The notes under the pieces: generated by a model
What the model saw: the letters and a program-made list of their open reading frames with translations, nothing else
Told to the model about the DNA's origin: nothing
The model's database searches: none
Assembly: GCF_964213995.1 (NCBI RefSeq)
Contig: NW_027590122.1
Coordinates: 682,001-746,000, forward strand
Direction of reading: 5' to 3'
DNA from: Mustelus asterias
Lineage: Eukaryota
Length of the DNA stretch: 64,000 nt
Program-made: the position numbers and the translations under genes
Shown here: piece after piece, positions 1 through 64,000 of the stretch
How the letters are laid out: the number at the start of each line of letters is the position of its first letter
How positions within the stretch are numbered: the stretch's first letter is position 1

Positions 1-2111
1 AATTAAGAGAGAAATCAGGAGGACAAAAAGGGGACACGAGATTGTTTTGGCAGATAAGGCAAAGGAGAATCCAAAGAGGTTCTATAAATACATAAAGGGC
101 CAAAGAGTAACTCGGGAGAGAGTAGGGCCTCTTAAGGATCAACAAGGACATCTATGTGCGGATCCACAAGAGATGGGTGAGATCATAAATGAATATTTTT
201 CATCATTATTTATTGTTGAGAAAAGCATGGATGTTAGGGAACTTGGGGAAATAAAGTGATGTCTTGAGAAGTGTACTTATAACAGAGAAGGAGGTGCTGG
301 AAGTCATAAAGCGCATCAAGGTAGATAAATCCCCGGGACCTGATGAAGTGTATCCCAGAACACTGTGGGAGGCTAGAGAGGAAATTGCGGGTCTCCGAGC
401 AGAGATATTTGAATCATTGATAGTCACGGGTGAGGTGCCTGAAGATTGGAGGGTGGCAAATGTTGAGCCTTTGTTTAAAAAGGGCTGCAGGGAAAAGTCT
501 GGGAACTACAGGCCGGTGTGATTCACATCTGTAAGTTGTCAGAAGGTATTTGAGAGACAGGATCTACAGGCATTTAGAGATGCAGGGACTGATTAGGGAC
601 GGTCAGCATGGCTTTGTGAGTGGAAAATCATGTCTCACAAATTTGATTGAGTTTTTTGAAGGGGTAACCAAGAAGGTAGATGAGGGCAGTACAGGTGATG
701 CTGTCTACATGGACTTTAGCAAGGCCTTTGACAAGGTACCGCATGGTAGATTGTTGCTTAAGGTTAAATCTAATGGAATCCAGGGTGAGTTCGCCAAATG
801 GATACAAAACTGGCTTGATGACAGAAGACAGAGGGTGGTTGTAGAAGGTTGTTTTTCAAACTGGAGCCTGTGACCAGCGGTGTGCCTCAAGGATCGGTGC
901 TGGGTCCACTGTTATTTGTCATTTATATTAATGATTTGGATGAGAATGTAGGAGGCATGGTTAGTAAGTTTTCAGATGACACCAAGGTTGGTGGTATCGT
1001 GGACAGTGAAGAAGGTTATCTAGGATTGTAGCATGATCTTGTTGGGACGTCTTGTTGAAGTTGTACAAGACATAGGTAAGGCCACACTTGGAATACTGTG
1101 TACAGTTCTGGTCACCCTATTATAGAAAGCATATTATTAAACTGGAAAGAGTGCAGAAAAGATTTACTAGGATGCTACCGGGACTTGGTGGTTTGAGTTA
1201 TAAAGAGAGGCTGGATAGACTGGGACTTTTTTCCCTGGAATGTAGGAGGCTGAGGGGTGAACTTATAGAGGTCTATAAAATAATGAGGGGCCAGTGGACT
1301 GACAAATGGCAGATGGAGTTTAATTCAGATAAATGCGAGGTGATACATTTTGGGCGATCGAACCAGGGCAGGACTTACTCAGTTAATGGTAGGGTGTTGG
1401 GGAGAGTTACAGAACAGAGATCTAGGGGTACAGGTTCATAGCTCCTTGAAAATGGAGTTGCAGGTGGACAGAGTGGTGAAGAAGGCATTCTGCATGTTGG
1501 TCAGAACATTGAATACAGGAGTTGGGACGTCTTGTTGAAGTTGTACAAGACATTGGTAAGGCCACACTTGGAATACTGTGTACAGTTCTGGTCACCCTAT
1601 TATAGAAAGCATATTATTAAACCAGAAAGAGTGCAGAAAAGATTTACTGGGATGCTACCGGGACTTGGTGGTTTGAGTTATAAAGAGAGGCTGGATAGAC
1701 TGGGACTTTTTTCCCTGGAATGTAGAAGGCTGAGGGGTGACCTTATAGAGGTCTATAAAATAATGAGGGGCATAGATCAGCTATATAGTCAATATCTTTT
1801 CCCAAAGGTAGGGGAGTCTAAAACTAGAGGGCATAGGTTTAAGGTGAGAGGGGAGAGACACAGAAGGATCCAGAGGGGCATTTGTTTCACACAGAGGGTG
1901 GTGAGTGTCTGAAAAAAGGTGCCAGAGGTAGTAGTAGAGGCGGGTGCAATTTTGTCTTTTAAAAAGCGTTTAGACAGTTACATGGGTAAGATGGGTGTCG
2001 CGGGATATGGGCCAAACGTGGGCAATTGGGACTAGCACAGGGGTTAAAAAAGGGGCGGCATGGACAAGTTGGGCAGAAGGGCCCGTTTCCAAGCTGGAAA
2101 CCTCTATGACT
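1..2111 (+). mobile_element. CR1-type LINE, ORF2 RT region and 3' end, decayed and internally rearranged
   Basis: ORF fragments with [51 protein letters not shown] and RPHLEYCVQFWSP. Contains stops and frameshifts. Ends in a ctctatgact-type tail. Confidence 0.95.
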
Positions 2112-2495
2112 AAATGAACTGTCTGCTGAAAGGGTTAACTTTTCTACAGAATCTAAAGGGGTGGGGAGTGAACAGAAAACACTTGGCACACAATTACATC
2201 ACTTTACATAATTTTAAAAAACTTCTCCAACAACAAAATAAAGTTGATTTTAAACTTAATCTATTAATTCTTTTGTTCTCTTCCTCAACCTAATTATTTT
2301 TATTTGATCAGTTTTTGTTGGGGATGGGTAACTTCTGTTCTTTATAAACTGGTTCACTGGTTTTGTTGATTCTACATGGGCTCGGAGAATCAGAACCCAG
2401 ACTTTATCATCCTTATCCTTTTTCTTCCTTTGCCACCACTCCCTCTGTTTTGCGGGAGGGTCGTGGGGATTCCAATCAGAACTAATCATTTTATC

Positions 2496-2669
2496 ATAAA
2501 AGTAAAATACTGCGGATGCTGGAATCTGAAACAAAAACAGTAAATGCTGGAAAATCTCAGCGGGTCTGACAGCATCTGTGAAGAATGGAGCCAAGGTTTC
2601 GATAATGGATGACCCTTCATAACAGCTCTTATGAAGCATCATTCAGACTCAAAATGTTGGCTCTGTTCT
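2496..2669. mobile_element. Short palindromic non-autonomous element (Penelope pLTR-like family 2) with 14-bp target-site duplication
   Basis: Perfect TSD ctaatcattttatc at 2482-2495 and 2670-2683. Internal inverted arms. Same family as 4451, 50866 and 60699. Confidence 0.7.
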
Positions 2670-2707
2670 CTAATCATTTTATCGATACGTTTCTTGTTCT
2701 TAGTTTT

Positions 2708-2980
2708 AGGTTTAAAGTGAGAGGGGAGAGATACAAAAGGGTCCAGAGGGGCAGTTTTTCACTCAGGTCGTGGTGAGTGTCTGGAATGAGTTGCCAGAGG
2801 CAGTGGGAGAGGCGGGTATAATTCTGTCTTTTAAAAAGCATTTAGACAGTTACATGGTAAGATGGGTACAGAGGGATATGGGCAAAATACGGGCAATTGG
2901 GACTTGTTCAGTGGTAAAAACTGAGCGGCATGGACAAGTTGGGCCGAAGGGCCTGTTTCCATGTTGTAAACCTCTATAAC
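2708..2980 (+). mobile_element. CR1 LINE 3' fragment
   Basis: Near-copy of 1835-2110 (FKVRGER...VVSVWNELP plus 3' UTR). Confidence 0.9.
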
Positions 2981-3204
2981 TTCCTAACACCCTGTCACTC
3001 TGTGATTCTTGTGAAATCTGAAACCAGGTATTTGCAACAAGACTCAAAGAGCATCAGCCCACTGGAGGCAAAGTCATGAGACCAGCGAGTCAACAAAAAG
3101 AAACCCTCCGACCCTCCCCATTGACCAACTGTGAGAATGAACAAAATGCAGTCCTGGATGTAATTGAGAGCAGAAACAATAACAGCAGAATCCAACCCCT
3201 GGAA

Positions 3205-3963
3205 TCACTCGTGAACTTGTTGGTGTCTCAGCAGCTGGGATGAAACTGTGAATCCCTTCCCACACACAGAGCAGGTGAACGGCCTCTCCCCAGTGTGAAC
3301 TCGTTGGTGTCTCTGCAGGTGGGATGACTGAGTGAATCCCTTCCCACACTGAGAGCAGGTGAACGGCCTCTCCCCAGTGTGAACTCGCTGGTGTGCCCGC
3401 AGGTTAGGTGAGTTACTGAATCCCTTCCCACACTGAGAGCAGATGAATGGTTTCTCCCCAGTGTGAACTCGCTGGTGTATCCACAGGCTGGATAACAGAA
3501 TGAATCCCTTCCCACACTGAGAGCAGGTGAACGGCCTCTCCCCAGTGTGACGTCGCTGGTGTCTCTGCAGGTTGGCTGACTGAGTGAATTCTTGCCCACA
3601 CTGAGAGCACGTGAACGGTCTCTCTCCAGTGTGAACTCGCTGGTGTGTCCGCAGGCTGGATAACTGAGTGAATCCCTTCTCACACTGAGAGCAGATGAAT
3701 GGCCTCTCCCCAGTGTGAACTCGCTGGTGTCTCTGCAGGTCGGGTAACTGAGTGAATCCCTTCCCACACTGAGAGCAGGTAAATGGCCTCTCTCCAGTGT
3801 GAACTCGCTGGTGTCTCTGCATGAGGGAAAGCCGAGTGAATCCCTTCCCACACTGAGAGCAGATGAATGGTCTCTCCCCAGTGTGGCTGCGCCGATGAGC
3901 TTCCAGCTTAGATGGGGCTCTGTATCCCTTCCCACAGTCCGCACATTTCCATGGTTTCTCCAT
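3205..3963 (-). CDS. C2H2 zinc-finger protein, 9 tandem fingers, ~252 aa, intact (ZNF gene 1)
   Basis: ATG at 3963 (MEKPWKC...). Nine CxxC-x12-HxxxH units with TGERPF linkers and no internal stop. Probable exon acceptor ttttacag|g at 4314. Probable polyA AATAAA not resolved. Confidence 0.9.
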
Positions 3964-4450
3964 GGTCCAGGTGTCCTTACCTCTCTCTTGAGTGGACAAT
4001 TAGTTGAAACTTCGTCCACACACAGAACAAGATTACAGTCTCTACCCGCTGTGAATGGTGTGATATTTATTCAGACTGTGTAACTGGTTAAAGCTCTTTA
4101 GTCAGTGCAGTGGAACACTCTCACTCAAGTGTGTCAGTGTGTTGATGCTTTTTCACTCACACTGACATTTCAAATGTTTTCAAATCGACAGACTGGACAA
4201 TCATTTCTCCTTCTGGATTCAAAATCCGATGACATTGAGGTCCCAAGGAATATGACTCTGTCACGTCTCGACGTGATGTTTGAGATTTCAGCCTGTGATT
4301 CCTCTTTCAATATCCTGTAAAATGAGTTTCCAAAAGTCATCAGTGTCAGTACAGGATAGAAATTCAGAACAGACAATTTCTATGGAACATTCTTTCCTCT
4401 CTCATTCCCCAAAAGCTGTAAATCTCCATCCCACACACTCTCTCCCCATT

Positions 4451-4638
4451 CTCAGCAGGTCTGGCAGCATCTGTATGGAGAGAAAAGAACTGATGTTTCA
4501 GAGCTTTGACAAAGGGTCATTTAGACAAGAAACATCAGCTCTTTTCTCTCCTTACAGATGCTGCCAGACCTGCTGAGATTTTCCAGCATTTTCTCTCTTG
4601 GTTTCAGATTCCAGCATCCGCAGTAATTTGCTTTTATA
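4451..4638. mobile_element. Short palindromic element, Penelope pLTR-like family 2
   Basis: Inverted arms ctcagcaggtctggcagcatctgt.../...acagatgctgccagacctgctgag. Degenerate TTGACAAAGGGTC..GAAACATC centre. Confidence 0.7.
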
Positions 4639-4639
4639 A

Positions 4640-5350
4640 GGCTGCAGATACCTCCTCCCAAGTAACATGCGTGTGCCCAAGACATCACCACTTGTTTCCC
4701 TTATTTCTTTAGCACCCATGGTGCTCTCCGCAGTAAACACAGAGGAGAAGTATTCATTAAAAATCTCACCCATCTCCTGTGGCTCCACACACAGATGGCC
4801 ATACTGATTTTTAAGGGGATCTATTCTCTCTCGAGCCACCCTTTTACTCTTAATATAGTGATAGAACCTCTTGGAATTTTCTTTAATCTTACCTGCCAGA
4901 TCCATATCAGACCCTCTTTTTGTCCTCCTGATTTCCCTCCTCAGTATTTTCTTACACTTTTTATAGTCAGAGTGATTCACTTGTCCCCGATTGCCTAAAC
5001 CCAATGTATGCTTCCTTCTTTTACCTGACCAGAGCCTCAATGTCCCTTGTCTGCCAGAGATCCCTAAATTTACCATTCTTTCCCTTCATCTTAACAGGAA
5101 TATACTGCCCCTGGACTCTTGATATCACACTTTTAAAACCTCCCATTTGCCAGTCATTCCTTTCCCCTCAAACAAACTCACCTAATCGACATCTGCTCGA
5201 TCCTGCCTAATGCCCACAAAAGTGGCCCTGCTCCAGTTTAGGGCCTTGACCTGTGGACCTGTCCTATCTTTTTCCTGAACTATTTTGAAACTATTGGTGC
5301 TCCCAATAGTGCTCCCTGACTGACACTTCAGTCACTTGCTCCACCTCATT
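4640..5350 (-). mobile_element. CR1 LINE ORF2 fragment (linker region before RT)
   Basis: ORF 4552-5076 carries KIKENSKRFYHYIKSKRVARERIDPLK..EMGEIFNEYFSSVFT, homologous to 47-259. Confidence 0.85.
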
Positions 5351-5359
5351 TCTTAACTG

Positions 5360-5840
5360 TCGAATAGAAAGTGAGTCCAGGAATTGATGATGAAAAATAA
5401 GGAGCTGGGAGATGAATTGAACAAGTATTTTGCCTCGGTGTTCACAATAGAGGATACAGTTAAAACTCAGAAACAGCTGGAAATCAGAAAACAGAAGTGT
5501 GGGATGAACTCTGAAAAAGCACAATTCCCAGGGAAGTGGTCCTCAGCAAACTGTTGGAGCTGTGGGCTGATGAGTCCTCGGGTCCTGCTGGGCTTCATTC
5601 TCGGGTCTTAACAGAGTGAGATAGTTGATGTGTTGTTCAATTTTCTAAAATTCCCCATCAGGAATTGGATAAAGGGAAACCGGTGGATGCGCTGTACTTA
5701 GATTTCCAGAAGACATTTGATGAGGTGCCACATCAAAGGTTATTGCAGCAAATAAAAATTCATGCTGCGGGGATAACATTTTGGCGTGGATAGAAGATTG
5801 GCTAACAGCAAACAGTGGGCAGAAATGGATCATTTTCTGG
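5360..5840 (+). mobile_element. Degenerate CR1 fragment
   Basis: ELNKYFASVFT, YLDFQKTFDEVPH-like and WIEDWL motifs. Confidence 0.75.
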
Positions 5841-6039
5841 TTTAAGAGAGAGAGAGACCTGGGCCAACCTTTCCAGAGTCTGCACCCTCTCTGGATTCAC
5901 TTCCTTTCCCTTCAGTTGCTCCAAGTCCCCAATTTCGGCCAGAATGAGAAAAGAAATGGAAAGGGGGTTGAAAAGAAAGTGTTTTACTCACAGATGTTGG
6001 AGACAGGGGGAAGTTTGAGTCTGTCTGAAGATCAATCTT

Positions 6040-6450
6040 CATTCACACAAAGCCCACGCTCTGATTGGCTGGAAGACCAGAGTCCTTCCGGTCCTCCAAC
6101 TCTTCCCATTGGTCAACACCTCAGCATGAAGATCAGAGGGTGGGTTCTCCCCCGCACATGCGCAGCTTCCCCTCTCCCTCGAACATGTGCAGTCCCGGGC
6201 CCGGGGGAGGGGGAGCTCACCGAGCGGCTTCTCGCTCTTGCCGGAGCCGTCAGCCGGTTGCCTGGAAACCTTGGTTCAAGGAGGTGTAGGGGGAGGGGAA
6301 CAGTGGGTGGGGGCGGGGCTCCCGGGTCCGCGCGCCCGGGCCTGCGCACTGGAACCCGGAGACGTCACCGCGGAGCACAGTGATTCCTATTGGCTGATTC
6401 AGGCAGGGCTCCATTGTGATGTCACAATGCGGATGTTGGCCAGTGAGCTT
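6040..6450. promoter_or_regulatory. CpG-island promoter, probably bidirectional, for ZNF gene(s)
   Basis: High CpG density. ATTGG (CCAAT) boxes near 6064, 6108 and 6389. GC box GGGGCGGGG near 6310. NRF1-like CATGCGCA near 6157. Minus-strand splice donor ct|gtgagt at ~5990. Confidence 0.7.
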
Positions 6451-6696
6451 CAGAGTGAAACTCCCTCCTCTGTTCAACATCTGGGAGGAAATCAATGTTT
6501 CCCCCTTTCCGTTTCTTTTCTCATTCTGGGGGAAATTGGGGACTTGCAGCAACTGAAGGAAAAGTAAGTGAATTCGGTCTGTACATTCCACACATTTTTA
6601 CTCCAGTAATGTAGACATTTATCTGTCTGGCAGCCTGCATGGAAATTTTCAGCTCTCTGCATCCAGGCAAGAAGCAGTGAGCATGGATCTGTCAAT

Positions 6697-7078
6697 CACA
6701 CATGAGGACGGCCTCAACCGGGATCTTGGGTTCATGTCACACTATCTGTAACCCCCACGACTTGCCTGGGCTTGCAAAATCTCACTAACTGTCCTGGCTG
6801 GAGACAATACACATCTCTTTAACCTGTGCTTAACCCTCTCTCCACTCACATTGTCTGTACCTTTAAGACTTGATTACCTGTAAAGACTCGTATTCCAACC
6901 ATTATTCTGTAAATTGAGTTTGTGTCTTTATATGCCCTGTTTGTGAACAGAACTCCCACTCACCTGATGAAGGGGCAGCGCTCCGAAAGCCTGTGGCTTA
7001 TGCTACCAAATTAACCTGTTGGATTTTAACCTGGTGTTATGAGATTACTTAGTGTGCTTATCCCAGTCCAACGCCGGC
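6697..7078 (+). mobile_element. Penelope-like element 3' end (GIY-YIG C-terminus plus pLTR), family 1
   Basis: 6698-6751 reads THEDGLNRDLGFMSHYL*; GLNRD is typical of the PLE GIY-YIG end. The pLTR contains the hammerhead core CAC-CTGATGA-A-GGGGC-AGC-GCTCC-GAAA at 6961-6995. Confidence 0.8.
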
Positions 7079-7233
7079 ACATCTTTGGACTGTGGAAGGA
7101 AAACCGGAACACCCGGAGGAAACCCACAGACACGGGGAGAATGTAGAAACTCTGCACAGACAGTGACCTGAGGCTGGAATTGAACCCGGGTCCCTGGCGC
7201 TGTTAGGCAGCTGCATTAACCACTGTGCCACCG
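7079..7233 (-). mobile_element. HE1-like tRNA-derived SINE, 5' part
   Basis: Reverse complement reads GGTGGCACAGTGGTTA..GGGTTCAATTCC (A and B boxes). Confidence 0.85.
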
Positions 7234-7290
7234 GGCCACATGTCCGTGCCATCGCCCGACTCCAGCCCAGTCTCAGCTCATCTGGAACCC

Positions 7291-7397
7291 TCACCCATTC
7301 CATTGTGACGTCACACCCTCACCCATTCCATTGTGACATCACACTCTCACCCATTCCATTGTGACGTCACACGCTCACCCATTCCATTGTGACGTCA
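7291..7397 (+). repeat. 4 x 28-bp tandem repeat carrying CRE sites
   Basis: Unit tcacccattccattgtgacgtcacaccc starts at 7291, 7319, 7347 and 7375. Three copies have TGACGTCA and one has TGACATCA. Confidence 0.9.
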
Positions 7398-7399
7398 GG

Positions 7400-7900
7400 G
7401 CTTCCCTCGCCGATCACAATCCCTGCCGGCCTCCCACATGCAGCCTCAATGGCGGCAGTCAGCCCGGGTCTAACACTACAAGCTGCCGCTCCATTTGGTA
7501 CAAAGGGGGGGACCGGGAAGTTCATTTCCGGGTTTGGGTTTGAACAACATGTTTACAAAGTCTCTCCACCCACCCGCCACATTTATCATTCCCCGCGCGC
7601 CGCCCTCTACCTCGTATTGATCTCGCTTCCAAGTTAAAACCGTCCGTCTGTCCGTCGCCATTACCCGCACTGCGCATGCTTTAGGTCCCGCCCCTCATTC
7701 ACTCCGATTGGTTGGAGGACCAGCCGCTGCCACACGGTCCTCCAACCCCGCCCCCTCTTCCTATTGGTCCGGAGCTGCCGTCAATCAGTCCCCGGGCATT
7801 GTGATGTGGAGCATGCGCAGTGTCATTGCTGTCCTTGGCGCTTGTTTGTCCCGGAGAAGCGGAGTCAGCGTTAGGCGGTGGCTGGGAGGATTTGGAAACA
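7400..7900 (+). promoter_or_regulatory. CpG-island promoter of ZNF gene 2
   Basis: CpG-rich. NRF1-like TGCGCATGC (7671) and GCATGCGCA (7810). ATTGG boxes and CCGCCC boxes. Lies upstream of the ZNF exon at 8635. Confidence 0.65.
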
Positions 7901-8239
7901 CTTTGTGGATCCGGAAACCCTTCAGAATCATTGTCAGCTCCCTGGTTTGCAGCTGCGGGGCTTCTCCCTCCCTCCCTCCCGGGAACAGGCCCAGGTTAAC
8001 GGCCCCATCCTGGCTCAGCCACTGGAGGATGGTTCACATCAGAGGATGGGGGAGGGGGACAATAAATAAGAGGTTACACTTTGGCCTCAAATCAATGAGG
8101 ACTCTGATCTCTGGGAAGGAAGGAAACCCTGGGAGGTGGGCGGGGAGGATTCACAAACACCCGCTGGAGGCCCCAACACACCCAACAAGACCCATTGGTT
8201 TTATTGTCAGTCTGCAGACAGGAGCTGGAGAACTGAATC

Positions 8240-8408
8240 CAGTAAGATTTTTAACAACACCAGGTTAAAGTCCAACAGGTTTATTTGGTAGCAAACACCA
8301 TTAGCTACCATTAGGTGTTTGCTACCAAATAAACCTGTTGGACTTTAACCTGGTGTTGTTAAAACTCTTACTGTGTTCACCCCAGTCCAACGCCGGCATC
8401 TCCACATC
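8240..8408. mobile_element. Penelope family 1 pLTR fragment in inverted (hairpin) arrangement with 14-bp TSD
   Basis: 60-bp inverted arms at 8240-8299 and 8314-8373 (1 mismatch). TSD agaactgaa(t/c)ccag at 8229-8242 and 8409-8422. Confidence 0.85.
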
Positions 8409-8966
8409 AGAACTGAACCCAGACAGAGGAGAGGGAGGGAGCAAACTGGGAGTGGAGAAAAGAGATGGTGAGATGGGTTTGGATTTCAGCCCAGGGAGGA
8501 GGGAGAGTTTGTGGGACAGGAATTTATTGATTTGGGGAACAAGAGAGGAAGAAATGTTCCAGAGAATTAGAATTGCCTGTTCAAAATTTCTATCCTGGAC
8601 TGACAGTGATTAATTTTGTAAACTCCTTTTACAGGTGAGGTGAAGAAACATCACATCAAAATCAGACAGAGTCTCGATTCACTTGGACTTACATATCCTC
8701 AGACTTTGAATGTGGAAGGAGAAATGTTTGTCTTCTGTCTGGAGGAGAAGATTTCAAACATCAGCGTGACTGAAAAAGCACCAAGATACACGCACACCCG
8801 AGTGAGAGTGTTTCAGTGAGTTGACTGTGGAAAGAGCTTTATCCAGTTACACAGCCTTAAAAAACATCACACCATTCACAGCACGGAGAAACTGTACACG
8901 TGTTCTGTGTGTGGATGAGGCTTCAACTGATCGTTTAACCTGGAGAAACATAAGGACACCAGCACC

Positions 8967-9713
8967 ATGGAGAAACCGTGGAAATGTGGGGACTGTGGGA
9001 AAGGATTCAGTTACCCTTCCCTGTTGGAAAACCATCGGCGCAGTCACACTGGGGAGAGACCGTTCACCTGTTCTGTCTGTGGGGAGGGATTCATTCAGTC
9101 ATCTGGCCTTTGGTCTCACCAGAGAATTCACACTGAGGAAAAGCCATTCATCTGCACCTCCTGTGGGAAGAGGTTCAGGCATTCTTCAGCACTCACTGTG
9201 CACCAACGCACTCACACCGGGGAGAGACCATTCATCTGCTCCGCGTGTGGGAAGCGATTCACTCAGTCATTCCACCTGCTGTCACACCAGCGAGTTCATA
9301 CTGGGGAGAGGCCGTTCACCTGCTCCGACTGTGGGAAGGGATTCACTGGGTCATCCCACTTACTGTCACACCAGCGAGTTCACATTGAGGAGAAGCCATT
9401 CAGCTGCACTGACTGTGGACGGAGTTTCAGACAGGCATCCTCCCTCGTTGCACACCAGCGAATTCACACTGGGGAGAGACTGTTTACTTGCTTTGTGTGT
9501 GGAAAGGGATTCACAGTTTTACCCACCCTGCTGAGACACCAGAAAATTCACACTGAAGAGAAGCCATTCAGCTGCACTGACTGTGGAAAGAATTTCAGGC
9601 AGTCATCCAACCTCACTGCTCACCGACGCACTCACACTGCAGAAAGACCATTTACATGCTCCGTGTGTGGGAAGGGATTCAATCGGCCATCCAACCTCTC
9701 TGCTCACCAGTGA
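8967..9713 (+). CDS. C2H2 zinc-finger protein (ZNF gene 2): 8 intact fingers, premature TGA in finger 9, two relic fingers to ~9890
   Basis: MEKPWKC start and TGERPF/TEEKPF linkers. TGA at 9711-9713 replaces the Arg of HQRxH. In-frame finger remnants follow. Acceptor ttttacag|g at 8634/8635. Confidence 0.8.
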
Positions 9714-10600
9714 CTTCACACAGGGGAGAGGCCGTTCACTTGCTCCATGTGTGGGAAGGGATTTGCAAAGTCTTTCAACCTGCTGGCTCACCAATGCACT
9801 CACACTAAGAGGCCATTCAACTGCTCTGTGTGTGGGAAGGGATTCACTCAGTCACAATGACTCCTGAGACTTCAGCAAGTTCATAAGTGACTGCAGGGGG
9901 TGGACTCTGCTGTTATTGCTGCTGTTCAGCATTGATAGTCTGACAATATTTTATTTCTGCTGATAAATCCCATAACTGGCTGGAATGTAATATTCTGGAG
10001 ATGTCACTTCAATATTCTGCAATGTCACTTTTTAAAAGCATCACCAGTGATCTTCCCCCTTAATTGAAGAACTCTCAACAGGAACCTGTTTGGAATAAAA
10101 TTATGAACTTTTGCTTCAATTCAAAATTCATTCTTGGGTCAAAATCTACAATTCAGGATCTGAAAGATCCATCGGCAGGGTTCAAAGTATTTCTTTTCAA
10201 TGCTTTTGTTGGGATTTTCTCGAGAGCTACTCTTTGATTTTAAGGGCTATTTTTTGGTTTCTCGGGGATCCTTTTCCTTTCTCAACAACTCCTTTGTTTA
10301 GTGATGTAGTCACATAGTAACATAACCTTTTGTGTGCATGTTGAATATCTTTTGAGTTTGCTTTTTTCGATAAGATAGCACAAATACCGACGACTGTGTG
10401 GAGATTAAATCTTTCAAATTGTAATCTATAAATAAGATTTTTTTGTTAATTTATTAAAAAATACTCCGATAGTCCATTTCCAAAACTGACTATTTGACAC
10501 AAGGTAACTGAATCGGGGCAGACTGTTTTTTGGATCAGACCCTGGAGCAGGAAAAAACTCACCCGATTCTCATCTTCATTGTGTGTAAATTAACATTAAT

Positions 10601-10866
10601 CTGTCCGTGTGGAGTTTGCACATTCTCCTTGTGTCTGCATGGGTTTCCTCTGGGTGCTCCAGTTTCCTCCCACAGTCCAAAGATGTTAGGTTGATTGGCC
10701 ATGCTAAAATTGCCCCTTAGTGCCCTGAGATGCGTAGGTCAGAGGGATTAGTGGGTAAAATATGTCGGGATATGGGAGTAGGGCCTGGGTGGGATTGTGG
10801 TCGGTGCAGACTCGATGGGCCGAATGGCCTCTTTCTGTACTGTAGGGTTTCTATGATTCTATGATT
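10601..10866 (+). mobile_element. HE1-like SINE, 5'-truncated
   Basis: gtgtggagtttgcacattctc...ggccgaatggcct..ctatgatt body, shared with 15848-16185. Confidence 0.85.
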
Positions 10867-11699
10867 AATAACCCATCAATAACCTCACTACACCAGCCGA
10901 GATCAGCTCTGACCGGGGGTTCTGTATGTTGTCTGTGAGTGTTAACCTGCAAATAAAAGCAGTGTAGAATATGAACCTGGATGAATGTATCTCAATTTCT
11001 ATGTGATGACCCAAGTGATTGGTAGGTAAGTTCAGAATACCTGGTTACTCAAATTCCTGAGCTGTCCACCCCACCGACTGAGATATGCAAAAATAATGTT
11101 CAGCAGGATGGGGAAAGCTCTGTGTTGTCAATGGTTGGTTCATTCCTTTTGAGGTTCACATTGATATGAAACGAGTTCTGTAGCAGGAAGACACAACTCC
11201 TCCACGCATCACAGACGGACTGCTGGGTCAGTGAACTTCTTTTCTCAAAATAGGTGGCAAAGCTGTTCCTCCAATTTGAGACTCTGTCTCTGCAGATGTA
11301 GCAACATCGGGAGAGACAGAATCTGTGATTGGAGGAGATAGTCTTCATTGTTTCTGTCTCTCCCATGTACAGGGTGATTTTTCTTCCAGTAGTTCCTCCC
11401 ATGACAGAATTTCCTCGGCCGTTTTGAGGGTGAATTCACCCTCCACAGCCATGTATTTTGAATCCTGGTTCTGAAATATTCTCACTCTGGGTTTAAGGCT
11501 TCCTGGCGTAATACACAGATTTAGATCTTGCCACCGAACACCAATTCATATCCTCATCTGAGTCCCAGATTTAAATGTGGTTGTCCAAACCAGAAACCAC
11601 ATATAATTTGACTCTTTTTAAACCTGATTCACCACACCCTGCCACACTAACTACAAGAGATTGTGTTTGGGACCAGTTGTTCCGTTAAAGTCTGTGTTA

Positions 11700-13340
11700 C
11701 ATAAGAACATAAGAAATAGGAGCAGGAGTAGGCCATCTAGCCCCTCGAGCCTGCCCCGCCATTCAATAAGATCATGGCTGATCTGACGTGGATCAGTACC
11801 ACTTACCCGCCTGATCCCCATAACCCTTAATTCCCTTACCGATCAGGAATCCATCCATCCGCGCTTTAAACATATTCAGCGAGGTAGCCTCCACCACCTC
11901 AGTGGGCAGAGAATTCCAGAGATTCACCACCCTCTGGGAGAAGAAGTTCCTCCTCAACTCTGTCTTAAACCGACCCCCCTTTATTTTGAGGCTGTGTCCT
12001 CTAGTTTTAACTTCCTTACTAAGTGGAAAGAATCTCTCCGCCTCCACCCTATCCAGCCCCCGCATTATCTTATAAGTCTCCATAAGATCCCCCCTCATCC
12101 TTCTAAACTCCAACGAGTACAAACCCAATCTCCTCAGCCTCTCCTCATAATCCAAATCCCTCATCTCCGGTATCAACCTGGTGAACCTTCTCTGCACTCC
12201 CTCCAATGCCAATATATCCTTCCTCATATAAGGGGACCAATACTGCACACAGTATTCCAGCTGCAGCCTCACCAATGCCCTGTACAGGTGCATCAAGACA
12301 TCCCTGCTTTTATATTCTATCCCCCTCGCGATATAGGCCAACATCCCATTTGCCTTCTTGATCACCTGTTGTACCTGCAGACTGGGCTTTTGCGTCTCAT
12401 GCACAAGGACCCCCAGGTCCCTTTGCACGGTAGCATGTTTTAATTTGTTTCCATTGAGATAGTAATCCCATTTGTTATTATTTCCTCCAAAGTGTATAAC
12501 CTCGCATTTATCAACGTTATACTCCATTTGCCATATCCTCGCCCACTCACTCAGCCTGTCCAAATCTCTCTGCAGATCTTCTCCGTCCTCCACACGATTC
12601 ACTTTTCCACTTATCTTTGTGTCGTCTGCAAACTTCGTTACCCTACACTCCGTCCCCTCCTCCAGATCATCTATATAAATGGTAAATAGTTGCGGCCCGA
12701 GTACCGATCCCTGCGGCACGCCACTAGTTACCTTCCTCCAACCGGAAAAACACCCATTTATCCGACTCTTTGCTTCCTGTCAGTTAGCCAGTCCCCAATC
12801 CACTTTAACACACTACCCCCAACTCCGTGTGCCCTAATCTTCTTCAGCAGCCTTTTATGGGGCACCTTATCAAACGCCTTTTGGAAATCCAAAAACACCG
12901 CATCTACCGGTTCTCCTCCATCAACCGCCCTAGTCACATCTTCATGAAAATCCAACATGTTCGTCAAGCACGACTTTCCCCTCATGAATCCATGCTGCGT
13001 CTGATTGATCGAACCATTTCTATCCAGATGCCCTGCTATCTCCTCTTTAATAATGGATTCCAGCATTTTCCCTACTACAGACGTTAAGCTGACCGGCCTA
13101 TAGTTACCCGCCTTTTGTCTCCTTCCTTTTTTAAACAGCGGCGTAACATTAGCCGTTTTCCAATCAACCGGCACTACCCCAGAATGCAACGAGTTTTGAT
13201 AAATAATCACTAACGCATCCACTATTACCTCTGACATTTCTTTCAATACCCTGGGATGCTGTCCACCTTCAGTCCCATTAGTCTACCCAGCACTGCCTCT
13301 CTGGTAACATTAATTGTATTAAGTATTTCTCCTGCTGCCA
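11700..13340 (-). mobile_element. CR1 LINE, 5'-truncated, relatively young (RT nearly intact, one frameshift)
   Basis: ORFs 12758-13246 and 11793-12719 with [35 protein letters not shown] and LEYCVQYWSP. Tail (ttcttatg)n. Confidence 0.95.
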
Positions 13341-13859
13341 ACCCTCTATCGTTGTTCTCAATGATGACAGTTTTAACCTCTCCATAACCTGTCCTAACCC
13401 TTCTGCCCTCCAGGGGGCTCTGTTTTTCTGATGGTGACATTCCCTGTTTACCCAGTCAGCCCTTGAATTGTTTGTGAATCCAGTCACATGTCGGTTAGAC
13501 TGGATCAGGGCGGCAGATTTCCTTCCTTAAAGGGATTAGAGAACCAGATGTGTTTTTACAACAATTAATTCATGCTCATCAATATTTTTATTGAAACGTG
13601 GTGGGATTCAAACCCAGGTCCCAAAATCATTCTAATAAAAACAGAAAATACTGGATAAACTCAGCAGGTCTGTTTTATTCAGAATTCCAGCATCTGCAGG
13701 ATTTTGCTTTCTCCCAAAATCATTACCCTGGATTATCCTCCAGCTCTAATTCCAGTTCCAGGATCCCACAACTCTCTGTATTTCCCAGGAGGGGGGTGGG
13801 GGAAAGAAAGTGTTTTTCTCATAAATGTTGGCCAGAGGAGGGAGTTTGTGTGTGTGTGT

Positions 13860-14527
13860 GAAGTTTGAGACTGTGTGTGAAGTTTGAGTCTGTGTGTGAA
13901 GCTTGAGTCTGTGTGTGAAGTTTGAGTCTGTGGTGAAGTTTGAGTCTGTGTGTGAAGTTTGAGTCTGTGGTGAAGTTTGAGTCTGTGTGTGAAGTTGGAG
14001 TCTGTGTGTGAAGTTTGAGTCTGTGGTGAAGTTTGAGTCTGTGGTGAAGTTTGAGTCTGTGTGTGAAGTTTGAGTCTGTGATGAAGTTTGAGTCTGTGGT
14101 GAAGTTTGAGTCTGTGTGTGAAGTTTGAGTCTGTGGTGAAGTTTGAGTCTGTGTGTGAAGTTTGAGTCTGTGGTGAAGTTTGAGTCTGTGTGTGAAGTTT
14201 GAGTCTGTGTGTGAAGTTTGAGTCTGTGGTGAAGTTTGAGTCTGTGGTGAAGTTTGAGTCTGTGTGTGAAGTTTGAGTCTGTGGTGAAGTTTGAGTCTGT
14301 GTGTGAAGTTTGAGTCTGTGGTGAAGTTTGAGTCTGTGTGTGAAGTTTGAGTCTGTGTGAAGTTTGAGTCTGTGTGTGAAGTTTGAGTCTGTGGTGAAGT
14401 TTGAGTCTGTGGTGAAGTTTGAGTCTGTGGTGAAGTTTGAGTCTGTGTGTGAAGTTTGAGTCTGTGGTGAAGTTTGAGTCTGTGTGTAAAGTTTCAGTCT
14501 GTGGTGAAGTTGGAGTCTGTGGTGAAG
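13860..14527 (+). repeat. Minisatellite, ~36 units of two variants: GAAGTTTGAGTCTGTGTGT (19 bp) and GAAGTTTGAGTCTGTGGT (18 bp)
   Basis: Directly visible, near-perfect tandem array with interspersed variants. Confidence 0.95.
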
Positions 14528-14559
14528 CTACAAACAGAAGCTGTTCTGTTTCAAATCAA

Positions 14560-15005
14560 ACTGCGGGACTTGGAGGAAAATATTGGAATCTATCATTCAG
14601 GAAGTGGTAACAATACAATTAGAAAATTAGAACATGATTGGACAAAGTCAACATTGGTTTATGAAAGAATTTGACCAATCCAGTAGAATTTGTTGAGGAT
14701 GTCACTAACAGGTTAGATAAAGGGGAACCAGAGAATATTGCATTGATTGAATTTCTAAATGCCATTTGATAAGGTGCCATACACAAGTTGTTGCACAGGA
14801 TAAGGGCTCAGGTCATTGGGGGTGAAATATTAGCATTGGTAAAGGAGTTGTTAAAGGACAAAGAGAAGGGATTGATGTGTCATTTTCAGGTTGGCAGCTT
14901 CTTATTATGGGGACAGCACAAGAGGCAGGACAGGAGTTTATTAACAATCCATATTCATGACTTATTTCAAGAGACCAAGTCCAATGTGTTGAAGTTTCCC
15001 GATGG
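14560..15005 (+). mobile_element. Degenerate CR1 RT fragment
   Basis: Remnants of QHWF, DKGEP, FDKVPY..LLHRIRA and KFPD. Confidence 0.65.
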
Positions 15006-15385
15006 GAGACTGTCTCAGGGCAAACAACATCAAGGTGGTCAATACAAATGACACACGGACCCCGTAAAATATATCCTCACAAACCTCTCCACTGCGGACC
15101 ATCTCCCTGGGGAAAACATTGTGGTGACCGGCACATGTGGAGGCAGAACTGAAATTTGGTTCAGTTTCAAAGACCATCATCACCAAACTCTCAACATCCG
15201 AGGTATCGAGAGGAAGATCAGAAGTGGAGCGGTGGCAGAGCAAGACCAGAGGTGGAGCGGAGCTGCAGAGCTCCCCCCATCCCCCTTGAGCATTAACAAC
15301 AACATCATGAACTGCCAGTTCTGTGGATGTCCATGTCGATCCCACATCGGACTCTCCCGTCAGGACATGATCCACAGAAAACAAC
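15005..15385 (+). mobile_element. RTE-clade LINE C-terminal fragment
   Basis: NCQFCGCPCRSHIGLS resembles the RTE C-terminal C..C.R.C.S.IGL.SH motif. Confidence 0.55.
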
Positions 15386-15847
15386 ATTCTCCCTGTTCTC
15401 TGGATGGGGTAACTATACTCTGTATTATTGCAGTGCTATTAATACAGTCAGTAAAATACAATCTTTTGTTGGGAGTTTGATTAGCTGGTGTCTGAAACCA
15501 CAAAATTCAATATTTAGAGTCAACAAGATGAACAAGGAAACACATCAGGGCCCAAACTCCAGCTGGATATTCACAGGAGAAAGTTTTATCTCACTCATCG
15601 AGTGGACAGAACAGAGAAAGATCCCAACTGTAAGAAACCCTCCAATCATTTATGAATATCTTTCAAATGCTGACAGGTTGCAACTCCCAGTTTCCATTAT
15701 ACTGAATCAATGGAAGGTGAGAGAGCGGTTATCCTGGAACTAATAAAAACACTAGCTAGATCACAGCTAGAGTACTCAGCACCATTCTAGTTAGGGGGTG
15801 GTTAGCCAGAGAGTGTGGCTCAGAAGGTCCTAGTTCCTTAACAGAGA

Positions 15848-16185
15848 TGGCGGCACGGTAGCACAGTGATTAGCACTGCTGCTTCACAGCTCCAGGGACC
15901 TGGGTTCGATTCCCGGCTTGGGTCACTGTCTGTGTGGAGTTTGCAATTCTCCTCATGTCTGCCTGGGTTTCCTTTGGGTGCTCTGGTTTCCTCCCACAGT
16001 CCAAAGATGTGCGGGTTAGGTTGATTGGCCATGCTAAAAATTGCCCTTAGTGTCCTGAGATGTGCAGATTAGTGGGTAAATATGTAGGGATATGGGGGTA
16101 GGGCCTGGGTGGGATTGTGGTCGGTGCAGACTCGATGGGCCAAATGGCCTCTTTCTGTACTGTAGGGTTCCTATGATTTCTATGA
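15848..16185 (+). mobile_element. HE1-like SINE, full length
   Basis: A box GGCACGGTAGCACAGTGATTAG, B box GGTTCGATTCCC, and a CR1-derived 3' tail ctatgatttctatga. Confidence 0.92.
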
Positions 16186-16189
16186 ACTA

Positions 16190-16470
16190 AGGGGCAGAGA
16201 GGTAAAGCAATTGGCAGAAGGATTAGAGAAGTGTGGAGATGTTTTCACCCAGAGGGTGGTGGGGAATCAAACTGACTCTCTGAAAGGGTGGTGGAGACAG
16301 AAATGTTCACATGCAAGAGGTATTCAGGTATGGACTTGACATGCTGTGTCCTATAGGGCCATCAACCTATACCTGGAAAGTGGGACGAAACTGGATAGCT
16401 CATTTTCACCTGGTACGGGCATGATGGGCTGAATGGCATCCTGTGCAGTAAATTTCTCAGATTCTGTGAT
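16190..16470 (+). mobile_element. Degenerate CR1 3' fragment
   Basis: ttcacccagagggtggtg...gggctgaatggc remnants. Confidence 0.65.
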
Positions 16471-16667
16471 GACAAGTGATCCTCATGATTTTATCCAAGC
16501 CAGGTCTCAGCCCAGTCATTTACTCCAAGTATTGATGTGATGGTTCAGTCACATTGTGCAAACGAGCTGCTGTGATACAATAATAACTTGGGGATTTTCA
16601 CAGTAACTTCACTGCACTATTAATGTTGGCCTACTTGTGACCAATAAGCTCTAACTTAACTTGTCTT

Positions 16668-16945
16668 TATAGGAACAGAAGTTGGTAAATTTCAGCCCTT
16701 AGAGCCTGCTCCGCGATTCAATCAGATCATGGCTGATCTCTCCCTGGTCTCAAATCGACCTCCCCACTTGTTCCCCATATCTCCCATCCCTTTTTGTGTC
16801 AGAAATATATCTATCTCCTCCTTGAAACCATTCAACGATTCAGACTCCACCACGCTGTGGGGCAGCGAGTTCCACAAATTTACCACTCTTGGAAAACTTC
16901 CCCCTTATATCTCTTAAACTTTCCCCCTCTCACTTTCAACTGTGG
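16668..16945 (-). mobile_element. CR1 3' fragment
   Basis: Homologous to 11700-11990 (gatcatggctgatct...gagttccacaaatttaccactct). Confidence 0.75.
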
Positions 16946-17456
16946 ATCTTTCAGAGTGTGAGGTGAATGATAATCAGTACACGACAGACACACGTCACGG
17001 TCAGCATCTCAAAGGGACTGCAGAGTATTTCAAACTGTGTAGTCATGCTGTAGTTCGTGACCTTGATTTGCAGAGATAGAATTCGGACTGGATATTTTGG
17101 AATGTTGGAGAGACATTGATCTAACAATAGAATCGTGAAATAACAGCTCATGAGGAGACACATCATTGTCTGTGCTAGCTTATTTTCAAACAGTTATACA
17201 ATTAGTCCTAATATCATTCCCTTTCATAAAAACATGCATTATTTCTCCTTTCAAACGATTGTTCAATTCTCTTTATGAAAAATCTGAGTTAACAAAAAAC
17301 AACATCGGAAGAGTTGCAGAAGCCTCTGCAGTATTCATGGACATTTTTAAAATTAACAAAGTTTCCTTGAATCAATAGAGTCAGGTGGGAATTCTCATAC
17401 AGTTTTGGAAATAAAACTATTTGCAGTTATGCAGTTGATTTCGTACCTTTTCAAGG

Positions 17457-17765
17457 ATCATAGAATTCTACAGTGCAGAAGAAGGCCATTCAGCCCATCG
17501 AGTCTGGACCAACCACAATCCCACCCACGCCCTATCTCCATAACCCCATGCATTAACCCTAGCTAGTCCCCCTGACAATTTTTAGCATGGCCAATCCACT
17601 TAACCCACATATCTTTGGAGTGTGGGAGGAAACCAGAGCACCCGGAGGAAACCCACGCCGACATGAGAAGAATGTGCAAACTCCACACAGACAGTGACCC
17701 AAGCTGGGAATAGAACCCAGGTCCCAGGCGCTGTGAGACAGCAGTGCTAACCACTGTGCTGCCCC
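17457..17765 (-). mobile_element. HE1-like SINE
   Basis: Reverse complement of the 15848 family. Confidence 0.88.
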
Positions 17766-18279
17766 TCAATGTTGGTCTTGGAAATAGGGCAGTGCTGACC
17801 CAGTCAGTTCTGGAATGTAAGTGGTCAGTTATCCTATTTACAGTAGCACAGCCACCCAGAAAGAGACCATTCAGATATGTTATGTGTGTAAATGGATTTA
17901 TTCAGTTTCCCATCTGTTAACATATTTAAAAGTTCAAAGGATTTGATCAAACATGAGTCCATTCTTATTGTCAAGTCCGTGTGTGTGTGGAGAAGGGGTG
18001 GATGGTAAATCAATCAGTTCGTTACACCAGCTGACACTCCAAGGAGTTCATCTTCAGGTGTAGACGTTTATTCCGCTATTAATTAAACTCAGGACAGAGC
18101 TGTGGTGCCTGTTGACATTAGCTGCTGTATTAGTTATTTTCATTTTATACCTTGGTGCTTTGGCTTCAGTTGTAATTGAATCACAAAACATATTTTTTTT
18201 TAATGCAAGAACATACTTCAATGGTGGCTATCTTACCCAGCATTCACAGTGAATCAGAATATGATCTATCCTTACAGCA

Positions 18280-18610
18280 AACCTTGCGCATGCGTACTGT
18301 AGATCCAAAGTGCATGCGCAGTGGATGTTGCTGCCGCAGTAGCCGCAAGGTGGTTATATCGGCTCCGGGTTTCCAGGGAAACGACTTATTCTGGAGGGTA
18401 ATGGAGGTGACGGGGTGGATGGGGAGGCTTCATAAGCATCCAGTGGAGACAGGAGAACCCGAATAATAACTGCTCGGTGCCGCGTTCCTACCATTCGGGG
18501 CCGCGACCGCAGATGCCTGAGTTGGAGGCCCCGAGTTGACGGAGACCATCTTTCTCGGGGCGATGGGCAATAGTGCGCATGCGCGCTGCTCCCTGTCAGC
18601 AGGAGGAGAG
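18280..18610 (+). promoter_or_regulatory. CpG-island promoter, probably of ZNF gene 3
   Basis: NRF1-type motifs TGCGCATGCGTA (18286), GCATGCGCA (18312) and TGCGCATGCGCG (18574). Followed by two copies of the ZNF intronic acceptor motif ending ttttacag (18669, 18771). Confidence 0.65.
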
Positions 18611-18999
18611 AATGTTGTGAATTTCTCTCTTGGACTGACAGGGATGGACTTTGGAAACTCCTTTTACAGGGAGTTAGAAGGGGAGGATTTACACACAGAA
18701 AACTCAAACCAAGAGAAATGTTTCTCGCTTATTGTCTATTCTTGACTGACAGTGATGATCTTTTTTTTACAGGAAATTTGATGTCAAAATTTAAAGGGAA
18801 ACTCAAACCAGACATCAGATCAAAACCTGCCAGAGTCACTCCATTCATCAGAACCTGATTGTAAGTGTGTCTGTAGAAAAAGATTCAAACATCTGTGTGA
18901 CTGGAAATAGGGAACAATAATGTCATGGAAGGATTTGCAAAAAAAGATGCAATGTTTTAAATTGAGTTGTTTAACTGGGAGCCTGTGTGGGTCAGTGTT

Positions 19000-19240
19000 T
19001 TAAAGTTTATTTATTAGTGTCACAAGTAGGCTTAGCCGACATTAACACTGCAAGTTGCTGTAACATTCCCCTAGTTGTCACACTCCGGCACTTGTTCGGG
19101 TCAATGCACCTAACCAGCAAGCCTTTCTGACTGTGGGAGGAAACCCATGCAGACATGGGGAGAACGTGCAGACTCCACATACACAGTCACCCAAGCCATG
19201 AATTGAACCCACTGTGAGGCAGCAGTGCTAACCACTGCAG
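19000..19240 (-). mobile_element. HE1-related SINE
   Basis: gaggcagcagtgctaaccactg and ggaaacccatgcagac motifs; tail tttatttattagtgtcac. Confidence 0.8.
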
Positions 19241-19724
19241 GCCATGGTGAGGACATGGTGATGGGTGAGTGTGTGGGACTTGATGCAGAGGACAGGGGTT
19301 TATACACACCAAAGTTTTTCATGGGTTAAATGAGGGACACTGACAGTCAAGTCTAAAGAAAATAAAGGAATGAATGAAAGTTCTAGAAACCTCAGCTGAG
19401 ACAGGGATTTAGCGAAACTCAAGTTGGTAATGAATTGGTGAGGCTGTCCGGTCAAGTCAGGAGGGAATGCATGAAATTTTCAGAAACAATACTAAGACAG
19501 GGCCAGGGTGAGCCATGTTAGGGGGATATGTTATATACAGGAGGGGCAGAAGGTAATTTATTCCACATTGATTTCTCATCTCACATCTGTCTGTGACCAG
19601 AAAGATGTTTTTGATTTGATTCGTCCTTTATAAGCAGTGGCATACTACCCAATACTTCAAGGCTTACTCCTGCTCGTAATTCATATATCCGTATATATGT
19701 TCAATAATGTCCTTCAGGGAAGGA

Positions 19725-19860
19725 AATGGGTACGATGGCTATAGAGGGATATGGGCCAAATGCGGGCAATTGGGACTAGCTTAGGGGTTTAAAAAAAGGG
19801 GTGGCATGGACAAGTTGGGCCGAAGGGCCTGTTTCCATGCTGTAAACCTCTATGACTCTA
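19725..19860 (+). mobile_element. CR1 3' UTR fragment
   Basis: Near-copy of 1990-2110. Confidence 0.85.
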
Positions 19861-19949
19861 AGTGAGAATTAACTTTAGTTTACTCACAGACACTCCAAAT
19901 GTGGTAACTCAATGTTGCACCATTTGATTTGATTTATTATTGTCTCACA

Positions 19950-20233
19950 AAGTTTATTAGTCACAAGTAGGCTTACATTCAGACTGCGATGAAGGTACTG
20001 TGAAAATCCCCTCATCGCCACACTCTGGCACCTGTTCAGAGGGAGAATTTTAGCATGGCCAATTAACCTCACTTGCACATCTTTGGAGTGTGGGAGGAAA
20101 CCGGAGCATCCGCAAGAAACCCACGCAGACACAGGGAGAACATGCAAACTCCACACAGACAGTGAACCAAGCCGGGAATCGAATCTGGTCCCCAGTGCTG
20201 TGAGGCAGCAGTGCTAACCACTGCGCTACCATG
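19950..20233 (-). mobile_element. HE1-related SINE inserted into the 3' tail of a Rex1/Babar LINE
   Basis: SINE head and body lie between the LINE tail (atttgatttgatttattattgtc, 19922-19945) and the LINE 3' UTR (20235 onward). Confidence 0.8.
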
Positions 20234-20234
20234 C

Positions 20235-21475
20235 ATTAGTATGAAGTGAAAAGTATTGTTTCTTGCATACCATAGATAGAGGGAGAAAGGAGAGAGTGCA
20301 GAATGTTGTGTTACAGTCAGAGCTCGGGTGTAGAGAAAGATAAACTTAATGAAAGGAGGTCCATTCAAAAGTTTGATGGCAGCAGGGAAGAAGCTGTTCT
20401 TGAGTCGAATGGTATGGGACCTCAGACTTTTGTATCTTTTTCCCGACGGAAGAAGTTGGAAGAGAGAATGTCTGGGGTGTGTGGGTTCATTGATTATACT
20501 GGCTGCTTTTCCGAGGTCGCGGTAAGTGTAGACAGAGTCAATGGTTGGGAGGCTGGTTTGCGTGATGGACTAGGCTTCGGTCATGACCCATTGTAGTTTC
20601 TTGCGTTCTTGGATAGAGCAGGAGCCACGCCAAGCTGTGATACAACCAGAAAGAATGCTTTCTATGGTGTATCTATAAAAGTTGGTGAAAATTGTAACGG
20701 ACATGCCAAATTTCCTTAGCCTCCTGAGAAAATAGAGGTGTTGGTGGGCTTTCTTAATTGTAGCATTGGCATGGAGGGACCAGGACAGGTTGTTGGTATC
20801 TGGTCACTTAGAAACTCAGCTCTCGACCATTTCCACTTCATCCCTGTTGATGTAGACAGGGGCATGTCCCCCACTACACTTCCTGAAGTCGATGACAATC
20901 TCCTTCATTTTGTTGACATTGAGGGAGAGATTATTGTCACCAGTTCACCGGATTCTCTGTCTCATTCCTGTTCTCTGTCTCATCATTGTTTGAGAAATGA
21001 CCCACTGCGCTGTTGTCATCAGCAATCATGAAAATCAAGTTGGGGGGGAATTTGGCCACACAGTCATAGGTGTATAAGGAGTATAGTAACGGGCTGAGGA
21101 CACAGCCTTGTGGGGTACCGGTGTTGAGGATGATCGTGGGAGAGGTGTTGTTGCCTATTCTTACTGATTGCAGTCTGTGTGTTCGGAAGTCTTGGATCCA
21201 GTCGTAGAGAGAGGAGCTAAGCCCCAGGCCACGGAATTTGGAGATGTGTTTCGTAGGAATAATGGTGTTGAAGGCTGAGCTGTAGTCAATAAATAGGAGT
21301 CTGAAATAGGTGCTTTGTTATCCAGGTGGTTCCAGTTGAGTGCAGGGCCAGGGAGATGGTGTCTGCTATGGACCTGTTGCGGCGGTTGTGAACTGTAGTG
21401 GATCCAGGCAGTCTGGGAGGCCGGACTGATTTGTGCCATGACTAACCTTTCAAAGCACTTCATAATGATGGATGC
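20235..21475 (-). mobile_element. Rex1/Babar-type LINE, RT region and 3' end, decayed
   Basis: [29 protein letters not shown] and KAHQHLYFLRRL motifs on the minus strand. (CAAAT)n tail. Confidence 0.8.
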
Positions 21476-21975
21476 ATTAATACATAGAAGATGGACAGAG
21501 AAAGGAAAGATTTACAGTGCAGAGATGGTGGAGGTTGAGGGTTTGGGAGTTTCTGTCTGGTTGTAGATGTATCCTTTCCTTCACCTCTTCTCCTCCCACA
21601 TCTCTTAATCCCGCCCATCCGCTGCCTCTTCACCTTGAAGCTCTGGTCTTGTATAGGTTCAGACTGGCTCAAAGGTTCCCTTCCCTGAAGGACATTAGTG
21701 AACCAGTTGGGTTTTTGTGACAATCCATCAGTTTTCTTGGTCACTTTTTCCCAGTGCCGGCCCCACAGATTACCAGATTCATTCAGCTCAATTTCACAAC
21801 CTGGCTTTGTGTTTTTGTGGGTTCTCTCTCACTCTCTTTTTTTTCTTTTTTAAATCAATTTCACAGCATATTCAAAGGTGAGGATTTGCAGTCAGAAAAC
21901 TGAAACCAAACATCACATCAGGATCAGACAGAGTCGCCCAATTTATCGTAATATGCGTATCATTGGATTTTGAAC

Positions 21976-22743
21976 ATGGAAGGAAAAAGCACCGCTCACA
22001 GTGGGGAGAAACTGTACACGTGTTCCGTGTGTGGACGAGGATTCAGCCGTTTATCTGGCCTGTCAAAACATAAATGCAGTCACGGTGGGGAGAAATTGTG
22101 GAAATGTGAGTGTTGTGGCAAGGGATTCAGTTCCCCATCGGAGCTGGAAATTCATCGACGGAGTCACACTGGGGAGAGACCGTTCACCTGCTCCGAGTGT
22201 GGGAAAGGATTCACTCAGTTGTCCCACCTGATGAGACACCAGCGAGTTCACACTGGGGAGAGACCTTTCACCTGCTCCGAGTGCAAAATGGGATTCACTC
22301 AGTCAACCCACCTGGTGACACACCAGCGAGTTCACACTGGGGAGAGACCATTCACCTGCTCCGAGTGAGGGAAGAAATTCAGCTGGTCGTTTCACCTTCT
22401 GATTCACCAGCGAATTCACTCTGGAGAGAGACCATTCACCTGCTCTGAGTGTGAGAAGGCTTTCATTACATCAACAGAACTGTTGACACACCAGCGGATT
22501 CACACTGAGGATAACCCGTTCACCTGCTCCAAATGTGGGAAGGAATTCGCTAACTCTTCTAACCTGATCTGCCATCAACGGATTCACACTGACGAGAGAC
22601 CTTTTAAATGCCCAGACTGTGGAAAGTGCTTTAAAAGTTTTGGGAACTTGATGACCCATCAACGGGTTCACACTCGAGTCCGTTCAGATGCTTTCACTGT
22701 GGGACTGAGTTCAGACAATATCCAGTGCAGATTTAGATATTAG
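21976..22743 (+). pseudogene. C2H2 zinc-finger gene 3: 8 fingers with an in-frame TGA in finger 5 (pseudogene or truncated 4-finger protein)
   Basis: ATG at 21976. TGA at 22366-22368 replaces the second Cys. The same frame continues to TAG at 22743. Acceptor tttcacag at 21866. AATAAA near 22758. Confidence 0.8.
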
Positions 22744-23429
22744 TATTCTGGGTTAAAAATAAAATAAAAAATCAACTTTGCTTTAATTTTTGAATGACTG
22801 CATCTTCATTTGGGAGGCTGGGATTATCCCCGTTTCGAGGGAACTAAGGAATAGACCATAAGCCGTAGGAGCAGCATTCGGCCATTCAGCCTTCATTATA
22901 ACAATGATCTCATTGTGATTTCTGCTGGTTGGGAAAAGTGCGATATTAATGCCAGTCTGTCTTTCTTTAATTATCTTCAATCCCAGTCTCGATCTATTTC
23001 CCTCTTTTGGTCTTGGTTCTATTTGCTCACTGTCTTTGTGCAACTAAATTTCACTGGATTGATTCCTGAGATGAGGCGGTTGTCCTTGGAGGGCATTCAG
23101 TGGGATGAGTCTGTCCTCTCTGAAATTCAGAATCATGAGAAGTGATATAATTGAAAAGGGAGGGAAAAGGAAGGATCAGGAAAACAGCAAACACTTGATG
23201 TTGTTCCAGGAAAAGTGGGGTCTGGTGGTGTGGATGTCAGGTTTTACACAGCACATGGTCAGCCTGTGGATTCACCCAGGATGAAGAATCTCTGAATGAT
23301 TCTATTCAAATCACCCGGAGAGGAACCTTTGAGACAAACCACCTAAGAAGCAGCAGCACATAAAGATATCCAAACACAGAGATCCAAACACACTCTCTCT
23401 CTCCGTCACTTACACAGACATGGGCAAAC

Positions 23430-23630
23430 ATAGAGACACACCCACACCCAGACAGACATCTTCATTCATAGACACACACCCACACCCAGACAGACATCTT
23501 CATTCATAGACACACACCCACACCCAGACAGACATCTTCATTCATAGACACACACCCACACCCAGACAGACATCTTCATTCATAGACACACACCCACACC
23601 CAGACAGACATTTTCATTCATAGACACACA
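23430..23630 (+). repeat. ~5 x 38-bp tandem repeat (catcttcattcatagacacacacccacacccagacaga)
   Basis: Units start at 23457, 23495, 23533, 23571 and 23609. Confidence 0.92.
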
Positions 23631-24239
23631 TCCCCAAAGATAATTCCAGCCCTGTCATGTGGAGAATACAGCCCATTCTGACTAATACTGGAGATGAAAT
23701 AACAGTGTCTTTACAAACCACAATGTTTGAGAAATTCAAGTAACCATTACCCTCCAGGGACTGTGAGCAGTTCTGATGACCCATTTCCACTCCTTTCTCT
23801 AAACTTGAGTCTACATTGAACAACATCTGGAACAGCAGCAATGACAAATCACGAACACTGAGCTGCCTCTGTGAGGGGAATTAGCATCTTCTGTAATTCC
23901 AGAACCAAGAGACACTGATTACCCAGGGATGTTGTTCTGTAATTTACACTATCCCCCAGCAGGGCTCTTCACCCAGGCTGACAAGAGGAATGGTGATATA
24001 TTTCAAAGTCTACCACTGCTCTGCCCATGTGACCAACCCAACTATATCTTGCTGCAACCTACGGCAGAGTGGGGTAGACTCTAAAAGGACCCTGGGTCTC
24101 TGGAATGCTCGTCCAGTAACAATCCCACCATGCACATTGGTAGATGTATCAGTTGGTTTAATAAATTTATATATTAACCCTGTAGTTCTGATCGTAATTG
24201 GATGACAAAATACAATTTTGTGTTGAAATTATTTCCTTC

Positions 24240-24545
24240 CCATGGCGGTGCTCTTACCCAGCATGCGCAGCGAGAGAGAATGTGCCGCATTGTCACAAGA
24301 GCAGCCGCTTGCGCAGGCGCAGTACCTGATTCCGAGTGGAGCATGCGCTCTGCGGATTCGGACTGGCCCATGCGCAATGTGGATGCTGGAGCTGCAGGGA
24401 GGCGGGGAAGTGGGTGCAGAGGCTTCAGAAACAGACCGGAAGGACACTTGTACTCCAGCCAATCAGTGGGTGGGCTTTGTGACACAGGAGGTTGAGCTTC
24501 ACACCGACTGAACCTTCTTCCTGTGTCCTACATCTGTGAGTAAAA
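24240..24545 (+). promoter_or_regulatory. CpG-island promoter and first exon of the ZNF promoter family, with no ZNF coding exon downstream
   Basis: Several NRF1-like GCATGCGC/GCGCAGGCGCA motifs, ETS ACCGGAAG, CCAAT (24459). Donor catct|gtgagtaaaac matches the minus-strand donor at ~5990. Confidence 0.65.
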
Positions 24546-24571
24546 CAGTTTGTTTGTGTTGCAGATAAAGT

Positions 24572-24893
24572 CATGATGTAGAGATGCCGGCGTTGGACTG
24601 GGGTGAACACAGTAAGAAGTCTCACAACACCAGGTTAAAGTCCAACAGGTTTATTTGGTAGCAAATACCATAAGCTTTCGGAGCGCTGCTCCTTCATCAG
24701 ATGGAGTGGAAATGTGCTCTCAAACAGTGCAAAGAGACACAAAATCAAGTTGCAGAATACTGATTAGAATGCGAATCCCTACAGCCAGCCAGGTCTTAAA
24801 GGTACAGACAATGTGGATGGAGGGAGCATTAAACACAGGTTAAAGAGATGTGTATTGTCTTCAGACAGAGGTTGTTCTGTCTGGAGACAATAC
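24572..24893 (-). mobile_element. Penelope family 1 3' end and pLTR with an intact minimal hammerhead
   Basis: Homologous to 6790-7078. An 18-bp inverted repeat (gtattgtcttcagacaga / tctgtctggagacaatac) sits at the 5'-truncation junction. Confidence 0.8.
24668..24704 (-). ncRNA. Minimal hammerhead ribozyme motif (PLE type)
   Basis: Minus strand reads CCAU-CUGAUGA-A-GGAGC-AGC-GCUCC-GAA-AGCU-U-AUGG. Stem I is CCAU/AUGG, stem II is 5 bp, and palindromic AGCU replaces stem III. Confidence 0.7.
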
Positions 24894-25416
24894 AAAATAT
24901 TGGTAAGGCCACAGTTGGAATACTTTGTGCAGTTCTGGTCACCCTATTATAGGAAGGGTATTATTAATCTTGAAAGAGTGCAGAAAAGATTTACTCGGAT
25001 GCTACCGGGACTTGATGGTTTAAATTATAATGAGTGGTTGGATAGATTGGGGCTTTTCATTTCTGGAGCGTAGGAGGCTGAGTGGTGATCTTACAGAGGC
25101 GCATAGATCAGCTTGATAGTAAATATATTTTCCCAAAGGTAGGGGAGCCTGAAATGAGAGGGCATAAGTTTAAGGTGAGAGGGGAGAGATATAAAGGGGT
25201 CCAGAGGGGTAATTCTTTCACACAGAGGGTGGTGAATGTCTGGAACAAGCTGCCAGATAGTCTTTTAAAAAGCGCATAGAGAGTTGCATGGCTATTGAGG
25301 GTAATGGGCCAAACACGGGCAATTAGGACGAGCTTTGTCGTTAAAAAGGGCGGCATGGACATGTTGGGCCGAAGGGCCTGTTTGCATGCTTATACCTCTG
25401 TGACTCTATGACTCTA
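24893..25416 (+). mobile_element. CR1 3' fragment
   Basis: LVRPQLEYFVQFWSPYY..ERVQKRFTRMLPG, followed by an (actctatg) tail. Confidence 0.9.
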
Positions 25417-26444
25417 TTTCACCTTCCTGATTCTCCCAGATACTGATTCCAGATGAGTCAGCCTCCGATTTAAATGGATGAAGGAGATATCATTATGCTG
25501 TGTTGTAAAATGCGATTGGCTGAGCAACTTGTCAGGAATTATTATTGATGTATGTTTACTGAACGTAATTGATTCTTAAACTAATATGAGGTCGGAACGA
25601 TCGGTACGAAAATCTATAATTGATCTGTTATTGATGGTACACGTTAGATGCATCGGAAAGATCCTGCCGCTCTGTTCCAGAGCTACTTAACCCTTTTGGT
25701 CATCTCCAAGCAGTTGCTTGTTGTGTTTTTGTTTTAAATAAATGTTCCGTCCTTACACAGAGATATCTGCCATGTGAGTTTTATATTGTCTGTAGTTAAA
25801 TACAGTATTGGTCATCTCAAATTATCCCATAGCACTCGCCTTAATTTGGAAATTTGTAATCTATTATGTGCTTATGTGAAATGCACCTCAGTCTCTTGGT
25901 TTCACCTCATGGTTTGCACCTCTGCTCTGTATGTGTTCTCTATCTAGCTTGTGGCATGTCTGCCTTGTAAGTACTTCATCGGACGAAATATAGAGAGATT
26001 CACACTGTTAACCCACGCTGCAGCGACACTGATAGTTTTTTTAAGGGGCAGTGTAAAGGAAACTATCTTCTGCCACACACTGTCCTGCATCGGCCTCTGA
26101 TGAAACAGAGCCTTTGCTTTTTTGAATTACCTGAAACTCGGTCAGTGACAGACCAGTTTATGAGTGAAATCACCGCGGTTCTCCCCGTTCTTCACTCGCT
26201 CTGTCCCTGGATTTTATCATAAAAAGGCAGAGATGAAGGTGTCTTTATACGGGTTGGCCACTGGGTGGCGCAGTGACTCTTTCACTGAACGGCCTTGAGT
26301 TCAAACACATCCCGCACAGAACTGGGGGAACAGACATGTCTGGGAAAGAGGGGAAACCGTATAATATGGAATATGGGGCGGAGTTGATGGGCTTTGGAAA
26401 ACGGAATTAAGCCAAGCCAGAGATGGTTAAATTTTCATTCAATA

Positions 26445-26450
26445 TTTATT
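26445..26450 (-). terminator. Probable polyadenylation signal of membrane IgM mRNA
   Basis: AATAAA on the minus strand ~450 nt after the TM2 stop. Confidence 0.55.
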
Positions 26451-26902
26451 TTAAAAATTCAGAGAATATTTTACAGCGACATTAGTTTTTAAAGTTAGAA
26501 AAGTGAATTTAACGATCGAGCTTCACATTGAGAACACAACACATGCACAGGGAATCCGTCAATATTTGTACATCTGTTACACACACCAGAAAGAGAAAAC
26601 AGGACCTTAATAGAAAGAGGAATTAACAAATATGGATAAGGAATGAGAAAAGCTTCTTATTTATACATGATATTTAAACTATGGGGAAACTGTTAACCAC
26701 AATTACATTATAACAAAAAATGCCTCGTGCTTTTCACTCTGAAAACTGAAATACCGTCTACGATTGTCTCAGTTACAGATTCAGAATGATAAACTGAGAG
26801 AATTTTACTGATAGAGTCACCGAGAGCAGATATTGTATTTGTGTCATACGGAGATCATAATAATCAGCTGAGGGAAATCTGCAGCTTCCAAAATTCAACC
26901 CA

Positions 26903-26911
26903 TCACTTGAT
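26903..26911 (-). CDS. IGHM: IgM TM2 exon (IK-stop, giving a KIK cytoplasmic tail)
   Basis: Polypyrimidine acceptor tctttcttttacag|ATC AAG TGA, 140 nt after the TM1 donor. Confidence 0.85.
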   Translation of the reverse strand: MK

Positions 26912-27051
26912 CTGTAAAAGAAAGATACAATAATGAAGCAGATATTTATGATGCGGGACATTAAAGTTAGAGTTTTTAATCAGTGGAACATTGAGAGATT
27001 TTTCAAATCCATTCTGTCAGTTTGATATGTGAGTGCATTCAATCATCTCAC

Positions 27052-27179
27052 CTTCACCAGAGTGACTGCAGTGCTGTAGAAAATGCTCAGGAAGAACAGG
27101 ACAATGAATGTGGAAGCCGTTGTCCAGATGTTACTGTTATCATCCTCATTGTCTTCAATCCAGATGCGGTCGGTGGAGT
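27052..27179 (-). CDS. IGHM: IgM TM1 exon
   Basis: ctag|(D)STDRIWIEDNEDDNSNIWTTASTFIVLFFLSIFYSTAVTLVK|gtgaga. Contains the conserved antigen-receptor TM motif (W.TASTF..LF.LS..YS..VT). Confidence 0.95.
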
Positions 27180-28052
27180 CTAGGGGACGGAGACCAGGAG
27201 AGGAAATTAGATTACTTTATTTATCCAGGTAATCTTATTGTTATTTTTCTTTTCCCCGTTCTCCTTTTTAAACTGTTCATTTATTCTTGAACTTAATTTT
27301 CAATGTATACCTACTCTTAAGCTCAGGACACTCAGTAACCAATCTCCGTAACTATTTTCACACCTGATCTTTATTGACATTCCTTGGACAGTCCATGTCA
27401 GAAAGCACTGAAGGTGTTTTCTTGAAAATCAGTTGATTTTTTGACAATTCGGAACTATCCCTTATTGAAGAATATTATCACTGATATCGAGGAACGTTCA
27501 CTGATCAATGATTGTTTTCACAGATGGTTACTGATCTGTAAACTGTGAATGTTGTTGTTTAAGAGTTGGGATGTAATTTCCGATCTGTGCTTCTTTATGG
27601 TGGAAATGTTTCGTAGATCGTGAGCTTAATTCAGTTTCTCAACGTGTTTATCTGTTCATTGTACATTGGGATAATAAATCTGTGGATATCTCCATTAAAA
27701 AGTCACGTTTAAATTGTACTTTCATCATTTGCCTACCGTTTGTATTGAAGATTTTGCATTTGTGTGCGTGTGCATGAGCATCTCGTGCTCTGCATTAATC
27801 TTTGGCTCTGAGTTAATATGTGATTATGAGTGTTAATGTGCGCCTACATTTGCCAGTGATTGTTGATTTGTGTAGTTGTGTGTCTGCATCTGTGCGCATA
27901 TTTTATTCTTTTGTCATTGTGTATATATGACTCTATTATTGTGTGAAGTCTATGAATATATATTAATGCCACTATTAATGCGTGCACATGTGTTTATGCC
28001 TATTGCTATGTGTTGATTTCTGTCACTCTAATAATGTTTGTTTCCCTTTCTG

Positions 28053-28181
28053 TGGAGTTGCCGGCGTTGGACTGGGGTCGGCACAGTAAGTAGTCTCACA
28101 ACACCAGGTTAAAGTCCAACAGGTTTATTTGGTTACACGAGCTTTCGGAGCGTTGCCCCTTCATCAGGTGACTACTTACTG
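28053..28181 (-). mobile_element. Solo Penelope family 1 pLTR with short inverted tail and TSD
   Basis: TSD tgtttccctttctg(tg) at 28039 and 28180. Bases 28170-28181 are the reverse complement of 28084-28095. Confidence 0.85.
28136..28170 (-). ncRNA. Minimal hammerhead ribozyme motif (PLE type), sense to IgM pre-mRNA
   Basis: Minus strand reads CAC-CUGAUGA-A-GGGGC-AAC-GCUCC-GAA-AGCU-C-GUG. Confidence 0.7.
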
Positions 28182-28759
28182 TTTCCCTTTCTGTGTGCGT
28201 CTGTTTCTCCATGTGTCTGTGTGCACGCCTGTTAACATGTCAGTGTATGTATACACGTGTTGACATTCTTTATAACGGTGTGTTGATGTTTATTTGTGTT
28301 TCGATGTGTAGTAATGTGTGCTATGGTGTTCTGTTCTATGAGCATGTTAATGTTTGCGTCTACATGTTTGTGTGTAAATGTTTTGCTGTCTGTTCTTCTG
28401 TATGCAGTCTGGTGATTTGTTTATATGTATTTCCATATATGTTTGTGAATGTGTATAACATTGTGTGTCTTTATATCTATATTCCTATCAGCGTGAACGT
28501 GTGCTAATATATGTATTTATTTGAGTCTAAGTATGTGCTTGTGTATTTATGTGGGTCTGCATGCGTGTGTATCTGTCTGTATTGTGTCTATGCATGTATG
28601 TGTTTGTGTTTGGGTCTGTACCTACTCACGTATGTGTATGTGTATGTACTTGTGTGTTTCATGTGTACATGTGTGCGTTTGTACATATTTGATTATGTGT
28701 GTGTATGTTGTTGTTTTAGTGTCTGTTTGTACAAGAGCGCGTGTCTATGTGTTCGTATG

Positions 28760-29171
28760 TGAGTTTAGAAGGATGAGGGGTGATCTTATAGAGACATATA
28801 AGACAATGAAGGGGCTGGATAGGGTAAAGGTGGAGAGATTCTTTCCACTTAGAAGGGAAACCAGAACTAGAGGGCACAGCCTCAAAATAAGGGGGGGCCG
28901 GTTCAGAACAGAATTGAGGGGGAACTTCTTCTCTCAGAGGGTAGTGAATCTCTGGAATTCTCTGCCCATTGAAGTGGTGGAGGCTTCCTCGTTGAATATG
29001 TTTAAATCACGGGTAGATAGTTTTCTGATCTATAAGGGAATCAGGGGATATGGGGAGCAAGCGGGTAAGTGGAACTGATTCGCTTCAGATCAGCCATGAT
29101 CTTGTTGAATGGCGGGGCAGGCTCGAAGGGCCAGATGGCCTACTCCTGCTCCTATTTCTTATGTTCTTATG
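28760..29171 (+). mobile_element. CR1 3' fragment
   Basis: EFRRMRGDLIETYK..FFSQRVVNLWNSLP, followed by a (ttcttatg) tail. Confidence 0.92.
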
Positions 29172-30751
29172 TGTGTGTGTGTGCGTGTGTGTGTGTGAGA
29201 GAGAGAGAGAATGGGTGTGTCCCTATGTATATTTGTGTACGGATGTGTTTGTGTATGGGTGTATTTTTGTGTGGGTGTAATTGTTGTGTAAGTGTGTATT
29301 TTTGTTTGTGCATGGTTTGCCCATGAGTGCATTTGTGTGTGCATTCTTGTTTCTCTGCATGTGTGTTCGTCTGTGCAAGTATTGAGTGTACCTATGGTGT
29401 GTGAAAGTGTATCTGTTGTGTATTTGTGTGTTTCTGTGTCTGTATTTGAATGTGCCTGTCCCTATTTCTGTATATGTATGTGTGTGGGGGTATATGCATG
29501 CGTTTGTGTGTGTATATTTACATGTGTCTTTCTGTATTTGTGTGCATATGTGTGAGTATGTGTATTTGTGTGTGTAGTTGTGCATTTGTGTCGATGTGTG
29601 TGTGTGTATGTGTGTGAGTGTGAGTGTGTGTGTGCGCTTATGTGTGTATTTATAATTGTGACAGTTTTGTGGAGTATTGTCAGTGTGTGTATTTTTTAGC
29701 TGTTGCTCCAAGTTTCACCGCAATCATTAACTAAAAATGATCCAAACAATACGAATAATGGAGCATATTTTCAATATTTTGCTGTATGAATGTAGTTTAT
29801 GTGAGTGGCACGGTGATATCAGGAGAAAGAATGAAATCATTCATTGATGCATCTCAGAAACATCAGGGACAGAACAGTAAAAACCAAGGAAGATTCAATC
29901 ATTTGTTTCAATTTGCATTATGGGAAATCAATGCCAGGACATGATTAACAGGAACAAGAGTGGAGAAACATTTTAAAATTATGTTGCATAAGTATATATG
30001 CATCACATTGATTAAGATAATGATACTTCAAACTCTGCAGCAAATAAACCAGAAGCTAATTTATACTGTTGGCAACTGGGTTCTTCTTGTAGAGAGCTGG
30101 TCCCTTCCAAACACGTTACTTGCGAAGAGGGAGGGAGTGAGCTCATAATTTCCCTCTCTCTACCCGGTGAAGCAATGTGCCTGATGGTTCTAACCACTGA
30201 CGAGGTGGAGGTACAGTGGATTAAATAAGGCCATTCCTCCTCTTTTCATTGAGGAAGTGATGGTACATGGGTTAGCTACTGCTCTCCCCTCTCTTTGTTG
30301 GGTGAGTAGGAATCTGGTATGTTCACAATTTCACTCTCCCCTTTCTCTGATGGGGGGATTGTTGCCCCATGTTTCTGTGTGACCCTCACTTCAGTTCCCA
30401 GTGGGTGTGGTGCAGCAGCTTAAAGCTGACATCAATGGTAAAGGCATGGACAACGAGAGAAGCAGGAACACCGAGATCTAAATTGTGTTTGTTTGTCAGA
30501 AATGTTCAAATTGTCAGATTTCTCCTCAGTGGGAGGAAAGTCGATGAAGATATTTTGCAGAATACTGTAATGAAAGTGCTCTACTCTGTCTCTAACACAG
30601 GGTGTATCTGAGCTGGGTGCACTGGTTCAACAAGGCTTGGGCCCGAGACGTGAAAATACCTGACTCAAACCAAAGATACATAGTGGAAGTAAAATTGAAA
30701 ACCAATCAATTAAGCAATTGGGTATTTCATTTATCGTTGGAGGAAAAAGAT

Positions 30752-30766
30752 TTTATTCTTTTTATT
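30752..30766 (-). terminator. Tandem polyadenylation signals of secreted IgM mRNA
   Basis: AATAAA on the minus strand at 30761-30766 and 30752-30757, ~30 nt after the secretory stop. Confidence 0.8.
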
Positions 30767-30793
30767 GAAGTTTTTAATGTAACCGAGTGATTC

Positions 30794-31185
30794 TCATTGA
30801 CATGAATTAACGGTGTCCATCAGTGCAAGGGAAATGTTCACAAAACTGGGTTTACCGCTGGATTTGTCAACTGTTCTGTTGATGATCTTCAAGGGGATGG
30901 CTTCATGTCCCACCACACAGGAGTAAGAAGCGCCGCTGGACCATTCCTCTGCTGCAATGGATAACAGGCTGTACATGAAGAAGGAGCTATTCCCGCTCTC
31001 CGCGACCACCTCGGTGTTCCTGTAGTTCCCAGGATTCACCGGCTTGTCGTTGACGGTCCACTTGACGAAGATCTCTCGCGGGGAGAAACGTCTCACTAAG
31101 CAGCTGAGGGAGACGAATCTCTGAGCGGAGACTTCTTCTGTCGAGGGCAGGAGGACAGAGACGAACGGTTCCCGCGGATTTGAAT
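30794..31185 (-). CDS. IGHM: IgM Cmu4 exon plus secretory tailpiece (internal donor at 30856 for the membrane form)
   Basis: tgcag|(D)[78 protein letters not shown]. The tailpiece has an NIS sequon and a penultimate Cys. Internal donor G|GTAAAC. Confidence 0.97.
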
Positions 31186-31683
31186 CTGCAGAAAATGTAC
31201 AATAAATGTCAATAAACTGGAGAATTCCGGAGAGAATGTAACCACTGGCTCGATATCAGAAAAATGTGCTTCGTTTCGATTTTCAATGTTTCCATTTTTG
31301 ACTTCCAGTTTGGAGCAGAGGTGAACACAATTATTTTCTCAAATAACTCAGGGGGCTGGACTGGGAAGTTTCAGAAATTTTACATCACAGAATCAGGCTC
31401 TTCGGCCCAACTGATCGACTTTATTTTTGGTTTTCTGGTTTTTATGCTCCACATCAGGCTCCTCCCTCCTTATTCGATCTAAACCCAATAACATCGCCTT
31501 CAGTTCACTTTTCATTCATCAACACATCAAATTTCCCCGTAAAAATATCTACAACCAGTTTTTAGTTAGTGGAGTTTGCACTCAGGGGAGACCATTAATG
31601 CACTGAATACTGAATATTGACCAGTCCACTTACACTGGAAATAGACACAGTGACGCATTTATTGCTTCAATCTCTCAGCTCAC

Positions 31684-31992
31684 CTGTTTCCTTGTGGATG
31701 GATTTTCTTAAAGGAGTCGGCAGATCCTGATGGCTCACCACGCAGTCAAACACAGCCGCACTCAGCCAGGCTTGTGTCGAGATGTTTAAGTTGCTGACCA
31801 CGCTGTCAGGATCCGCTCCAGGCTTTTCGGCAATCTCTGATTTCAAATACTTCCTGTCTCGGATCCAGGACACGTTGACTCCATAAGGAGCATTAGAAAT
31901 TATGCAGGTTAAGGTCACGGTCGCCTCCAGTAAGACCTGTTCTATTGGTGGTGGCTGTATCGTCACTGTGGTATCAGGGCACTGGGGAGGAT
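31684..31992 (-). CDS. IGHM: IgM Cmu3 exon
   Basis: cacag|(D)[52 protein letters not shown]|gtgagc. 309 nt, phase 1/1. Confidence 0.96.
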
Positions 31993-32439
31993 CTGTGAAT
32001 GAAAAATGAAAATCAACCCGAGTTCCCTCTTCAGAAGCAGGACAGCAGTCTTCAGCCTGAAGGAGACGAAGTTGCCTTCGATATATCAACCTCTAACTAT
32101 CACCTTTCAACCTCTCTGGAGGATGGAAAACCAGCCTGCTCTGTGAAATTATTCTCTTTTTGTTCAAGTATTTTAGCAGCGGTATCATTCTCATGAATCA
32201 ACATTGCAGTATTCCCCAACAAATATACCATTCCTGAACTCAGGAACCAAGTACTGGCAGTTAGTTTATAAGTAGGGTGGATACACTTCCCAATATTTTA
32301 CCCCTATGCTGTGACCTGTGAAACAGTCCGACACCGACTGTCTCTCCAAATCTTACCAGCTGTCTCAGGAAAAAGCTGACATCAAGACCACCTCGCTTAC
32401 TATATTACTTCAAAATGGAAGGGAACACTATTTCAAGGG

Positions 32440-32720
32440 GAGACAGTGGCATGGTGGTGTTGCCAATGGTCTTGTAACCCAGGGCACGACTCTGGGGACA
32501 CAGATTCGAATCTCACCACTGCAGATGGTGAAATTTGAATTTAGTAAAAATCTTTCATTAAAAGTCAAATGATCATCATGAAGCCATTGTTGTAAAAACC
32601 CACCTGGTTCACGAATGCCCTTTAGAAAAGTAAATCTGCTGTCTTTATCTGGCCTGGCATGCATGTGACTCCAGATCCACAGCAATGTGGTTGACACTTA
32701 AGTGCCCTCATATCTCATGA
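32440..32720 (+). mobile_element. Second tRNA-derived SINE family (related copies near 13480, 21650, 49230 and 61930)
   Basis: B-box-like gattcgaatctcaccac. Shared body cagatggtgaaatttgaatt..ctggttcac..aatctgctgtc..acagcaatgtggttg. Confidence 0.65.
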
Positions 32721-32893
32721 AGGAATAACAAAAATTGCTGTTGTGATGAAATTCTGAATGGAGCACTGTCCTAATGCAGCAAACCACATGACAGTAAATT
32801 AGAAGTTGTTCTATCTTTGTACTAACTTTAATAGATCCCTAATTTCGATTAACATCGAAATTATATATTTTATCCTCGGTTTGAGTCTCTTAC

Positions 32894-33205
32894 CCAGAGA
32901 TCCGCTGATGTTCTGAATCTGGGTGAATTCTTGATGAGTGACCTGGCAGGTATAGACCACTTTGCTGAACCATTCCTGAGCGGAGACTGTCAGCCGACTG
33001 CTGGCCGAGAAGTTCCCATTCACTTCACAGGCGGGAGAGGTGACAATTCCTGAATCCATGAGTTGTCCATTCTTCAGCCACTTCACCGTCATTGACTTTG
33101 GCTGGAAATCGATGATTGAACAGACGATGGTTGCAAATTTTCTGGTGGTGATTTCTTCACTGGAACTCACGGTGAGGATAACGGTTGGGCGGAGAACGCG
33201 TGGGC
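32894..33205 (-). CDS. IGHM: IgM Cmu2 exon
   Basis: gaag|(C)[57 protein letters not shown]|gtaaga. 312 nt. Confidence 0.96.
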
Positions 33206-33299
33206 CTTCAACAAACAAATGTTCAGACGTTACTTGAAGATTCAATTGACAACAATTAAAATTAGTTCTTTTATTTTAGCACCATCGCTGCCGATTTGA

Positions 33300-33995
33300 G
33301 AATTATATCCATGGTTTGGTTGAATTGGCAGGGAAATGGCGAATGGAATTCAACCGTCAAAAGTGCCACACAATGCATTTAGGGAGGGAAAACAACGCAA
33401 GGCAATAAACTAGAATGTTAAGAGGGATTGAGGAAATACAAGACCTTAGAGTGCACGTCCACAGGTCCTTGTAGATGGTAGGGCAGCTGGAAAAGTTGAT
33501 CAAGAAAGCATATCGGATTAGTTCCTCTATTATGTGAGGGATTGAATACAAAAACAGTGGTGTAATGATGGAGCTGTATAAAACCGAGTTAGGCCACGTT
33601 TGGAGTTTGCTGTACAGTTCTGGTCACCACGTTGCAGGAATGATGTAATGACTCTGGAGAGAGATGAGGTTTACAAGAATGTTGCCAGGGCCTGAAAATT
33701 GCAGCCATGAGGCGAGATTGGATAGGGAGGGGTTGTTCTCCTCAGAAAAAGAGGAGGCTGAGGCATGATGTAGGCAGAAATAATTCATTCCCCAAGTGGA
33801 GGGCTCAATTACCAGGGAGCATGCTCATTTAAAAGGTATCTGGGTCTGGATCTCGAGTGCTTTAACCTGCAAGGCTACAGGGCAAGGGCTGGAAAATGGG
33901 CTGAAAATGACTGGATAGTTTATTTGTTCTCCATTTTGGCTAGTACAGATATGATGGGCTAAATGGCCTCCTTCTGTACAGTAACATTTCTATGG
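33300..33995 (+). mobile_element. Degenerate CR1 3' fragment in the Cmu1-Cmu2 intron
   Basis: Remnants of WRMEFN, LYKT.VRP, QFWSP and the CR1 3' UTR. Confidence 0.75.
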
Positions 33996-34147
33996 CCCTC
34001 TGGTTCTGAGCAACTTTTCAGTCAGTAGACACTTACCTGGATTTTGCACAATTCCAATTTTTCGGAGTGCTACAGATCAGTTATAACTAAAGCCTTATAC
34101 AGTTCAATCACAGCGTCCCTGTCTTTCCCAGGTTCCACAACACTTAC

Positions 34148-34441
34148 ATTGCATTCCAATGCTCTTGACTGAGCCGCTGTGTCGAACCTCACAGGCAATT
34201 TTGGGGCATTCTGACTCGGTGATGGTTAACTGGCTGCTCAGGGTATAGGTTCCCTTCGTGTTTCTCACTGACGGGTAAGTCTTAAACCCATTGGTGATCG
34301 GCTGCCCATTTTTCTTCCAGGTCAGTTTGGAGACATCTGGAGAGTAGTCCATCGCCAAACAGCCGTAGGTGATGGAGCCGTCGGGGTTGTGTTGCTGACA
34401 GGAGGAGACCAGGCTGTAGAGAGTGGGCGGAGACGGTGTCG
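34148..34441 (-). CDS. IGHM: IgM Cmu1 exon
   Basis: cccag|(A)[72 protein letters not shown]|gtaagt. 294 nt, very similar to known shark Cmu1. Confidence 0.97.
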
Positions 34442-34519
34442 CTGGGAAAGAATAGTCGATTGAACAAGTTAGACTCTTGCGTTTATTAAGTCATCAAACA
34501 TGTTTTTACAATTATGTTT

Positions 34520-34670
34520 CTATATTAGATAAAGCTCTTGGGGCTAAAGGGATCAAGGGATATGGGTAGTAGGTGTGATCAGGATATTGATGAGCTCTGA
34601 CCAAAGTGAATGGCGGAGCAGGCTCAAAGGGCCGAATGGTCTACTCCTGCTTTATTTTCTATGTTTCTAT
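34520..34670 (+). mobile_element. CR1 3' UTR fragment
   Basis: aaagggatcaagggatatggg..ggccgaatgg..ttctatgtttctat. Confidence 0.75.
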
Positions 34671-34964
34671 CTCAAACTTTGACTAGAATTATGAACTAAT
34701 CCTAATATTTCCTGATCAAAACCTACATCCACCTTTGTGATTCTGTTATTTCTATCATCTGAGATCCGTCATCTCTGTAGAAACTCATATCCCTGTCTCC
34801 ACCTCTATCAGATTAGAAAGAAAAAACATTCTGCTGTCCTTAAAATGACATATCATTCATTGGATTAACAGAGAAGAGCAAAGATTTTCTCCATTATTGC
34901 AACCACTATTTATTTCTCAAACAACAGCACTTTGTGATGAAGAAGTTGTCTCTTCATTCATATC

Positions 34965-35088
34965 ATCCACTCACCTGATGAAGGAGCTCCAAAAGCTCGC
35001 AATTCCAAATAAACCTGTTGGACTTTAACCTGGTGTGGTCAGACTCCTTACTGTGCCCATCCCCACCTAACGCCGGCATCTCCACATT
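34965..35088 (+). mobile_element. Penelope family 1 pLTR with a degenerate hammerhead
   Basis: CACCTGATGAAGGAGCTCCAAAAGCTC (stem II loop deleted, GAAA changed to AAAA), followed by aaataaacctgttggactttaacctggtg..cgccggcatctccaca. Confidence 0.8.
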
Positions 35089-35409
35089 GTAGTTTTGGAA
35101 ATTGCCTGTGTTCAAACTGACATATACCCCTTCCTCTCTCCAACTCACTGTCCCTCACTCCACAAAACGAAGATTAGTGACTTTGCTTCAAAAATACCTC
35201 CGTAATGAATACTTACTGAATGACCAGGAAACTCTAAATGTGATTATAAATTCAAATAATTGCAACATTGACTAATTGAAGGGTCATACATTAATAGCAA
35301 GAGTTGGCCATTCGGGCCCTGACGTCTCCTCCATCATTCACTGAGATTACAGATGATCTGATTGTGGTGCGAGCTCTATTTTGCACCTCCTCACTCCGCC
35401 TGTCGATCA

Positions 35410-36075
35410 CCCACTCCCTGCCCATTTTCCCCGACTCTCTGCCCTTTCCCCTGGCTCTTTGCCATTCCCTGTGGCTCTTTTCCCCTTTCACCCGGCTCTC
35501 CGCACTTCCACCTGGCTCTCTACACTTCCCTCCAGCTCTGTGCCCTCTCCCCCTGCTATCTGTCCTTTCCCTCAGCTCCCTACCCTTTCCCTCGGCTCTC
35601 TGCCCGGTGTCCCTGCTCCCTATCCACTTTGCCCTTTCCCCAGGCTCTCTGCCCTTTCCCCCTGACTCTCTGCCTTTCCCACTGACTCTCCGCCCTTTCC
35701 TCTGGGCTCTCTTGCCCTTTTCCTCAGCTCTCTGTCCTTTCCCCGGCCTCCCTGCCCTTTATCCTGGCTCTCTCCTCTTTCCCTGGTCTCTCTGCCCTTT
35801 CCCCCATCTCTCTGCCCTTTGTCCTGGTTCTCTGCCCTTTCACCTGGCTCCCTGCCCTTTCGATTGGCTCTCTGCCCTTTCTCCTGGCTCTCTGCCCTTT
35901 CTCCTGACTCTCTACTCTTTCCCCCGGCTCTCTGCCCTGTTGCCCGGCTGTGGGCCCATTCCCCAAGCTCTCTGCCCTTCCCCCCCGGCTCTCTGCCCTT
36001 TAGCACGCCTCCTGTTCTCCACGGCTCTTTGCCATTGTCCTTGGCCCTGAGCCCCCAGGGATTCCCCCCAGCTCT
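35410..36075. repeat. Degenerate ~20-bp pyrimidine/purine-asymmetric tandem repeat (ctggctctctgccctttccc)n
   Basis: About 30 imperfect units. The plus strand is C/T-rich and the minus (IgM sense) strand is G/A-rich. Confidence 0.9.
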
Positions 36076-36164
36076 CCACATTCGCAGGGCAGCTCCCACA
36101 TTTTAACACCAAACTGCCGCTTGAGATCTTTCTTCTCTCTCGTTGCAGACCTCCACACACAGGT

Positions 36165-37655
36165 TAGCGAGTGTGAGTGAGAGAATGTGAGTGCGTGAGG
36201 GTGAGTGATTGAAGGAGTGAGAGTGGATGAGTGATGGCGTGTGAGTGACGGAAGGTGGGTAAGTGAGGGTGAGTGAGTGAAGTTCTTTCAGTGAGGATGA
36301 GTGATTGAGGGTGAGTGAGTGAGTGTGGGTGAGGGTGAGAGAGCGTGAGTAAATGAGGGTGTGTGAGAGAGGGTGGGTGAGTGAAGGTGGCTGAATGTGT
36401 GAGTGAAGGTGGGTGAGTGAGTGTCGGTAAGAGAGAATGAATGAGGGTGAGTGAGTGAGGATGCGTGAAGGTTAGTGAAGGTGGGTGAGTGAGAGCGAGT
36501 GAATGAGGGTGAGGAGTGAATGTGACTTAGTAAGTGAGGGTGAGAGAGTGAGTGAGTCAGGGTGTGTTATTGAGGGTGGTGTGTGAGAGTGTGAGGGAGA
36601 ATGAATGCGGATGGGTGGATGAGTGAAGGTGAGTGAGTAAAGGTGTTTGAGGATGAGTGATTGAGGATCTGTGAGTTAGGGTGGGTGAACGTGAGTGATG
36701 GTGAATATGTGAGGGTGTGTGAGTGAATGTAGGTGCGTGAGTCTCAGTGAGTTTGAATGTTTGAGGTGGCGTATGTGAGAGAGAGAGGGTGATTGAGCTT
36801 GAGTGTGTGGGGGTGCGTCTGGGTGAGTGAGGGAGGATAAGTGCGGTGAGTGAGTGAGGGTGAGTGAGAGAGATTGAGACTGGGTGAGTGAGGGAGGGTA
36901 AGTGCGGTGAGTGAGAGTGATTGAGACTGGATGAGTGAAGGTGGGTAAGTGGGGTGAGTGAGAGTGAGTTAGACTGGATAAGTGAGGGTGGGTAAGTGGG
37001 CTGAGTGAGTGAGACTGGGTGAGTGAGGGTGGGTTAGTGGGATGAGTGAACGAAGATGACTATGAGTGTTGGTGAGTGACTGAGGCTCTGAGTGAGTGAC
37101 TGAGGGTTAGTGAGTGAAGTTGAGTGAGTGATAGCGTGTGAGTGTGGGTGACTGAGTGACAGTGAGTGAATGAGGATGAGTGAGTGAGGGTGTGCGAGGG
37201 CGAGTGAGTCTGAGTCAGTGAGTGAGTGCTGGTGAGTGAATGAGGGTGTGAATGTGAGTGAATGAGGGTGAGTGAGTGAGGATGGGTGAGAGTGAGAGAG
37301 CGAATGTGTGTGAGTGATTTTGAGTGAGTGAGGGTGTGAGGGTGAGTGACTCAGGGTGAATGAGGATCAATGAGTTTCTGAGGTTGAGTGCGTGAGATTC
37401 AGTGTGTGAAGTTGAGTGTATGAGATTGAGTGTGTGAAATTGAGTGTGTGAGGGTGGATGAGTGAGCAAGGGTGAGTGAGTTGGGATGAGTGAGTTGGGA
37501 TGAGTGAGTTGGGATTTGTGAGTGGGGATGAATGAGTGAGAGTGTGTCAGCGAGGGAAGGTGGATAAGTGAGGGTGAGTGAGTCAAGTTCTTTGAGTGAG
37601 GATGAGAGATTGAGGGTGAGTGAGTAAGTGTGGATGAGGGTGAGAGAGTCAGTGG
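36165..37655. repeat. (GAGT/GAGGGT)n degenerate simple repeat
   Basis: Visible gagtgagtgagggt tract of ~1.5 kb. Confidence 0.9.
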
Positions 37656-38206
37656 GCCACCTCCACCTCTTCCTCTCCATCGATCTTTTCCCGATTCTCC
37701 ACATTGATCAGCTTTCAGTAACAGGGATGTGTAAATCACCAGGCAGCTGCTTTAATGTCGGCGTCTTTCTTTAAGAAACACGTACCAGTGAACAAATAGT
37801 CAGGCTGAGGGAGCTGCAGGGAAGCTGACAGCAAAACTAGGATGGGTCGCACAGGAATCAAACACCAAGTTTACACCAGTATTGGGGAGCCAGGCGGCCT
37901 TGGTCTCAGCCAATTGCCTTCTTATTTTTTGGGTGTTTGTGTCCGGCTTAACACATGGAAATTCCTACTTCTGACCTCATGTTGGATGGAATGTCACTGT
38001 TGAAGCAGTAGAAGATTGTTGGTCCCAGAACACTCCCCTGCCGAAATCCTGCAGTGAAATCTGAACTTAGATGTTTGACCTCCAAACACCAATACCATGT
38101 TGCTTTGTGCTAAGTTTGACTCCAAACAGAGAAGAATTTCCCGCCGATTCTTATTGACTTGAGTTTACTCGGGCCCCTTGATCCCACCCTCATTCAAATG
38201 GTACCG

Positions 38207-38300
38207 TGGGGGGGGGGGGGGGGGGGGCGGTCGGGGGAGGGGGCGGTGGGGGAGGGGAGGGGGCGGTGGGGGAGGGGAGGGGGCGGTGGGGGGGGCGGGT
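38207..38300 (+). repeat. Poly-G and GGGGA/GGGGC tract (G-quadruplex-prone)
   Basis: About 20 consecutive G followed by many G4-G5 runs. Confidence 0.8.
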
Positions 38301-38613
38301 GGCACGGTGGCACAGTGATTAGCGCTGCTGCCTCAGAGTTGGATTCCCGACTTGGGTCACTGTCTGTGTGGAGTTTGCAAGTTCCCCCCGTGTCTGTTTG
38401 GGTTTCCTTCGGGTGCTCCTGTTTCCTCCCACAGTCCAAAGATGTGGGTTCGGTGGATTGGCCGTGCTAAAATTGCCCCTTAGTGTCAGGGAGACTAGTT
38501 AGGGTAAATACATGTGTTTATGGGGATAGGGCTTTGGTGGGATTGCTGTTGGTGCAGACTCGATGGGCTGAATGGCCTCCTTCTGCACTGTAGCATCCTA
38601 TGATTCTACTCTA
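38300..38613 (+). mobile_element. HE1-like SINE
   Basis: ggcacggtggcacagtgattagc head with standard body and tail. Confidence 0.88.
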
Positions 38614-38637
38614 TGGTGTCCAGGACAGACACTCTGA

Positions 38638-38797
38638 NNNNNNNNNNNNNNNNNNNNNNNNNNNNNNNNNNNNNNNNNNNNNNNNNNNNNNNNNNNNNNN
38701 NNNNNNNNNNNNNNNNNNNNNNNNNNNNNNNNNNNNNNNNNNNNNNNNNNNNNNNNNNNNNNNNNNNNNNNNNNNNNNNNNNNNNNNNNNNNNNNNN
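38638..38797. other. Assembly gap (160 N) inside the J-C intron
   Basis: Run of n. Confidence 1.
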
Positions 38798-38799
38798 TG

Positions 38800-40350
38800 A
38801 TAGAATGCGTTTGCACGTGGGTGAGACAGTGGGCTGCGCGTGCAAGAGGAGAGAGTGTGCGTGAGAGAAAGGGTGTGTGAGATAATGTGTGTGTGTGAGA
38901 CAGAATGTGTGTTTGAAGAGTTATTCTTTGTGTGTGACAGTGTGTCTCTTCTTGATAATGTATATGTGTGGAGGGGCGGGGAGAGTGTGTGTGGGGAGTC
39001 TGTGTGAAAGAGTACTTCTGTGTGTGATTGTGTGTATGTTGATGTGAAAGGGAGTGTGTCTATTTGAGATACACGATGTCTGTGAAAGAGAGTGTGTGTG
39101 CCTGAGAGGGAGGTTATGTGTGTGGGAGAGTGTTGTGTTCATGTGAAAGACAGTGTGTGTGAGAGGGAGTGCCTATTGGAAAGCAAAATAATATGTTCAT
39201 CAGTGTGTAAAACTGTGCATGGGATGGCGTGTGAGTGCGAAAGATGTGTACAATGTGTGTGGGTGATAGAAGCAATGTGGGGTGTTTGAGTGTGTGTGTG
39301 TGTGTGTGTGTGGAGGGGCGGGGAGAGTGTGTGTCAGCGAGAAAAAGTGTGAAACTTAGACAGAGTGGATGCGTGAGTGTGTGTGAGTGAAATGACTGTT
39401 GAGAGAACATGTGTCTGTGATAGGTGGAGTGTTTAAAGAGAGATACATTGTATATACATGTGTGTTCGTGTGTAAGAGACGGAGAGACTGTGTGCGAGAT
39501 TGTGTGCGTGTGAAAGAAAGGGTGTTTGTGAGAGACAGTGTTTGAGAGCAAGATTGTGCGTGTGTGAGATAATGTGTAAGGGAGTGAGCGTGTGAAAGAG
39601 AGAGAAATATGTACCTGTGTGAGAGAATGCGTGTGCAAGTGTCCGTATGAGAGAGAGAGAGAGCATGGGAATGTGTGTGAGATGAAGTGAGAGTGTACGG
39701 AAGAGGGAATGTGAGAGGGATAGTGCATGTGTGTGTGTGAGAGAGAGAATGTGTGCGCGAGACTGTGCTTATGTGAGAGACTGTGTCTGTGTGTAAGAGT
39801 GTGTGTTAGAGTGTGTTAGAGTGTGTGCATGTGTCTATGTTTGTGAGAGAGTGTTTGTGAGAGAGCAAGAATGTAGAGGTGTGAGACAGTGTGTGCAAGA
39901 GAGATAGAAATATGTGCGTGTCTGTGAGCGAGAGAGAGATGCGTGTGCAAGAGGAATTGTGAGAGAGCGTGTGAAGAAATGTGAGACAGTTTGAGCATGT
40001 GTGACAGAGAGTGGGGGAGAGAGTGTATGTGAGAGTGCGTGTGCGAGAGTGTGAGACTGCTTATGTGAGAGTGTGTGTCTGTGTATAAGAGAGAATGGAT
40101 GGGTGTGTGGGATGTGATTGCTTTTGTGTATGGGGGTGTGAGAGATTGATGGAGAGAGCGAGAGGATGTATGTATTTGTATTTGAGAGAATGCATGTGTA
40201 ACGTGAGAGAGAGAGATGTGTATGGGTGTGTGAGAGAGGTCGTATGAGAGAGAAAGTAAGTGTGAGTATGTATGTGTGCATGTGTGAGAGTATATGAGAG
40301 TGTGTATGTGTGTATTTATGTGTGTGAGAGTGTGTGTGACGTGTGAAAGT
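38800..40350. repeat. Degenerate (GT)/(GA) low-complexity tract
   Basis: Visible composition. The H/T/S/L-rich ORFs here are artefacts. Confidence 0.88.
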
Positions 40351-43300
40351 CTATATCTAGTTAATTCAGTTTGGAAATGCACCCTCACTCCAGACAAACT
40401 CACCCACTCTCACAGTAAATGGGAGTGACAAGTGAGCACAATACGGAGCGCGGGGCAGGGGTTGGAAAAACATTTAAATCTTTCACAATCAGTCGCAATT
40501 GAATAATTTCCGCTTTTCTCAATGAGCGAAAACTGTAAAAACTTTTAAAAATTGACACAATCCAGGGCAAAGCCACCCACAAGATTATGCGCCCCCTCAT
40601 TCACCCTATTCGCTCTCTCCATCACTGACAAGCAGTGTCAGCAGTTTGTATTATATACAAGATGCACTGCAGCAACTCACCAAGGCTCCATACAAAACAC
40701 TGTCCAAACCCGCTGCCTTTACATCCTAACAGGTCAAGGGCAGCAGCCACATAAACACGACCACCTGCAAGCTCCCCTCCAAGACACACACCATCCTGAC
40801 TTGAAACAGTATCTCAGTTCCTTCACAGTCGCTGGGTCAAAATCCTGGAATTTCCTGCCTAACAGCACGGCGGATGCCTGCAGCATATGGACTGCAGTTA
40901 TTCAAGAATGCTTCACATCAACACTTTCATCAAGGAACAATAAGGGAAGATTAAAAATTCTGGCCGAGCAAATGACTCTAAAATGTCTTTAGAAGATTAA
41001 AAATAAGATGCAAATGAATTTGACCCTTCAACTGTCATACTAAACAGGTCAGGGACTGCTATAGTACGGAGCACAATACAGTAAATCTCACTTTGCATTT
41101 GCTCATCGAACATTCCCAAGGCCGGTACATCAAAGCTTAAAAATCACCGAAATCTCCCTCTCCAGTCTGACGTTTCTGCTCTGCCTGATGGTCACAATAT
41201 GCTTTAGGGATCTCATTTCTGAGACTACAAGTCAAACATCAAGTCAAACTGTCATGTTTCTCACAGTTACAAGTTTATAAAGAAATAAATCAAATTTCAC
41301 TCCCTGAAATACAGCAGAAGAAACCAAAAGATTTACAACCAGTCAGGCAGATTCCTGGTCCCAGCACAGTGACCACGCGCACAGAAACAGAACAGACATA
41401 AACGGTGCAACAATCGAGTGCCCAGCAGATAGATCTGTTCAATCTGTCAATTTCATTGAAACTGTTGGATTCTAATTGAACAATGGTCAACTTACAACAA
41501 CAGAAAATCAATAACCTATGTTAAATTAAACTGATATTCATTTCACAACTCCTTTCGACTTTTAATTATTTCTCTGTCTCACTTCTCGAAAACTATGTAA
41601 AAATGTAATTTCGCTGAAAATGAGCAATCAAAAATAACAGGTTCAGGACAGTTCAATGTCCCTAACAGAGACGCAGTGACACAGTAAGAAGTAAACAAAT
41701 CAAGAAACATTTACATTAAAAATCATTATCTGATTCGAGTTAATTTCTTAACTAAATTAATGAACAAAATAATCAAGGCAAAACACTTTATCGAGCTGAG
41801 CATAGCTGAGTAAAGAAATGTTTTGTTTCTGAATTCATTTTCGATACAATTAAATATTCTCAAAACGGATTGTATTTTGCACGCCTGTACAGTATCCAAG
41901 TTCTTTTGTTTTAAATTAATCAGCACCAATATTATATTTTAAGTTATTGTTAATTGCCAGTTAGTTCACTTATCAGCTGATTTGAACTCTGTAATAAAAT
42001 GAGTTTTCAATCATTCAAAACGCGCTTCTACCTCCAGCATTGTTAAATAATTAGGTTACAATTAAATCTTATACAATGTTAAACAATAGTTTCAAATTAC
42101 TGAATGGAAACATTCAGAATCTGTCATTCATTTACTTAAATCCAATCACATTGTAATATTTTACTTTTCCACTTTTACTACAAATGTCGTATTATAACCT
42201 AGAAACGTGTTAAAAATGCATACTTCTGAATTTGTATAGGCTGTAACGGCCTGGCAGTTTGAAATCAATAATAATGCATTCTAGATTTAAAAAGTTAGAC
42301 CATCCATATAACTTAATTACTGAACACATTGTTTAATTAAAGAAAATCTGAATTAAACAGTGCAAACACAAAGAGGACAATTGATTCAAATCCTCTAAAG
42401 CACGATGCAGAATATAAGTCCAGACTTTTTCTTCATTATAATATTTAACAAGTATTAAACATAAGGTTCAGATATGATCAATTCTTCTATTCTGTCATTT
42501 ATTCTTCCCATAATTCTATCCTGAGTTCAGCAGTAATGGGAGACATGATGTTATTATTAAGTGCAGAGCTAATATTATTTTTGTAATATCAGAATATTTT
42601 TATATAAATTAATCTTTTTGAATTTCAAGCATTAACTTGTCCATCTCTAGCCAGTTTCTGTTGACACTTTACTACAATTCAAACACAATCATATGAACAA
42701 TTGCTTGAGTGTCAGCGAATTCCACCTGTCAGAAAACTCTGCTCGCTCTGTCAAATTTATACAAACTCCTTGATTCTAATTGATCAAAGGTCAAATTACA
42801 ACAACAAAAAAATCAATACATATTTTAAATTAACCTGATGTTCATTTCAAAACTCCCTTCGCCTTTTAACTATCTCTCTCTGTCTGTCTCAAATCCCGAA
42901 AACTGGGCAAAAATGTATTTTTTCTGAAAATGAGCACATCGAATATAAAAGATTCAGGGTAGTGTAATGTCCCTAACAGAGATACGGTGACACAGTAAGA
43001 ATTGTAATTCATGATTTATTTTAATCTGTAAGCATCAGTTAACATGAATAAAAGTCCTAACATCTAATTATTTTATTTTTCCGAAACCTGTTTACTTTAC
43101 CCCTACAAGAATTTTCAAACGCAGTTTTATTTTCATTTAGCCAGAAAACGTGTAACCGTTCAGTATCACTGAGTTGAACCAATACAGAAACAATTGAGAA
43201 ACACCAAACCATTTCACAAATTTTGAGATGAGATTAGTAATTAATTATCTCGGTATCCAATTACAACTTACTTGGAAGGAATAATCTGGTTGCGACTGCA

Positions 43301-45205
43301 CAGAAAAAAAATGTAGTATTCGGACACAAAAATAGGCAAAAAGCAACGTCTTATTCTGCAAAACTCGTATTCCAGTGAATGCGAACTTAATCTGGGATAT
43401 AACGACTAATGCAAAGTATCGTGTTCAGCTGAGAGCTGCTGTGGAAACAGCATGTTATCATTGAAATAATTTCTGGAATTGCCACAAAATATTTGCAATC
43501 TGGAAAATTTTCTGGTCATGTTAATTGTGTGAAAAGCACAACAGAACTATTAAAGGGGATTACTGCTAAATTATATCAATACAAAGTAATCTTTGATGAA
43601 TATGGAGTTATATTACCGATTAATAATTGTTTGATTTATATTAATTTTACTATTAAACTTGTTAATGAGAAGTTTGTGATTGCAGCAACGACGTAGTGTC
43701 CGAATGAGCGTTGTACGTCATGATTTATTTTAATTTGTAAGCGTTAGTTAAAATTTATAAAAATGCTGTAATATCTTTATTTTAGTTTTTTTCCAAAACC
43801 TGCTCGTTTTCTCCCTACAAGGATTTTCAAACTCAAAGATTGTTTGCATTCAACCAGAAAACGTCTAACCGCTCAGTGGCACCGAGTTTGAACAATGCAG
43901 AAACAATGCAGAAACACCAAACTATTTCACAAATTTTAAACATTCATAGTGACCAAACCACAGAATCTCCTCAACGGAAACACACCAAAACACATCAATG
44001 AGGGAATGAATCCGTTTCATGGAGAAACAGCTCAATTATCCATTGAACAGAATCAAATGTAACATTGCAAGAAAATCTCAATATCGAATCTAGCAAACCA
44101 GCTCTTAACCAATTGTTAAAGGAAACATAAATCTGGAATAATAACAATAGCATTGCGAGGAGATGGAATATGCCCAACAAATTAGTATTGAAACGTTATC
44201 ACATTTTATTCAGATTGGAATATATTTCAAACATATTTAAACATTTGGATGGTAAAAGCTCCAGCCATCAAATGCCACCGAGATTAAACATTGCAGGTAC
44301 CTCAGATTGTGAATGCCGTGACAAACTATGTTCTGAACGAGCGGCGTAAACCGTGGTTTAGTTTAACCTGCAGTTATCACTTAAAATTTAAAAAATACAA
44401 ACACACTAAAGCCTGTCTGATTTCTGCCTGCAGTCATGCGTCAAGCAATTGTAAACCCGCAGACTGTTCATATTCAATCACAAAGCGTGTAACAGCTGTG
44501 TCGCCGAGTTTAAACAATGCAGAAACACCAAACTATTTCACAAATTTTACTTACTTAAAGTCACCCAGATACATAATCTCCTCACCAGAAAAAACGCACC
44601 ACTGAGAGTCTGAACCCCGCTTCCTGCAGAAGCAGCTCAATTCTACAAACACTTTCAACAGAATCAAATGTAACATTGACAGAAATTTTTAATATAAATT
44701 CCAGCCAATCCACCCATCACCAAAGTAATTAATGTTTATAATAAGCAGAAATATTGCATAGCAGCACCAGCACTGCTAGTGAGTGGAACATGTTCACTGG
44801 ATTAATCTAGAAATTTTAGAACTTTAAAAAAATATTGGGTTAGATTTCAAACACTTGTGCAGTTGATGGTACAACCCGCAGCCACTAGATGTCACCGAGA
44901 TTAAACATGACCGACACGCTGAATTGTTTAACAGACGTCAGGCTTTTAAAGTAACCCAGCCACACAGTAGCCTCAAAAGATAAACACAAAATCACAATAA
45001 TTAGGGATTGAATCGCTCAGCAGCCTCTATTGTCAAGAAACAGCAGAATTCTAGAACCCCTTTGCAGCAGAATCACAGGAAACATTGTAAAAATTCTCAA
45101 TCCACCAAACCCACATTTAAGTAAACAAATGGATTATTCGAATAGACAAAAATATAAAACAAAGACACATGTAAACCAATTATTCAATAAGTGCATCGCT
45201 CTTAC

Positions 45206-45253
45206 CTGCAGTCACCGTCACCATGGTACCTTGTCCCCAGTAGTCGAAGTAGT
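45206..45253 (-). CDS. IGHJ: IgH joining segment JH
   Basis: YFDYWGQGTMVTVTA G|gtaaga, with the WGxG motif. Confidence 0.98.
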
Positions 45254-45292
45254 CACAGTGTCACATTCCCTGGGCTGTGTCGTACAATAACC
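45254..45292 (+). promoter_or_regulatory. JH recombination signal, 23-bp spacer
   Basis: CACAGTG (45254-45260), 23-nt spacer, ACAATAACC (45284-45292). Confidence 0.95.
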
Positions 45293-45619
45293 GTCCCTGC
45301 ACAAAATAGACACAAAACCACCATTATTTTAAATATTCACAAACCAGAGGAAAAGCAAAGTCAATTAATGTTCATTAAATTATAATTGTATTTCTGGATA
45401 CCATTCTCCATTTATAAATGACCCGAATGTTTTATATTTCACAGAGGAACACATGAACATGTTATTGATAAACACCAACCGATAATTGAGTAATTATCAC
45501 GTATTTTCCATGTTCATTCTTATCATGTGGTCAGTGCTGGACATAAATAATACTGTACTGTGATTAAAGTTGGAATTTACAAGTGACTCTGATCCAACCT
45601 CAATCAATTGGTGCTGAGG

Positions 45620-45687
45620 GGTTTTTGTATTGACAGTAACTGCTGTGCCACCCAGTTATCACAGTGAGACACAGCATGACAAATACT
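45620..45687 (-). other. Diversity segment D2 (45648-45659, ATAACTGGGTGG) with 12/12 RSS
   Basis: GGTTTTTGT-12-TGCTGTG [12-nt D] CACAGTG-12-ACAAATACT. Confidence 0.95.
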
Positions 45688-45997
45688 GCAGCAGACTGTT
45701 AACTGTATCATGCAGATGGTTAATTCCACTGCAATTTCAAAAGCCTGTTTCCATCTCGTTTGAGAGTGAGTCAGTGAGATATTTCAATTTTTACTGGTCA
45801 TGAGATTGATAAAGGGGATTAGAAACTTTGACACTCTCTGTGCACATTCAGCATGTAAAACAATAACAATAAATTTGAAGTATTTTATACCTTATAAAAA
45901 ACAATGCTGCTTCTACATATTATTTTGTTGGAATCCTCTCTTTGTTTAGCATTCGGCAGTGGCACTGATCACATATTTAAGCAAAGTCTTTCTCTGA

Positions 45998-46077
45998 GGT
46001 TTTTGTATGAGGATGTCGCTGTGCTCAGCACTGTGACCCACTGCTGTATCACAGTGACAGACACCCGTACAAAAACT
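45998..46077 (-). other. Diversity segment D1 (46036-46049, ATACAGCAGTGGGT) with 5' 12-RSS and 3' 22-RSS
   Basis: GGTTTTTGT-22-CACTGTG [14-nt D] CACAGTG-12-ACAAAAACT. This is the classic elasmobranch D1 arrangement. Confidence 0.96.
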
Positions 46078-46412
46078 GCACTTGCTCTGTTCAGTACTGC
46101 CGCTCAATATTCACTTCAAATGGACCATTTGTTCTGCTCTAATTTAAAATGTAGGCAACTGTTTATATAGCACGATCTTTCAGAAATATTAAAACGATAG
46201 TGCCCTACTTGCTGAAACGACAATAAATATAAAGTCAGTGAAAAGCTCACCCCGTTATATCGGTGACTTTGTTAAATTTTACTGTTAAATGCATTCTTTG
46301 TTACTTTTTAAACACGATTATGGTTTGGTTCTGACCACTGTCGATCATATTACATTTAAAACAGATACTGACCTTCAGGTTATGATGGAAGTTGCTGAAT
46401 TCCCTCTCGAGC

Positions 46413-46451
46413 TGTTCTTGTTCGGGTCCATCCCTGGTTCCTCTCGCTGTG
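46413..46451 (-). promoter_or_regulatory. VH recombination signal, 23-bp spacer
   Basis: Minus strand reads CACAGCG, 23 nt, ACAAGAACA. Confidence 0.92.
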
Positions 46452-46756
46452 GTCTCTTGCACAGTAATAGATGGCGGTATCTTCAGTCTTCAGGCTCGTC
46501 ATGTCCAAAGCGAAGATGCTGTTTGAAAGGTCTTTGGACGCAGTAAATCGGCCCTGAATCCCGGAGGCGTAATAGTTGCTTGATGAAGTATAGTAGCTAA
46601 CCAGCCACTCCAGGCCCTGCCCGGGAACCTGTCGGATCCAACCCGTGTAGTAGCCTCCAAGATCGAATCCGCTGGTTTTACAGGTCAGTTTCAGGGAGCC
46701 TCCGGGACGCCCGGTCTCTGCCTCTGGCTGAGTCAACACAACCTCCGACTGGACAC
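46452..46756 (-). CDS. IGHV: IgH variable segment VH exon, open frame
   Basis: tacag|(G)[73 protein letters not shown]. Both Cys and the Trp are conserved. Confidence 0.98.
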
Positions 46757-46887
46757 CTGTAAAAATAGATCAAGAAACCCGAGGATTAATCTTGGTGACA
46801 CGATTCTGACTCTGGACCATTCGAGAGATAGACTAACATTGAGACAGTAACAATGAGGGACTTGGACAATTAAAAAAGACTACTCAC

Positions 46888-46933
46888 CGGAGAAGAAAGT
46901 CAGCAACAAACTGAGAGAAATCGCCGACCTCAT
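46888..46933 (-). CDS. IGHV: VH leader exon
   Basis: MRSAISLSLLLTFFS G|gtgagt. 46 nt, hydrophobic signal peptide. Confidence 0.95.
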
Positions 46934-47014
46934 CCTTCTGGTAAATTGGGGGAAATGGTTGTGTCAGGAACTCAGTGAACAAACCACCTCCCGGACTGTT
47001 GGATTCCGGTCCGG

Positions 47015-47100
47015 TGAGCGTCATTTAAATACCCGGCAGAAGGGGGCGGCTTTCCAGGCGCCGCCTGTTGATTCCCTGCTGGAGGCGGCGACTGGGTCCA
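47015..47100 (-). promoter_or_regulatory. VH promoter: TATA box with adjacent CRE-like motif and GC-rich elements, no octamer
   Basis: Minus strand TATTTAAA (47024-47031) is directly followed by TGACGCTCA, ~90 nt upstream of the ATG. No ATGCAAAT nearby, consistent with known shark VH promoters. Confidence 0.65.
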
Positions 47101-48053
47101 CGTCCCACCTTCCACACCCCAACAGAATGGACTCCGAGATTTACAATAGGTTAATATTAAAATGGGCATTTTGTCTGTGTCGGGATATTTGTTTGGCTGA
47201 ATATGTTTATTGTATTGTCTCCATTATTTCTGATGGTGATATTGCAGTTCATCATTCCTGTATTTAAAATAAAAACTAATTCCATTGTAAATATGGTGCT
47301 TTTATTACCACGCCCCTGACAAGAACACAACTCTAACAATGATGAAATAACATTTTTGGAAAATAAGGAGACCGTCAGTCTATTTTGCAACAATTCCGGG
47401 TCTGTCACATTACAATAATAAAGCATAATTTATCAGAAGAATTGTTATCGATTTCTGTAACTAAATGTGGGGGATGAACAAAGTGATTCTATTTACAGTG
47501 TGGATGGCTATCATTGTACAACTTGGGTTCGGAGATGAGAAGAAACTCTCACACAATACAATGTTTCTCCTTATATTTGTCAAACTGTCCAATCTCGAAG
47601 ACAACCCTTTGAAAATAATAAGAATCCAGCCCTCCTGATAATTAAACAGTGAGTTGATTGTGAAACATAAAAATAAATCGACTTTTGACAGAGAAGTTAA
47701 TGAATCGGAACGGACACGGAGATCATGAAAGTTCTCCTTCAGCATCTAAATAATTGCAGCTCAATCTGTAGGCCACCGGCTGTCTAACATTCCCTGGTAT
47801 TGCGAACACAGGATATCAGGGCTTTGCGGCACATTGCAAATATCACAAGAATTTGATCTTCCATTGAATCAGGCTATGAAGTGATCATTTCTCCACTCAT
47901 TGGCAGCTATGAGAGGAACTCTTCAATAATGGAAATCAGATTATACTGTACCATAGAACACGGTGCAAATCAGGTACAAGAGACGCTGCTGTTTAAATGA
48001 GCTACAGAACTTTCAGAATATTCCAGGAATCCCCGCTGTTCATGTTAGTTTTA

Positions 48054-48360
48054 TAGAACATAGAACAGTACAGCACAGAACAGGCCCTTCGGCCCACGAT
48101 GTTGTGCTGAGCTTTATATGAAACCAAGAGCAAGCTATCCCACTCCCTATCGTCCTGGTGTGCTCCATGTGCCTATCCAATAACCGCTTAAATGTTCCTA
48201 AAGTGTCTGACTCCACTATCACTGCAGGCAGTCCATTCCACACCCCAACCACTCTCTGCGTAAAGAACTTACCTCTGATATCCTTCCTATATCTCCCACC
48301 ATGAACCCTATAGTTATTCCCCCTTGTAATAGCTCCATCCACCCGAGGAAATAGTCTTTG
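48054..48360 (-). mobile_element. CR1 3' fragment (same subfamily as 57530-60155)
   Basis: QRLFPRVDGAITRG..FFTQRVVG, near-identical to 59845-60155. Confidence 0.92.
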
Positions 48361-49459
48361 ATGCTCTTTTAATATTATTTCGATCATTATTCTCATCTCA
48401 ATTAACAGGAGAATTGGGACCATCAACATCTCTCTCTGTCATTTCATGAAGTGGTTAATAAACAGACTTTAATTATTAGAATGACATTTACTTGGAAGTT
48501 ATACAAATGAAAAATCATCTGGTCATTTTATTGTTTTGCGATACTATTTACTCACATAATGAACAGGACACTGAATGAAAATATTTGATGAGAATGATTA
48601 CGATTTAAAATGTGTCTTTCTTGCGGGAATGAAACATTTATTGTTTAAATGGCTGAATCCCATTTTGTCCATTCAGGTTCACGCTAATCTGTCCCACACA
48701 GTATTTGGCAGCAATCCAGGCTGCTGCCAAATGCTCAATGTTATTGACAGGAAGCATCTGGGGGTGTTTGTGCAGTAGATCAAAGATCTGTTTTCTCAGT
48801 ACTGACCGCTTGGCTGCAAGCCAACTCCAAACCTTTCACATTGTCAATGAGGCCTATTTATAAACAAATACACCCAGCAACAGTACGAGAAGCACTTTAA
48901 TTTTTTAAAGTTGCAAATCAATATGAATTTTCCCATCTCTAAAGAAATAAAAGTCATGCAGCTTCTCTGGCACCCTTCTAGCAACAATGATTATTTTTCC
49001 AACACATCAGGATATTGTGATAGATGGCTAGAAAGGATTACAAGACAACTGAGAGATGTCTCAGAGAGATGATGTATTTTCTTTCCCTTTGTCTTTCCAT
49101 GGGATGTTTGATTGGAAAGACCAGCACTTTTTGCTTGTCCAAATTCCCGTGAATTGACTGGTTTTCTAGGCCACTTCTAAAAATATTAAAGAGTAGGCTA
49201 TTTTGCTGTCCACCTGGAGGCACATCCTTGGGAGACCAGGTAGCGATGGCAGATTGGCTCCATTGGGGAATCAAAGATGTTCTAACGGTCGCCATTATTA
49301 TCTATTCCAGATTTATTAATTGAATTCAAATTCTACCCGCTGCAATGGCGCGATTTAAATCCCTGTCCTCACATCATTGTCCTGGGCCTCTGGGTCACTG
49401 GATCAATTAAATTAATATTATGTCACAATCTACGCAAACAATAATTGTTTTACTGTGTT

Positions 49460-49940
49460 GATAGAGTCAAAGAGTCATAGCGTCATAGAGGTTTACTGCA
49501 TGGAAACAGGCCCTTCGGCCCAACTTGTCCAAGCCGCACTTTTTTTTAAACCCCTAAGCTAATCCCAATTGCCCGCATTTGGCCCATATCCCTCTATACC
49601 CATCGTAGCCATGTAACTATCTAAATGCTTTTTGAAAGACAAAATTGTACCCGCCTCTACAACTACCTCTGGCAGCTAGTTCCAGACACTCACCACCCAC
49701 TGTGTGAAACAAAATGCCCCTCTGGACACTTTTGTATCTCTCCCCTCTCACCTTAAACCTATGGCCTCTAGTTTTAGACTCCCCTACCTTTGGGAAAAGA
49801 TATTGACTATCTATCTGATCTGTGCCCCTCATTATTTTAAATATCTCTCTGAGATCACCCCTCAGCCTCCTACGCTTCAGAGAAAAAAGTCCCTGTCTAT
49901 CCAGCCTCTCCTTCTAACTCAATCCAGCAAGTCCTGGTAG
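49460..49940 (-). mobile_element. CR1 3' fragment
   Basis: MRGTDQIDSQYLFPKVGESKTRGHRFKVRGE; same subfamily as 1-2111. Confidence 0.9.
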
Positions 49941-50865
49941 CTGCATGGCTTTCCTTTCTTTCGGGATGAGAAATGTCATTCAATCCTGCATCAGGAATGA
50001 ATGACATTTCAATGAATGATGTTTGGATGAATGACAGTTCGATGCCTGAATATTTTGATTGAGAAACCAATGAATGGATTGATGGATGCATTGATAGATG
50101 GCATTGAAAGATGCTGTTCTACATTCCCATATTTGTGCTTGGTCACTTCATGAATTGAATCAGCTCCTTTATTCCATTTGTGTCACTCTAATACCTCCAA
50201 TTCTTCCAGAATGTCTGGGTGAAATCCATCCCGAGTTTATCGCGTGTTAGCAAGCTGATCCTCACGAAGAGAAGGACGAGATTTTCCTGCGGCTCGGATG
50301 GTTCATTTCTCTGCTGATGCTGAATCTTCATATCCAAGATAAAAAGAGAAAACATGGAGGGAGAATTGTAATATTTGAAACATGTGGCTCTTTCACGTGC
50401 AACAAATCACTCAACATGCCCTCACCCAAATTAGTGAAGGTAACAGGGTGAAAAGTAAATAAGGTAGCAACAGAAATATTGTGAGACTCACTGGACAACT
50501 ACAAGTGTTACATTACTTCCCAAAATAGTGTAACAGTGTAATAATGAATCGGGATTTAAGGATTCAGTAACTTCACATGAGGTACAGGTAGTTTCATTTA
50601 TATCATCACTTTAAAAATCATCACACACTCCAGCTATGTATCAGGACTTTCTGTGTGATGATGAGGTGATAACTTGTCAATGAAGCGCAGAGGCTGCTGG
50701 GTTGCTGTTCATTATCCTCGGTCTGAATTAATTCAATTCCCCACTGAATTATCGGACAGATTTTATTCCTTGGTGACAAAAAGGCCAAGAAAATGTCAAT
50801 AAATGTTAATATCAATATATCATACGAAGCAAATTACAATTGTATGTTTTATAGAATGAGATATT

Positions 50866-51395
50866 AAAAACAAACAGAAAATGCTGGAAAATCGCAGCAG
50901 GTCTGACACCGTCTGTGGAGACAGAATAGAGCCAACGTTTCGAGTCTGGATGACGCTTCGGAAGAATATTCCTGATGCGTCGGAGAAATCATCATTGTTT
51001 CGAACAAAGTGTCAGAGAAGCTGCATAACTTTCCTGTGAGATGGGAATAGTTTAAGTAGTTACTGTTTAATGATATACACTACTTCGAGCCACGCACAAG
51101 TTACATCAATTCATATATCGATCCCAAATATCATAATCAACTTCTCCATCCTAACTAACCTAATCAACGCCTCAATCACTAACTATATCCTAAAAAAAAA
51201 CTTCCTAATCCCTATCCACCCTCATCATTTCCCAATTTCATCATCCTCTTCAAATTTCTCCAAATAAAAAAGGGCCATCCTGACTCAAAACGTTGGCTCT
51301 ATTCTCTCTCCCCAGATGCTGTCAGGCCTGCTGAGATTTTCCAGAATTTATTGTTTTTGTTTCAGTTTCCAGAATCCGTAGTATTTTGCTTTTTT
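50866..51395. mobile_element. Penelope pLTR-like family 2: two inverted arms around a ~310-bp spacer
   Basis: The arm at 50866-50958 is the reverse complement of the arm at 51271-51395. Confidence 0.7.
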
Positions 51396-51854
51396 TCAAT
51401 ATGCTGAATATAATTGGTGAAATAATTGTTTATCGGTATGAATTGATGATAATTGGTGAACTGGAAAAACCCCGACTGGAATTTCCACTCCAAGACACTC
51501 ATCAACCTGAATTGAACATATATTACCGTTCCTATACTGTCGCTGGGTCGGAATTCATGAGCACCCTCCCTAACAGCACTATGGAAGTACCTGCACTGCA
51601 GGTTTTGCAGCGGTTCAAGAAGGCGGCTCAACACCAATTTACCGAATGCAGTTAGCAATGTGGAATAAATGCTGCCCTAAATAGTGTCGCCCACCTTCCA
51701 TAAAGTAATGTTAAATATACTAATCTTTGTGAATGAATGAGAATTGGTGAATGCATTTATTAAATTGTGAATGGAACATCATTGGTGAAAATAATTACTA
51801 TTTTTCTGAACATTTATGACATTCTCCTTATCTGCTGGAAGATTTAATGTTTGA

Positions 51855-52155
51855 AGTTTATTTATTAATGTGACAATTAGGCTTACATTAACACTGCATT
51901 GAAGTTACTGTGAAAATCCCCGAGTCGCAACATTGCGGCATCTGTTCGGGTACACTGAGGGGGAATTTAGCCTGGCCGTGCACCTTACCTGCATGCCTTT
52001 TTGGACTGTGGGAGGAAATTGGAGCACTCAGAGGAAATCCGTGCATACAGAAAAAATGTGCAGACTCCGCACAGACACTGACCCAAGCTGGGAACCAAAC
52101 CTGTGGTCCTGGTGCTGTGAGGCAACAGAGCTAACCACTGTGCCACCCTGGCACC
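51855..52155 (-). mobile_element. HE1-related SINE
   Basis: gctaaccactgtgccacc head; same variant as 19950-20233. Confidence 0.82.
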
Positions 52156-52219
52156 CACCATTCCACAAGAGATGTTTGATTCAAATTCAACACACTTTTT
52201 GCAAAGTAAGTCAATGGAA

Positions 52220-52515
52220 GAGAATGCTCCAGCCACAGACATATCTCAGTCATAGCATCACGGGAAAAATATTTGCTGGGGTCACACTTGGAATACACCA
52301 TCTGCCTGCAGACCCGGTGCTCCTGATGTGCAGTGTAGTGACTGTGTTGGAACATTTACTCCAGCCAACAACTTCTCCATGTTCCATATGTGTCCATATC
52401 TTTAACGTACTTTGGTCAATCTCGCGAAGACCTTCAACGCCGTCAGCACGGCAAAGACTACAGGATTTTGGTGATAACTGGCTCCACACCAAAGTTCCTA
52501 ATATCCATTCATAAT
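52220..52515 (+). mobile_element. RTE-clade RT fragment, degenerate
   Basis: HISVISITGKIFAGV and VNLAKTFNAVS resemble RTE RT motifs GISLLS..GKI.ARV and VDLTKAFDTVS. Confidence 0.55.
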
Positions 52516-52789
52516 GCAAAAATATGTAAAGGAAGCCAATCTGAATTGGATGTGTTTATTGTGTGTCCATCATGTACTGTAAATGGAAGAATGCAAGTGA
52601 TCATTTTGAAATTAATTTCTACAAACATGATATATTTCACAAAACACATGCACATCAAGATGCTCAATTTTTGTTCCGCCAGGATCACTCGATTCCAGAA
52701 ATGATTGAACATGAGTCCAAATATAGATAAAAAATTTAAATTAAAAGGTTTTTTTGACAGCATTTGACCGTTTGTAGTATCAAGGAACC

Positions 52790-53360
52790 CGAGCGAAACT
52801 GCAGTTAATGGAAATCAGGGGGGAAAACAGTCCACTGGCTGGAGCACAAAGGAAGATGGTTGTGGTTGCTAATGGTTAATCATCTCAGTCACAGGGCTCT
52901 GCAGGAATTCTTCAGGTTAGTGACCTATCCCCAAGATTCAGCCATCATCAAAGTTCATATGTGGGATGTTCACTGATGATTGAACAAATTTCAGCACCAG
53001 TTCCGACTCCTGAGGTACTGACACAGTCTGTGTCCATATGAAGCAGGACTTAGAAAACATTCAGTCTTGGGTTAATGAGTGGCAAGTAACACTAATGCCA
53101 CACAAGTGGCAGGCAATGACCCTCTCCAACAAGGGAGATTCCACCCATCTCCCCTTGACACTAAGGAGAATTACTAGCGCAGAATCCCTCACTATCAACA
53201 TCCTGGGCATTATATTTCGTGAAAATCTGAACTGGAACAGGCATTTAAATCATGTGGCTGCAACAGCAGGTCTGATGCCAGGAGTTCTGCGGCGAACATC
53301 TCACCACCTGAATTCCCAAACCCTATCCATCATCTACATGGCAAAAGTCAGGAGTATGAA
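52790..53360 (+). mobile_element. Degenerate CR1/L2-group LINE RT 3' fragment
   Basis: MFTDD, QDLENIQSW..WQV and ILGI..LNW..H..IY.AKVRS remnants. Confidence 0.6.
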
Positions 53361-55409
53361 CAAAGAACAAAGAACAGTACAGCACATGAACAGGCCCTTC
53401 TGCCCTCCAAGTCTGTTCCAACAGAGATGATTGAATATTCTCTACTTGCCTAACTTGTGCCACTCAAAAAGCTCAATGCCATTCTGGGAAAAGTAGCTGT
53501 CTCGAAGAACACCCCACCCACCAGCTTCCCAAAGCTTGCCACCACATTCTCAAAGGTAATTAGGATTTGGAAACAAAAGTTGACTTTACATAAGTGACAC
53601 CAAAATCTCATGAAACAATTTTAAACATTTCATATCCCTGCTTATATTCAACTCGCCTCTGACCCTGTCTGTATTACACTCGGCTCTGCCTGGATCACAT
53701 TCCATGAGGTCCTATCTAAGTTTTTTCCTGCACTCTGCTCAATTTGAGGTGTTCATATACGAGGCACAGGCCCTGTTAATATTATAATTTCTAAGTTATG
53801 GCTGCACTTAGCCAGTTCTCTTCTAATCTGACAAGAGGCCGTGTCTTAATTCTTACTGCCTCAGGACATTTAACACTGTATACTAAACTGGAAATACTGT
53901 CTTCATGCATTACACATGGTACTGTCACATTTATCATACTAATAGTTCATTAGATTTTAATAGTTTAGGTCTTGTTTAAGTTAATGCTTCACCAGTCCAT
54001 GTATTTGATTATTTAAGACTGTCATGTCTCAGTTTCATTGTACGTTGCAATACGTCCTCATAGCTGCTTTGTCCGAATCACAGTGTGTATCAGTCTAGGT
54101 CCCGCATCAACAATTACCACGAATAAAATGGGCTCTGTCTCAGTTTACATCATTCTAGGTACTGTCTCAGTAATTATCACTAACACACTGGACTCTGTCT
54201 CAGTTTAAACCTGTCTCAGTCCTGTATCAGTAGTTATTACTAATGCACTTGGCTCCATCTCAGTTCATACAAGTCTCGCTCAAGTATCATTAATTACTCG
54301 GCTCTGTCTCAGTTCATATCGCTCAAGCTCCTATATCCAGTAAAACTGCACTAAAACACTGTCTCCTTTTGCTTTTCCTTGACAATGTCATAAATATTTT
54401 TTTAATGTTTCTGTCATGGGATGGTGGGTGTCATTGGAAATACCAGTATTTGATATTTGACCATCCCCACATGGCACTCGGCACTAACTCATTTCTATTT
54501 TATTGGATCAGGCCCCTGTTTATATTAAAATACAGTCTGGCTCTGTTACTCTGCTAGAGTTTACATTGCACTGGACACTCTCTCTGGATGTTTAATATTT
54601 GATACTGACCCTGTATATATTTCACTAGACTGTGTCAGTGTTATTCCTGCACTTAACTATGCCTCTGTTTGAATTATGTCTGTATTACTACACTGTTCCG
54701 AGAGAAGAAGAGATAATACGTTGGGATAAAAACATTGCTATTAGGCAGGATCCAGAAATGGGCAGGATTGGATGGACAGTATTTGGTTGGTGCAGTCTTG
54801 GAGGGCCGACGGGCCTTTTCCTGTGCTGTAATTTTCTTTGTTTTTTGTTCTTTGTTGACAGTACATGCTACACAGGGCTTGGTATCCATTTTCAATGCAG
54901 TCAGCAGAAGTTGGTTTCAGATATCTCTTCTTCTTTTCCAGTGCACAAAACCTCATACAGTTTGCACCTGCAGAAGGATGCAGAGAATTGTGTTCCCCCA
55001 ACGACTTTCATCATTACTGGCATTGACTAGTGCAGTAAAAACTGAGACCATGTCCAATGCAATATAAACGTGGACACGATCAATTGCAGAAATAAGATTA
55101 CATCTAGTTTGATACAAGCAGAGACAGATCTAAATGAATGTAAACGGAGACAACGTCTCGCTTAATATAAACAGAAACATGGTGATGTATAATATAAACA
55201 GGGACAGCGTCTAATTTAGTATAAACAGATAAAACATCCAGTTTAATATGAGTAGAGACAGGCAATATAAAATTCTACGTGCAATATAAAAAGAGTTAGG
55301 GTCTAGTGAAAAATAAACAAAGGCATGGCCTCATAATATAAGCTGACACAGGGTAAATTTACTGTAATATAAAGAGACTGCTTCAATCCCCATGAAATTT
55401 GTAGAGAGG

Positions 55410-56010
55410 GCCGACTGTCCCATCAAAAACTTACAGGACAGGAGTAACATGGGGTTAGCTGCAGAATGCAAAGTTCCCTCTGCATTGCCAAATTAAACAC
55501 TCCCAAGGCAGAAATAGCATGAGTTAGATACAAGTGAATCTCCCTCTACACTATCCAAATCAAACATTCCCAGAACAGTATACTCTCTAGAAACAGAATG
55601 AAACTCCCTCTATAAAGTCTGCTCAAACAAAATGAAGGCAGAAAGAGTATGGACTCTCTTCCAGGTAACACCTCTTCTGCACTCTTCCTTTAGAGATTCG
55701 GGACGCAGGTTTACATTAGTGCTAGTTACAGGGGAAAGACCGTCTACACAGTTCCATAAAACACACCCAGGTCAGGTACAGCAGAGATTAGATACGGATT
55801 AAATCTTCCTTTACAAAGTCACATCAAACATTCAAAAGGCGGGTACAGTGAGTTTAGATGCAGAGTAAATATTCCTCGACACTGTCCAGTCAAATACTCC
55901 ATGGACAGGGACAGCACCGGCTAAATCTAGGGAAAGATCCTTCGATACTGCCACATCGAATCCTTATCACTCGGGACAGCCGAGGTCAGATACAGAAGAA
56001 AATGTTTCAA
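55410..56010 (+). repeat. Old degenerate ~65-70-bp tandem repeat (..gggttagatacagagtaaa.ctccctctacactgtcccatcaaacactcccagg..), ~8-9 units
   Basis: Recurring tcaaaca, ttagat.cag and ccctcta motifs at ~67-bp spacing. Confidence 0.7.
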
Positions 56011-56904
56011 GCGTTTCAAGATCATAGGATGCTCAAGAAATCTTTTCGAGTAAATCTCACTCACGGATTCCAATTTATTGAATTACATTCTTTGAGAAGC
56101 TTATAACTCCGGCTGAGAGAATACATTGGGCAGACACTGACTTTATGCTGTGGAGTGAAGACGATGAACCATCGTCGAGAGACAAGATACAAAACCAGAA
56201 AGGAGAAAGACAGAGAAAGAGATGAAACACAGGAAATTTCTACGAACACATTTGCAGTGTCATTATATTTCGGGATGAGAGGAATTATTTCCTAATTCTG
56301 AACATAGATATCATCATGATGTTTTTCTTCACATAACTGACGAATAAATAATGTGGAAAAACAATCATTACTGGAATCCGTTGATTGATTTGCATGGTTG
56401 TCTCTATTTCTGTGCTGTGTTCGTGGGGAAATATTTGTTGTGTTTTTGTCAGTCAACAATCTAATTTGGAATTTCTATTTTTGTATTTATTTACATAAAC
56501 ACCTCACTGGTTACAATGAAATGTTCATGACAGCAAAACCAGATAAACCGTTACTTATTGATCAGTTTCAACTCAAAATAGCGGTTTATTTTAAGAATAT
56601 TAACAGTTGGTTCAAAATGAATAGAAACTTTTTGAACATTCATTACACCAGTTGTATTTAATTAAAAGAAAATGATACATTCCATTTCAGAATTAGTTCT
56701 GAAAGTTCTGATGTCACAATTAATAAAGCATCTGTGAACAGGCAGATATTAATTTGATTGAGGATTTAATCTGTTTAAACTAGCCAAGTTAAAAAAAAAG
56801 AAACAGATCTGATGTCTGAAGTATTCCTTTCACAAATAGTGATCACACTCACACTCAGGGAAGAATAAAAAATCCACTGTGGTTATCAATGAGAGATACA
56901 ATTA

Positions 56905-57380
56905 GCTTTGCTGCCTCACAGCGACAGGGAAGCGGGTTCGATTCCAACCTCGGGTGACTGTGTGTGGTTTTCACATTCTACCCATATCCATGTGAGTTTC
57001 CTCCGAGTGCACCAGTTTCCTTTCACAGTCCAAGGATGTGCAGGTTAGGTGGATTGGCTGTGATAAATTGCCCCTTAGCGTCCAATGATGTGCAACTTAG
57101 AATCATAGAATCCCTACAGTGCAGAAGGAGATCATTCAGTTCATCAAGTCTGCACCAGCTATCCAGCAAAGCATCCTTCCCAGGCCCAAGGTGGATTGTC
57201 TGTGCTAAATTTCCTGTTAGTGTCCAATGATGTGTAGGTTTGGGGGATTGGCCTGTGAATATGTGTTGTTGTCACGATAGGGTGAAGGCTGGGCCCAGGT
57301 AGGATGCTGAGCTGGAGAACCACTGCAGACTTGCTGGACCGTATGGCCTCCTTTTGAACTGTAGGGATTCTATGATTTTA
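56905..57380 (+). mobile_element. HE1-like SINE, composite
   Basis: B box gggttcgattcc. The body contains an inverted fragment of the tail and a duplicated gtccaatgatgtg. Confidence 0.75.
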
Positions 57381-57529
57381 TGCTGCTATTATCAGGCACA
57401 ACTTACATTTTGGTGTAACTTGCATTTATAGAACACTTTACCCGACCTCATGTCGTCCCAACGTTCTTAAAGCTCACTGATGTACATTTGCTGAATTTAG
57501 TCACTGCTGTAATGTTGGAAATATAGCAG

Positions 57530-60155
57530 GTAATAGGGCCGATCGTCGAGGGGGATCTGCACACTGAGGTAATATGAGCTGAGGTTAGAAATAGGAAAGG
57601 AGCGGTCACGTTGTTAGGAGTTTACTATAGGCCCCCAAATAGTAATAGAGATGTGGAGGAAGAAATTGCTAAGCAGATTATGGATATGTGTGGGGGTCAC
57701 AGGGTAGTTGTCATGGGGGACTTCAACTTTCCAAATGTTGATTGGAACCTTTGTAGGTCAAATAGTTCGGATGGGGCAGTTTTTGTGCAGTGTGTGCAGG
57801 AGGGTTTCCTGACACAATATGTGGATAGGCCGACAAGAGGTGAGGCCACATTGGATTTGGTACTGGGAAATGAACCAGGCCAAGTGTTAGATTTGGTTGT
57901 GGGAGAGCACTTTGGAGATAGTGACCACAATTCGGTTTCTTTTGTTATTGCAATGGAGAGGGATAGGGCCGTATGGCAGGGCAAGGTTTACAATTGGGGG
58001 AGAGGTAATTATGATGCGATTAGGCAAGAATTAGGGGGCATAAGTTGGGAACACAAACTGTCAGGGAAAGGAACTAATGAAAAGTGGAACTTTTTCAAGG
58101 AACAAATACTGGGTCTCCTTGATAGGTATGTCCCTGTCAGGCAGGGAGGAAATGGCCGAGTGAGGGAACCATGGTTCACGAAAGAGGTGGAATGTCTTGT
58201 GAAAAGGAAGAGGGAAGCTTATGTGGGGATGGGGAAACAACGTTCAGATGGCTCGATTGAGGGTTACAAGTTAGCAAGGAATGAACTGAAAAAGGGGCTT
58301 AGGAGAGCTAGAAGGGGTCATGAGAAGTCCTTGGTGGGTCGGATCAAGGAAAACCCCAAGGCTTTTTACTCTTATGTGAGGAATAAAAGAATGACCAGGG
58401 TGAGGTTAGGGCCGGTCAAGGACAGTAGTGGGAACTGGTGTATGGAGTCAGTAGAGATAGGCGAGGTGATGAATGAATACTTTTCTTCAGTGTTCACCAA
58501 GGAGAGGGGCCATGTTTTTGAGGAAGAGAAGGTGTTACAGGCTTATCGGCTGGAGGAAATAGATGTTCGGAGGGAGGATGTCCTGGCAGTTTTGAATAGA
58601 CTGAAGTTCGAAATGTCCCCTGGGCCTGATGAAACATATCCTAGGATTCTTTGGGAGGCAAGGGATGAGATTGCAGAGCCTTTGGCTTTGATCTTTGGGT
58701 CCTCACTGTCCACGGAGATGGTGCCAGAGGACTGGAGAATGGCGAATGTTGTTCCTCTGTTTAAGAATGGGAATAGAAATGACCCTGGTAATTATAGACC
58801 GTTAGTCTGACTTCGGTGGTTGGTAAATTGATGGAAAAGGTCCTTAGGGATGGGATTTACGACCATTTAGAAAGATGCGGATTAGTCCAGGATAGTCAGC
58901 ACGGATTCGTGAAGGGCAAGTCGTGCCTCACAAATTTGATTGAATTTTTTGAGGAGGTAACTAAGTGTGTTGATGAAGTTAGGGCAGTTGATGTCATATA
59001 CATGGATTTTAGTAAGGCATTTGATAAGGTCCCCCATGGTCGGCTTATGATGAAAGTGGGATAGAGGGAAAGTTGGCCGATTGGATAGGTAACTGGCTGT
59101 CTGATCGAAGACAGAGGGTGGTGGTGGATGGAACATTTTCGGACTGGAGGCAGGTTGCTAGCGGAGTGCCACAGGGATCAGTGCTTGGTTCTCTGCTCTT
59201 TGTGATTTTTATTCATGACTTAGAGGAGGGGGCTGAAGGGTGGATCAGTAAATTTGCTGATGACATCAAGATTGGTGGAGTAGTGGATGAGGTGGAGGGC
59301 TGTTGTAGGCTGCAAAGAGACATAGATGGGATGCAAAGCTGGGCTGAAAAATGGCAAATGGAGTTTAACCCTGATAAATGTGAGGTGATTCATTTTGTTA
59401 GGACTAATTTAAATGTGGATTTCAGGGTCGAAGGTAGGGTTCTGAAGACTGTGGAGGAACAGAGAGATCTTGGGGTCCATATCCACAGATCTCTAAAGGT
59501 TGCCACTCAAGTGGATAGAGCTGTGAAGAAGGCCTATAGTGTGTTAGCTTTTATTAACAGGGGGTTGGAGTTTAAGAGCCGTGGGGCTATGCTGCAACTG
59601 TACAGGACCTTGGTGAGATCACATTTGGAATATTGTGTGCAATTCTGGTCACCTCACTATAAGAAGGATGTGGAGCGCTGGAAAGAGTGCAGAGGAGATT
59701 TACCAGGATGCTGCCTGGTTTGGAGGGTAGGTCTTATGAGGAAAGGTTGAAGGAGCTCGAGATGTTCTCTCTGGAGCGGAGGAGGCTGAGGGGAGACTTA
59801 ATAGAGGTTTATAAAATGATGAAGGGGATAGATAGAGTGAACGTTCAAAGACTATTTCCTCGGGTGGATGGAGCTATTACAAGGGGGCATAACTATAGGG
59901 TTCGTGGTGGGAGATATAGGAAGGATATCAGATGTAGGTTCTTTACGCAGAGAGTGGTTGGGGTGCGGAATGGACTGCCTGCAGTGATAGTGAAGTCAGA
60001 CACTTTAGGAACATTTAAGCGGTTATTGGATAGGCACATGGAGCACACCAGGATGATAGAGAGTGGGATAGCTTGATCTTGGTTTCAGATAAAGCACGGC
60101 ACAACATCGCGGGCCGAAGGGCCTGTTCTGTGCTGTACTGTTCTATGTTCTATGT
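57530..60155 (+). mobile_element. CR1 LINE, 5'-truncated (APE C-terminal half, linker, RT, 3' UTR) with few lesions
   Basis: GVYYRPP, VMGDFNFP, LDLVL and SDHN (endonuclease); [26 protein letters not shown] and KFADD (RT). Tail (ttctatg). Confidence 0.97.
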
Positions 60156-60647
60156 AATTTGCGTAAACTTGCTCCAACAAACCGAGATGTGATAAATGGC
60201 CAGTAAATTTGCGATTTTATTTGAAGAATGAGGATTTGGGTAGGATATTGGGCAGAACAGCCTTGCTCTTCATAATTATATCAAGAGATTTTGCATCCTG
60301 GCATCGATTAAAATGTGAATCTGGTTCTGTCTCTGCTGATGCCCATTGAGATGCTGAGTAGCACTTTTGTTGTTTTAGTATTAGATTTCCAAAATCTGCA
60401 GCACTTTGCACTGCTTTTATTGAATCTCTGGATGTGAGCATCACTGACAAAGCCAACAGTAATTGTCCCTACTGAGAAGGCGATTGTGAGCCACCTAGTT
60501 GAAACCTGCCCTCTCGATGATTTTCTGATGACTTTCCATAGCAGCTTTGATACAACTGGATGGCTTGCTTGGCAATTTCATTGGTGGCGAAGAGTCATTT
60601 TCATCACAGTGGAACTGGAGTCGATGTAGGACAGACAGGGGAAAGTT

Positions 60648-61172
60648 GGGAATCTTCGGTTTTCATGTTATTTCCAAAGAGACGACGTTGTTTGAAGTAT
60701 AAAAGCAAATTACTGCGGATTCTGGAATTGAAACCAAAAGAATAAATGCTGGAAAATCTCAGCAGGCCTGGTAATATCTGTAAGGAGAGCAAAGAGCTGA
60801 CGTTTCGAGTCCAGAAGGCCCTTTGAAAAAGCTTCGACAAAGGGTCATCTGTGCTCGAAACGTCAGCTCTTCTCTCTCCTTACAGATGATGCCAGACTTG
60901 CTGAGATTTTCCAGCATTTTCTCTTTACGTTGTTTTAAGTGTCTTTGGGCGGAGTAAATTGATTCTGAATCCCTGGGGCGGAGGAATTGTAGGTTGATCC
61001 AAATCTATCCTACTGAAGAAGACACTATAAAGTTGTCCAGGGACCTGTGGGACCCGAACCACCCAGTTGCTGCCAATATTCGACGCGTTGGCCTTACAGC
61101 TCAGTCTCAGGGAGCCTCGGGGACGCCCGGTTTCTGCCTCTGGCTGAGTGAACATAACCTCCGATTCGATAC
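60648..61172 (-). pseudogene. Orphan VH pseudogene, split by an insertion and 3'-truncated
   Basis: [34 protein letters not shown] parallels the functional VH. Acceptor AG is changed to AA, the Trp is lost and there are frameshifts. FR3 remnant TSNNVVSLEI/MKTEDS lies at 60648-60698. No YYC, RSS or leader found. Confidence 0.88.
60699..60926. mobile_element. Palindromic Penelope pLTR-like family 2 insertion in VH pseudogene FR3
   Basis: TSD acgttgttt(g/t)aagt at 60685-60698 and 60927-60940. Long inverted arms, each with GAAACGTC. Confidence 0.85.
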
Positions 61173-61189
61173 TTGTAAAAATATAAAGA

Positions 61190-61525
61190 AAACATTGAAA
61201 CGAAAGGCCACACACCCCGAACATACTCTCTCACCTTTTTACATCGGGAACAAGATACAAAAGTATTAGGACACGGACAAACCGACTAAAAAAACGCTTC
61301 TTTCCTGCTGCAATCAGACTTTTGAATGGACCTTCCTCGCATTAAGTTGATATTTCTCTACACCCTGGCTATGACTGCAACACTACATTCTGCACTCGCT
61401 CGTTTCCATCTCTATGTACGGTATGCTTTCTCTGTATAGTGCGCAAGAAACACTAATTTTCATTGTGTACTAATATGCACGCCAATAATAAATCAAATGA
61501 AACCAAACCAAATCAAATTAAATCA
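61190..61525 (+). mobile_element. Rex1/Babar 3' end inserted in the pseudo-VH intron
   Basis: Homologous to the reverse complement of 20235-20520. Tail caataataaatcaaat..aatca. Confidence 0.75.
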
Positions 61526-62254
61526 ATCAAAAACCCTGAGGATTATTCCCGATGAATTGATTGCTGACACTGCGATATTCCAGAGATAGGCTAACACTGA
61601 GGCAGCAACAGTGAGATCCATTGTCATGTCTCTGCTAGTCCAAGAGGTGAAATTGCATTTGAGCATCTGTGATAGAAAAAAAAAACAATTTCATTGTAAA
61701 TTAAGTCCCTTCATTTATCCACCCCTCCACAAGGGAATAGACATAAAGAAGATGACATTAACTTATCAGGGTAAAGATGTCAATCTGATTTGCAATCATT
61801 CTGTTGTCTCTAACACTTTGCATCAAAAATATAATTCATTTAAGGAATTACTATCGATTTATTGTATTTCTGGTGTGGGTAACTATCATTGTAACTTGGG
61901 ACTGGATATAAGAAGAAAGGAATACAATGGCCTAGTGTTTTTATCGCTGGACAATTAATCCGCAAACTCAACTAATAGTCTCAGGATCCGGCTTCGAGTC
62001 CCGCCACGGCAGATGGTGGAATTTAAATTCAGTAAAAACATCTGGCATTAAGAATCTACTTATGACCATGATATCGTTGCCGATTGTGTAAAAACCTTTC
62101 TGGTTCACTAATGTCTTTTAGGGAAGGGAATCTGCTGTCCTTACTTGGTCTGGCCTACATGTGATTCCAGAGCCACAACAATGTGGTTGGCTCTCAACTG
62201 CCCTCGGATAAGAGGTGGGCCATAAATGCTGATCATTCAGCGGCACCCATGTCC

Positions 62255-62561
62255 ATAGAATCCCTACAGAGCAGAAGGAGGCCATTTGGCCTATCGGGCC
62301 CGCACCGACACCATTCTCTCCCAGGCCCTATACCCATCACCCCACGTATATTCCCTGCTAATTCCCTTGACACTATGGGACAATTTATCATCGCCAATCA
62401 GCCTAAGCAGCACATCCTTGGATCGTATGAGTAAATAGGCAGACAATTGGAGAATGTGCATGCTCCACAGAGACAGTGACTCCACACAGACCCAAACCGG
62501 TAATTGAGCCCGGGTCCCTGGCGCTGTGAGGCAGAAGTGCTAACAACTATGCCACTGTGCC
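62255..62561 (-). mobile_element. HE1-like SINE
   Basis: cccgggtccctggcgctgtgaggcag head and catagaatccctacag tail. Confidence 0.82.
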
Positions 62562-62579
62562 TCCCACGAATGAATTCAA

Positions 62580-63920
62580 AAAAGAAAATCCTCATATGAT
62601 ACAGTATTACACTTTATATTTCTCCAACAGCTCCTTAACCCTGTGACAATTAGCGGTGAACGAAACCTGGTTGGCTTATAATTAATTGAGCTGGCAGAGA
62701 AACAAAATTGAAATCGACTTTTGACAGAATTGAATAAATCAGGACGGACACAGCGATCAGGAAAGTTCTCCGTCAGCATCCAAATCATTGTAGCTCATCT
62801 TATTGACCACCGGCTGTCTCACATTCACTGGTAGTGGGAGCACAGGACATCAGGACTTTGCAGCATATTGCACAATATCACAAGAGTAAATGCTTTATCT
62901 TCCACAGAACCAGGTTATGAACTGGACATTTCTTCACAGATTGGCAGCTCTGAGAGGCACTGTTAAATAATCAAAATCAAATTATGCTGCACATTAGAAC
63001 ATGGTACTACTCAGGTACAAGAGACGTTGCCTTTCTAATGAGGGGCAGAAGACTGAGAATATTCCAGGAATCCGCGCTGTTCAAGGCAATTATATGACTT
63101 TATTTTACTTTTAATTATTTTCATTTTTGGGCCATTACACTGATCTCATTGGACTGAGGGATTGGGGACATCAAAATCTCTTTCCTGCACTTCATTGAAG
63201 TTGCTCACAAAGTGGCTTGAATTGTTGGAAGGACATTTATTTGTAAGTCATACAAATGAAATAGCACCCAGCCAATTGACTAGTTTCCGATACTGTTTAA
63301 TCACATAATCAACAGTGCATTCATTAAAAGTATTTGCTTGGAATGAATACCATTTAGAACGTGTCTTTCTTGTGGGAATCAGACATTTATTGCATAACTG
63401 GCTAAGTCCCATTTTATCCTTACATATTAACGTTAATCTGTCCACGCAGTGCTTGGCAGCGGTCCAACCTGCTGCCAAATATCCGAAAATATTTACAGGA
63501 AGCATCTGAGGGTGTTTGTTCAGAAACTCAAAGATCTGTTTCCTCAGTACTGAGCGCTTGGCTGCAAGCCAACTTCAAACTCTCAGCATTGTCAATGGGG
63601 CCTATTTATAAATAAATCTACCCAGCAACAGTACTGGAGGCAAGTTAATTATTTTTAATGTTGTAAACCTGTATGAATGTTTCCCATTGCTTTGGAAAAG
63701 AAAGTTTCCATCTTCTCTGGCTCCTTGTTAGCAACAATGACGATCTCTCCAACACAACAAAACACTGTGATCGATGGATAGAAATAAATACAGGCAGATT
63801 GTGAGAGTTGATTCAGAGAGGTGATATATCTTATACTGCATAAACATATATGCTTGTGTTTTATTTCACTTGATTCTTCCATGGGACGAGGGAGTCTCTG
63901 GAAAGACCAACATTTGTTTC
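62580..63920 (+). repeat. Paralog of the VH upstream region 47540-49140
   Basis: Colinear matches such as aaatcgacttttgacaga, tcaggtacaagagacg, atattccaggaatcc and tcaaagatctgtt..cttggctgcaagccaac. Confidence 0.9.
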
Positions 63921-64000
63921 CTGTGCTTAATTTATTTTCAACTGAGGGGTGTGCTCGGGCATTTCGGAAGGCATTGCCCAGTTACACATATTGCTGCCTG

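What the first reader, a model, noticed from the sequence alone, without database searches (positions are those of the whole stretch)
24668..28170. Two intact minimal hammerhead ribozymes, sense to the IgM transcript, flanking the TM exons
Seen: intact cores at 28136-28170 (Cmu4-TM1 intron, ~960 nt before TM1) and 24668-24704 (~1.7 kb past the membrane polyA). Both are on the IgM sense strand. Stem I covaries between them (CAC/GUG versus CAU/AUG). Stem II keeps pairing (GGAGC/GCUCC versus GGGGC/GCUCC with a G-U) while the loop varies. Both carry the same AGCU palindrome in place of stem III and one extra A after CUGAUGA. The plus-strand copies (6961, 34972) are mutated in the core. Established: PLE minimal hammerheads cleave poorly as monomers and are proposed to act as dimers through the palindrome. 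Inference (speculative): intronic cleavage could bias secreted versus membrane IgM, or the pair could dimerise in a read-through transcript and promote termination. The covariation may only reflect selection within the transposon.
Basis: partly seen in the sequence, partly recalled or inferred. Interest (0 to 1): 0.7.

Follow-up and report, generated by a model that had tools for sequence, protein, structure and literature searches.

The report
Penelope hammerhead stubs in shark IgM
The two tiny self-cutting-RNA motifs beside this shark antibody gene's membrane exons are real, but they are end pieces of a jumping gene with over 50,000 such copies in the genome, most sister antibody genes lack them, and they are likely inert passengers rather than a switch between secreted and membrane antibody.

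Summary
Both motifs are present as described. They lie in truncated terminal-repeat (pLTR) stubs of a Penelope-like retrotransposon (RT + GIY-YIG, Neptune-type linker). One tight core pattern has 52,528 exact matches in the genome. The CAC/GUG versus CAU/AUG covariation separates two transposon subfamilies (15,396 and 23,509 copies), so it was not selected at IgM. Stub A (intron, 125 nt, 16-bp TSD) is found at 34 assembled sites, 32 of them among about 105 IgM Cmu4 hits. Fifteen of 25 close paralogs show the clean empty site. Stub B is in 8 of those 34. Across paralogs the motif varies as much as its flanks (8/35 versus 184/1145 columns). In 0.99 Mb of spectrin-family genes, intact cores lie 16 sense and 12 antisense. 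In context, A is predicted to misfold, and an A-B dimer would have a C·A mismatch beside B's cut site. Verdict: a known kind of element, most likely neutral. The scan has found such stubs many times on other DNA. By-product: filled and empty clusters, 97-99% identical in Cmu4, are a natural control for any effect on IgM splicing.

The parts
28055..28179 (-). Stub A: 125-nt truncated pLTR insertion of a Penelope-like element in the Cmu4-TM1 intron
   Evidence: Filled versus empty paralogs aligned; homologous to the pLTR of full-length elements
28136..28170 (-). Minimal type I hammerhead motif A (stem I 3 bp, stem II 5 bp with one G-U, AGCU palindrome, extra A after A9); predicted cut 28139/28138
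28180..28195 (-). Upstream copy of the 16-bp target-site duplication of stub A
28039..28054 (-). Downstream copy of the 16-bp target-site duplication (its first bases also match the element's end)
28170..28182 (-). 13-nt inverted piece at the 5' junction, complementary to 28095-28083. Predicted to form a 13-bp helix that takes the first base of stem I. Contains GUAAGU, a 5' splice-site-like hexamer
   Evidence: sequence; folding
28124..28129 (-). AATAAA carried by stub A; one of 7 sense-strand AATAAA in the intron beyond the two secretory ones
24576..24872 (-). Stub B: 297-nt pLTR copy of another subfamily, 96-98% identical over its length to unrelated genomic copies; preceded by a 14-nt inverted piece (24890-24877)
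24668..24704 (-). Minimal hammerhead motif B (stem I 4 bp, stem II 5 bp); predicted cut 24672/24671
30794..31185 (-). IgM Cmu4 exon with secretory tailpiece; internal 5' splice site after 30856; AATAAA at 30766 and 30757
27052..27179 (-). TM1 exon
   Evidence: the joint 27052-26911 appears in contigs of 3 of 4 laid runs
26445..26911 (-). TM2 exon (Ile-Lys-stop) and 3' UTR to the membrane-form AATAAA
6794..7079 (+). Stub C of the same family, core damaged (U16.1>C), outside the IgM unit
34966..35087 (+). Stub D, antisense in the J-Cmu1 intron, stem II partly deleted and G12>A
8234..8409 (.). Fold-back stub of the same family lacking the hammerhead

Best explanation
Both motifs sit in truncated terminal-repeat stubs of an abundant Penelope-like retrotransposon, inserted separately and then copied along as IgM clusters duplicated, and they are likely inert in the IgM transcript. 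Shown: homology to the pLTRs that flank an RT-GIY-YIG ORF; TSD and empty sites for A; nested distribution (A at 34 sites, B in 8 of them); paralog variation at flank level. Inferred: in the parent element the hammerhead would cut the element's RNA as a dimer of two identical tandem pLTRs paired through the AGCU palindrome, which explains the family-level covariation. A lone stub cannot close stem III (two-nucleotide loop), has no matched partner in the pre-mRNA, and is predicted to be trapped in another fold, so the intron would splice normally.
For: Full-length parent: L112 has pLTR - 903-aa open frame - pLTR, both pLTRs 80% identical to B, RVT_1 E=4e-10. A GIY-YIG frame runs straight into the same repeat. 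52,528 exact core matches. Stem I classes genome-wide: CAU/AUG 23,509, CAC/GUG 15,396, mismatched CAC/AUG 1,807. A: filled in 10 and cleanly empty in 15 of 25 close loci; not found at the site in 16 more divergent loci; 34 junctions genome-wide. B junction in 8 of 34. Variable columns among 30 distinct paralog rows: motif 8/35, catalytic core 2/11, rest of insert 16/81, flanks 184/1145; Fisher p=0.35 and 0.69. 12 of 34 copies have a core substitution (3) or a broken stem II pair (9). Control genes: all copies 41 sense / 41 antisense, intact 16/12, p=0.57. Folding in context gives stem I probability <=0.01 in 34 of 34 paralogs. An A-B dimer has one C·A mismatch. A tested metazoan minimal hammerhead showed no cleavage as a monomer and low cleavage as dimer or trimer (PMC4209133).
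Against: 31 of 34 paralogs keep the strict core and 22 of 34 keep core plus both stems. With 11 core positions and closely related paralogs, the selection test has little power. A-bearing clusters are numerous (32 of the 55 closest Cmu4 hits), which could reflect selection as well as drift in duplication. The strand control is blunted because most control insertions are inverted pairs; only 5 intact copies were solo (3 sense, 2 antisense). Folding is an equilibrium prediction at 37 C, above shark body temperature. Motif B folds moderately in its 297-nt context (stem II 0.44). No cleavage or expression data were obtained.
Confidence: 0.9

Rival explanations
1. Stub A slightly shifts processing through its non-catalytic signals: its AATAAA followed by a GU-rich tract acts as a weak intronic poly(A) site, or its junction GUAAGU as a cryptic 5' splice site, lowering the membrane form in the clusters that carry it.
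For: AATAAA is kept in 34 of 34 copies, and the 9 junction columns do not vary in the 28 distinct rows. The secreted/membrane choice rests on competition between this intron's splicing and polyadenylation (recalled from mammalian IgM, no call).
Against: The intron already has 6 other sense AATAAA past the secretory signals. Invariance of 6 or 9 columns is expected by chance at 16% variable columns (about 0.35 and 0.2). Sense copies with AATAAA are common in control introns.
Confidence: 0.05
2. One reading: A cuts the Cmu4-TM1 intron co-transcriptionally (alone, as a homodimer or paired with B) and biases output to secreted IgM, or the pair aids termination.
For: Cores intact and on the sense strand. 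Efficient hammerheads can cut nascent Pol II RNA (PMC2288634 passages).
Against: Most clusters lack A and only 8 have both. No selection signal. A misfolds in context. The heterodimer has C·A next to B's cut and a terminal U·G next to A's. B lies past the membrane poly(A) site. Even an efficient hammerhead inside an intron left splicing intact; only a fast HDV ribozyme blocked it (PMC2995048 passages reporting Dye 2006 and Fong 2009).
Confidence: 0.03
3. Abundant transcripts of the active element pair in trans with genomic stubs and cut host pre-mRNAs at a low rate genome-wide, IgM included.
For: The family is very young and abundant (150 of 150 scored endonuclease-domain hits at 99-100% identity; 93,137 candidates). 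The youngest subfamily has CAC/GUG stem I and AGCU, matching A. Repeat-matching contigs are plentiful in runs guessed to be RNA from related organisms.
Against: The trans complex would rest on 3 + 4 + 3 bp (helix energies -0.2, -2.5, -0.2 kcal/mol each with initiation). No depletion of sense copies in genes.
Confidence: 0.02

Closest known systems
Minimal hammerheads (min-HHR) in pLTRs of metazoan Penelope-like elements (Cervera and De la Pena 2014, PMC4209133; parts 1-2 of 4 read)
   Same: Type I topology, no stem III, palindrome at 15-16, one extra base between positions 9 and 10.1, G10.1-C11.1, thousands of dispersed solo copies from truncated elements, subfamilies with compensatory changes.
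   Different: Copy number (>52,000 by one tight pattern) exceeds the roughly 4,000 (coelacanth) and 9,000 (Xenopus) quoted there. Stems here are shorter (I 3-4 bp, II 5 bp) than the Schistosoma type (4-5 and 7-8 bp). Sharks are not named in the parts read.
EN+ Penelope-like elements of the Neptune type (Craig et al. 2021, PMC8557442; passages read)
   Same: [quoted passage not shown]
   Different: Clade not tested with a tree; Nematis shares the linker.
Non-LTR retrozymes (bioRxiv 10.64898/2026.07.22.740005; abstract and part 1 of 2 of Results read)
   Same: Hammerhead-bearing non-coding repeats related to PLE pLTRs, present in a chondrichthyan, about 44% intronic in Xenopus.
   Different: These two are solo stubs with ragged 5' ends, not tandem units. 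The preprint reports depletion from introns; my control tests strand, not intron depletion.
Engineered intronic or downstream ribozymes acting on Pol II transcripts (PMC2288634 and PMC2995048; passages read)
   Different: Those are efficient monomeric ribozymes, and a hammerhead cut inside an intron did not prevent splicing.

Membership tests
PLE minimal hammerhead | CUGANGA / GAAA / UH core in type I order with stems I and II | tested here: met
PLE minimal hammerhead | Palindrome in place of stem III; extra base after A9; G10.1-C11.1 | tested here: met
   AGCU, extra A and G-C in both; features from PMC4209133
PLE minimal hammerhead | Located in the pLTR of an RT + GIY-YIG element | tested here: met
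PLE minimal hammerhead | Compensatory changes between subfamilies | tested here: met
   the U-G class (CAU/GUG) was not counted genome-wide
PLE minimal hammerhead | Self-cleavage as a dimer | not testable with these tools
   needs an in vitro assay
Rfam hammerhead families | Match to a covariance model | tested here: not met
   no hammerhead family among 19 matches at E<=10
Neptune-type EN+ PLE (parent element) | RT followed by C-terminal GIY-YIG in one ORF | tested here: met
   RVT_1; PF01541 over cut-off at L097, same C-terminal sequence in L112
Neptune-type EN+ PLE (parent element) | CX2-5CxxC linker between RT and endonuclease | tested here: met
   read in the L112 translation; definition from PMC8557442
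Neptune-type EN+ PLE (parent element) | RT phylogeny places it in Neptune rather than Nematis | not tested
   no reference RTs fetched
Non-LTR retrozyme | Tandem non-coding units able to form multimers or circles | tested here: not met
   A and B are solo stubs of different subfamilies 3.3 kb apart
Host-domesticated ribozyme | Conserved at the orthologous or paralogous site | tested here: not met
   empty in 15 of 25 close loci and absent at the site in 16 divergent loci
Host-domesticated ribozyme | Purifying selection on the motif after insertion | tested here: inconclusive
   no signal (8/35 versus 184/1145 variable columns) but low power
Host-domesticated ribozyme | Effect on the host transcript | not testable with these tools
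   only assembled contigs were available

The most novel reading that the evidence does not exclude
A single retrotransposon insertion into the Cmu4-TM1 intron, spread by duplication to about a third of this shark's IgM clusters, tilts those clusters toward secreted IgM (through its poly(A) signal, cryptic donor or ribozyme). That would give cluster-specific control of the secreted/membrane switch without class switching.
Probability: 0.05. Interest if true: 0.7.

Novelty: new member of a known kind. Interest (0 to 1): 0.12.

Why it matters
As it stands it is ordinary: two of tens of thousands of transposon stubs. Two modest uses remain. The nested insertions (A, then B) order duplications in the young IgM cluster expansion. 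And filled and empty clusters 97-99% identical in Cmu4 coexist in one genome, so a single B-cell RNA data set could test whether a minimal hammerhead stub affects a host pre-mRNA at a sensitive splice/poly(A) decision; PMC4209133 notes the lack of in vivo evidence for these motifs. If an effect existed, it would be a transposon-derived regulator of antibody form; I found no such report.

Tried and rejected
Rfam scan: no hammerhead hit; the miRNA hits are fold-back repeats below gathering score. Sequencing runs: no RNA holder listed on record; all 18 candidate RNA runs were guesses with small shares. The six runs laid were all contigs, which cannot show ends, strand or cleavage; table 6 was empty in both calls. 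This is no evidence either way. One search listed no joint matching the exact empty site, so the state of the site in other species is open. Strand asymmetry in the window (2 intact sense, 2 damaged plus-strand): rejected, since one of the four is outside the gene, and with 25 of 43 long copies intact the pattern has a chance of about 0.06 (hand calculation). Covariation as evidence that the pair co-evolved: rejected. In one search the index for the 13-bp helix was off by one and printed 0.0; the structure line shows the helix and one search gives 1.00 for the window copy. One search is the 30-copy version of the selection test; (34 copies) supersedes it. Lunse et al. 2016/2017 (dimer cleavage of PLE hammerheads) was not available; I saw only its title and the summary in the review PMC6765202 (passages). 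PMC6466107 (passages) added nothing specific. No supplementary files were read; the alignments in the supplement of PMC4209133 may already include a shark motif.

Full report
Observation. Both motifs are at the stated places on the minus strand, and a descriptor for an intact minimal type I hammerhead finds only these two in the window. The host is an apparently intact IgM cluster: a V frame at about 46.7 kb, RSS-flanked D at about 46.04 kb, J at 45.2 kb, four C1-set exons, a secretory tailpiece, TM1 and TM2. The TM1-TM2 joint appears in contigs of 3 of 4 laid runs. 'Shark' is inferred from the multi-cluster IgM layout and from earlier scan notes; no call names the organism. Rfam returned no hammerhead family.

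What the motifs belong to. Self-comparison of the window shows five pieces of one repeat: 6794-7079, 8234-8409, 24576-24872, 28055-28179 and 34966-35087. The last 134 nt of B matched the 40 scored places at 96-100% on many chromosomes. A GIY-YIG search gave 8 hits; at L097 the frame ends at about 1800 and the repeat starts at about 1833 on the same strand. That frame found 150 of 150 scored hits at 99-100% identity among 93,137 candidates. L112 has the full layout: pLTR, 903-aa open frame, pLTR, with RVT_1 at E=4e-10 and a CX4CX2C linker of the Neptune/Nematis kind (definition in PMC8557442). The stubs share a fixed end just at the ORF's ATG and have ragged 5' ends. Because the repeat stands at both ends of the ORF, I do not claim which end of the RNA they were copied from; earlier scan notes argue for the front end, which I did not test.

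Abundance and covariation. One 28-letter core pattern has 26,115 + 26,413 exact matches in 3.68 Gb, and the reversed control has 0. This omits the youngest subfamily, whose stem II differs. With stem I added, CAU/AUG has 23,509 copies, CAC/GUG 15,396 and the mismatched CAC/AUG 1,807; the U-G class was not counted. Stem II also changes with pairing kept between subfamilies (GGAGC/GCUCC, GGGGC/GCUCC, GGGGC/GCCUC, GGAAC/GUUCC). So the structure is under selection in the mobile element, and A and B simply come from two subfamilies.

Paralogous clusters. Cmu4 has about 105 IgM-like hits at 71% identity or more, 55 of them at 95% or more (counted; unplaced contigs may duplicate haplotypes, so these are assembled copies, not genes). 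I fetched 40 of them. Among 25 close loci (24 plus the window), 10 carry A and 15 show a clean empty site with a single copy of the 16-bp target. None of the 16 more divergent loci has it at that site; 4 of them carry other stubs elsewhere in the intron (3 sense and truncated, 1 antisense). The A junction occurs at 34 places, 32 of them beside one of the 55 close hits. B's junction is in 8 of the 34. A therefore inserted once within the recent expansion, B later in one sub-branch, and most IgM clusters do without either.

Selection after insertion. In all 34 A copies (30 distinct rows), variable columns are 8 of 35 in the motif, 2 of 11 in the catalytic core, 16 of 81 in the rest of the insert and 184 of 1145 in the flanks (Fisher p=0.35 and 0.69). 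Changes include G8>U (1 copy), G12>A (2) and broken stem II pairs (9). Against my reading: 31 of 34 keep the core, 22 of 34 keep core and both stems, and the test has low power.

Is a sense-strand intact copy unusual? I sampled 991,900 bases inside spectrin-repeat genes oriented by their exons (ten intervals). The longest interval begins with an exon matching dystrophin; that its far end is the same gene I judge from recall. The repeat occurs 41 times sense and 41 antisense; intact cores 16 and 12 (p=0.57; 13 and 10 without that gene). One 10-kb stretch holds three sense cores within 1.1 kb. The density predicts 1.8 intact cores per 64 kb and about a 9% chance of a same-strand neighbour within 3.5 kb. 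Most control insertions are inverted pairs, which evens the strands; only 5 intact copies were solo (3 sense, 2 antisense).

Folding and dimer logic. Alone, each 35-37-nt motif forms stems I and II, but stem III cannot close around two bases. In context, A begins with an inverted piece of its own downstream sequence, giving a 13-bp helix (28182-28170 with 28095-28083; probability 1.00). Stem II falls to 0.01 and stem I to 0.00. Stem I is at most 0.01 in all 34 paralogs, and at most 0.07 in the window copy at 7 transcript lengths tried; stem II reaches 0.6-0.8 in 7 paralogs. B does better (stem II 0.44, stem I 0.32). In a double hammerhead, stem I forms between the two partners (inferred from the type I topology). 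B also lies beyond the membrane poly(A) site.

Literature. PMC4209133 (parts 1-2 of 4) describes this motif class in PLE pLTRs and as dispersed solo copies; the tested monomer was inactive and dimers weak. The review PMC6765202 (passages) says the same. PMC2995048 (passages) reports that a hammerhead cut inside an intron leaves splicing intact, while a fast HDV ribozyme blocks it. A 2026 preprint finds related repeats in a chondrichthyan. Searches for hammerhead + Penelope + shark, shark IgM polyadenylation and ribozyme + immunoglobulin heavy chain showed, from their listings, no report of a ribozyme in Ig secreted/membrane control; the library lacks most subscription papers. The scan's notes hold 265 findings with my search words in at least 27 genomes; these are unchecked leads, not support.

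Verdict. Real motifs, known class, most likely neutral passengers (0.9). If stub A has any effect on IgM, its AATAAA or junction GUAAGU is a slightly better candidate than catalysis. The filled/empty cluster pairs make this directly testable. Interest 0.12.

Noticed in passing
G000, e.g. L111 (C1:47985200-47995199), L112 (C6:32497000-32503500): A very young, very abundant Penelope-like family with open 880-910-aa frames in head-to-tail tandems; 150 of 150 scored endonuclease-domain hits are 99-100% identical. Its hammerhead has N7=A and a different stem II.
   Followed up: partly
window 28182-28170 and 24890-24877: Both stubs begin with a 13-14-nt inverted copy of element sequence, a miniature of the inverted 5' pieces known for PLEs. 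In A it creates a GUAAGU hexamer.
   Followed up: partly
window 24890-24250 against L051, L079, L081, L088, L090: These paralogs share B's upstream flank but have neither B nor its downstream flank in the fetched stretch; no TSD is evident for B, which may sit at a deletion or rearrangement breakpoint.
   Followed up: partly
L033 (C479): Carries stub A with G12>A but shows no TM1 or TM2 match in the 7.3 kb after A: possibly a cluster that has lost its membrane exons.
   Followed up: no
G000 C71 and many small contigs: About 105 assembled IgM Cmu4 copies, 55 of them at least 95% identical: a large recent expansion, perhaps inflated by haplotype duplicates.
   Followed up: partly
window 3208-3999 (-), 8931-9710 (+), 21952-22704 (+): C2H2 zinc-finger gene arrays directly downstream of the IgM cluster; a GC-rich stretch at 24434-24555 resembles 5972-6093 near those genes.
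   Followed up: no
C123:555105 (L117) and C1148:105071 (L119): A-bearing intron segments with no Cmu4 hit listed beside them: possibly partial duplications, or hits beyond the 150 scored.
   Followed up: no
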